From: Candidatus Moraniibacteriota bacterium
GTDB taxonomy: Bacteria; Patescibacteriota; Minisyncoccia; Moranbacterales; UBA2206
Direction: 5' to 3'
Assembly (NCBI GenBank): GCA_030645735.1
Contig: JAUSNP010000002.1
Location: 1-39,999, forward strand
DNA length: 39,999 nt
In this document: piece by piece, positions 1 through 39,999 of the stretch
Layout of the letters: each line of letters starts with the position of its first letter
Numbering within the stretch: the stretch's first letter is position 1
Notes under the pieces: generated by a model
The model's input: only the letters and a program-made list of their open reading frames with translations
What the model was told of the DNA's origin: nothing
The model's database searches: none
Program-made: the position numbers and the translations under genes

Positions 1-119
1 AAAATACTGGTCCGGCGCGGGGCAACCGGTATTTTTTCGCGAATAAGTTGAAAATTTATTTTTGTACGAGCCGGCGGAGAGTTCTTTTTGTTACTTTTTC
101 TTGCGGAAAGAAAAAGTAA
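1..119 (-). repeat. Partial copy (cut by window edge) of structured repeat module B
   Basis: Identical to 32436..32554 over 119 bp by direct comparison; includes hairpin TTACTTTTTCTT-GCGGA-AAGAAAAAGTAA. Confidence 0.95.
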
Positions 120-120
120 G

Positions 121-160
121 GGCAATACTTTTATTTTGCAAAAATAAAAGGGCTGAACAA
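121..160 (-). repeat. ~40-bp AT-rich palindromic leader hairpin
   Basis: GGCAATACTTTTATTTTGCAAAAATAAAAGGGCTGAACAA closely matches the reverse complement of 32104..32145. Confidence 0.8.
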
Positions 161-172
161 TTAATCCAAGTT

Positions 173-200
173 GATTCCAGCTCAAGGCCGGAATGACAAA
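173..200 (-). repeat. TGTC-tagged REP-like hairpin, orphan copy
   Basis: Reverse complement TTTGTCATTCCGGCCTTGAGCTGGAATC differs by one base (keeping a G-T pair) from 6802..6829. Confidence 0.9.
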
Positions 201-208
201 CTCCACAA

Positions 209-1666
209 TCAAAAAGGCGCCTTTTCCTCATCCCGCCTTCTTCTGGAAAAATACAGAATCCCTATCAAAATTATATACCAAATCACAACGAAACCCCAAG
301 AAAAATTCAGGACTTCAACAGAAGCAAACTTGAGATTCGCCATCCATTCAATGATGCTCGTTTCATATTTGAGTGGCAAGAATGTCAGCCAAGCCAAGAT
401 TGTCGCCAAGGGCGGAAAAACAAAGGCCAACACCACCATCAAAAATCCCAGAAGCATTGTGAGCGGAATGATTGGCAAAACCAACAAGTTAGCCAGCGGC
501 GAAATGACTGACAATTTCTGAAAATCAGTGAGAATGATTGGCAGAACAAAAGCTTGCGCGCTCAAAGTCAAAAACAAAATCTCACTCAAAAAGGCTATAC
601 CATTTTTCTTAATCGAATATTTTTCAATCAATGGATAAAAATAGACAATTCCGATGGTTGCCAAAAATGACAATTGAAAACCCACATCCCAGCGCAGAAG
701 TAATGGATTAATCAAAAGCATCACCACGGCCGAAAAGACAATTGAATTTTGCGCATTGCTCAGGCGCCCATTCTTCATGGCCCACAAAATGAGTGACCCC
801 ATCACGCCCGCTCGCACTGCACTAGCTGGAAACCCCGTCATCACCACAAACAAAAAGATGCCGACGATGGCAAACCAGAAAGCTTGTTTGCGCCACAGTC
901 CCAAAAAAATTCCCAACAACATCAAATATTCTGCCACAATTGTCACGTTGTATCCCGACACGGCCACGATGTGCGTAAGACCAGTTTTGGAAAAATTGTC
1001 TTGCACCGCTTTGGACAATTTGTCATCCCCACCCAAAATCAAACCAATCAAAAGTCCCGATTGTGGAGCTGGCAACAATTTGATAATTTTTTCCTGCAAT
1101 CTATCTTTGAAATGCAGAATCATAGCGTAAGCTCGACTGCCCTGATTTTTCTCTAACAATTCGATTTTGGGATTTTTGCATAAATGCAAAATATTATCTT
1201 TGGCCAGATACATGCGATAATCAAAACCATTGAAATTTTCTGGAATTTCTAAAGTGCAACTAACTTTCAATTTATCACCGTATTCATAGGCATCATAAGA
1301 AAATATTGATATTAGAAACTTTTCTCTATTTTCCATCCGCACAACAATCTTCTGCGTTCGATCTTTGATTTCTGGTTCTTTAGTAATAATCACTTCACCA
1401 GAAAAATTTTGTTTCTCTTGATTCAACTGGATTATTTTTTCCAATCTGGCGGTTGTCAGCCAAACGCCAGTCAGAAAAAACAAAATTGCAAAAGTCACCA
1501 AATAGACTTGTTTGTTTTTATAGAAAATAAACAACACAATCAGTGCCACGATCAAAACCAAGAATAAATAAAAAATATCCACCATATGTGGATAATAAAA
1601 AGAAGTGCCAAAAATTCCAGCAATAAAACTCAAGGATAGCAGTAAAAATATTTTAGATTTGTGCAT
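209..1666 (-). CDS. comEC: ComEC/Rec2 competence membrane channel (no MBL domain)
   Basis: GLTHIVAVSGYNV, SAVRAGVM and GFQLSFLAT motifs; multi-TM protein; start placed at MHKS, 6 nt after TATAAT. Confidence 0.93.
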   Translation of the reverse strand: MHKSKIFLLLSLSFIAGIFGTSFYYPHMVDIFYLFLVLIVALIVLFIFYKNKQVYLVTFAILFFLTGVWLTTARLEKIIQLNQEKQNFSGEVIITKEPEIKDRTQKIVVRMENREKFLISIFSYDAYEYGDKLKVSCTLEIPENFNGFDYRMYLAKDNILHLCKNPKIELLEKNQGSRAYAMILHFKDRLQEKIIKLLPAPQSGLLIGLILGGDDKLSKAVQDNFSKTGLTHIVAVSGYNVTIVAEYLMLLGIFLGLWRKQAFWFAIVGIFLFVVMTGFPASAVRAGVMGSLILWAMKNGRLSNAQNSIVFSAVVMLLINPLLLRWDVGFQLSFLATIGIVYFYPLIEKYSIKKNGIAFLSEILFLTLSAQAFVLPIILTDFQKLSVISPLANLLVLPIIPLTMLLGFLMVVLAFVFPPLATILAWLTFLPLKYETSIIEWMANLKFASVEVLNFSWGFVVIWYIILIGILYFSRRRRDEEKAPF

Positions 1667-1697
1667 ACTTAAATTATAAACCACTCAGAAAAATTTA

Positions 1698-1727
1698 AAA
1701 GCCGGCAGGACACTGTCCCCCGGCTTT
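1698..1727 (-). terminator. Intrinsic terminator
   Basis: AAAGCCGG...CCGGCTTT stem followed by a T-run on the minus strand, after the small ORFs. Confidence 0.6.
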
Positions 1728-1748
1728 CCCTCCTTAAAAAATAATCTT

Positions 1749-1979
1749 TCAATGTCCGCGTCCAGGACATCTGGAAGATACCACGTCGACCCGCAAACTC
1801 AATTGTTCATGAGCTGTCTGAGCGCAAAGAAATTGCCGATTGGATTCTTCATCAGTTCTGCCAGCCAGCCTTTCTATGCATTTGGCTACAAACACCAGTC
1901 CAGCTTCAGTCTTCGAGCGCGCAGCTAAACATTCAACTTTGCAGGGACAACTATCGGTAACATCTGGTTTATCGTTCAT
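1749..1979 (-). CDS. Small Cys-containing hypothetical protein (76 aa)
   Basis: AAGGAG Shine-Dalgarno 8 nt before ATG (MNDKPD); terminator follows. Confidence 0.6.
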   Translation of the reverse strand: MNDKPDVTDSCPCKVECLAARSKTEAGLVFVAKCIERLAGRTDEESNRQFLCAQTAHEQLSLRVDVVSSRCPGRGH

Positions 1980-1996
1980 GCGTCGTTCTCCTTGAT

Positions 1997-2191
1997 CTAT
2001 CTTTTGCAATTGCATGGTTCATTGCCATGCTCAACACACCATGGTTTGCATGAGGCTTGCCTGAGGCATTTTGACACAGATCTATTGCAGGAAGTGCACC
2101 ATGGCTCACATGCTCCAGTGCGAAGACATTTTGACACTGGCTTGCCACAGGTTGTGCAAATATCTTAACTTGATTTCGTCGGCGCATCCAT
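1997..2191 (-). pseudogene. Cys-rich tandem-repeat peptide with in-frame TAA at codon 9
   Basis: MDAPTKSS*DICTTCGKPVSKCLRTGACEPWCTSCNRSVSKCLRQASCKPWCVEHGNEPCNCKR*; AGGAG 8 nt upstream; not in the ORF track. Confidence 0.7.
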
Positions 2192-2207
2192 ACATGATTC
2201 TCCTAAT

Positions 2208-2429
2208 TTAGGGTTTGACTTCAATTATTTTTATCTTGGCGGATTTTCCGCCAATTATTGCTAAGGTACTTTTAGGCACAGCAAAATATTCTGCTAGTAT
2301 CTTTATTAGCATAATATTGGCCTCGCCGTCAACTGGCGGAGCGGTCAGCTTCACCTTATATTCCCCTTCAGAAATTTTAGTCACCTCGTTTTTGGAAGAA
2401 CGCGGACTGACACGAACGTATATTCTCAT
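2208..2429 (-). CDS. DUF167/YggU (UPF0235) family protein
   Basis: VRVSPRSSKNEV...APPVDGEAN...GGKSAKIK signature; the ORF-track extension is REP sequence. Confidence 0.9.
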   Translation of the reverse strand: MRIYVRVSPRSSKNEVTKISEGEYKVKLTAPPVDGEANIMLIKILAEYFAVPKSTLAIIGGKSAKIKIIEVKP

Positions 2430-2453
2430 GATAATTTCTTTACAAATTACGCT

Positions 2454-2482
2454 GTAGAGACGAGGCAGTGCCTCGTCTCTAC
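2454..2482. repeat. GTAG-type REP palindrome
   Basis: GTAGAGACGAGGCAGTGCCTCGTCTCTAC; second copy inside parB at 34943..34970. Confidence 0.9.
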
Positions 2483-2491
2483 GCACAATTA

Positions 2492-3187
2492 CTACCGCCT
2501 TATTCCCATCTTCCCGAAATGTTTCTCGATTTTTTTCTGTATTTTTTCTAGATCAATTGTTTGACCCTTAGTGATTTTTTTCAAGTTTGGATCCAATATT
2601 TTTTGCTCTTCACGATATTCCTGTAGAAAATAATTTTCAGCGCCATCAATCCATTTAGCAATTTCATCAAAATCTTTTTCACTATGCAAGCCTGGCACAA
2701 CCGTGGTACGAAATTCATAGGGAATCTTGCTGTGCATAATCAAATTCACACTCAAACGGATTCGGTCCTTGTCCACTTTTGACCCAGTGGTTTTGTCATA
2801 ATTTTCCAAGGAACTCTTGATGTCCATGGCGATATAGTCCACCAACTTTTGATCAATTATTTTTTTCAAAACATCTGGGCGTGTGCCGTTGGAATCGAGC
2901 TTCACCAAAAAGCCCATCTTTTTTATCTTCTGAATAAATTCAATAATGTCCGGTTGAATAGTCGGTTCGCCACCAGTGATGCAAACTCCTTCCAACTTGC
3001 CCACTCGTCTAGAGAGAAATTCAAAAAATTCTTTTTCCGATTCCTCATTGTGCGCCAAACGCAAATCAACCAGCTCTGGATTGTGGCAAAAGGGACAGCG
3101 AAAACTACAACCAAGTGTAAAGACTGTCGTTGCAATTTTCCCTGGATAATCGAGCAGGGTCAATTTTTGAAAACCACCAAGTATCAT
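2492..3187 (-). CDS. nrdG: Anaerobic ribonucleotide reductase activating radical SAM enzyme
   Basis: CSFRCPFCHN, ITGGEPT, LDSNG and YEFRTTVVP motifs; downstream of nrdD. Confidence 0.93.
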   Translation of the reverse strand: MILGGFQKLTLLDYPGKIATTVFTLGCSFRCPFCHNPELVDLRLAHNEESEKEFFEFLSRRVGKLEGVCITGGEPTIQPDIIEFIQKIKKMGFLVKLDSNGTRPDVLKKIIDQKLVDYIAMDIKSSLENYDKTTGSKVDKDRIRLSVNLIMHSKIPYEFRTTVVPGLHSEKDFDEIAKWIDGAENYFLQEYREEQKILDPNLKKITKGQTIDLEKIQKKIEKHFGKMGIRR

Positions 3188-3322
3188 AAATTTATAAATT
3201 CAAAATTACAAATATCAAATAAAATTTAAATTATAATTTTCAAAATTCAAAACTATTTTGAATTTTTATTTTTTAGTCATTTTGATTTATTTGTGATTTG
3301 TAATTTTATATTTTGTATTTTT
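3188..3322. repeat. Degenerate heptamer inverted array
   Basis: A-rich heptads (AAATTCA, AAATTAC, AAATATC) then T-rich heptads (ATTTGTG, ATTTGTA, ATTTTAT). Confidence 0.75.
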
Positions 3323-3330
3323 AAAACCTA

Positions 3331-3364
3331 GGGCGACACCTGTTTTTATGACAGATATCGCCCC
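3331..3364 (-). terminator. Stem-loop, possible terminator or processing site between the small nrdD ORF and nrdG
   Basis: Minus strand GGGCGATATCTGT-loop-ACAGGTGTCGCCC pairs with G-U wobbles; weak T-tract follows. Confidence 0.45.
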
Positions 3365-3374
3365 GCTATCTTTT

Positions 3375-3537
3375 TTGGGCTCTACAATGAGATAGCTTAT
3401 GCAGTTCGTGCTCATTTTTGCCTCAGATTTGCTTTAAAAATTCTGAGAATGTATCAGCATACTTTGAAGAATTTTTTAAGCAAAGATGAGGTGAAAATGA
3501 ATGCGAAATGTGTGAGTTATTTCATTGTAGAGCCCAA
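3375..3537 (+). repeat. 163-bp long imperfect hairpin element (MITE/RPE-like)
   Basis: 16-bp perfect terminal IR TTGGGCTCTACAATGA; arms pair over about 70 bp, most differences being G-T on the + strand. Confidence 0.85.
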
Positions 3538-3541
3538 GATA

Positions 3542-3805
3542 TTAGCAACCACAAGCTGAGCCGCTAACCACAAATTCCATTCGATCTGCAAATTCTGCTT
3601 GTTTACCCTTATTCCATTGTTGCACTGGTCGGATATAGCCCACTACGCGAGAATATACTTCGGCTTTTTGGAAATTCTCCAAAGCTGAATTAGCCTCATG
3701 ACAAGTTTTGCATTTCACAAATGTTTCTTGTCCAACTTTGTAGGGCATGTATTCGTCATTGCACTCCAATGTTTTTCCACAGTCGTGGCATTTATAAGTT
3801 TTCAT
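3542..3805 (-). CDS. Stand-alone NrdD C-terminal glycyl-radical domain with zinc ribbon
   Basis: CHDC...CKTC followed by EVYSRVVGYIRPVQQWNKGKQAEF. Confidence 0.9.
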   Translation of the reverse strand: MKTYKCHDCGKTLECNDEYMPYKVGQETFVKCKTCHEANSALENFQKAEVYSRVVGYIRPVQQWNKGKQAEFADRMEFVVSGSACGC

Positions 3806-3903
3806 CTTTTTGCTTTCTGATCCGACGTTATCAAAAACTTCGAATCGAGAAATGTTTTATTTTTATTTATATTGAAAAAATTTAGATTGCCTCAAGTCCT
3901 TAC

Positions 3904-6108
3904 TTAGTCTTCCATCACAACTTTCAGATACACAGTGCTACTTTGCTCTGCCTTACACTTTGGACAAACCGCATGCTCGCCATTCAAATAACCATGCACT
4001 GGGCAGATACTGAAGGTTGGGGTGAGCGTGAAGTATGGCAAGGAATAATTCTCAGCAATTTTTCTAACCAAATTCTTAGTTGTCTCAATGTCCAAAACTC
4101 TTTCTCCCAAAAATCCATGCAACACTGTTCCGCCGGTATATTTGGTTTGAATGTTATCTTGCAAGTCCAATGCTTCAAAAATATCTTCTGTGAATGACAC
4201 TGGCAATTGAGAAGAATTAGTATAATATGGCGCTGAATCCTGCTCTCGCACAGCCTTGTCGTTGGCAAACAATGTATCCGGGAATCTCTTTTTGTCTAGC
4301 AGTGCTAGGCGGGTTCCAGTTCCTTCACCAGGAGACGCTTCGAGATTATACATATTGCCAGTTTCAGTTTGATATTTCACCATCCTATCTCGCATATGCA
4401 CCAAAACATCTTCGGCAAATTTTTGTCCTTCTTTGGTGGTGATGTCCTTGCCAATCAAATTTAGCAAAGCTTCATTCATACCGATAAGTCCGATAGTTGA
4501 AAAATGGTTGGCCCAATATTCATTGCGACGCATCTTGATAGCTTCCAAGTATACCTTGGTGTATGGATACAATCCTTTGTCAGTTAGGCTTTCCACCATT
4601 TTTCTTTTTGTCTCCAAACTATCCTTAGCCAGATCCATCAAGTGATCTAATTGCTGATAAAACTCTTTCTTGTTTTTCGAGGTATATCCCAATCTCGGCA
4701 TATTGATAGTTACCACTCCAATTGAACCAGTCAATGGGTTGGCTCCAAACAGCCCGCCACCACGCTTGTGCAATTCTCGATTATCTAGTCGTAAACGGCA
4801 ACACATTGAGCGCGCATCATCTGGGTCCATATCTGAATTGATGAAGTTAGCAAAATATGGAATACCGTATTTAGCAGTCATTTCCCAAATCGCATCAAAG
4901 CGCTTATCTTCCCAATCGAAATTCTTGTCGATGTTGTAGGTTGGGATTGGGAAAGTGAAAATTCTGCCATCCGCATCGCCTTCTGTCATTACTTCGGCAA
5001 AGGCGCGATTAATCATATTCATCTCCTCTTGGAAATCGCCATATTTTTCATTCTGTGGCACACCACCAATGATGACGGTTTCATTTTTGAGATTTTTTGG
5101 CGCTACGATGTCCAAAGTAATATTGGAAAATGGAGTTTGAAATCCAACACGAGTAGAAACATTCATATTGAACACAAAGGATTGAATTTCTTGTTTCACT
5201 TTGGCATAGTTCAATTTGTCATGGCGTACAAATGGAGCCAACAAAGTATCAAAGTTTGAAAAAGCTTGTGCTCCAGCCACCTCGCCTTGCAAAGTGTAAA
5301 TGAAATTCACCATTTGTCCCAAAATTGAACCAAGATGTTTAGCTGGCTTGCAAGCCACTTTGCCCGCCACACCAGTGAACCCACGACGGATCAAATCTTG
5401 CAAATCCCAACCGCAACAATAGGCAGCTACCAATTGCAAGTCATGAATATGAAAATCTCCACCTTCATGCGCATCACGGATTGCTTTGGTATACACGCGA
5501 TTCATCCAATAATTGGAACTCACAATTGAAGCAATGTAATTATTGAGTCCTTGCAAAGAATAGGCCATATTGGCGTTCTCTTTCACTTTCCAGTCGATTT
5601 CTTGAATATATTTGTCCACCAGATCAACTGCTTCTTTCAATGACTCTTCCGTTTCACGAATTTTTCGGTGTTGTTCACGATACAAGATATAGGCTTTGGC
5701 AGTTTCATCAAAATCCAAAATCATTAAAACTTTTTCCACTAGATCTTGTACCTCTTCGATTTCTGGAATAAAACCTTTTTTATAACTCTTGCTCAACATC
5801 TGCGCCACTTTGGTCGCAACTTTTTGCGCATCCCTCTCACTACCTTCACCTGTTTCAGCAAAAGCTTTCATCACGGCTTTAGCGATTTTTTTCGAATCAA
5901 AGGACACTACCTTTCCACTGCGCTTAACCACTTTCATAATTTCGTCTGCCTTTTTAGCTGCTACCGCTTTGGCAACAACTTTCTTAGTAACCACTTTTTT
6001 TGCGACTGTCTTTTTCGCAACGACTTTTTTCACCACAGCTTTCTTGGATGTCACCTTTTTTTCCCCAACTTTCTTTCCCCCATTTTTGTTTTTGATTTTT
6101 GCCATCAT
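3904..6108 (-). CDS. nrdD: Class III (anaerobic) ribonucleoside-triphosphate reductase, large part lacking the Gly-radical loop
   Basis: ATP cone (VVKRSGKVVSFD), HIHDL, YCCGW, SMCCRL, YYTNS, YTGG and CPVH..CPKC; no RVxGY motif. Confidence 0.95.
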   Translation of the reverse strand: MMAKIKNKNGGKKVGEKKVTSKKAVVKKVVAKKTVAKKVVTKKVVAKAVAAKKADEIMKVVKRSGKVVSFDSKKIAKAVMKAFAETGEGSERDAQKVATKVAQMLSKSYKKGFIPEIEEVQDLVEKVLMILDFDETAKAYILYREQHRKIRETEESLKEAVDLVDKYIQEIDWKVKENANMAYSLQGLNNYIASIVSSNYWMNRVYTKAIRDAHEGGDFHIHDLQLVAAYCCGWDLQDLIRRGFTGVAGKVACKPAKHLGSILGQMVNFIYTLQGEVAGAQAFSNFDTLLAPFVRHDKLNYAKVKQEIQSFVFNMNVSTRVGFQTPFSNITLDIVAPKNLKNETVIIGGVPQNEKYGDFQEEMNMINRAFAEVMTEGDADGRIFTFPIPTYNIDKNFDWEDKRFDAIWEMTAKYGIPYFANFINSDMDPDDARSMCCRLRLDNRELHKRGGGLFGANPLTGSIGVVTINMPRLGYTSKNKKEFYQQLDHLMDLAKDSLETKRKMVESLTDKGLYPYTKVYLEAIKMRRNEYWANHFSTIGLIGMNEALLNLIGKDITTKEGQKFAEDVLVHMRDRMVKYQTETGNMYNLEASPGEGTGTRLALLDKKRFPDTLFANDKAVREQDSAPYYTNSSQLPVSFTEDIFEALDLQDNIQTKYTGGTVLHGFLGERVLDIETTKNLVRKIAENYSLPYFTLTPTFSICPVHGYLNGEHAVCPKCKAEQSSTVYLKVVMED

Positions 6109-6148
6109 ACGGTTTTTAGAAATTAGATTAATTTATTTTATAAAAATT

Positions 6149-6601
6149 TTAATTGTTGTCTAGCATGTCCAGCTCTTTTTTGAAACTCTCTACACTGCCG
6201 AAAGATTTGTAGACACTAGCAAATCGCACATAGGCTACTTCATCAAACTCTTTCATTTTCTTGAGAACTATCTTGCCAATCTCTTTGGTGGTCACTTCTG
6301 TTTTTTCTAGAGACTGAATGGTGTATTCAATATCACCCAGCAGTTTGATTATTTTTTCTTCTGTAACCGGCCTTTTGATGAGTGCACGACGGATACCAGT
6401 TTCAATCTTGGATTTGTCATATTCCGTCTTCTCGCCGTTCTTCTTCACCACCGTCAGGCGCAACAATTCAATTTCTTCATAGGTCGAAAATCTAGATTCA
6501 CATTTGTTACATTCGCGTCTTCTTCGAGTGATTTTGCCTTCGTTAGTATCGCGTGAATCAACCACTTTTGTTTCTGCGTTATTACAGAAAGGACAATTCA
6601 T
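6149..6601 (-). CDS. nrdR: Transcriptional repressor NrdR
   Basis: CPFC, VVDSR, RRRRECNKC, ATP cone and VAYVRFASVY. Confidence 0.97.
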   Translation of the reverse strand: MNCPFCNNAETKVVDSRDTNEGKITRRRRECNKCESRFSTYEEIELLRLTVVKKNGEKTEYDKSKIETGIRRALIKRPVTEEKIIKLLGDIEYTIQSLEKTEVTTKEIGKIVLKKMKEFDEVAYVRFASVYKSFGSVESFKKELDMLDNN

Positions 6602-6611
6602 ATATTTATTT

Positions 6612-6686
6612 TAAAAGTTAGAAAGTTTTTAAAGTTTTTAAAGTTCAATATTTCTTTCGACTTTATGAACTTTTAACTTTATAACT
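6612..6686. repeat. Degenerate ~9-mer inverted array
   Basis: (AAAGTT..)x4 followed by (ACTTT..)x4. Confidence 0.65.
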
Positions 6687-6692
6687 AGTTAT

Positions 6693-6708
6693 ACACTACA
6701 TATAGTGT
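6693..6708. promoter_or_regulatory. NrdR box
   Basis: ACACTACATATAGTGT matches the acaCwAtATaTwGtgt consensus; lies just downstream of the -10 of the nrdR-nrdD operon. Confidence 0.88.
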
Positions 6709-6719
6709 AACTTGATACT

Positions 6720-6728
6720 ATTATACCA
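6720..6728 (-). promoter_or_regulatory. Extended -10 promoter of nrdR operon
   Basis: TGGTATAAT on the minus strand. Confidence 0.7.
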
Positions 6729-6785
6729 CAATTGAAAAACCCGCCAAGGGGCGGATTTTCCTAGAATTTTTAAAGCTTTTAGAAG

Positions 6786-6794
6786 TTATCCACA
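6786..6794 (+). promoter_or_regulatory. DnaA box
   Basis: Perfect TTATCCACA upstream of the nrdR promoter. Confidence 0.6.
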
Positions 6795-6802
6795 GCCACG
6801 AT

Positions 6803-6833
6803 TTGTCATTCCGGCCTTGAGCCGGAATCTACT
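6803..6833 (+). repeat. TGTC-tagged REP hairpin overlapping the GIY-YIG 3' end
   Basis: TTGTC-ATTCCGGC-CTTGA-GCCGGAAT-CTACT; supplies the stop codon of the gene. Confidence 0.92.
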
Positions 6834-7117
6834 AAGGTATCGCTCAAATCTTTCCATTCAGGATTAGACTTTTCAATCAATTCAAGCTTCCAAGCTCTTT
6901 TCCATTTTTTCAATTGTTTTTCTCTATGCAGGGCAGAACTCACATCCTCGCCTTGCTCAAAATAAACTAATTTATCAACATTATATTTTTTCGTAAAACC
7001 ATCTGCCAATTTATTTTTGTGTTCGTAAATTCTTTTGGGTAAGTTGCTTGTCACACCAACATACAAAACTCGGTTTGTTTGGTTAGTTAATATGTAAACA
7101 CAATATTGGTGTTGCAT
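6806..7117 (-). CDS. Small GIY-YIG nuclease (UPF0213/YhbQ-like)
   Basis: YCVYILTN..LYVGVT..RIYEHK..FTKKY..LVYFE..REKQLKKWKRAWK..NPEW; start at MQHQ. Confidence 0.93.
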   Translation of the reverse strand: MQHQYCVYILTNQTNRVLYVGVTSNLPKRIYEHKNKLADGFTKKYNVDKLVYFEQGEDVSSALHREKQLKKWKRAWKLELIEKSNPEWKDLSDTLVDSGSRPE

Positions 7118-7121
7118 AAAA

Positions 7122-7152
7122 AGTAGATCCCGGGTCAAGCCCGGGATGACAA
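7122..7152 (-). repeat. TGTC-tagged REP hairpin upstream of GIY-YIG gene
   Basis: Reverse complement TTGTC-ATCCCGGG-CTTGA-CCCGGGAT-CTACT; compensatory stem changes relative to 6803..6833. Confidence 0.92.
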
Positions 7153-7159
7153 TATTTTT

Positions 7160-7504
7160 TTACTCTGTCACAAAATCGAGTTGCTCCTTTGGAATCCCAA
7201 TTGATAAGCCATGTTGTACTGCCAGCTCCCAGGTAGCCTTGTCATCGAGTTTAAATTCAAATTTTTTACCCTTGAAAATAGCGATGATATCATTTCCGCT
7301 CCAAAAATGCATATACCATTTATCCAGTATTAAATTTGATAATTTTTCGATATCGTCCTCAGAAACTATGACAGTAAAAAGGTGCCAGCGATCGGCTGGA
7401 TTTTCATCTTTTGAAATTTTAAACCTAACAATTTCTAAATTATTTAGAATTAAATTATCCGACAAACTTTCTTCAATAATTACGCCTTTATACTTTTTGT
7501 CCAT
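7160..7504 (-). CDS. Hypothetical protein (114 aa)
   Basis: Globular-looking ORF (GVIIEESL..WYMHFW..GIPKEQLDF) in a same-strand run. Confidence 0.8.
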   Translation of the reverse strand: MDKKYKGVIIEESLSDNLILNNLEIVRFKISKDENPADRWHLFTVIVSEDDIEKLSNLILDKWYMHFWSGNDIIAIFKGKKFEFKLDDKATWELAVQHGLSIGIPKEQLDFVTE

Positions 7505-7569
7505 CTTATTATTTTTTTAATAGCTTTTAGTTTCCATTCGCTTTAAATTAGATTGAATTCGCGAGTATA

Positions 7570-8235
7570 TTATAAACTCACATACGCCACAGGCAGAACT
7601 TTTTTGAAGATGCCAGCTACAAGGATTGTGTCGGATTCATCGAGGTAAATCGGCTGATGAACCTTGTTGGTTGATTGTGGGAAAAGACCAATCATGCCAT
7701 GAGGCAATTTTTTGTAACGCTTGATGGTGGCCATACCGTTGATAACGGCTACTACAATTTTCCCTTCATAGTCAGCAGAATTGTCAGCTTTTTCAAAGAC
7801 TACATAATCACCGTCACCAATCCCCTCCTTATTCATTGAATCACCTAAAGCTTTGACCGCAAAAAGCTGGGCTGGATCTTGTTGGCGAAAAAGACTTTTA
7901 GAAATTTGCAAATAACCATCTACGTTGCCATCAGCATAAGCCAAAGCTTCTCCGCAAGAGGCCAACCCATACATAGGCATGGAGAAAATGTTCTCAAAAT
8001 TGGCATAGCTGTCGTTTTCTACCATGAACAACTTCTTGTCAGAATCCCGCTTGATGAGGTCTTTTTTCTCAAGCGCCTCAATCACTTGCATTGTGCCTTT
8101 CAAGCTTCCTACCTCAATTCCACGCTCTTCAAGATGCTTGTGCAACTTGTAGCTAGTTGGATTGCCTCCGCCCTGTTCAATGATTTCCCGAATGGCATCC
8201 AGCACCATCTTTTGTTTTGATGTTAATTTTTCCAT
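7570..8235 (-). CDS. lexA: LexA-like repressor (wHTH plus S24 peptidase)
   Basis: LTSKQ N-terminus, ASCG cleavage site (Cys-Gly), GDSM catalytic Ser, ATIK Lys. Confidence 0.85.
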   Translation of the reverse strand: MEKLTSKQKMVLDAIREIIEQGGGNPTSYKLHKHLEERGIEVGSLKGTMQVIEALEKKDLIKRDSDKKLFMVENDSYANFENIFSMPMYGLASCGEALAYADGNVDGYLQISKSLFRQQDPAQLFAVKALGDSMNKEGIGDGDYVVFEKADNSADYEGKIVVAVINGMATIKRYKKLPHGMIGLFPQSTNKVHQPIYLDESDTILVAGIFKKVLPVAYVSL

Positions 8236-8271
8236 AGAGTTATATTATTTAATTTTTATTAATCTAATGAT

Positions 8272-8299
8272 ATTCTATCACTTCACTCATCACTGTCAA
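8272..8299 (-). promoter_or_regulatory. sigma70 promoter of lexA
   Basis: TTGACA-16nt-TAGAAT with TG extension; spacer is made of GTGA repeats. Confidence 0.7.
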
Positions 8300-8309
8300 C
8301 TCCCCACCC

Positions 8310-8318
8310 TGTGGATAA
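8310..8318 (-). promoter_or_regulatory. DnaA box
   Basis: TGTGGATAA 10 bp upstream of the lexA -35. Confidence 0.55.
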
Positions 8319-8326
8319 CTTTAATT

Positions 8327-8419
8327 CATGCGACATGTGGTATGAAACTTGAAACATCTCCAAAAACAAAACAACCCGCCAGAGCGAGTTGTTTCATATT
8401 TCAAGTTATATGTTTTGTG
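8327..8419. repeat. Degenerate heptamer inverted array enclosing the probable ftsZ terminator
   Basis: CATGCGA/CATGTGG/TATGAAA/CTTGAAA ... TGTTTCA/TATTTCA/AGTTATA; AACAAC..GTTGTT hairpin in the centre. Confidence 0.75.
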
Positions 8420-8425
8420 CAATTT

Positions 8426-9658
8426 TTATTTCCCCATCTTCCTACGAATAAAGGCTGGGATTTCTAGTTCATCGTCGCTGTCATCATCCAATGATTTTTC
8501 TGAAGCAGAAAAAGCAGGTCTGATTGGTTTCGGTTGAACTTTTTCTTCGATGATCATTTTTGATTCAAATTTTTCTGGAAAAGTTATTCTGGGCATTTCT
8601 TCTTCTGCCTCTTCCATTATGTTTGAAGTGTTTTGTGTGGTTGGCTTCAATTGCGCCACTGTCATGCGAGACATTCTTTCTACTGGAGTTTCTTTCACAC
8701 GATCAGAGTCAAAGCCAGTGGCCACCACTGTAATTTGAACTTCGCCTTTCTTGATAGTTTCATCTACCACCGCTCCGAAAATTACTTTCGCATTTGGATC
8801 AATTGATTCAGTGATGATGTTGGCAGCTTCGTTGATTTCTAACATGGTCAAATCAGATGAACCGCTTACATTGAACAATACGCCCTTAGCGCCATCAATG
8901 GACAGTTCTAACAAAGGACTGTTGATAGCCGCCTTAGCTGCATCAGCTGCGCGGTTTTCTCCAGTTCCGATTCCAATTCCCATCAAAGCTGACCCGCTGT
9001 TAGACATAATCGCCCGCACATCAGCAAAGTCGACATTAACAATTCCGGGTTTGGTAATCAAGTCAGAAATTCCTTGCACGCCTTGTCGAAGCACATCATC
9101 TACAATCTTAAATGAATTGATCAAGGTTGTTTTCTTGTCGATGATTTGCAGAAGCTTATCATTAGGAATCGTGATCAAAGTGTCCACACGTTCTCGCAAA
9201 TTTTCCAAAGCTTCATCAGCAATTGATCTTCTTTGCGCGCCTTCAAAAGTGAAAGGTCGAGTCACCACAGCCACAGTCAAAGCTCCCAGCTCTTTGGCAA
9301 TTTCAGCCACCACTGGTGCTGCGCCTGAACCAGTTCCTCCACCCAAACCACAAGTTACAAAAACCATATCAGCACCTTTCAAAACATCTTGGATTTCATC
9401 ACGAGTTTCTTCGGCAGCTTGTCGTCCAATGTCAGGATTCATTCCAGCCCCGAGTCCTTTGGTCAAATTTTTTCCAATATGAACTTTTTCGCTCGCTTTG
9501 TTATGATGCAAAGCTTGTGAATCAGTGTTGATAGCCACAAACTCCACGCCCTTAACTTTGGCATCGATCATTCTTTCAATCGCATTGCCGCCAGATCCTC
9601 CAACTCCAACAACTTTGATACGCGCGAATGTTTCTACCGGTGGTTTTATTTCTGCCAT
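8426..9658 (-). CDS. ftsZ: Cell division GTPase FtsZ
   Basis: GGGTGSG, NVDFADV and C-terminal LEIPAFIRR. Confidence 0.99.
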
Positions 9659-9827
9659 ATGTTTTGATATAAAAAATGAAATTTAATGACTTTTCCACGA
9701 AATTCGAGAGATCCAACCCTCAGTTTCTTAGTAACTAAATTTAGCACATATAAATACTATGTGTCAAATAAGCTATTTTCGTATTTGTTTTATTCTTTAT
9801 TTTATCTCAAACAAGCCATTTGCGACC

Positions 9828-11090
9828 TTATGGCAAAAACTTTCCAATCCATTTTTTCATGCCCTCAATTCCACCACCCATTCCACTAGAAATCGAACCG
9901 GTCAATTTATTTTTCAACATCATTCCGCCACGCGCACTACTGTCGTTTTCCAATCCCCACAAAATCAATCCAATCACCGTTACAAAAGTTGGTTCATCGA
10001 CTTTATCAATCAGTCCTCCCAGTTGCATAGGAAATCCTGTTTGCGCTGGCAAGCCCAAAATATTTTTGGCTAAATCAACTGCGCCTGGAAGTTTCGCCGT
10101 GCCACCAGTCAAAACCACGCCGGCTGGTAAAAGTTTTTCTCGTCCAATCAAGCGCAATTCTTTATTCACCAATGTCAAAATTTCTTCTAAACGCGCTTCG
10201 ATAATTTCTGCCACATGATAACGTGAAACAATACCTTCTTCGTTCGGATCTAATTCAGCTAAATTTATTTCTTCTCGTTTGCCAATTTCTTTTGGCAAAG
10301 CATTGCCATATTCCAATTTGACTCTTTCAGCCACATCAATGGAAGTTCGCAGACCGATGGCGATGTCATTGGTGATGTGGTTGCCACCGATTGGCAAAAT
10401 AGTCGTGTGCAAAAGATCATTTTCTTCAAAAACTGCAATCGAAGTGGTGCCCCCGCCGATATCTACCAAGACCACGCCGAGCTCTTTTTGCCTTTTGGTC
10501 AAAGTGGCTTTAGTGGCAGCCAACGGAGCTAACACGAAATCAGAGATTGCGATGCCAGCCTGCTCAAAACATTTGGTCAAATTTTTAATAAATGGCGTTG
10601 AGCCTTCCACAATCATTGCGTCCACTTCCAAGCGCACGCCATTCATGCCGAGCGGATCTTTGATATTTTTATTATCATCTAATGAATAGGTTTCTGGGAT
10701 AATGTGAATAATTTCTTTGTTGGGTGGAATGGAAATGGCTTGCGCTGCGTTGATCACGCGTTCGATGTCATCTTCGGCCACTTCACCATCAGCACGTCCC
10801 ACTGCAATTACGCCTTTGGAATGTTGTGAGGTGATGTGATTGCCACCAATGCTCACTACGGCTTGACTGACTGCCACGCCTGAAGTTCGCTCAGCTTGTT
10901 CGACTGATTCATTGATAGATTTTGTCGCTTCTTCCAAATCCACAATCACGCCCTTGCGCACGCCAGTAGAATTGGCAAAACCAACTCCGATGATGCGGGG
11001 CTTTTCTTCCTCTGGAAAAATTCGCGCAATGACTGTGCGCACACTTGAAGAGCCAATATCAATTCCAACAATAATATCTCGACTTGCCAT
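9828..11090 (-). CDS. ftsA: Cell division protein FtsA
   Basis: GIDIGSS, VDIGGGTT, AERVKLEYG and LTGGTA; adjacent to ftsZ. Confidence 0.98.
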   Translation of the reverse strand: MASRDIIVGIDIGSSSVRTVIARIFPEEEKPRIIGVGFANSTGVRKGVIVDLEEATKSINESVEQAERTSGVAVSQAVVSIGGNHITSQHSKGVIAVGRADGEVAEDDIERVINAAQAISIPPNKEIIHIIPETYSLDDNKNIKDPLGMNGVRLEVDAMIVEGSTPFIKNLTKCFEQAGIAISDFVLAPLAATKATLTKRQKELGVVLVDIGGGTTSIAVFEENDLLHTTILPIGGNHITNDIAIGLRTSIDVAERVKLEYGNALPKEIGKREEINLAELDPNEEGIVSRYHVAEIIEARLEEILTLVNKELRLIGREKLLPAGVVLTGGTAKLPGAVDLAKNILGLPAQTGFPMQLGGLIDKVDEPTFVTVIGLILWGLENDSSARGGMMLKNKLTGSISSGMGGGIEGMKKWIGKFLP

Positions 11091-11169
11091 GATGTATGTC
11101 CAAGCTTTATCTTGATTAAAAAATATTCTTTTTAATATTATATCCTAAAAATATACTAACTGCAATTGA

Positions 11170-11532
11170 CTACTTTCCAATCACATACGGAATAAAAATA
11201 ATCAAACCGATAATCACTGCCAAAAGTGACGAAACCAAAACGCTGGCCGCCATCAAATCTTTGATGACTCGCACATAAGGATGCACGCGCGGTTTCAGAA
11301 TGTCGGCAATTCTTTCCATTACTGTGTTCAACAACTCCATTACTAAAACGCCCATAATCACCAAAAACAGCACGATCATTTCGCCCTCAGTGACATGATA
11401 ATAAATCATTGCACCCACCACAAGGAAAGCGAAAATAACTTCATTCTGAAAATTTTTCTCATACCGCAACGCGTAACTCAAACCGCTCACGGCGTGCGTT
11501 AGGCTTCGATAAAAATCTTTTGCTCTTTGCAT
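11170..11532 (-). CDS. dgkA: Diacylglycerol/undecaprenol kinase family
   Basis: EKNF, ELLNTVMERIAD and IKDLMAASV; three TM segments. Confidence 0.9.
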   Translation of the reverse strand: MQRAKDFYRSLTHAVSGLSYALRYEKNFQNEVIFAFLVVGAMIYYHVTEGEMIVLFLVIMGVLVMELLNTVMERIADILKPRVHPYVRVIKDLMAASVLVSSLLAVIIGLIIFIPYVIGK

Positions 11533-11538
11533 AATATT

Positions 11539-11997
11539 TTATGAAATTTTTGTTACTTGTTCTTGAATCCCGAACATCTGGTCGCCATGTGCAAATCCTA
11601 GGAGATGCAGGACACCATGAGAAGTCACATTGACCAATTCTTTTTGCAAATCAAGGTTTTGCTCGACAGCATATTTCTTAATATCATCATAGCACAAAAT
11701 TAACTCGCCCAAAAACAGTTCCTCCTCAGCCACTTTTTGAATTTCCTCAATATTTTCATACTCGCAAAAAGACAAAATGTCGGTCACACTGTCCTTGTCG
11801 CGATTTTCCCGATTGAGTTTTTGCATTTCTGCTTCAGACACCAGCGCCACGCTGATCGAAACAACTTTGTCATCCAAAAATACCTTCCTCTCCTGAACCT
11901 CCCTCACTGCTTCAATTGTTTTTTCCGCGACCACGGCAAAAAAATCATCCGCCAGCGGACTCTCGGTCGTGTTATTGACTTCGATTTGAATTTTCAT
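11539..11997 (-). CDS. ybeY: rRNA maturation endoribonuclease YbeY
   Basis: TDILSF, LGEL and HGVLHLLGFAH. Confidence 0.95.
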   Translation of the reverse strand: MKIQIEVNNTTESPLADDFFAVVAEKTIEAVREVQERKVFLDDKVVSISVALVSEAEMQKLNRENRDKDSVTDILSFCEYENIEEIQKVAEEELFLGELILCYDDIKKYAVEQNLDLQKELVNVTSHGVLHLLGFAHGDQMFGIQEQVTKIS

Positions 11998-12012
11998 GCT
12001 TGTGAACGACAA

Positions 12013-12108
12013 TTATTTCTGTAGCACCGTGAACAACGTAAACACAACTGCCAATGTCACCACCAGCAACCCACTCGCCATCACAAGTTTTGATATTTTT
12101 CTAACCAT
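12013..12108 (-). CDS. 31-aa single-TM small protein
   Basis: MVRKISKLVMASGLLVVTLAVVFTLFTVLQK*; fills the gap between the NUDIX gene and ybeY; below the ORF-track cutoff. Confidence 0.55.
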   Translation of the reverse strand: MVRKISKLVMASGLLVVTLAVVFTLFTVLQK

Positions 12109-12115
12109 AAGATAA

Positions 12116-12670
12116 TTATAGCATATTTAACTTTTTCATAGCTAGGAAAAAAGCTGCGATAGAATCACCCGTCCTTATCTCACCTCTTTCAATCATTTTT
12201 ATCACTTCTTCAACTGATAATACTAAAGTTTCAATATCTTCAGAAATATCTTGTTTAGTTATACCATTTTTCTTAACATTTTTCGCTATGTAATAAAAAC
12301 CTCTTCCAATTGCTTTTGTAGCATTCACCTCACATTCTGCAAGCAATTCTATTTTTTCTGCAACATAACCCGTCTCTTCCTCTAATTCACGCCGAGCCGC
12401 ATCTTCAGAAGATTCATTATTATCAATAAAGCCAGCTGGAAATTCAATCATTTCCTTATCAGCGCCATATTTATACTGTTTTACTAAAATAAGTTTATTG
12501 TCTTCGGTTACTGGAACAACTATTGCGATATCCCCTGAGAGCCACAAAAAATAATCATCCATCACTTTCCCATTTGGCAGTTTAACCACATCTTTTCTCA
12601 CCCTAAACCATTTTTCATCCAGTGCCATCTCAGAAGAAATTTTATGCCATTTTTTATTATTATTTTCCAT
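12116..12670 (-). CDS. NUDIX hydrolase (ADP-ribose pyrophosphatase-like)
   Basis: EFPAGFIDNNESSEDAARRELEEETGY Nudix box; KQYKY. Confidence 0.92.
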   Translation of the reverse strand: MENNNKKWHKISSEMALDEKWFRVRKDVVKLPNGKVMDDYFLWLSGDIAIVVPVTEDNKLILVKQYKYGADKEMIEFPAGFIDNNESSEDAARRELEEETGYVAEKIELLAECEVNATKAIGRGFYYIAKNVKKNGITKQDISEDIETLVLSVEEVIKMIERGEIRTGDSIAAFFLAMKKLNML

Positions 12671-12689
12671 AAACATACTTAGCCTAAAC

Positions 12690-12717
12690 AAAAAGCGGAG
12701 AAAGTCCCCGCTTTTTG
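12690..12717 (-). terminator. Intrinsic terminator after yqeY
   Basis: AAAAAGCGG...CCGCTTTTT hairpin. Confidence 0.6.
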
Positions 12718-12724
12718 AGTGATA

Positions 12725-13177
12725 TTATTGTAATGATTCTTCAACGATTTTTTTGACGAGGTTGCCGTCGGCTTGACCTTTCAATCTGCCCATGACTGGT
12801 CCCATGACCTTGCCGATGTCAGCTTTGCTTGTCACGCCAGCGGCGGCGATGACTTCAGCCACGATAGCTCGCACTGCGTCTTCGCTCAATTGAGCTGGCA
12901 TGTAGGCCATTAGAATTTCAATTTCTTTCAATTCTTTTTCCGCCAATTCTGGTCGTCCACCTTCTTCATATTGAGTCACGGCGTCTTTTCTTTGTTTGAC
13001 TGCTCGTGAGATGACTTCCATTGATTCTTCGTCAGAAAGTCCGGTTTCCCGTTTCATCTTTTCAATCTCAACATTCTTGATCATTGAATCTAGCATGCGA
13101 AGGACATCGCGTTTTTCAGTTTCGCCCGCCTTCATAGCTGCTTTCAAATCTTCAAATATAGTTTGTTTGAGTGACAT
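12725..13177 (-). CDS. yqeY: GatB/YqeY domain protein
   Basis: DLKAAMKA, KQRKDA..YEEGGR.ELAEKE, YMPAQLSE and ADG. Confidence 0.95.
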   Translation of the reverse strand: MSLKQTIFEDLKAAMKAGETEKRDVLRMLDSMIKNVEIEKMKRETGLSDEESMEVISRAVKQRKDAVTQYEEGGRPELAEKELKEIEILMAYMPAQLSEDAVRAIVAEVIAAAGVTSKADIGKVMGPVMGRLKGQADGNLVKKIVEESLQ

Positions 13178-13182
13178 TTATT

Positions 13183-13273
13183 CATGAAGCATGAAGCTTG
13201 TAACATGAAGCATTTTTTGAAAATATTTTTCGCAAAACCACATTGTTTCAAGTTTCATGTTATATGTTACATG
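13183..13273. repeat. Degenerate heptamer inverted array
   Basis: CATGAAG x2, CTTGTAA, CATGAAG ... TGTTTCA, AGTTTCA, TGTTATA, TGTTACA; same family as 8327..8419. Confidence 0.8.
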
Positions 13274-13278
13274 ATTTT

Positions 13279-13533
13279 TTATTTTACCATTTTCTTCTTA
13301 GCGTTTCTAAAGTTTTCGTCATCAAATTTGCCCATTTTTTTCAAACGGTCAACAACTTTTTTGACTTTAGATCGGTACATAGCGCCAGCGCGAAGTTCAG
13401 TCTTGCTCTTTTCTTCCACGCGGAATCGAGTTTTTCTAGCTTTCACTAGGACGCCACTTTGTTGTACGCGACGAGAAAAACGTCTGATTAAACTTTCAGA
13501 TGTTTCTCGGTCTTTCTTTTTTACTTCAATCAT
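13279..13533 (-). CDS. rpsU: 30S ribosomal protein bS21
   Basis: ETSESLIRRFSRRVQQSGVL; basic protein; AGGAGG SD; rpsU-yqeY synteny. Confidence 0.85.
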   Translation of the reverse strand: MIEVKKKDRETSESLIRRFSRRVQQSGVLVKARKTRFRVEEKSKTELRAGAMYRSKVKKVVDRLKKMGKFDDENFRNAKKKMVK

Positions 13534-13555
13534 AAAAATCCTCCTTTCTGTGATA

Positions 13556-13636
13556 CATGTTAACATTTTAGCACGTTAACATTTCAACATCCCAGCAAAA
13601 TTTGCTCAAATGCTAAAATGTTAACGTGCTGACGTG
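13556..13636. repeat. Degenerate octamer inverted array
   Basis: ATGTTAAC/ATTTTAGC/ACGTTAAC/ATTTCAAC ... TGCTCAAA/TGCTAAAA/TGTTAACG/TGCTGACG. Confidence 0.75.
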
Positions 13637-13673
13637 AATTGGCAGTATAAACTATTTGCTCGCTAATTGCAAA

Positions 13674-15101
13674 CTAAGCCTGTTCTTGATCTTGACTCGG
13701 CTCTGCAACATGATTGTGATCATGATAGACCACTACATTGTCAGTCTTCAATTTCTTCTTTACTAAATCAATCAATTTTTCCGCGCTAGCCGTTTCCTGT
13801 TCACCACTAATCATATTTTTGATGATGACTGTTTTGTCCAAAGCTTCTTTTTGACCCAAAATCAAAGTCATTTCTACGCCCAATCGATTAGCTACGCGCA
13901 GTTGTGATTTCAAACTACCTCGGCCAAAACTTTCCGCCACCAAAATTCCATTCTTTTCCAATTCAGAGAATAAACGCAAACTTTTCTTTTTGGCCAAGTC
14001 GCCCAATTGAGCCAAGAAAACTTTTGGCTTTGGCGCGCGATAGGGTTTGGCTTGCACACGTTTCATTTCCAAAATCAATCGCTCCACTCCCAAGCCAAAT
14101 CCGATGGCCGGAGTTGCTTCCCCACCAATCATTTTCACCAGACCATCATATCTTCCGCCACCACCCAATGAACTCTTGCGTCCTTCTTCAGAACCAGACC
14201 AAATTTCAAAAACAGTTTTGGTATAATAGTCCAAACCACGCACAAGTCGCGGGTTGATGGTGTATGGCAAATCCAATTCATCTAAATATTCCAACAAACT
14301 CTTGAAATGTACGCGACATTCTTCGCATAAGTGATCCACTGATTGTGGGGCTGAAGCACTAACTTGCGAACACTTGTCTTCTTTGCAATCCAACACACGC
14401 AAAGGATTCAAATCCATTCTGCGCTTGCAATCAATACACAGTTTAGTTGCTTTTGATTCTAAATAACTTACTAGCAAATCTCGATATTGCTTGCGACAAA
14501 CTGGGCAACCAATTGAGTTGACTTGAATCTGAATGGCCTTGATGCCCAAATTTTGCACCACGCGCGCCGCCACCTGAATCATTTGCGCATCCAAAATTGG
14601 ATCTTGTTCGCCAAATGAATCAAAATTGACTTGCGAAAATTCTCGATAACGCCCTTCTTGCGGTCGATCATAACGATAGACAGTGCCAGCAGAAAAAAGC
14701 TTCACTGGTTTGCTCAACACATTCATACCATGTTGGATATACGCGCGCGCAATGCCAGCCGTCATTTCTGGTCGCAAAGCCACCTTGTCGCCACCCTTGG
14801 TCACAAAACTATATAATTCTTTTTCTACAATGTCAGTCCCCTCACCAATACTGCGGTTGAAAAGATTGCTGAATTCCACGATTGGCGTATCAATGCGAGA
14901 GAAGCCATAATCACGAGAAAGTCTTTCTGTCACTCGACGCACTTGCTCCCAATATGGCTGGTCTTCTGGCAATATATCTCTCATACCACGCAAAGGTTGC
15001 AACGCGATGGGCTCCAATTCTTTTTTCACTTCCTTAACTTGTTTCTTCGCTTTCGCTGGAACTGCTTTTTTAGCAACTACTTTCTTGATGATTTTAGCCA
15101 T
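13674..15101 (-). CDS. hisS: Histidine--tRNA ligase
   Basis: RGMRD, LRPEMTA, RYDRPQEGRYREF, LVRGLDYY and GGGRYDGL. Confidence 0.98.
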   Translation of the reverse strand: MAKIIKKVVAKKAVPAKAKKQVKEVKKELEPIALQPLRGMRDILPEDQPYWEQVRRVTERLSRDYGFSRIDTPIVEFSNLFNRSIGEGTDIVEKELYSFVTKGGDKVALRPEMTAGIARAYIQHGMNVLSKPVKLFSAGTVYRYDRPQEGRYREFSQVNFDSFGEQDPILDAQMIQVAARVVQNLGIKAIQIQVNSIGCPVCRKQYRDLLVSYLESKATKLCIDCKRRMDLNPLRVLDCKEDKCSQVSASAPQSVDHLCEECRVHFKSLLEYLDELDLPYTINPRLVRGLDYYTKTVFEIWSGSEEGRKSSLGGGGRYDGLVKMIGGEATPAIGFGLGVERLILEMKRVQAKPYRAPKPKVFLAQLGDLAKKKSLRLFSELEKNGILVAESFGRGSLKSQLRVANRLGVEMTLILGQKEALDKTVIIKNMISGEQETASAEKLIDLVKKKLKTDNVVVYHDHNHVAEPSQDQEQA

Positions 15102-15108
15102 GATGTTA

Positions 15109-15230
15109 TAAATCACAAATTAAACACTAATTAAACTCTCCTGCCTGCCGGCAGGCAGGAATACTCTCTAATAATTTTTAAATTTTATTCGCGATCATTC
15201 GGGAAAAATTCGAGATTGATTTGCGATTTA
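15109..15230. repeat. Degenerate tandem inverted array interrupted by a GC palindrome
   Basis: TAAATCACAAAT...ATTTGCGATTTA termini with ~11-12-nt period units. Confidence 0.6.
15140..15159. repeat. 20-bp perfect GC palindrome
   Basis: CCTGCCTGCCGGCAGGCAGG in an AT-rich context. Confidence 0.9.
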
Positions 15231-15235
15231 TATCA

Positions 15236-15850
15236 TTAAAATATAGATATTTTATCTAATGGCCACGCGCGGAAAAGTGCTTTGCCTACGATATCAGCTT
15301 CTGGCAATGGACCCCAAGAGCGCGAATCAGAGCTGAATTGACGATTATCACCCATCACAAAATATTCATCATCTTTGAGCTTCATTGTTACCTCACCAGT
15401 TGTTTTTATGTTGCTAGGTAAATAGCTACTCTCATCCAAAACAAAACCATCCGGATTTTCTGAATTATAAATTTTTACCTTACCATCTTTGATTTCAATT
15501 TTCTCTCCTGGCAAACCAACGGTTCTTTTGATAAAAAATTGAGTTGGATTTTTCGGATAACGGAAAACGATCACCTCTTGTCGGCCAAGCTCCTTGAACG
15601 GTTCAATGGTGAAAAGTGGTCCAACTTCAGTTTTTTTATAACCAAATTCATTTACAATCAGATATTGATTGTTTTCAAAATTCGGCTCCATCGAAGCGCC
15701 TTGCACGAAAAATGGCTGAAACAAAAAAACACGAATCGGGATGATGATGACAAAAGCCAGGATGAAAATTTTGATGACCTCCAACACAAACCCACCGACG
15801 CCATAATAGCGCTCGTCTTGAATTTTGTTAGAAGAAGAGTTAGTTTGCAT
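15236..15850 (-). CDS. lepB: Signal peptidase I
   Basis: GASMEP, FIKR and GDNRQFSSDSRSWG. Confidence 0.96.
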   Translation of the reverse strand: MQTNSSSNKIQDERYYGVGGFVLEVIKIFILAFVIIIPIRVFLFQPFFVQGASMEPNFENNQYLIVNEFGYKKTEVGPLFTIEPFKELGRQEVIVFRYPKNPTQFFIKRTVGLPGEKIEIKDGKVKIYNSENPDGFVLDESSYLPSNIKTTGEVTMKLKDDEYFVMGDNRQFSSDSRSWGPLPEADIVGKALFRAWPLDKISIF

Positions 15851-15982
15851 GACTATTTTATTTCATAGGCTTACTTGCCCTGTTTACCTACTATTTTAGC
15901 AGAAAAATAGCACCTTGGCAAGGGTGAAAATAGGCTGAATCAAGCCTTTTTAATACAAAAACAAAGTCTGCGCAAATCTGAC

Positions 15983-17044
15983 TTATCTTAGCTCTTTATC
16001 TAACTTCTTAATCTCTTTCATAAGCGCCGGCAAGATATCTTTTTCTTTGACGCTCTTGATGACTTTGCCTTTGGCAAAAATCGCGCCCATTCCCTTGCCA
16101 CCCGCCACGCCAATGTCCGCTTCGCGCGCTTCGCCAGGGCCATTGACCACGCAACCCATGACTGCCACTTTGATGGGCGTTTTGATTTTGCTCAATTCTT
16201 TTTCTACGGCGTTGGCCAATTCAATCAATTTGATTTGGGTGCGTCCGCAAGTTGGACAAGAAATCATTTCTGGTCCACGGCGACGAAGTCCCAATGATTG
16301 CAAAATCGCCCAACAAGTGTCAATTTCTTCCACTGGATCCGCCGTGAGTGACACACGAAAAGTAGCGCCAATTTTTTCATGCAACAAGATGCCAATGCCA
16401 ATGGCACTGCGAATTGAACCAGTGAAAACTGTGCCAGCTTCCGTCACGCCCAAATGCAATGGATAGTCAACTTTTTTCGCCATCATCTCATAAGCTTCCA
16501 CCATTTGTGGCACATTGCTGAATTTGATGGCAATCAAAATGTCTTTGAAATTCAATTTTTCCAAAATCTTCACGTGTCTCAAGGCCGATTCAACGGCTGC
16601 CTTGGGAGTGGCGCCATATTTATTCAGAAAATCTTGTTCAATTGAACCGGCATTCACACCGATGCGAATCGGAATTTTTTTCTTCTTGCACGCATCCACC
16701 ACCGCTTTGACTTTTTCCTCCGAACCAATGTTGCCCGGATTGATGCGAATCTTGTCCACGCCTTGCGCCACCGCTTCCAAAGCTAACTTATAATCAAAAT
16801 GAATATCCGCCACCAACGGAATATGGATCTGTTTTTTGATTTTGCCCAACACCTTGGCCGCTGCCATATCCAGCACTGCCACGCGCACGATTTCACAGCC
16901 CTTTTTCTCCAACGCCAAAATCTGTTTGACCGTAGCTTTTACATCATGCGTGTCAGTGTTGCACATTGATTGAATGCGCACTGGATTGTCGCCACCCAAC
17001 AGCAGATTGCCAATTTTGACCACGCGAGTTTTTCGATTTTTCAT
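15983..17044 (-). CDS. ispG: (E)-4-hydroxy-3-methylbut-2-enyl-diphosphate synthase
   Basis: IQSM, PLVADIHF, RINPGN, HLGVTEAG, CPTCGR and GCVVNGPGE. Confidence 0.97.
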   Translation of the reverse strand: MKNRKTRVVKIGNLLLGGDNPVRIQSMCNTDTHDVKATVKQILALEKKGCEIVRVAVLDMAAAKVLGKIKKQIHIPLVADIHFDYKLALEAVAQGVDKIRINPGNIGSEEKVKAVVDACKKKKIPIRIGVNAGSIEQDFLNKYGATPKAAVESALRHVKILEKLNFKDILIAIKFSNVPQMVEAYEMMAKKVDYPLHLGVTEAGTVFTGSIRSAIGIGILLHEKIGATFRVSLTADPVEEIDTCWAILQSLGLRRRGPEMISCPTCGRTQIKLIELANAVEKELSKIKTPIKVAVMGCVVNGPGEAREADIGVAGGKGMGAIFAKGKVIKSVKEKDILPALMKEIKKLDKELR

Positions 17045-17157
17045 AATAATTTTTTAACTATTTATGTGAGCAAAAGTTAGACAAAAAAACAAATCATCTG
17101 TTCCCAAAATGGGAACGGTTGAGATATTTCCATATCTAAGTTTTTTTACCAAATTTC

Positions 17158-17182
17158 AGTTGTCTACAATTTGTAGACAACT
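17158..17182. repeat. Perfect palindrome
   Basis: AGTTGTCTACA-ATT-TGTAGACAACT; a second hairpin lies at 17098..17118. Confidence 0.7.
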
Positions 17183-17197
17183 CCACTGATAAATTCT

Positions 17198-17317
17198 TTA
17201 TAATTTCCTTTCTAAATATGCGCCGACCTCTTTCTCAAAAAAAGTTGCCACTTCCGCAAGCGTGGCCGACTCAATCATTTGCGTGTTGCCAATTTCCACC
17301 TCTGAAATATCTTTAAA
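17198..17317 (-). pseudogene. C-terminal remnant of a putative AbiEii-like nucleotidyltransferase toxin
   Basis: Frame FKDISEVEIGNTQMIESATLAEVATFFEKEVGAYLERKL* directly after the antitoxin-like gene; family resemblance judged from memory. Confidence 0.45.
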
Positions 17318-17597
17318 TTTTTTTAATATATTGTTCTCTGTTTTTTATCTTGACCCCAAGAATATATTCAAAAAAATGCAACACAGCTGGCGTATAAATT
17401 CCACTGATTGGCTTTTCAAATTCCTGCTGAATTGCATCTCGACCATATTCCTTGAAAAGTTTTTGCACATCCCCCATAGATCCCAAGGCCAATGTCTGAT
17501 GGATAATCAAATGTCGATCCTTGTCTAAATCCAAAACATCCCCGCCTTTGCGCAGAAACCAAAATAGCTTATTTACCTCTAAATTAAACATTTTCAT
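17313..17597 (-). CDS. DUF6922-like small protein (putative antitoxin)
   Basis: LFW..LDLDKDRHLIIHQTLALGSMGDVQKLFKEYG pattern; TGCTATAAT 6 nt before ATG. Confidence 0.7.
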   Translation of the reverse strand: MKMFNLEVNKLFWFLRKGGDVLDLDKDRHLIIHQTLALGSMGDVQKLFKEYGRDAIQQEFEKPISGIYTPAVLHFFEYILGVKIKNREQYIKKI

Positions 17598-17703
17598 ACT
17601 CCTATTATAGCAAAAATCAAACAAAAAAACAAGCGTAGCCTTAGCCACACTTGTTTGTGATATTTTTCGAAATTCAAAATTCAGACTTCAAAATTCCCGC
17701 CAA

Positions 17704-19395
17704 TTATCCCCACTTCTTGATCAACTCTTCTGATTGTTGGATTGGCAACTCAATGATGAAACGAGAACCGAGGTCTTGGCCGTCGGATTCGGCCCAGATG
17801 CGGCCGCCGTTGTTTTCAATCATACTTTTTCCAACAAACAAACCGAGGCCCGTGCCACCAGTGTTGAGGCGGGAGATGTCTTTGCCACGTGAGAATTTGG
17901 CAAACAAATATGGCAATTCAGTTTCGGGGATGCCAATGCCGGTGTCGGAAACAGTCACGCGGATGTTTTCGCCCAGTTGTTCGAGTTTCACTTTCACTCC
18001 ACCATGACCTTCTAAAGTATATTTGATGGCATTGTCTACTAGGTTGGAAATCACTTCACGCACCTTGATGCCGTCAATCAAAAGCTCTGGCAAAACTGTT
18101 TCGGGTTTGATGTAGGTCAAATCCAACTTGCAACTCTTGGCGCGCAAAGCAAAAGTGTCAATCACTTCCTGACAAATCTTGTCCATGTCCCACAGCGCAA
18201 ATTTGAATTCCATTCGTCCGGATTCCATGCGAGAAACATTCAACAAATCCTCCACCAAATTCACCAACCGCTCATTGCTCGAATAGACCTTGTTCAAAAC
18301 ATCTTCTTGTTGCGGAATCAATTTTCCATATGAACCCTCCAACAACATCGAAATGAAACCTTTGATGGCAGTGAGCGGCGTCCTCAATTGATGTGAAGCA
18401 ATGGAAATAAATTCCGTCTTGGCATTGTCCAATGTGCGCAACTGATCATTGGCTTGTGACAATTTCCCTGCCATCAACTGCAACTGTTCTTTTCTTTCAT
18501 CCAATTTCTTGCTGGACTTGATCAAAAACCAGCCAGCCACACCTGATAAAGCCAGAGTGATGCCTGTTAAGATTCTATTAGTGTTGTTTTGGATGAAAAA
18601 TAATTGAGAACCAATCAGAACAAACAATGAAACTACCAAAGCCTGCGCTCCAAGAAGTTTGATATTGAAAGCTTCAAATTTAACAATTAAATAAGCAAGG
18701 AAGCCAATAAATACTGGCATGCCAAAATACCCAAATTGGGAAAGATTCCAATTTTCTGTGAAACTACCCATTATATTGCCCCATGAAAATGCCAACAAAA
18801 ACAATGCAATGCCTATCCCGAGAAAAATTATTTTTTTCCTCAACTCCTCACTTTTCTCGAATATATATGACCTAATAATAAAAACTAAAATAGATAGAAC
18901 AAAGAATAGCTCCAGTGCATAACTTAAATAGAGAGCTACTGGACCCTCATTCGCGTCACAGGAAATCGTGCGCATACCAAAAAGATTATAATCAGTTGGA
19001 ATTAGCAATACAAATAATACTAACGGCAAGAGAAAAAATATTTTTTTATTTAATTCAACATCTTTGTTTGTTACAAATGTATACACAAAATATAACCCAG
19101 AAGCGAATACCATTGGCTCAATCAATATCTGCAACGACCACAAAAACATCACTAAATCGCTTTTATTACTAGCCCATATTATGGAATCCAATATAACATA
19201 CAAAGAAAAAGATAAAATAGAAATAAGTAACAATTTCGAAGATAATGACTTATTTTTAGAATAAATGAAAAAACCCAAAAATAGAGCCACAATTATTACT
19301 GGGATATGGGAATAATGTAGCAAAGTTGGAACATTGCTAGATAAAATCAAATAATGAGGGCTTTCCCATGGACAAAGTAACGCAGAATTAACCAT
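17704..19395 (-). CDS. Sensor histidine kinase with multi-TM N-terminal domain
   Basis: SHQLRTPLT H-box, NLVDNAIKYT, DTGIG and GGTGLGL; hydrophobic N-terminal half. Confidence 0.95.
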   Translation of the reverse strand: MVNSALLCPWESPHYLILSSNVPTLLHYSHIPVIIVALFLGFFIYSKNKSLSSKLLLISILSFSLYVILDSIIWASNKSDLVMFLWSLQILIEPMVFASGLYFVYTFVTNKDVELNKKIFFLLPLVLFVLLIPTDYNLFGMRTISCDANEGPVALYLSYALELFFVLSILVFIIRSYIFEKSEELRKKIIFLGIGIALFLLAFSWGNIMGSFTENWNLSQFGYFGMPVFIGFLAYLIVKFEAFNIKLLGAQALVVSLFVLIGSQLFFIQNNTNRILTGITLALSGVAGWFLIKSSKKLDERKEQLQLMAGKLSQANDQLRTLDNAKTEFISIASHQLRTPLTAIKGFISMLLEGSYGKLIPQQEDVLNKVYSSNERLVNLVEDLLNVSRMESGRMEFKFALWDMDKICQEVIDTFALRAKSCKLDLTYIKPETVLPELLIDGIKVREVISNLVDNAIKYTLEGHGGVKVKLEQLGENIRVTVSDTGIGIPETELPYLFAKFSRGKDISRLNTGGTGLGLFVGKSMIENNGGRIWAESDGQDLGSRFIIELPIQQSEELIKKWG

Positions 19396-19408
19396 TTTTT
19401 TGTTTTAT

Positions 19409-20305
19409 TTATTTACTAATAAATTTTAATTTGTTTGTATTTTTGAGTAGCTTGTAAGAGATAATGCTGTATACCAACTGCGCAGCAGAATATGGAGTTA
19501 AAACATCATCCTTAGTTGGAGCAATTTCGACTATATCAGCTCCTATAATATCCTTGGATTCAAAAAGCTCTCTCAACAGCTCTGACATATAATCCCATTT
19601 AATGCCTCCAGGAACTGGGGTACCTGTGCCAGGAGCACAGGAAGGATCTAGGCCATCCATATCAATAGTCAGATAAACTAATTTTGTCTCTATGGAATCA
19701 ATGATTGATTTTATTGTTGGTACAGAACCCCTACCCCATTCAAAAACCTTGAGATTTTTTTCTTGAGAAAACTCATACTCATCCTTTCCGTAAGTTCTTA
19801 TACCCACTTGCACAGTGTTAAATCCAAAATCATATGCTCTCCGCATCACACAAGCATGATCAAATTTACTCGGGCTATCCTTATAGTCAGCCGTGTCATC
19901 TCTCAAATCAAGATGTGCATCAATCTGCAATATAGTGACATCTTTCGGATTCAACTCAGTAGCAAAAAACGAAAGTGCTCCGATTGAAACTGAATGGTTA
20001 CCACCCAACATTACTACGAATTTTTTCGGATACTTCACATATGTTTCTTTCACTATATTCACCATCTTTTCCGGAGATAGTTCATTTATGCCTTTCAATT
20101 TTTCATTTGCAATTTTAAAAAGATAAGCAGGCTCAGTTAGTGTAAATCTGTCAAAAAATTCTAAATCTTTATGCAAAATTTCTATAACACTATCTGGTCC
20201 AAGCTCAGATCCTTTTCGAAGAGAATAAGTCGCATCATAAGGAGCGCTCAAAATGATTGCGTCAGCTTTTTCAAAATCACTACAATTAACTATAGAATCT
20301 ATCAT
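19409..20305 (-). CDS. speB: Agmatinase (ureohydrolase)
   Basis: GGNHS, DAHLD, DMDGLDPSCAPGTGTP and DIVE. Confidence 0.9.
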   Translation of the reverse strand: MIDSIVNCSDFEKADAIILSAPYDATYSLRKGSELGPDSVIEILHKDLEFFDRFTLTEPAYLFKIANEKLKGINELSPEKMVNIVKETYVKYPKKFVVMLGGNHSVSIGALSFFATELNPKDVTILQIDAHLDLRDDTADYKDSPSKFDHACVMRRAYDFGFNTVQVGIRTYGKDEYEFSQEKNLKVFEWGRGSVPTIKSIIDSIETKLVYLTIDMDGLDPSCAPGTGTPVPGGIKWDYMSELLRELFESKDIIGADIVEIAPTKDDVLTPYSAAQLVYSIISYKLLKNTNKLKFISK

Positions 20306-20310
20306 GATAA

Positions 20311-21333
20311 TTAAGCTTTTTTAAAAATTTCCGCTAAATTTCTTTTCTCTCTATTTTTCCAGCTTCCTTTATGATATGCATACCCAACCATGAGTGGCAG
20401 AACAGAAGTTGCTTCTGCATAAACCATTTGTTCATATGCTGTATTCACCTTACCCCAGGAAGCTGCTTCTTTAAGAGTGGAGCTTGAACAGGCACCATCC
20501 CTAACATCTGCCACTGTGATTTGAACTGCATATTTATGCAAAGGCACTTCTTTACCTAGCATTTCAGCGCAGACAACTGTATCTTGCAAGAAGTTCTTTG
20601 GAGTTCCTCCTCCAACGATAAAAATTCCAGTGTCCCCTGCTTTCATTTTAATTTCAGTTAATTCCCTGAAATCCTTAACTGAATCAATTGATACGTGGCT
20701 ATCTGGATTTTCAACCTGATGCATAACCAATCCAAAGCCCGCGCTACTATCAGAAAAAGCTGGACAGAAAATTGGCACATTGTTTTCATAAGCAGCTTGG
20801 ACAAGTGAATCTTTCTTTTTTGAATTATCAACTAAATATTTACCCATTTCCCATATAAATTCTCTTGAGGAATATGGTTTATGATCAAGACTATCTGCTA
20901 TTTCTTTAATTGCCTTATCACAATTCTGAAGTTCCTTTTCATCTATATAGGTGTCGTAAATTCTATCTATATATAAGTCTCGCAAAACATTATCATCAAT
21001 GTTTTGACTTCCTTGGTAATGTTTAGCTCCTAAAGCTTCAAAAAAATCCATATCCACAATACTAGCGCCAGTTGCTACAATAGCATCTACCATATTATTT
21101 TTCACCATATCCACATAAATTTGCATACATCCAGCTGCGCTGGTGCTACCAGCCAGCGATAAAACAACTGTACAATTTTTATCTTCCAACATCATATTAT
21201 ACAAATCAGTTGCACGCGCCAAATCCCGAGATGTGAATGACATCTTTCTCATAGCATCAACCATTTCAGTCGGATTGATTTTTTTAATATCTATGTGCTC
21301 AATCGTCTCCTTTAATAATTCTTCTCTTTTCAT
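20311..21333 (-). CDS. Deoxyhypusine synthase-like protein (probable homospermidine synthase)
   Basis: IDRIYD, PIFCPAFSDS, GGGTPKN and DGACSSSTLKEAASWGKV with the catalytic-position Lys. Confidence 0.9.
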   Translation of the reverse strand: MKREELLKETIEHIDIKKINPTEMVDAMRKMSFTSRDLARATDLYNMMLEDKNCTVVLSLAGSTSAAGCMQIYVDMVKNNMVDAIVATGASIVDMDFFEALGAKHYQGSQNIDDNVLRDLYIDRIYDTYIDEKELQNCDKAIKEIADSLDHKPYSSREFIWEMGKYLVDNSKKKDSLVQAAYENNVPIFCPAFSDSSAGFGLVMHQVENPDSHVSIDSVKDFRELTEIKMKAGDTGIFIVGGGTPKNFLQDTVVCAEMLGKEVPLHKYAVQITVADVRDGACSSSTLKEAASWGKVNTAYEQMVYAEATSVLPLMVGYAYHKGSWKNREKRNLAEIFKKA

Positions 21334-21353
21334 ATATTTTTATGTAAAATGAA

Positions 21354-21758
21354 TTAACAAATATTATTAGCCGGATATCTTGTTCCCCTTTTCACAAAAT
21401 TCTCTTCAATCTCTCCTAATTTAAAAGTTTTAGTAAAATATTTTTTGATAAATTCACGATCAATTCCACTGGTACATGTGTAAACATCGATACTAACAAA
21501 TCTTCTTTTCGGGAAAGTATGGATGCTAATATGACTCTCTGCAATTACAACAATCCCGCTCCAACCCCCTGGATCTTTAATGGCATTGTCTTCAGCTTTA
21601 AAAACATATGGATCACTCAATCTAGTCATACCAAGCTGATGAGGCAACTCAACTAGAGAAAGCATGACCAAGTCCTTATCATTTAATCTTTCGGAATCAC
21701 CACCATAACAATCTAGCATTAAATGCTCCCCAAAATTACACACTTCTATGTCCACCAT
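21354..21758 (-). CDS. SpeD/AdoMetDC-fold pyruvoyl-dependent decarboxylase
   Basis: GEHLMLD, AESHISIHTFP (E-S autocleavage site) and DVYTC. Confidence 0.9.
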   Translation of the reverse strand: MVDIEVCNFGEHLMLDCYGGDSERLNDKDLVMLSLVELPHQLGMTRLSDPYVFKAEDNAIKDPGGWSGIVVIAESHISIHTFPKRRFVSIDVYTCTSGIDREFIKKYFTKTFKLGEIEENFVKRGTRYPANNIC

Positions 21759-21852
21759 TGCTTTAGTATTATATTACGAATTACTTTATTATCCTACAAC
21801 AAAACTTTAATTTTTGCAAGCATAATCAAGGAAATTTAATAGCAAAATTACT

Positions 21853-21887
21853 AAGGGCCTTGGTTGAGAATCTCAACCAAGGCCCTT
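21853..21887. terminator. 17-bp perfect inverted repeat after the EamA gene
   Basis: AAGGGCCTTGGTTGAGA-A-TCTCAACCAAGGCCCTT. Confidence 0.7.
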
Positions 21888-21894
21888 TCGACAC

Positions 21895-22818
21895 CTACCC
21901 CAAAAGATAAATCCCAAATGCCATAATTGCTATGGCAAGTGATTTATTCCCCAAGCCAACAAACTGACTTTGCAGAACATCTGCGTGTTTACTGTCAATT
22001 GAGATATTGAATGTCCTACAAAACCAATATATCAACCCACAAACTATCAACACGAAGGCTGGAACCGTCGTTTCGATGACGGCCACATATGATACAGCTG
22101 GGCTGACCTTAATCGCGTAGTGAGAAAATACTATCGCAATCAGATTAAAACATTCCGCGACTACAAGCCAGAGGTATGATGATGTTTTTACTCGAAACAG
22201 CCTCTTCTCTCGTATGGATTTTTTTGTGTAGCAGAAACATCCGCTTAAAAAAATACCCACTGAGAAAAACATAAATCCATCATAGAAGCTGATTTTGTTA
22301 TAAACCTGCTCATCAACCACCATGCTCAATGAAAAGGTGATAATTGCAATCGCCATCGGCCAAGCTATGCACTTCAATTTGTCATGCACAACCTTGCCTT
22401 CAAAACAGGCGATGACAGATCCAGTAACTACAACGACTATTCCGAAATACTCGACACCACTCAACCGCTCATGTACCAACCAAGCTGCCAAGAGAGGTAC
22501 TACTAGGCCAGGCATATTCATGAGTATCGAAATTAGGACAGTATCGTCCGATTTGAACAACGACCGAAAGTAGAAAAAGGTGTAAATCATAAATAGAATC
22601 CCGGAACCTACTGCCAAGCTTCCGTACAAAATGTTCACTTTGGGCAAACCCCAAACAAACATTGACATCAGTGGCAGGATTCCAAAGAAACCTATCACAG
22701 CTACTACTTCATCTTCTTCCTTGAATTGATCAGTGGCCAACCACCGGTCAATCATGACTACCAGCGCCCAAGACATTGGCGCCACGAATGCAATCAACAT
22801 CCAGTTTTGCGCCAACAT
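21895..22818 (-). CDS. EamA/DMT-like transporter
   Basis: About 10 hydrophobic helices in two repeats; LVHERLS..YFGIVVVVTG. Confidence 0.75.
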   Translation of the reverse strand: MLAQNWMLIAFVAPMSWALVVMIDRWLATDQFKEEDEVVAVIGFFGILPLMSMFVWGLPKVNILYGSLAVGSGILFMIYTFFYFRSLFKSDDTVLISILMNMPGLVVPLLAAWLVHERLSGVEYFGIVVVVTGSVIACFEGKVVHDKLKCIAWPMAIAIITFSLSMVVDEQVYNKISFYDGFMFFSVGIFLSGCFCYTKKSIREKRLFRVKTSSYLWLVVAECFNLIAIVFSHYAIKVSPAVSYVAVIETTVPAFVLIVCGLIYWFCRTFNISIDSKHADVLQSQFVGLGNKSLAIAIMAFGIYLLG

Positions 22819-22894
22819 TTGACACCCCCTAATTTATATTATTCTATTTTAAAAGAAAATTTTCCAAATTGGCACGCTGCCAACTTGATTTATA

Positions 22895-22923
22895 ATTGTA
22901 GCATAAAATATGTATTTTGTCAA
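22895..22923 (-). promoter_or_regulatory. sigma70 promoter
   Basis: TTGACA-17nt-TACAAT with TG extension. Confidence 0.75.
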
Positions 22924-22987
22924 AGACAAAACTACTCCAAAGAAAAAATGCTTTACATAAGCCTTTTTTATAAACTATTTTTAATGT

Positions 22988-23794
22988 CTATTTAAATATC
23001 GTCTTATAAACCATTATAATTACTTTGAGCACTATAACATTGCGCAAAGTCCAATATAAATTCGAAATTATCACACTTCCCCAAAAAATATACCAATCCT
23101 TTCTAGAGAATTTTTCAAATGATCCGCGACGCATATATGTAACCGTTACAAATGGATCTTGCATGATGCTCAAAGTAAAAAAAACTGCCACATCCCCTCT
23201 TTTCAATAACCAGATAACGAATGAGAAAAAAATAGCTGGAATACGAATCACCGACTGAACAATAATTCTTATCCAACGCGTTCGAATATGCACACTCTTA
23301 GCACGACGAATCCATTCATGTCCATTATCCCGTAGTTCATTTACCACTGAAAAACCGAACCAATCCTTTTTTGACCAGTTATAAAAAATAATTTCGACTA
23401 AATACGAAGCGGCCGACAAAAGCATCATGACCACTCCTCCAATAAAAGGGCCTTTTTGCGCAATTACAAAAATGTATAATGGATTGTCAAAAAACCAATC
23501 GATAGTTTTCCTAATCGTATAACCAATAGCAATGGTTTTGATTTTTTTTCGTCTGCGCCAAACAAATTTAGTGGCTCTTTTGCATTGATAACAATCCACA
23601 TCTAAAATTCCCGCGGAAAAAGACACTACAAATGCTGTGCATAGAGCAAAAGAAACTAGCCAGCCCGATTTGTTTGACGCAAATTGATTTGCAAATATAA
23701 CCAAAATTGTCGTGAAAGACACGACAAACACAATCGTTCGCCACAAATATTTTTGAAAAAATAATTCGTTATATTCTTGAAACTTGTCTCGCAT
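22988..23794 (-). CDS. Hypothetical membrane protein
   Basis: 268-aa ORF with several TM segments; no recognised family. Confidence 0.7.
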   Translation of the reverse strand: MRDKFQEYNELFFQKYLWRTIVFVVSFTTILVIFANQFASNKSGWLVSFALCTAFVVSFSAGILDVDCYQCKRATKFVWRRRKKIKTIAIGYTIRKTIDWFFDNPLYIFVIAQKGPFIGGVVMMLLSAASYLVEIIFYNWSKKDWFGFSVVNELRDNGHEWIRRAKSVHIRTRWIRIIVQSVIRIPAIFFSFVIWLLKRGDVAVFFTLSIMQDPFVTVTYMRRGSFEKFSRKDWYIFWGSVIISNLYWTLRNVIVLKVIIMVYKTIFK

Positions 23795-23978
23795 TTGTGT
23801 ATTTATTTTACTTTTTGAAATAAATAAAAAAGCGTGCTCGCTTTTTCTTTTCGAAAAGCTTGCACCTTTTATGAGACTTATACCTAAATGATTCTTCTGG
23901 CTAAAAAATAAATATTTTATCCAAAAAAATTATTCAGAAGCAGGTCTGTTTGTCTATGCACCAAATGGGCACCAAGAT

Positions 23979-24007
23979 ATTATATTATGATTGAGAATGT
24001 TTGGCAA
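23979..24007 (-). promoter_or_regulatory. sigma70 promoter with ~180-nt leader
   Basis: TTGCCA-17nt-TATAAT. Confidence 0.7.
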
Positions 24008-24010
24008 GGA

Positions 24011-25081
24011 TTATTTTGAAATTCGCAATTTGTTTTCCATCTTGTGACGCTCAATGGCAAAACCAATCAGTCTATCAATTAGCTCTGCATAGGTAACTCC
24101 GCTGTGCTCCCACAGTTTGGGATACATACTGACGGAAGTGAAGCCTGGGATGGTGTTGATTTCGTTAACAAAAATTTTATTATTCTTGGTCAGAAAAAAA
24201 TCGACTCGTCCCATGCCTTCGCAACATAATACTTCAAAAGTCTGAATGGCCAAGGCTTGAATTTTTTTCGCTACCTCTGGCGGGATGTTGGCTGGGATAG
24301 CTGTGGTTGCACCTTTCTTGTCCAAATATTTCGCTTTGTAGGAATAGAAATCATGACTAGGGATTATTTCTCCCAATGCTGAAGCCATCGGATTTTCATT
24401 GCCCATCACGGAACATTCGATTTCTTTGCCCATCACCGCCTCTTCAATGATAATTTTGTTGTCATAAGCGAAAGCGTCTTTTATGGCTTGGCCAAAATCA
24501 TTTTTGTTTTTGACTTTGCTGATGCCAACCGATGAGCCGAGATTGGCCGGCTTCACAAAAAATGGAATGCCCAACGCTTTTTTTATTTTTTCAAAAGAAA
24601 GTTCAGATGCCTGCTTCTTGCGATAGACTAAAAATTTTGAAACCGGAATGCCAACTTCACGCATGAGTCGCTTGGCCACATCTTTGTCCATGCCTACAGC
24701 TGAACCCAAGATACTTGGTCCCACAAATGGCACACCATAGGCTTTCAGCATACCTTGCAAAGTTCCATCTTCACCAAAGGTGCCATGAATGATGGGAAAT
24801 ACCACTTCAATTTTTGTTTTCTTGGAATTGCTTTGCACTACCATGCCATTTTTTTCAGCATGGACAGTGACAGCTTTCTTTCGCTTGCTGGCAAAAACAT
24901 TTCTACTCGACAACATATCAGCCTCTTCAAATTGAAACCACTCTCCCGCCTTGCTTACACCTAAAATAATCAGCTCATATTTTTTCTTGTCCGATGCTTG
25001 AATGATGTTTCTAGCTGATTTGATCGAAACCTCATGCTCAGCTGATTTGCCACCGAAGATTATTGCTAGTTTTATTTTCAT
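24011..25081 (-). CDS. ddl: D-alanine--D-alanine ligase
   Basis: GGKSAEHEVS, HGTFGEDG, GSSVG, FYSYKAKY and NEINTIPGFT. Confidence 0.97.
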   Translation of the reverse strand: MKIKLAIIFGGKSAEHEVSIKSARNIIQASDKKKYELIILGVSKAGEWFQFEEADMLSSRNVFASKRKKAVTVHAEKNGMVVQSNSKKTKIEVVFPIIHGTFGEDGTLQGMLKAYGVPFVGPSILGSAVGMDKDVAKRLMREVGIPVSKFLVYRKKQASELSFEKIKKALGIPFFVKPANLGSSVGISKVKNKNDFGQAIKDAFAYDNKIIIEEAVMGKEIECSVMGNENPMASALGEIIPSHDFYSYKAKYLDKKGATTAIPANIPPEVAKKIQALAIQTFEVLCCEGMGRVDFFLTKNNKIFVNEINTIPGFTSVSMYPKLWEHSGVTYAELIDRLIGFAIERHKMENKLRISK

Positions 25082-25189
25082 AAAATTCATTATTAACAGT
25101 TAAATCATACGCTAATAATACAAAAAAATCAGGATTTTAGCAAAAACTGGTGCAATGCTATAATAGAAGTATCTTAATATACTCAAAAA

Positions 25190-26773
25190 ATGACTCTGCA
25201 AAACCGCAAACCAAATCAAGACTTCGGTTCAACTGAGTTTTCTCCAGATGGAAGCTCCTTTGATGTGAGCACGCCGAGCAAGCATTTGCCATTTGAGCAC
25301 CGAAGGAAAAAGGCTGGTTCGCTGAAATATCAAGTTCTAGCTGGTTTGTTTGTGGTGGCGCTTTTTGCGGCCGTTGGTTATGGTTCTTTTTTTGTGTACA
25401 AGATTTATTCAGTCGGTAAAAAGGTTAGCATTGAGGCGGGTGGCGACAACTCGTCTTTTTTGGAAACCTTGAAATCTTTCACTGGTGGCAATCAACTAAA
25501 TTTGCAAGGTGCGCAAACTGGACGCATCAACATTTTGCTTCTGGGCATAGCGGGTGAAGGCAAGCCCGGACAATTTTTGACTGATACTATCATGGTGGCA
25601 AGCCTAGACACCAAAAATAATCGCGTAGCTTTGCTCTCAATCCCCCGCGATCTCTATGTGAAGATTCCTGATACCCAGATGCAAAGCAAAATAAATTCTG
25701 TCTATCAGCTTGGCCTTGGCAATTCTAGGGATGATAAAGCTTCCGGCGCAGAGCTCATCAAAAAAACTATCAACAACATCACCGGCATTGATATCAATTA
25801 TTATGTTGTGATGAATTTTGATGGCTTCCAGAAAGCTATTGATGACATAGGCGGGGTCAATGTGATGAATCAACGCGACATTTTTGACGCACGCTATCCC
25901 GGACCAAATTATAGTTATGAAACTTTCCAATTGTCCAAAGGCTTTCATCAGTTGAATGGTGCCACAGCTCTCAAATATGCCCGGGTTCGCCACAATGATC
26001 CGGAAGGCGATTTTGGTCGCGCCAAGAGACAGCAGCAAATCATGCAGGCTACCAAAAACAAAATCTTTTCGGCTGGCACTATGCTCAATGTTTTTGCGGT
26101 CAATGATTTGTTGAACACTTTGGGCGACAATATCAAAACTGACATCAGTCCCGATGAAATCTCCAGCTTCTTTGAGCTGACCAAAAAACTCGACACCAAC
26201 AACATCAACAATATGGTGGTAGATGCTTGGAATGCCGACAGTCTTTTGAAAGTTTCGCATGTGCAAATGGGATCAGTGGCGGCTTTCGTATTGCTCCCCC
26301 GCGTGGGCAACTATAGTGAGATTCAAGATTTGGCCAAAAATATTTTTGATTTGAAAGCTTTGCAAAGACGCAGAGATGAGATTGCCAAAGAAGATGCCAG
26401 CATTGTCATCATCAACAAAAGTGGTGACAACAAAATTGTGCAAAAAATCCAAAAGGTTTTACAAGAAAATCTGAAACACAAAAATGTGACCGTTCTCAAC
26501 AACGCTGAGCGAATTTTGACTGACAAAACTGTTGTCTACGGTCTAACTGGCGGGCAAAAACCATTCACCTTGGACGAACTAGCCACCAAATTGCCAGCCA
26601 CTGTCTCCTACTCTGCCGACGCCAGCCTGGCTAAGATCTTACAAAACAAAGAGGTTGACTTGGCGCTGGTAGTTGGAAAAGATTTGATTGATAGGTATAA
26701 TGGGGAGGAAGGCACTTTGGAGGATTTAAACAGGGCGAATGATGATCAGGAGAATGCGGAATACAGCAAATAG
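25190..26773 (+). CDS. LCP (LytR-CpsA-Psr) family protein with LytR_C-like tail
   Basis: TM anchor, NILLLG, TDTIM, SIPRD, ARVRH and DFGRAKRQQ. Confidence 0.93.
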   Translation: MTLQNRKPNQDFGSTEFSPDGSSFDVSTPSKHLPFEHRRKKAGSLKYQVLAGLFVVALFAAVGYGSFFVYKIYSVGKKVSIEAGGDNSSFLETLKSFTGGNQLNLQGAQTGRINILLLGIAGEGKPGQFLTDTIMVASLDTKNNRVALLSIPRDLYVKIPDTQMQSKINSVYQLGLGNSRDDKASGAELIKKTINNITGIDINYYVVMNFDGFQKAIDDIGGVNVMNQRDIFDARYPGPNYSYETFQLSKGFHQLNGATALKYARVRHNDPEGDFGRAKRQQQIMQATKNKIFSAGTMLNVFAVNDLLNTLGDNIKTDISPDEISSFFELTKKLDTNNINNMVVDAWNADSLLKVSHVQMGSVAAFVLLPRVGNYSEIQDLAKNIFDLKALQRRRDEIAKEDASIVIINKSGDNKIVQKIQKVLQENLKHKNVTVLNNAERILTDKTVVYGLTGGQKPFTLDELATKLPATVSYSADASLAKILQNKEVDLALVVGKDLIDRYNGEEGTLEDLNRANDDQENAEYSK

Positions 26774-26790
26774 GCTTAATTTCAAATTAA

Positions 26791-26957
26791 TTTAAATAAC
26801 CAAAAACCAAAACGTAACGCCTGCTTTAAATAACCAAAAACCAAGATACAAGGTACAAACAATTTCCAATACCCAAATTTCAATATTCAAACTTTTGTTT
26901 TTTGAGATTTGATTATTTGATATTTGTTTGGTTATTGTTTCTTGTATCTTGTCTCTT
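26791..26957. repeat. Degenerate heptamer inverted array with a 20-bp direct duplication
   Basis: TTTAAATAACCAAAAACCAA at 26791 and 26825; CAAGATA/CAAGGTA heptads pair with the TCTTG-rich right arm. Confidence 0.75.
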
Positions 26958-26968
26958 AATGTAATTTT

Positions 26969-27571
26969 ATGAAACTTATAATCGGTCTCGGCAATCCCGG
27001 AGAAAAATATATTGGCACCCGACATAATGTGGGTTTTGCAATGTTGGACAAAATTCAGCGGGAATTTGGTTTGGCCAATTTTGAGTTTAATAAAAAATTC
27101 AACGCCGAAATTTCTAGCGGAGACTACCAACTACCCGCCTCGACTCGCGGAGACGACCGCTCGTCAATGCGAGGCGGGCCAACTACCAACCAAAAACTAA
27201 TTTTAGTGAAACCACAAACCTTCATGAATCTTTCCGGCGAAACTGTACGGGCGATTTTGGATTTTTATAAATTGACAGCCGAAGACATTGTTGTGATTCA
27301 AGATGATTTGGATATTGAACTTGGCACCTACAAAGTCGCCACTGATTCTCGCGCAGCCGGACACAATGGTGTGCAAAACATCATTGATCAACTTGGCACC
27401 CAAAAATTCAAGCGCGTGCGCATTGGCCTTGGAAAGATCACCACCGATGAACCTGCTTGCCGCCTCGGAGCACACGATTTTGTGCTGGGAAAATTCACTG
27501 CAGAAGAAAAAGAAAAAATTGAAAAAATTTCTACCGACATTCTCAACGAAATCAAAAAACTTTTGCAATAA
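26969..27571 (+). CDS. pth: Peptidyl-tRNA hydrolase with in-frame repeat insertion
   Basis: GLGNPG, TRHNVG, KPQTFMNLSG, GHNG and RVRIG. Confidence 0.97.
   Translation: MKLIIGLGNPGEKYIGTRHNVGFAMLDKIQREFGLANFEFNKKFNAEISSGDYQLPASTRGDDRSSMRGGPTTNQKLILVKPQTFMNLSGETVRAILDFYKLTAEDIVVIQDDLDIELGTYKVATDSRAAGHNGVQNIIDQLGTQKFKRVRIGLGKITTDEPACRLGAHDFVLGKFTAEEKEKIEKISTDILNEIKKLLQ
27134..27178. mobile_element. 45-bp palindromic insertion in pth
   Basis: CCCGCCTCG...CGAGGCGGG termini with inner GACGA/TCGTC hairpin; splits a CCAACTA tandem repeat. Confidence 0.8.
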
Positions 27572-27636
27572 AAAAGGCGGGAGCTTTTCCACTCGGTTGA
27601 GTGAGCTTTCCCGCCTAGCCGTCTTTTTCTCCATAG

Positions 27637-27876
27637 TTAGTTTTTGGAAATGCATATGACCCCTTTCCACACAAATATTGGGGTCTTTTCTACTTTCTCG
27701 CCACGATCGTTAAAGCCTATCGTGTATTTTGGGTCAAGGGTATCAATGCATTTCTGGGCATTTTGATATCCTATGGCCACCACGCCTGCTGCTGAACTGC
27801 ATAGCCATAGAATGAGCAACAATTTTATCATCCTACCCGTACTCAGCTCTTTTGGTATTGCCTTTCTTTTTGTCAT
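27637..27876 (-). CDS. Small single-TM hypothetical protein
   Basis: GAGGAGG SD, TTGACA-17-TACATT promoter upstream, hairpin downstream. Confidence 0.7.
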   Translation of the reverse strand: MTKRKAIPKELSTGRMIKLLLILWLCSSAAGVVAIGYQNAQKCIDTLDPKYTIGFNDRGEKVEKTPIFVWKGVICISKN

Positions 27877-28087
27877 CCTCGCCTCCTCAGTGCAAATGGT
27901 TGAATATCTTGAATTTATGATTTGTTAAATCAAGGTACTACAGTCCTATAATGTATTATTTTTAACAATTCCTGTCAACTATAAAAAACACGGCGTGAGT
28001 AAGTTTAAAACAAAAAAAAAGAGGCAACCGGATCATGATGTGTAAAACACCAAATTATCCAATCGCCTCTCTGTGGGGCCAACAGCA

Positions 28088-28390
28088 TCATTTTGTCAGT
28101 CCCAGCCGACTCATCCGCCGCGTGGTATCACTAGCGAATTCCGCCGATTGAGAATTAATGTATGACGCCATCAACATAGCGCCACTTTCATCCAACCCAT
28201 TCTCATCAAAGGCGGCATCATCACATGGCTGATCGCACGCCTTCACAACAATGGAATGTCCATTGTAGAAGGCTACGATCTTGCCGTTGGGATATTCATT
28301 GACGACGACTTCATTATCAGTGGCCCATGCCTGACCACCGCCAGTAAAAACAAAGAACAACATCAATAGGGTAACCCAAAAACTCTGCAT
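28088..28390 (-). CDS. Small secreted hypothetical protein
   Basis: GGAGG SD before MQSF; signal peptide ending AWA. Confidence 0.7.
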   Translation of the reverse strand: MQSFWVTLLMLFFVFTGGGQAWATDNEVVVNEYPNGKIVAFYNGHSIVVKACDQPCDDAAFDENGLDESGAMLMASYINSQSAEFASDTTRRMSRLGLTK

Positions 28391-28567
28391 AAATTCCTCC
28401 ATATTGAGTTCCAAGTTTGGCGCCCATCGCCTGTTGCGTAACATTAGCAAATCTATAGCCGTTGTCAACGCAATAATTATTCAAATTTTATATGGTATAA
28501 ATTTTAAAACGATTGAACCGCTCCTCGCAAAAAAAACATTATTAGCCCGTTGCCACCGTAATTGTAT

Positions 28568-28596
28568 ATTATACGCCCATTTGGGCTTTTTGTCAA
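28568..28596 (-). promoter_or_regulatory. Consensus sigma70 promoter
   Basis: TTGACA-17nt-TATAAT, with the palindrome GCCCA-3nt-TGGGC in the spacer. Confidence 0.8.
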
Positions 28597-28624
28597 TGAC
28601 CGCAAATCCTGCTATCATTCAACT

Positions 28625-29716
28625 ATGCAAAACAAAAATGAACTGAAATATATCAATGCTTTGAATGTTATCAATGGTGTGGGCGCGCAAAAGATGCGCC
28701 AGTTGATGGCAAGCTTCGCTTCCCCACAAAAAGCCTGGGAGGCCAGTTTGGAAGAGCTGATTGAGTCTGAAATTGGCGAGGCAATCTCACGAAAAATTGT
28801 AGAACAACGAACCAACATTGATCCAGAAACCGAATGGCTGAAATTGGAAAAAGAAAACATCCGAATGCTGATTGAGACTGATCCAGAATATCCGTGCCTG
28901 CTCAAAGAAATTCCTTCGGCGCCCTATGTACTATATATGAAGGGAGAACTTGATTTGAACTCCCCGATGATTTCGATTGTTGGCTCACGCAAATTCACTG
29001 ACTATGGTTCGCAAGTGGCCTATGCCTTTGCCAAAGACCTCGCCAAGGCTGGCATCACCGTTATCAGTGGTATGGCCTATGGCATCGACTCCATCGCCCA
29101 CCGTGGCGCGCTGGATGGTGGTGGCAAAACCATTGCCGTGCTGGGCAACAGTTTGGATGAAAAAAGCATCTACCCACAAAGTCATTTGCAACTTGCGCGA
29201 GAAATTGTAGCCAACGGCTGTTTGTTGAGTGATATGCCGTTTGGCGCTCATGCTAGCGTGGGAACTTTTCCAGCAAGAAACCGCATCGTGGCCGGACTAT
29301 CGATGGGAACGCTGATTGTCGAAGCGGGTGAAAAAAGTGGCACGCTCATCACTGCCAATCTGGCCCTAGAATTCAATCGTGATGTCTTTGCGGTGCCTGG
29401 TTCAGTTTTTTCGCCGCAATCATTTGGCACTAATGACCTGATCAAAAAAGGCGCCAAAGTTGTCACCAGCGTCAAAGACATTTTGGAAGAATTGAATTTG
29501 GAAGAAGTGCATGAGAAAGCGTTCACCCCAGCCAAAATTCCTGAGAATCCTGAAGAAGAAATCATCCTGCATATCCTATCGACTGATCCCCTTCACATTG
29601 ACAACATCTCAAAAACCTCTAAACTAGGAACAGCAACTGTCGCTTCAACCCTCGCCATGATGGAAATCAAAGGCTGGGTGAGAAATATCGGAGGACAGAA
29701 TTATATAATAATTTAA
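28625..29716 (+). CDS. dprA: DNA processing protein DprA
   Basis: IVGSR, SGMAYGIDS.AH, FPARNRIVAG and EAGEKSGTLITA; precedes topA. Confidence 0.97.
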   Translation: MQNKNELKYINALNVINGVGAQKMRQLMASFASPQKAWEASLEELIESEIGEAISRKIVEQRTNIDPETEWLKLEKENIRMLIETDPEYPCLLKEIPSAPYVLYMKGELDLNSPMISIVGSRKFTDYGSQVAYAFAKDLAKAGITVISGMAYGIDSIAHRGALDGGGKTIAVLGNSLDEKSIYPQSHLQLAREIVANGCLLSDMPFGAHASVGTFPARNRIVAGLSMGTLIVEAGEKSGTLITANLALEFNRDVFAVPGSVFSPQSFGTNDLIKKGAKVVTSVKDILEELNLEEVHEKAFTPAKIPENPEEEIILHILSTDPLHIDNISKTSKLGTATVASTLAMMEIKGWVRNIGGQNYIII

Positions 29717-29846
29717 AATAACAAATACAAAATTACAAATCCTAAATAATATCTAAATTCAAATATTAAAAATTCAAAAATGTTTTGGATTTATAATTTT
29801 GAAAATTGTGATTTATTTGGAATTTGTGATTTTAAATTTTGAATTT
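29715..29846. repeat. Degenerate heptamer inverted array
   Basis: AAATAAC/AAATACA/AAATTAC/AAATCCT ... ATTTGTG/ATTTTAA/ATTTTGA; same family as 3188..3322; abuts the topA ATG. Confidence 0.8.
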
Positions 29847-32060
29847 ATGAAACTTGTAATAGTTGAATCACCCACAAAGGCTAAAACTATCACCAAATTT
29901 TTGGGCGCTAAATATGTCGTCAAATCTTCCTATGGCCATATTCGCGATTTGCCGACCAAGAAGATGGGTATTGATATCGAAAAAGATTTTGAGCCGGAAT
30001 ATGAAATTCCCAGCAAGAACATTGATCGTGTGGCAGAACTTAAAAAGCTCGCCAAGAAAGCTGATGGCGTGATTCTAGCAACTGATGAAGACCGTGAAGG
30101 AGAAGCCATCTCTTGGCATCTTGTCGCCGCTTTAGGACTCAAAATTGAGGAAACCGAAAGAATTGCTTTTCATGAAATCACGGAGAAGGCCGTCAAAGCT
30201 GCTTTGGAAAACCCACGTAAGATTGATTACAATCTAGTCGACGCGCAACAAGCACGCCGTGTTTTGGATCGCTTGGTGGGTTATGAATTGTCTCCCTTTT
30301 TGTGGAAGAAGATTCGTCGTGGACTGTCTGCTGGACGTGTGCAATCTGTTGCCTTGCGTTTGATTGTAGAAAAAGAACGAGAAATTTTAGCTTTCAAACC
30401 AGAAGAATATTGGGCTATCGGTGCGCAACTCAAAGCTGGCAAAGCTGAGTTTGAAGCGAAACTTTCCAAAGAAAATGGTACGGCCATTGGCAAGCTAGGC
30501 GTGAAAAACAAAAAACAAGCCGACGCCATTGTGAAATTTTTGGAAAAAGCTGTCTATCAAATTTCCGCTATCACCAAAAAAGAAGTACAGAAAAATCCTT
30601 TGGCACCCTATACTACCTCAACTTTGCAACAAGACTCCAATAATAAATTGGGCTACAGCTCCAAGCAGACGATGATGTTGGCCCAACAATTGTATGAAGG
30701 TATCAACATTGGCAAAGAAGGTTCAGTCGGTCTCATCACCTATATGAGAACGGACAGCATGAACCTATCAATGGAATCCATGCTCAGCGCGCAAAAAATG
30801 ATTGTCAAAAAATTTGGTAAAGACTATGCCCTTGAAAGTCCAAGATTTTTCAAGACCAAATCCAAAGGCGCGCAAGAAGCGCATGAAGCGATTCGCCCAA
30901 CTTTTCCAGAAAAAGATCCAGAATCACTCAAAGAATTTTTAGATCCCAAACAATATAAAGTTTACAAATTGATTTGGCAAAGAATGTTGGCTTGCCAAAT
31001 GGCGCCAGCGGTGATGAATTCAGTGTCAGTGGACATTTCTGCTACACAAAAGGATGCTAAAGATTTCTATGCGTTGCGCGCCAATGGCTCAACTATCAAA
31101 TTCGATGGTTATTTGAAAGTGTATGGTGACAAGGTTCCAGTTAGTGAAAACTTATTGCCCGAGATGCAGGAAAAAGATATTTTAGCTTTGGTCAAAATTC
31201 TTTCTGAGCAAAAATTCACGCAACCTCCGGCACGCTTCTCTGAAGCAACGTTGATCAAAGCGATGGAAGAGCTGGGCATTGGTCGACCATCCACTTATGC
31301 GCCAACTATTTCCACCATCATTGATCGCAAATATGTGGCCAAAGATGAAAACAAGCGACTCTTCCCCGAAGAAATTGGGCTCACGGTGTGTGATTTGCTC
31401 GTAGAACATTTCGCTGATATTGTGGATTATAAATTCACCGCCACGATGGAAGAAAATCTGGATGAAATCGCGGAAGGCAAAAAAGAGTGGGTGCCGGTCA
31501 TCCGAGATTTCTATGGACCCTTCCACAAAAATCTAGAAAAGAAAACCAAAGAAATCAAAAAAGAAGATTTACAAGAAAAATTGGATCGCCAATGTCCGGA
31601 TTGTGGTGGCGATTTGATTATGAAGTTTGGCCGTTTTGGAAAATTCATTGCCTGCGCCAATTATCCAAGTTGCAAGTTCACAGAAAAAACTGATTCCGAA
31701 AAGAAAGTGGATGAGCAACATGCGGGTGAAGTTTGTGAAATTTGTGGCGCGCCAATGCTCGTGAAGCGTGGACGCTTTGGAACTTTCTTAGGTTGTTCAA
31801 ACTATCCAGAATGCAAAGGCATCAAACGCATTGAAAACAAAACTGGTATTCAGTGTCCCAAGTGCCAACTCGGAGAAATCGTGGAACGCAAATCAAAAAA
31901 AGGCCGTGCCTTCTATGGTTGCAACACCTATCCAAAATGTGATTTCGCTCTTTGGAACAAACCGACTGGCGAAAAATGTCCCAAGTGTCAAAGCCTCTTG
32001 GTCTTTGCTGCCAAAGGCAAAACCAAATGTTCTGACAAAGAATGTGGGTTTGAAAAATAA
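29847..32060 (+). CDS. topA: DNA topoisomerase I
   Basis: VESPTKA, DEDREGE, SAGRVQS, ITYMRTD and C-terminal zinc ribbons. Confidence 0.99.
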   Translation: MKLVIVESPTKAKTITKFLGAKYVVKSSYGHIRDLPTKKMGIDIEKDFEPEYEIPSKNIDRVAELKKLAKKADGVILATDEDREGEAISWHLVAALGLKIEETERIAFHEITEKAVKAALENPRKIDYNLVDAQQARRVLDRLVGYELSPFLWKKIRRGLSAGRVQSVALRLIVEKEREILAFKPEEYWAIGAQLKAGKAEFEAKLSKENGTAIGKLGVKNKKQADAIVKFLEKAVYQISAITKKEVQKNPLAPYTTSTLQQDSNNKLGYSSKQTMMLAQQLYEGINIGKEGSVGLITYMRTDSMNLSMESMLSAQKMIVKKFGKDYALESPRFFKTKSKGAQEAHEAIRPTFPEKDPESLKEFLDPKQYKVYKLIWQRMLACQMAPAVMNSVSVDISATQKDAKDFYALRANGSTIKFDGYLKVYGDKVPVSENLLPEMQEKDILALVKILSEQKFTQPPARFSEATLIKAMEELGIGRPSTYAPTISTIIDRKYVAKDENKRLFPEEIGLTVCDLLVEHFADIVDYKFTATMEENLDEIAEGKKEWVPVIRDFYGPFHKNLEKKTKEIKKEDLQEKLDRQCPDCGGDLIMKFGRFGKFIACANYPSCKFTEKTDSEKKVDEQHAGEVCEICGAPMLVKRGRFGTFLGCSNYPECKGIKRIENKTGIQCPKCQLGEIVERKSKKGRAFYGCNTYPKCDFALWNKPTGEKCPKCQSLLVFAAKGKTKCSDKECGFEK

Positions 32061-32076
32061 CATATCTTAAAAAAAT

Positions 32077-32101
32077 ACTCATCCGTAAGGGTGAGTTTTT
32101 T
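32077..32101 (+). terminator. topA terminator
   Basis: ACTCATCC-GTAA-GGGTGAGT followed by a T-tract. Confidence 0.8.
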
Positions 32102-32103
32102 GA

Positions 32104-32554
32104 TTGCCCAGCGTTTTTATTTTTGCAAAAATAAAACAGTATGCCATTTTTCTTTTACCAAAGAACAGGGTGTCCATTTTCTTTGGCAGCAAAGAAAGTG
32201 GACGAAAAGAAACTGCTGCCCAGACTCGTGCTGTCTAAATTTCTAGCTTATTCGCTAAAATTTTAGGGACGACTTTCCGCTAACAGGAGCAGCGAAAAAT
32301 TTCTTAACGCTCATGCGCTGAAATTTAGAAACGCACTTCGTTATGGGCGAATTGGTTTTTCTAGTTTTTTTTTGTTTTAAAAACCCTTCCGCCTTGCGTA
32401 GTACAAAACTATAAATTGAAACTTGTGAGCGCTAAAAAATACTGGTCCGGCGCGGGGCAACCGGTATTTTTTCGCGAATAAGTTGAAAATTTATTTTTGT
32501 ACGAGCCGGCGGAGAGTTCTTTTTGTTACTTTTTCTTGCGGAAAGAAAAAGTAA
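32104..32554. repeat. Composite structured repeat: leader hairpin, module A (+, 32172..32348) and module B (-, 32388..32554)
   Basis: Nested stems and shared loop motifs between A and B; part of B is identical to 1..119. Confidence 0.85.
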
Positions 32555-32619
32555 AAACAATCCCCTCTTGTTTTTTACCCCCCTCTGGACTATACTAAAA
32601 AATATAAAAGAAACTTCTT

Positions 32620-34113
32620 ATGGGCAAAAATTCGATTACAATTGAGGATGTTTTGAATAAGTTGAAGGTCAAAAGAACTTCCCAGAGAGAGGCATTGATT
32701 CGCAGTGCTTACGAATTCTCTTTGATGGCTCATGCTGGCCAAAAAAGGAAGTCCGGCGAGGATTATATTCAGCATGCGCTGCACACTGCCCTCAACATCG
32801 CCAAGATGGGTATGGGTAGCAAAACCATTGCGGCTGGCCTGTTGCATGATGTGCCGGAAGACACCACTTACACGCTTGATGAGGTTGAAAAAAAATTCGG
32901 TCCAGAAGTGGCGTTTATGGTCAACGGTGTGACTAAGCTCGGCAAGATCAAATTGCGCGGTACCAAGGAAGAATATTATTTAGAAAATTTGCGCAAAATG
33001 TTTTTGGCAATGGCTTCGGACATTCGCGTAGTTATCATCAAACTGGCTGACCGCCTACACAATATGGAAACGCTCTCGGCTTTGCCAGAAGATAAACAGA
33101 AACGAATCGCGCTAGAAACTATGGAGGTTTTCACGCCGATTGCCAATCGCCTTGGAATCGGCGAAGTCAAAGGCGCACTGGAAGATCTATCTTTCAAGCA
33201 TCTTGATCGGGAAAATTATGACAAAATCAGAAAAATTCAAGAAGAAGAATATGCTCAAAGAAAAAAGTACCTCGATCGAGCGGTGGTTGAGTTGCGCAAA
33301 GAATTGACCAACGACGGCATCAAGGTTTTAGATATTTTTGGCCGATCCAAACATCTCTTCCGTCTTTTCCAGAAACTGAAAAAGCATGATATGGATATCA
33401 ATAAAATCTACGACCTCATCGGAGTCAGAATTATTTTGCCCGATATTTCCGATTGCTATGCCGCGCTGGGCATCGTGCACAAAAAGTATCGACCCCTCGT
33501 TGGAAGAATCAAAGATTATGTTTCTTTGCCCAAGCCCAATGGCTATCAATCCATCCATACCACTGTTTTTGGACCAGAAGGAAAAATTATGGAAGTGCAG
33601 TTGCGCACTCGGCAAATGGACGACGAAGCTGAATTTGGAATTGCGGCACATTGGATTTATAGCGACAAGAACCAACAAAGTTTGCGCCATCTGATTTTCG
33701 GCAACAAAGGCAAGGACAAACTCAAAGTGCCGGAAAAAGAATTGGCTTGGGTCAAACAATTGCAAGACTGGCAAAACGAGCTTGGCAAAGATGACGCTGA
33801 ATTCATTGAGAGTCTCAAAATTGATTTTTTCAAAAATCACATTTTTGCTTTCACGCCTCAAGGTGATGTGATTGATTTGCCGGAAGATTCCACACCCATT
33901 GATTTTGCTTACAAATTACACAGCTCCATCGGCAACCGCGCCACCGGCGCCAAAGCTGATGGCAAGATGGTTACTTTGGATTATAAAATTAAAAATGGCC
34001 AAGTAATTGAGATTTTGACTGTCAAAGAAAATAAAAAACCCAGTCGAGACTGGCTAATGTTTGTGCGGACTTCCCTAGCTAAGAGTCAAATCAAAAAGGC
34101 TTTCAAAAAATAG
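32620..34113 (+). CDS. relA: RelA/SpoT homolog (HD, synthetase and TGS domains; C-terminally short)
   Basis: QKRKSGEDYIQH, LLHDV, KLADRLHN, RIKDY, NGYQSIHT, EVQLRT, FTPQG and DFAY. Confidence 0.93.
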   Translation: MGKNSITIEDVLNKLKVKRTSQREALIRSAYEFSLMAHAGQKRKSGEDYIQHALHTALNIAKMGMGSKTIAAGLLHDVPEDTTYTLDEVEKKFGPEVAFMVNGVTKLGKIKLRGTKEEYYLENLRKMFLAMASDIRVVIIKLADRLHNMETLSALPEDKQKRIALETMEVFTPIANRLGIGEVKGALEDLSFKHLDRENYDKIRKIQEEEYAQRKKYLDRAVVELRKELTNDGIKVLDIFGRSKHLFRLFQKLKKHDMDINKIYDLIGVRIILPDISDCYAALGIVHKKYRPLVGRIKDYVSLPKPNGYQSIHTTVFGPEGKIMEVQLRTRQMDDEAEFGIAAHWIYSDKNQQSLRHLIFGNKGKDKLKVPEKELAWVKQLQDWQNELGKDDAEFIESLKIDFFKNHIFAFTPQGDVIDLPEDSTPIDFAYKLHSSIGNRATGAKADGKMVTLDYKIKNGQVIEILTVKENKKPSRDWLMFVRTSLAKSQIKKAFKK

Positions 34114-34143
34114 ACTCGCCATCAAAAAAATGAGGCGAGTCTA
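34111..34143. terminator. Hairpin between convergent relA and parB
   Basis: TAGACTCGCC...GGCGAGTCTA. Confidence 0.7.
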
Positions 34144-34166
34144 TTATAATATATGCAGATAGAATT

Positions 34167-35102
34167 CTATGCGTGTACTTTGGATAGAATATTATTTAAT
34201 TCTTCTTTGGAATAATAATCAATCATAATTTTACCACCTTCCCCTGCCTTGGCCAATTTAACTTTTGTCCCCAAAGCTCCCGCCAAAATATCTTCGATTC
34301 TTTTAGTTTCTGGATCAATTGAGACTTGTCGCGTATGCGTCTTTACGGAAATTTCCTTGGTCTTATCTTCGGTCTGACGAACAGTTAGGCTGTTTTTTAA
34401 AATCATCTCAAACAGCGCTCTTTGTTTTTCTGGATTTTCAATGGCCAAAATAGCTTTAGCATGGCCTTCAGTAATCTTGCCTTCAATCAAGGCCTTTTGA
34501 ATTTCAATCGGCAAATGCAACAAGCGCAATTTGTTGGCCACCGCCGATCGACTCTTGCCCATTTTTTTAGCCACTTCCTCTTGGCTCAAATCAAATTCAT
34601 CCGCCAATTTCAAATATGATTTGGCTTCTTCAATAGCATTCAAGTCATGCCTTTGCACATTTTCGATAATGGCCAATTCTAATTTTTGTTGCTCGGTGGC
34701 GTCACGCACAATCACTGGTACAGTTTTGAGGCCAGCCAATTTGGAAGCCTGAAAACGACGCTCACCGGCAATGATTTCGTATTGATTGCCATTTTTTGTC
34801 ACCACCAATGGTTGAATCACGCCGTGTTCCTTGATTGAATCGGAAAGTTCTTGTAATTTTTCGGCATCAAAACGCAAGCGTGGCTGATGCGGATTGGGCA
34901 CGATGCGAATAACCTCAATTTCTTGTACGCCATTTTGCACCTGCAGAGACGAGGTATGCCTCGTCTCTACGCCTGCACCAACAGGCTTAGCGCCGAAATA
35001 ATTGAAATCTTCTCGCGGTTGCGAAATTGTTTGCTTATTGTTTGATTTGTTCTGAGGAATTAGAGATGCTAATCCTCGACCAAGACCATAATTTTGAGCC
35101 AT
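34167..35102 (-). CDS. parB: Chromosome partitioning protein ParB/Spo0J
   Basis: LGRGLASLI, NPHQPR, IAGERRFQA, ENVQR and HTH. Confidence 0.97.
   Translation of the reverse strand: MAQNYGLGRGLASLIPQNKSNNKQTISQPREDFNYFGAKPVGAGVETRHTSSLQVQNGVQEIEVIRIVPNPHQPRLRFDAEKLQELSDSIKEHGVIQPLVVTKNGNQYEIIAGERRFQASKLAGLKTVPVIVRDATEQQKLELAIIENVQRHDLNAIEEAKSYLKLADEFDLSQEEVAKKMGKSRSAVANKLRLLHLPIEIQKALIEGKITEGHAKAILAIENPEKQRALFEMILKNSLTVRQTEDKTKEISVKTHTRQVSIDPETKRIEDILAGALGTKVKLAKAGEGGKIMIDYYSKEELNNILSKVHA
34943..34970. repeat. GTAG-type REP translated in frame in parB
   Basis: Minus strand GTAGAGACGAGGCATACCTCGTCTCTGC encodes VETRHTSSL; near-identical to 2454..2482. Confidence 0.88.
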
Positions 35103-35110
35103 AATTATCA

Positions 35111-35227
35111 GAACCACTGATTATCACATGACTTCACCTGATGACACATGATGTGGTTATTAAATTTTTTATTTTTGTTAACTAAATTCAGTGGAATCAA
35201 GTGTGCTCAGTGTGAATCATGTGGTTC
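35111..35227. repeat. Degenerate tandem inverted array between parA and parB
   Basis: GAACCAC...GTGGTTC termini; CAC(N)TGA units versus TCA(N)GTG units. Confidence 0.75.
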
Positions 35228-36017
35228 AGACTGTAAACTTCTTTTCTTTCTCTTTCTTGTCCATCTCGATTATTTCGCGCGCTAGATTTTTGTATGAACG
35301 GGCACCTTTGGAAAAAGCATCAAAGCCCAAAATTGATTTGCCAAAACCAGGCGCTTCAGCCAGTCGTACACTGCGTGGAATAATGCTGTCAAAAACATAA
35401 CCAGGAAAATGATCTTGCACCTCTTTGATGACTTGGCGCGACAACCGATTTCGCTTGTCATACATTGTCAAAAGCGCACCCATGATTTTCAAATCAGGCT
35501 GCAGATTTTCCTTGACCAGATTCACAGTATTTAAAAGTTGGCTCAAGCCTTCCAAGGCAAAATATTCCGTTTGTACGGGAATAATAACTTCATCACTGGC
35601 CACTAATCCATTGATAGTCAAAAGTCCAAGGCTTGGCGGTGAATCAATAATAATATAATCATAGTTGGTGCGAATTTCTCGCAAAACATTATACAATCTG
35701 AATTCTCGATTTTCCATATTCACCATCTCAATTCCAGCCCCCGCCAAATCTTGGTTGGCCGGAATGATGTCATGCCCCAAATTAGCTGTGCGAATGACAA
35801 TTTTGGAAGGGTGTTCACCCAAAACCATCGAGTGATAGAGGCTTTTTTCCATCTTTCTGATATCAATTCCCAATCCTGAGGATGCATTGCCCTGCGGATC
35901 CAAATCCACGAGCAAAACAAACTTGCCAGCTTCCGCTAGGTAGGTCGCTAAGTTGATGGCTGAGGTGGTTTTGCCAACCCCGCCCTTTTGGTTGACGAGT
36001 GAGATTATCTTTGCCAT
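35226..36017 (-). CDS. parA: Chromosome partitioning ATPase ParA/Soj
   Basis: NQKGGVGKTT, DLDPQGN, DSPPSLG and IPRSVRLAEAP. Confidence 0.98.
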   Translation of the reverse strand: MAKIISLVNQKGGVGKTTSAINLATYLAEAGKFVLLVDLDPQGNASSGLGIDIRKMEKSLYHSMVLGEHPSKIVIRTANLGHDIIPANQDLAGAGIEMVNMENREFRLYNVLREIRTNYDYIIIDSPPSLGLLTINGLVASDEVIIPVQTEYFALEGLSQLLNTVNLVKENLQPDLKIMGALLTMYDKRNRLSRQVIKEVQDHFPGYVFDSIIPRSVRLAEAPGFGKSILGFDAFSKGARSYKNLAREIIEMDKKEKEKKFTV

Positions 36018-36041
36018 AATAAGTAAAGTATAGCATATTAC

Positions 36042-36125
36042 GCCCGAGTGATGAAATTGGTATACGTAGGGGATTCAAAATCCCCCGGTCGCAAGGCCGT
36101 GCGAGTTCGAGTCTCGCCTCGGGCA
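36042..36125 (+). tRNA. tRNA-Leu (anticodon CAA)
   Basis: Acceptor stem GCCCGAG/CTCGGGC, anticodon arm GGGGA-TTCAAAA-TCCCC, long variable arm, GTTCGAG T-loop; CCA not fully encoded. Confidence 0.95.
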
Positions 36126-36160
36126 CCCCGAAAAGTCGCTTGGCTCCTTGGGGCAAGCAC

Positions 36161-36188
36161 AAAAAAACAGGCTTTTGCCTGTTTTTTT
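36161..36188. terminator. Bidirectional terminator (tRNA / folD)
   Basis: AAAAAAACAGGC-TTTT-GCCTGTTTTTTT. Confidence 0.85.
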
Positions 36189-36193
36189 GTTAT

Positions 36194-37024
36194 TTATAAA
36201 GCCTTATTGGCTAAGTATACATTTCGCAAAAGACACGCAATAGTGACTGGCCCGACCCCACCTGGCACAGGCGAGATGAAACCATCCATATTCTGCACTG
36301 AAGCAAAATCAACATCTCCTAGCACCTTGTCGCCTACTTTGGTGATGCCACCATCAATGATGATCACGCCATCTTTCAACATTTCACCGGAGATCAAATT
36401 TGGCTCGCCACAAGCTGTGATGATAATGTCAGCATCTTTGATAACATTGATATTTTCCGACATATCCGCACGAAAAAAATATTGCGAAGTTATATTTTCT
36501 TTTTGCAACGCCACCTGCATCGTTTGGCCGAATTCTTGCGAGTTGCAAATTATAACTGCTTTTTTATTTGCTAAATTTTTCCCCGTTGATTTCAAAAGTT
36601 CCATCAACGCATTGGGAAAAACTGGCGCAAAACGCTCTTGCCCACTGAAAAACAGGGCTATATTTTCAGAATGAAAACCATCCACATCCTTTTTTGGATC
36701 GATGGCCTGGATGATTTTATTTTTATCCAAATGTTCCGGCAAGGGCAGTTGTACAATGATGCCACTAATTGTTTCATCCGCATTCAAATCATAAATTGCA
36801 TCCAATAAATCTTTTTCAGACACGGTGTCTGCCATTTCAATTTTGCGAAAACCAATGCCATTTTTTTCAGCGGCCTTGCCTTTCAAATTCACATAAATTT
36901 TAGAAGCTTCATCAGCGCCAACCAAAACAACCCCGAGCTGAGGATGCGCCTGATCTGCAGTTATTTTATTTTTCACCTCAAGCAAAATAGCCTCAGCTAT
37001 TTTCTTGCCTTCAAGAATTTGCAT
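36194..37024 (-). CDS. folD: Methylenetetrahydrofolate dehydrogenase/cyclohydrolase
   Basis: YVNLK, GIIVQLPLP, KDVDGF and PVPGGVGPVT. Confidence 0.95.
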   Translation of the reverse strand: MQILEGKKIAEAILLEVKNKITADQAHPQLGVVLVGADEASKIYVNLKGKAAEKNGIGFRKIEMADTVSEKDLLDAIYDLNADETISGIIVQLPLPEHLDKNKIIQAIDPKKDVDGFHSENIALFFSGQERFAPVFPNALMELLKSTGKNLANKKAVIICNSQEFGQTMQVALQKENITSQYFFRADMSENINVIKDADIIITACGEPNLISGEMLKDGVIIIDGGITKVGDKVLGDVDFASVQNMDGFISPVPGGVGPVTIACLLRNVYLANKAL

Positions 37025-37033
37025 AGGAAAATC

Positions 37034-38251
37034 TTATTTATACCTTAGAGCATCCAGTGGATCCATCTTACTGGCTCTTCTAGCTGGAATAAATCCAGTC
37101 AAAAAGCCGACTACAGCCGCAAAGATAATAATAGACATTATAAACCACAGCGGACTATAGAATAGTCTAACTGATTGTCCGCCAAACCGCAATGCCACAA
37201 AATTTATCAACTGATTGAAAATCTCTCCACCCAGAAGACCAATTAGCACGCCGCTCACGCCTCCTAGGAAGCCCATGATGGTTGATTCCATAATAAACAT
37301 CATTGATACACCAGCATCTGAAGCGCCAATGGATTTCATAATTCCAATTTCTTCTGTTCGCTCCAAAAGTGTGATGGTCATCGTATTGAACATTCCAATG
37401 GCGCTGACTGCCAACGCAATGACACCGAAAAGCATCAGCACGATTTGCACAATTCGGAAAATTTGATTCGCCTGATCGACTGTGTCGGATAATGATGAAA
37501 CGATCAGACCTTGACCAAGAATGCTGTCACGTACCACGCCCATTGTTTGCTGTGAATTGCATTTAACTTTGATTTGGCTGAATTTATCCATTTTCAAATC
37601 GCCCAATGCAATAGAGTTTATATAAACAACATTGTCTTCACCATCAATCGTACCAACTATTTTGAATTTTTTATCTAAATCAAGCTTGCTGAAATTATTT
37701 TGTAAATCATTTTCCTTCACCTCTTCACCACCCGCTTGCGGCATAAAAAATGAAAAAGAAATTTCTTCGCCCAACATTTCCTCAGCACTGTTTTTGCCAA
37801 ACACTTGCGCCACTGAAGAGGTTATGATGACTCCCTCAGGATTATTGTCTGACAAAGATTCTCCCTTTGTGATGCGAAAGCCACCTAACTTCAAAAAAGA
37901 AGGCTGAACGCCAATTGAAATCAAATCAGCCGAGATGTCACCAATACGACCCTGGGAAGTTAGCTGAAACGCGGGACTGACTTCTTCCACGCCTTGCGAT
38001 TGCTTGATGTCCTCAATCATCGCATTGTTTATGCTAACGATTCCAGATTTTGATTCAGTCACATCCAAGGTCAAAAGTGAATCAGAAGTTGTGATTCTTT
38101 CTAATAATGTTTTTTGCAAACCATATCCCAATGAAACTAGAAAAAGAATCGCGCCGATACCGATGCTCATACCCAAAACCGTCAACAAAGTTCGCGAGGT
38201 CTTCGCGGTGAACATTCGAATTGAAAGTAAAAATAGATCTGTGAATTTCAT
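37034..38251 (-). CDS. MacB/FtsX-like ABC transporter permease
   Basis: RTLLTVLGMSIG, ERTEEIGIMKSIGA and PARRASKMDPLDALRY. Confidence 0.93.
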   Translation of the reverse strand: MKFTDLFLLSIRMFTAKTSRTLLTVLGMSIGIGAILFLVSLGYGLQKTLLERITTSDSLLTLDVTESKSGIVSINNAMIEDIKQSQGVEEVSPAFQLTSQGRIGDISADLISIGVQPSFLKLGGFRITKGESLSDNNPEGVIITSSVAQVFGKNSAEEMLGEEISFSFFMPQAGGEEVKENDLQNNFSKLDLDKKFKIVGTIDGEDNVVYINSIALGDLKMDKFSQIKVKCNSQQTMGVVRDSILGQGLIVSSLSDTVDQANQIFRIVQIVLMLFGVIALAVSAIGMFNTMTITLLERTEEIGIMKSIGASDAGVSMMFIMESTIMGFLGGVSGVLIGLLGGEIFNQLINFVALRFGGQSVRLFYSPLWFIMSIIIFAAVVGFLTGFIPARRASKMDPLDALRYK

Positions 38252-38266
38252 TTTTTTATTTTAAAT

Positions 38267-39580
38267 TTATGCCGAGTATTTTAATAGCATGAGAATTTCC
38301 ATTTCTTTAGCAAATTTATCAACGGTTGGTTTGTATAGACCCACCCCACCCAATTTAACTGGAGCATCTAAGCGCTGTTTTAAACCAGCCGAATCAATTT
38401 TATTTTCCAAGCGAAGTTTTATAAACGCATACATTCTGGCTTTGATTTCATCTGGCAGTTCTATTTTGAACAAACTAAGCATATACTCCGAAACTGACTT
38501 TGCCGCCATATTCATATCGCCAGCGCTCAAAACCTCAACTTGCGCTAATGTTTTGCCTATCCTCTGTGAAAAACTCTCAGCTCGCATCTTATTCCAACCA
38601 GCGCCACCCTCATCAAAGTCTAAATCCAAATTCTTACTGAAAGCATCGATTGTGTCATTTTTAAATAACAAATTTTTCAAGAAGTTTTCCGCTGAAGTGA
38701 TTTGCTCCTCCGTCAAATCTGACAATACATGCGCAATGAGTTGTTTGGCCTTGAAAGGCACCAACATCGCGCCAACCTGTTGTGGAGAAAAATTTTTGAA
38801 AGTTCGCATCAAAAGCTTTATTTCATCTGAGATGGTTTCTGGGTTCGCAGCCATATCTGCTTGTGTAGCTTCTTTTGGCCGTTTATCCTTGTTGATCTCC
38901 TCTTCAACTATTCGCCCATCCTTCATATGCAAAATGCGATCGGCATAAATCAAATGCTCTGGATTGTGCGTTACCATAATGATGGTTTTCTTATCAATCT
39001 CATTCAAATCTTTGAGAATTTTCAATACATTTTCCGCTGATTCACTATCCAAATTTCCTACGGGCTCATCAGCCAAAATTATATTTGGATTATTCACCAA
39101 CGACCTAGCGATGGAAACTCGTTGTTGTTGACCGCCAGAAAGTTGATTAGAAAATTTATCCGATTGCTCTGCTAAACCAAAACGGCGTAAAAGTTTCATG
39201 CCCTCCTCTTTTCTATCTTTGCGACTGTCACCACGAAAAACTTTTGGCAAACAGACATTATCTAGAATATTCAAAGAAGAAATCAGATAAAAAGCTTGAA
39301 AAATCATACCGATGCCAGTTTGATGCAATTGCACAATTTCTTTCTTCTTCATCGTAGCAATGTCCTTGCCCTCGATTTTAACTGAACCAGATGTCGGTAA
39401 TTGCAAGCCAGAAATTGAATAAAGCAGAGTTGATTTCCCGCAACCAGAAGGTCCATACATAATCACATATTCTTGTGGATAAATCTTGACGCTGACATCC
39501 AAAAGCGACCGAACCTCATTCGATTTATCTTTGTTGTATATAACGCTCAGATTATTTACTTCAATTATTGGCTCTGCCAT
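38267..39580 (-). CDS. MacB/LolD-like ABC ATPase with ~200-aa C-terminal extension
   Basis: GPSGCGKS, LSGGQQQR, ILADEP and VTH. Confidence 0.93.
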   Translation of the reverse strand: MAEPIIEVNNLSVIYNKDKSNEVRSLLDVSVKIYPQEYVIMYGPSGCGKSTLLYSISGLQLPTSGSVKIEGKDIATMKKKEIVQLHQTGIGMIFQAFYLISSLNILDNVCLPKVFRGDSRKDRKEEGMKLLRRFGLAEQSDKFSNQLSGGQQQRVSIARSLVNNPNIILADEPVGNLDSESAENVLKILKDLNEIDKKTIIMVTHNPEHLIYADRILHMKDGRIVEEEINKDKRPKEATQADMAANPETISDEIKLLMRTFKNFSPQQVGAMLVPFKAKQLIAHVLSDLTEEQITSAENFLKNLLFKNDTIDAFSKNLDLDFDEGGAGWNKMRAESFSQRIGKTLAQVEVLSAGDMNMAAKSVSEYMLSLFKIELPDEIKARMYAFIKLRLENKIDSAGLKQRLDAPVKLGGVGLYKPTVDKFAKEMEILMLLKYSA

Positions 39581-39662
39581 TTTTATATTTATTTTTCTAT
39601 TAATCTTGTGAGTATATTATACCATAGTTTTCAATTCAATACTTCATCAAATTCACCCCCCC

Positions 39663-39998
39663 CTACTTCGCCCAACTAAAGATATCTTGGAAGTTGTTGA
39701 TAATGATCTGAATCACATTTTCTTTTCTTTTGGGAGTCAGCAGGGCGTAGTCACTGGAAGTGGCTTCATTTTCAGATAGGTCAGTGGATTTAACTTGGAA
39801 ATAGTAAACTACACCCGCTTTGAAGGTGGTGATGACCGCCACATGCGAAGTGGTCAGGGCGTTACTAATCTTGATGGCTTTCTTTTCGGCATTTCTTCCC
39901 TCTTGGTAGATGAGTTCAGTGGTAGCTGGTTCATCGGTGGTCCAAGAAATGATAGTTTGAACTTTGTCGTTTTGCGCTAGGGCGCTGTCAGTTCTGAC
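39663..39998 (-). CDS. C-terminus of a fibronectin type III-domain surface protein (partial)
   Basis: Open frame ..IISWTTDEPATT..SHVAVITTFKAGVVYYFQVKSTDLSEN..QDIFSWAK*; runs off the window edge. Confidence 0.8.
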   Translation of the reverse strand, partial: VRTDSALAQNDKVQTIISWTTDEPATTELIYQEGRNAEKKAIKISNALTTSHVAVITTFKAGVVYYFQVKSTDLSENEATSSDYALLTPKRKENVIQIIINNFQDIFSWAK

Positions 39999-39999
39999 C

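Follow-up and report, generated by a model that had tools for sequence, protein, structure and literature searches.

A tail-to-tail doublet between topA and relA/spoT, read as two diverged members of a dispersed family of hairpin-forming repeats

The doublet that lies between topA and a relA/spoT homologue in the window (the whole stretch of DNA that was analysed, 39,999 nucleotides) is best read as two diverged members, an A-type and a B-type, of a dispersed, non-coding repeat family whose copies form hairpins. The distribution of the family is patchy and crosses phyla, and it is probably a structure-dependent, non-autonomous family of repeat or mobile DNA, of the REP/BIME/ERIC/MITE kind, that has so far gone undescribed. 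Literature searches on repeat elements of Patescibacteria, on structured or noncoding RNA of the Candidate Phyla Radiation (CPR), on MITEs of CPR and on the core sequence, at the level of search listings, yielded nothing on this element. The first-pass annotation had offered two alternatives, a structured RNA or a single-stranded (ss) DNA mobile element, and it is the non-autonomous mobile-DNA side that is favoured here, while a dedicated ncRNA is not. Repeat or mobile DNA is favoured because the element is multi-copy and near-identical within a genome, because it is present or absent at orthologous sites, and because neither a consistent strand asymmetry nor a gene-orientation bias is seen.

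The source genome (G000) comprises 964,923 bp in nine contigs, with 40% GC and 97.7% completeness, and the window belongs to its contig C3. The doublet occupies a 560-bp spacer that extends from topA (29799-32060, +) to the relA/spoT homologue (32620-34113, +), in a region that is AT-rich and in which A-runs and T-runs pair readily. The common architecture of the two modules, claimed in the first-pass annotation, is borne out by the alignment of module A with the reverse complement of module B, which is possible end to end, and the alignment also contains the motifs that had been listed as common to both, namely AAAAGAA, CTCGT, TAAATTT, CTTATTCGC and TTARCGCTCA; the two halves of the doublet are nevertheless only about 57% alike. 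The modules themselves were correctly located, but their limits needed revision. R1, a covariance model made from five A-type copies with a structure set by hand, places A at 32171-32360 and B at 32379-32555, and the repeated unit reaches further left than the proposed limit of 32104, to a terminator-like hairpin at 32077-32096. Each module is about 180-190 nt in size and starts with a near-perfect hairpin at the 5' end, P1, which an A-rich linker joins to a long hairpin of about 150 nt. The two halves of the invariant core read, in module A, TCGCTAAAA (32252-32260) and TTTCTTAACGCTC (32300-32312), and module B has the variant core TCGCGAAAA ... TTAGCGCTC. The features of the doublet, together with a further partial copy at the start of the contig, are collected in Table 1.

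Table 1 Features of the doublet and of the contig start, in positions of the window.
Feature	Position	Strand	Basis and remarks
Partial B-type copy, cut by contig start	1..128	-	BLAST and nhmmer; downstream of comEC (209-1684, -; Pfam)
Terminator-like A-run, GC hairpin (32077-32096) and T-run	32069..32102	+	Terminator scan; directly 3' of topA stop
AT-rich hairpin P0, ahead of many copies	32113..32137	+	Forms in ssDNA fold
Truncated P1-like remnant	32143..32165	+	The recently copied doublet begins on the left with its right part, TTCTTTTACCAAAGAA
P1 hairpin, module A, 15-bp stem and 4-nt loop	32171..32204	+	Folds, pair counts
A-rich linker and long hairpin, module A, T-run at end	32205..32360	+	Folds, R1, pair counts, cross-phylum core pattern
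Spacer between tails	32361..32378	.	Copied along with both modules; C9 doublet identical save one T
Long hairpin and A-rich linker, module B	32379..32526	-	Alignment, fold, R1
P1 hairpin, module B; right end of copied doublet	32527..32555	-	Folds

The sequences around the modules recur as well. The 20-nt terminator-like hairpin, with up to three substitutions allowed, occurs six times in the source genome, and each occurrence immediately precedes a module of the same orientation. Related hairpins of the form TTTTATTT-loop-AAAAATAAA precede P1 in several copies of this genome, and the sequence TTCTTTTACCAAAGAAC upstream of P1 is common to four copies. On the other side of the doublet, module B is closely followed by the relA promoter (TTGTTT, 17 nt, TATACT; 32568-32596), which agrees with the one in a relative.

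The folds of both modules are stable, with -63.8 kcal/mol for module A (z -4.12) and -57.8 kcal/mol for module B (z -4.52), and in neither case was any of 200 dinucleotide shuffles as good. When positions 32064-32560 are folded as ssDNA, a row of separate hairpins is obtained (z -8.07), which none of 100 shuffles equalled. All subfamilies have a fold in common, in which a P1 of 13-15 bp is followed by the A-rich linker and the long hairpin; the latter is closed by an A-run/T-run helix and a GC stem, contains further helices around TAAATTT/AAATTTA, and carries the core TCGCTAAAA ... TTTYTTAACGCTC, which surrounds a variable apex. R1, to which A-type copies alone contributed, detects module B at E 2.3e-12 and other copies down to E 1e-56. 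In an alignment of 64 distinct R1 matches from 45 loci, fitted to that model, 89.1% of the cells are paired and all 49 pairs change on both sides; this level of pairing was reached by none of 500 shuffles, and slid controls pair at 40-50%. For P1, every one of the 15 pairs varies on both sides, with 94.5% of the cells paired among the same 64 sequences. An alignment-free test anchored on the core, applied to 116 cross-phylum elements, gave 5.08 positions with the own partner against 3.76 with permuted partners for the helices outside the core, and 4.65 against 2.81 for those inside it (SD about 0.1). The strong covariation of the stems therefore holds without dependence on model fitting. What had been claimed as covariation within a single locus is real, and according to the pair counts and the core-anchored test it reaches across the order and across phyla. 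The arms of the long hairpin vary freely yet stay complementary, whereas the apical core is almost invariant. A conserved small ORF within the module was ruled out by eye because the core contains stop codons and the stems contain indels.

Copies of the module were found in large number by BLAST, nhmmer and R1 in the source genome, where nhmmer returned 25 matches at E < 1e-8 and R1 returned 28, of which about 20 are full or cut only by a contig end and eight are partial; the hairpin family as a whole accounts for about 0.5% of the genome. The subfamilies have two to four copies each at 95-98% identity, the best copies in other genomes being 77-87% identical, and the three B-type copies are 98% identical to one another. 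Segments are shared between subfamilies in a mosaic manner. Tail-to-tail doublets composed of two different subfamilies were seen at seven loci of this genome, and doublets are also present in four others (G003, G081, G110 and G126). The doublet unit of the window, about 32150-32548 with the spacer included, is 98.5% identical to a doublet on another contig (G000:C9:177678-178085), and the identity begins at the P1-like remnant and stops at ...GAAAAAGTAA in P1 of module B. It is a unit that was copied as a whole in recent times; at its ends, neither a target-site duplication nor separate terminal repeats were found. A copy stands at the start or end of contigs C1, C3, C4, C5, C6 and C8, and the contig depths add up to 100-340 over the repeat, compared with 13.5 in the flanks, figures that come from a sequencing run holding 0.90 of the sampled words. 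No empty site was seen among the contigs of four DNA runs. On a map read by eye, 16 of the 23 copies that could be assessed follow a same-strand gene, in three cases a single copy touches a convergent gene at its stop codon, and between infB and rbfA there is one copy in antisense orientation.

Comparison with relatives reveals gain and loss of the element at orthologous sites. Among 30 relA loci examined, the repeat is found in the topA-relA spacer of the source genome only; topA-relA synteny is kept in about 20 of the 30, with spacers that are mostly 0-260 bp long, two being of about 570 and 1,200 bp. The clearest comparison is that of G110 and G003, which belong to the same genus and have flanks that are 76-89% identical. 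A 439-bp doublet in G110 is absent at the orthologous site of G003 and is 95% identical to a doublet elsewhere in G003; a single module in G110 stands where G003 has an 11-nt stop-to-start spacer; and another replaces a 115-nt G003 spacer between divergent genes. At the 11-nt site, the only one at which the G003 flanks abut, no target-site duplication was found. The terminal inverted repeats and target duplications of MITEs are likewise not seen in the copies of the source genome and other CPR genomes. Junctions often fall within P1, truncated remnants of P1 occur beside a full P1, and solo P1 hairpins are frequent in G031. One orthologous module is common to G110 and G003 and is about 95% identical, while by eye the figures are about 89% for the coding flank and about 65% for the adjoining non-coding DNA; this better conservation points to constraint or gene conversion. 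In other genera and families, too, comEC, rplU, prmC and one pair of convergent genes have modules next to them, those at the comEC neighbourhood being present also in G003 and G006.

Within the order, full-length copies were detected by R1 in 37 of 151 genomes, which represent 21 of 76 genera and 8 of 12 families, and these counts are lower limits, since scoring was confined to 17 candidates per genome. Of 151 genomes sampled evenly across the phylum, R1 matched 3, and one distant CPR genome has a single copy at 134 bits. The core pattern, defined as the two halves TCGCTAAAA ... TTTYTTAACGCTC of 9 and 13 nt (22 nt) with an exact match required, occurs in the genome contig collection at 115 loci or more, compared with about four expected by our own estimate. 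Its carriers include Breznakibacter xylanolyticus DSM 6779, Prolixibacteraceae, Paludibacteraceae, a Parabacteroides MAG, Anaerococcus, Sulfurimonadaceae and other Campylobacterota, Ignavibacteriales, Kryptoniota, Balneolia and other CPR groups; some source titles are unreliable, since the locus titled Bdellovibrionales (L133) is the same contig as that of G033 from the order. The cross-phylum copies have the same P1, linker, GC stem and core, and also a common apical motif, AACTC-hairpin-TCAAACAG. R1 matches the copies of Breznakibacter, Prolixibacteraceae, Gracilibacteria, Portnoybacteria and Peribacteria at E 1e-6 to 8e-9. When up to one mismatch was allowed, five non-CPR genomes gave 51, 24, 7, 6 and 58 raw pattern matches against 0-1 for a reversed control pattern; the raw matches include overlapping rows and look-alikes of core halves, and distinct copies number about 40, 24, 7, 4 and 45-55 in the same order. 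The copy number per genome thus ranges from 7 to about 55 in Bacteroidota and Anaerococcus, and four convincing copies are present in the Sulfurimonadaceae MAG.

The carrier in Breznakibacter is of a different type. Its genome has about 40 copies that are 95-100% identical, and the alignment of 18 of them revealed sharp ends with inverted termini of about 26 bp (GGCTCT...); most of the 18 also have AT-rich targets duplicated directly over 8 bp. The module is there the interior of a classical MITE of about 345 bp. A long variant has three extra segments at fixed internal positions. The GGCTCT ends and the 8-bp duplications would presumably suggest a transposase of the ISL3 family, but ISL3 was rejected as the mobiliser because no match was obtained in that genome; this family was also not found in the source genome or in the Parabacteroides MAG.

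A cognate nuclease or transposase beside the copies, for which the first-pass annotation had recommended a check, did not turn up, and the neighbours are housekeeping genes. No recurrent neighbouring protein was found beside 80 cross-phylum loci, a candidate explanation that was given up with the largest cluster covering only 5 of the 80. In the source genome, at 97.7% completeness, TnpB (PF07282) had no match, by which the link to TnpB and omega-RNA was rejected, and PF01797 yielded two weak, RAYT-like matches only, with no classical TnpA detected. Against NF047646, for which the cut-off is 80 bits, these two Y1 genes reach 31.6 and 63.7 bits, and they are flanked by GTAG-type GC hairpins of their own, which are unrelated to the module, with no module alongside. 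In 40 relatives, the presence of Y1 and that of the repeat are uncorrelated: G021, G031, G033 and G039 are repeat-positive and have no Y1 match, and many repeat-negative genomes have Y1. A link to RAYT was discarded on the grounds of the scores below the cut-off, the distinct GTAG hairpins and the lack of co-occurrence. A link to retroelements, for which there was only one reverse transcriptase, 2.6 kb from one doublet, was also dropped, and phage carriage was set aside because the core pattern had a single match among viral contigs. As for cargo, no gene within the hairpin could be established from four split-core candidates among the cross-phylum loci and the source genome; three of them, and probably all four, are accounted for by neighbouring copies, the fourth being 624 nt in L169. 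A scan of one ~880-nt Prolixibacteraceae unit gave no conserved ORF.

Strand signals were sought in the mismatches of the stems. The model-fitted alignment contains 165 G-U against 54 A-C oppositions (3:1), but this excess of G-U is a fitting artefact, for unbiased self-alignment of each palindrome in the CPR set gave 103 against 119, and the reverse strand folds better in 39 of 57 cases. In the cross-phylum set, 439 A-C stand against 221 G-U, and all 114 elements together have 470 A-C against 255 G-U, or about 356 against 255 after subtraction of the core mismatch, one A-C per element being forced by the search pattern. Because the asymmetries of the CPR and cross-phylum sets are weak and opposite once this mismatch is removed, the strand signal is weak and inconsistent, and some lineages may have a strand-specific function. 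The orientation of flanking genes is unbiased (56 versus 44 on the left side and 44 versus 43 on the right). A promoter scan found two candidates where 1.0 was expected, neither of them upstream of a module P1 on its strand. The earlier statement that no named ncRNA family can be assigned stands, because Rfam 15 had no match at gathering scores in the whole window; at E up to 10, only sub-threshold noise appeared in 32000-32700, and the sole Rfam match in 10 cross-phylum loci was an unrelated RNase P RNA.

These observations have to be weighed against other readings. A merely fortuitous likeness of A and B, arising from AT-rich intergenic DNA of low complexity, might be suspected in a region where A-runs and T-runs pair so readily, but it deserves practically no credence: the fold z scores of -4.1, -4.5 and -8.1, the R1 E-values to 1e-56 for other copies and 2e-12 for B, and the homologous copies by the dozen refute it. 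A serious rival, given that it is the apex and not the ends that is conserved, is a structured RNA having its own function, either a small RNA or a cis-acting UTR element, that is spread by mobile DNA and uses the core as a binding or active site. The exact 9 + 13 nt recur in several phyla while the adjoining stems covary; the core is retained in the Breznakibacter MITE, whose transposition should not depend on it; and among otherwise near-identical Parabacteroides copies the apical stem varies with its pairing kept. An RNA read from the reverse strand would turn the conserved C-A opposition of the core into a U-G pair, would agree with the cross-phylum excess of A-C over G-U, and would have a U-rich tract after the long hairpin in all phyla inspected. 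The orthologous G110/G003 copy, which is more conserved than the neighbouring non-coding DNA, and the conserved gene neighbourhoods fit such a function as well. However, no Rfam family matches, the CPR set either lacks the strand asymmetry or has it the other way round, and the flanking genes have no orientation bias. A conserved promoter was not found, several copies directly border a stop or start codon, be it on one strand or the other, and the tail-to-tail doublets would leave promoters no room if the reverse strand were the RNA. Given also that copies are gained or lost between congeners and that only 21 of the 76 genera of the order are carriers, we regard this RNA as possible but rather unlikely.

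The copies might instead be bidirectional terminators or insulators that the host keeps at gene ends, the doublet being a back-to-back pair and the repetition arising via gene conversion. The A-run and T-run that flank the long hairpin in the source genome, the predominance of copies 3' of a same-strand gene, the three that abut a convergent stop codon, the six with which a canonical terminator hairpin comes to stand immediately 3' of a stop codon, and the segment mosaic between subfamilies can all be accommodated in this way. In many copies, however, an ordinary terminator already exists 10-45 nt upstream of P1, the Bacteroidota copies lack a T-run after the long hairpin on one strand, and across phyla gene ends beside the element hardly outnumber gene starts (100 versus 87). 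The G110 copies in an 11-nt operon junction and between divergent genes, and the antisense copy between infB and rbfA, are also awkward for a terminator, and the invariant apical core is left unexplained. The terminator pattern is present at hairpin 32077-32096; orientation and position are inconsistent across the module copies. On balance, a host-kept terminator as the primary role seems improbable; termination or insulation may be a secondary use. Repeat or mobile DNA has difficulties of its own, since the most conserved part is the hairpin apex and not the ends, and a mobilising enzyme was not found; the same-gene neighbourhoods across genera and families count against pure selfishness. In particular, the core is kept in a Breznakibacter MITE for whose transposition the terminal repeats should suffice, which suggests that the core has a function of its own. 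A further reading is that P1 and the long hairpin constitute an undescribed, widely transferred functional nucleic-acid device, made of RNA or folded ssDNA, whose core recruits a host factor or is catalytic and whose vehicle differs by phylum. The vehicles would be duplication-free insertion in the case of CPR, in Breznakibacter a MITE that has terminal inverted repeats and duplicates its target, and in Prolixibacteraceae tandem arrays of ~880 nt. We consider such a device unlikely, but if it exists it would be a new class of structure-dependent element and not another REP or MITE.

Under the preferred reading, that of non-autonomous repeat or mobile DNA, the doublet would have been inserted or copied in as one unit of about 400 bp between the end of topA and the relA/spoT promoter. 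Spread among CPR genomes might proceed via folded ssDNA, and candidate routes are the nicking of hairpins in an HUH/RAYT-like manner and, at P1, recombination and template switching. The invariant core could be the site that is read by a putative trans-acting factor, and the complementarity of the arms might be kept by the requirement for a hairpin together with template switching that corrects palindromes. The succession of A-run, hairpin and T-run would allow the element to be tolerated, or even used, as a terminator-like spacer between genes. The ~1-Mb genomes of the Candidate Phyla Radiation are held to be poor in repetitive and mobile DNA. In the source genome, a single hairpin family interrupts the assembly at most contig ends and provides the sequence directly 3' of several essential genes. 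If the family is mobile DNA, it has moved across phyla with no identifiable transposase, and if its core acts as RNA, a widespread and so far unrecognised RNA class is missing from Rfam. Either way, the family is a practical marker of assembly breaks and of strain-level variation, and the cultured carriers Breznakibacter and Anaerococcus make it open to experiment.

Several known systems resemble the family in part. The REP/BIME/REPIN elements of Proteobacteria, which are mobilised by RAYT (Y1 HUH) transposases, are likewise extragenic, multi-copy and hairpin-forming, are often arranged as inverted doublets and as mosaics of hairpin types, have no target duplications, are homogenised in each genome and lie preferentially between genes; the copies of the source genome behave in the same manner, being multi-copy, intergenic, homogenised within the genome, and organised in inverted doublets and a mosaic of hairpins. 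A REP unit is, however, 20-40 nt long and has a conserved GTAG-type head, while the unit described here measures about 190 nt, has an invariant apical core and shows no conserved head of that type in the alignments. Furthermore, the RAYT-like genes of this genome carry other GTAG hairpins, Y1 and the repeat do not co-occur, and the A and B halves, because they are so little alike, do not pair with each other as REPIN halves do. ERIC/IRU (127 bp) and the rod-like enterobacterial repeats are similar in that they, too, form extended imperfect palindromes, 100-200 nt in length, within intergenic or untranslated sequence, with stems kept by compensatory change and with variants produced by segments inserted at fixed internal positions, but they have no sequence relation to the present family, which spans several phyla and has a separate 5' hairpin, P1. 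The bacterial MITEs such as Correia/NEMIS and RUP have their counterpart in the Breznakibacter carrier, with its length of about 345 bp, inverted termini of about 26 bp and 8-bp duplications, in contrast to the doublet of the source genome and the flush G110/G003 site, where neither separate terminal repeats nor duplications were seen; the conserved part of our family is also internal. Finally, the PATEs of IS200/IS605 and attC-like sites, whose function is thought to go through folded single strands, agree with the family in that structure is kept more than sequence and that no target is duplicated, whereas no classical TnpA or TnpB was found in the source genome, and the elements described here are not in cassettes and have no demonstrated strand bias.

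About 55 copies of the module in a Parabacteroides MAG (G169) are near-identical except for a 5-6-bp apical stem, which occurs as GCTTCC/GGAAGC, GCTCAC/GTGAGC, GCTTAC/GTAAGC, GCTCC/GGAGC and other variants and is paired in every case; the apex of these copies is hypervariable but compensated. In a Prolixibacteraceae genome (G166), modules are arrayed in tandem and recur about every 880 nt; in the single repeated unit scanned (L200), no ORF was longer than about 160 codons and none recurred. The Breznakibacter element also has a long form (locus L264, equivalent to G165:C6:78500-79500, and also L265) with three additional segments of 60-84 nt in P1, the linker and the 3' arm, of which the linker insert is similar to a segment at the equivalent position in the Parabacteroides copies.

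A single copy in a genome from another family of the phylum (G225:C6:804-986) suggests recent horizontal transfer of the module, because its score of 134 bits with R1, the covariance model built from five A-type copies, exceeds that of most copies from the order of G000, the genome of the window. The public record of another locus, L133, is titled "uncultured Bdellovibrionales," and its R1 match is equal in coordinates and score to one in G033:C32, from a genome of the Moranbacteria-type order; some cross-phylum record titles are therefore unreliable. A core-like motif in a Bacteroidales MAG (L182:5216-5280) has the same tRNA 3' end (GGTTCGACTCCAGTAC...) on either side and may represent a different element that integrates at a tRNA gene.

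Module copies also lie at contig starts in G000. Contig C3 begins with a partial B-type copy (window 1-128) that lies downstream of comEC, and contig C5 (G000:C5:1-419) with a B-type copy, a C-type copy and then a gene that in G006, another genome, comes after comEC. The two contig starts probably join, which would imply a gap in the assembly due to the module repeat. In G110 (contig C14), a congener of G003, the entire spacer of two divergently oriented genes is a module (L120:2440-2860) that leaves about 10-15 nt before either start codon, and the promoters of both genes would therefore have to be inside the module.

The AT-rich modules of relatives contain small GC-rich hairpins, either inserted or in place of module parts, of the CCTGCCGGC... 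type and the GTCATTCCGGC...GCCGGAATGAC type, which are further mini-repeat families.

Locations of module arrays, small GC-rich hairpins and Y1 genes
Feature	Location	Strand	Remark
G166 module array	C1:3215553-3217371
G166 module array	C2:757655-758608
G166 module array	C2:3851975-3852905
Small GC-rich hairpin	G003:C21		within module orthologous to L118:2531-2719
Small GC-rich hairpin	G003:C14		spacer (L130)
Small GC-rich hairpin	L034
Small GC-rich hairpin	L094
Small GC-rich hairpin	L098
RAYT-like Y1 (IS200-like) gene	G000:C6:214761-215399	-	212 aa; outside window
RAYT-like Y1 (IS200-like) gene	G000:C9:212964-213581	+	205 aa; outside window

Both RAYT-like Y1 genes of G000 are flanked by GC-rich hairpins with GTAG, each gene having its own set (CTGTAGGGG...CCCCTACAG and GGTAGAGACG...CGTCTCTACC), and these hairpins constitute a second hairpin repeat system of the genome that is unrelated to the module.
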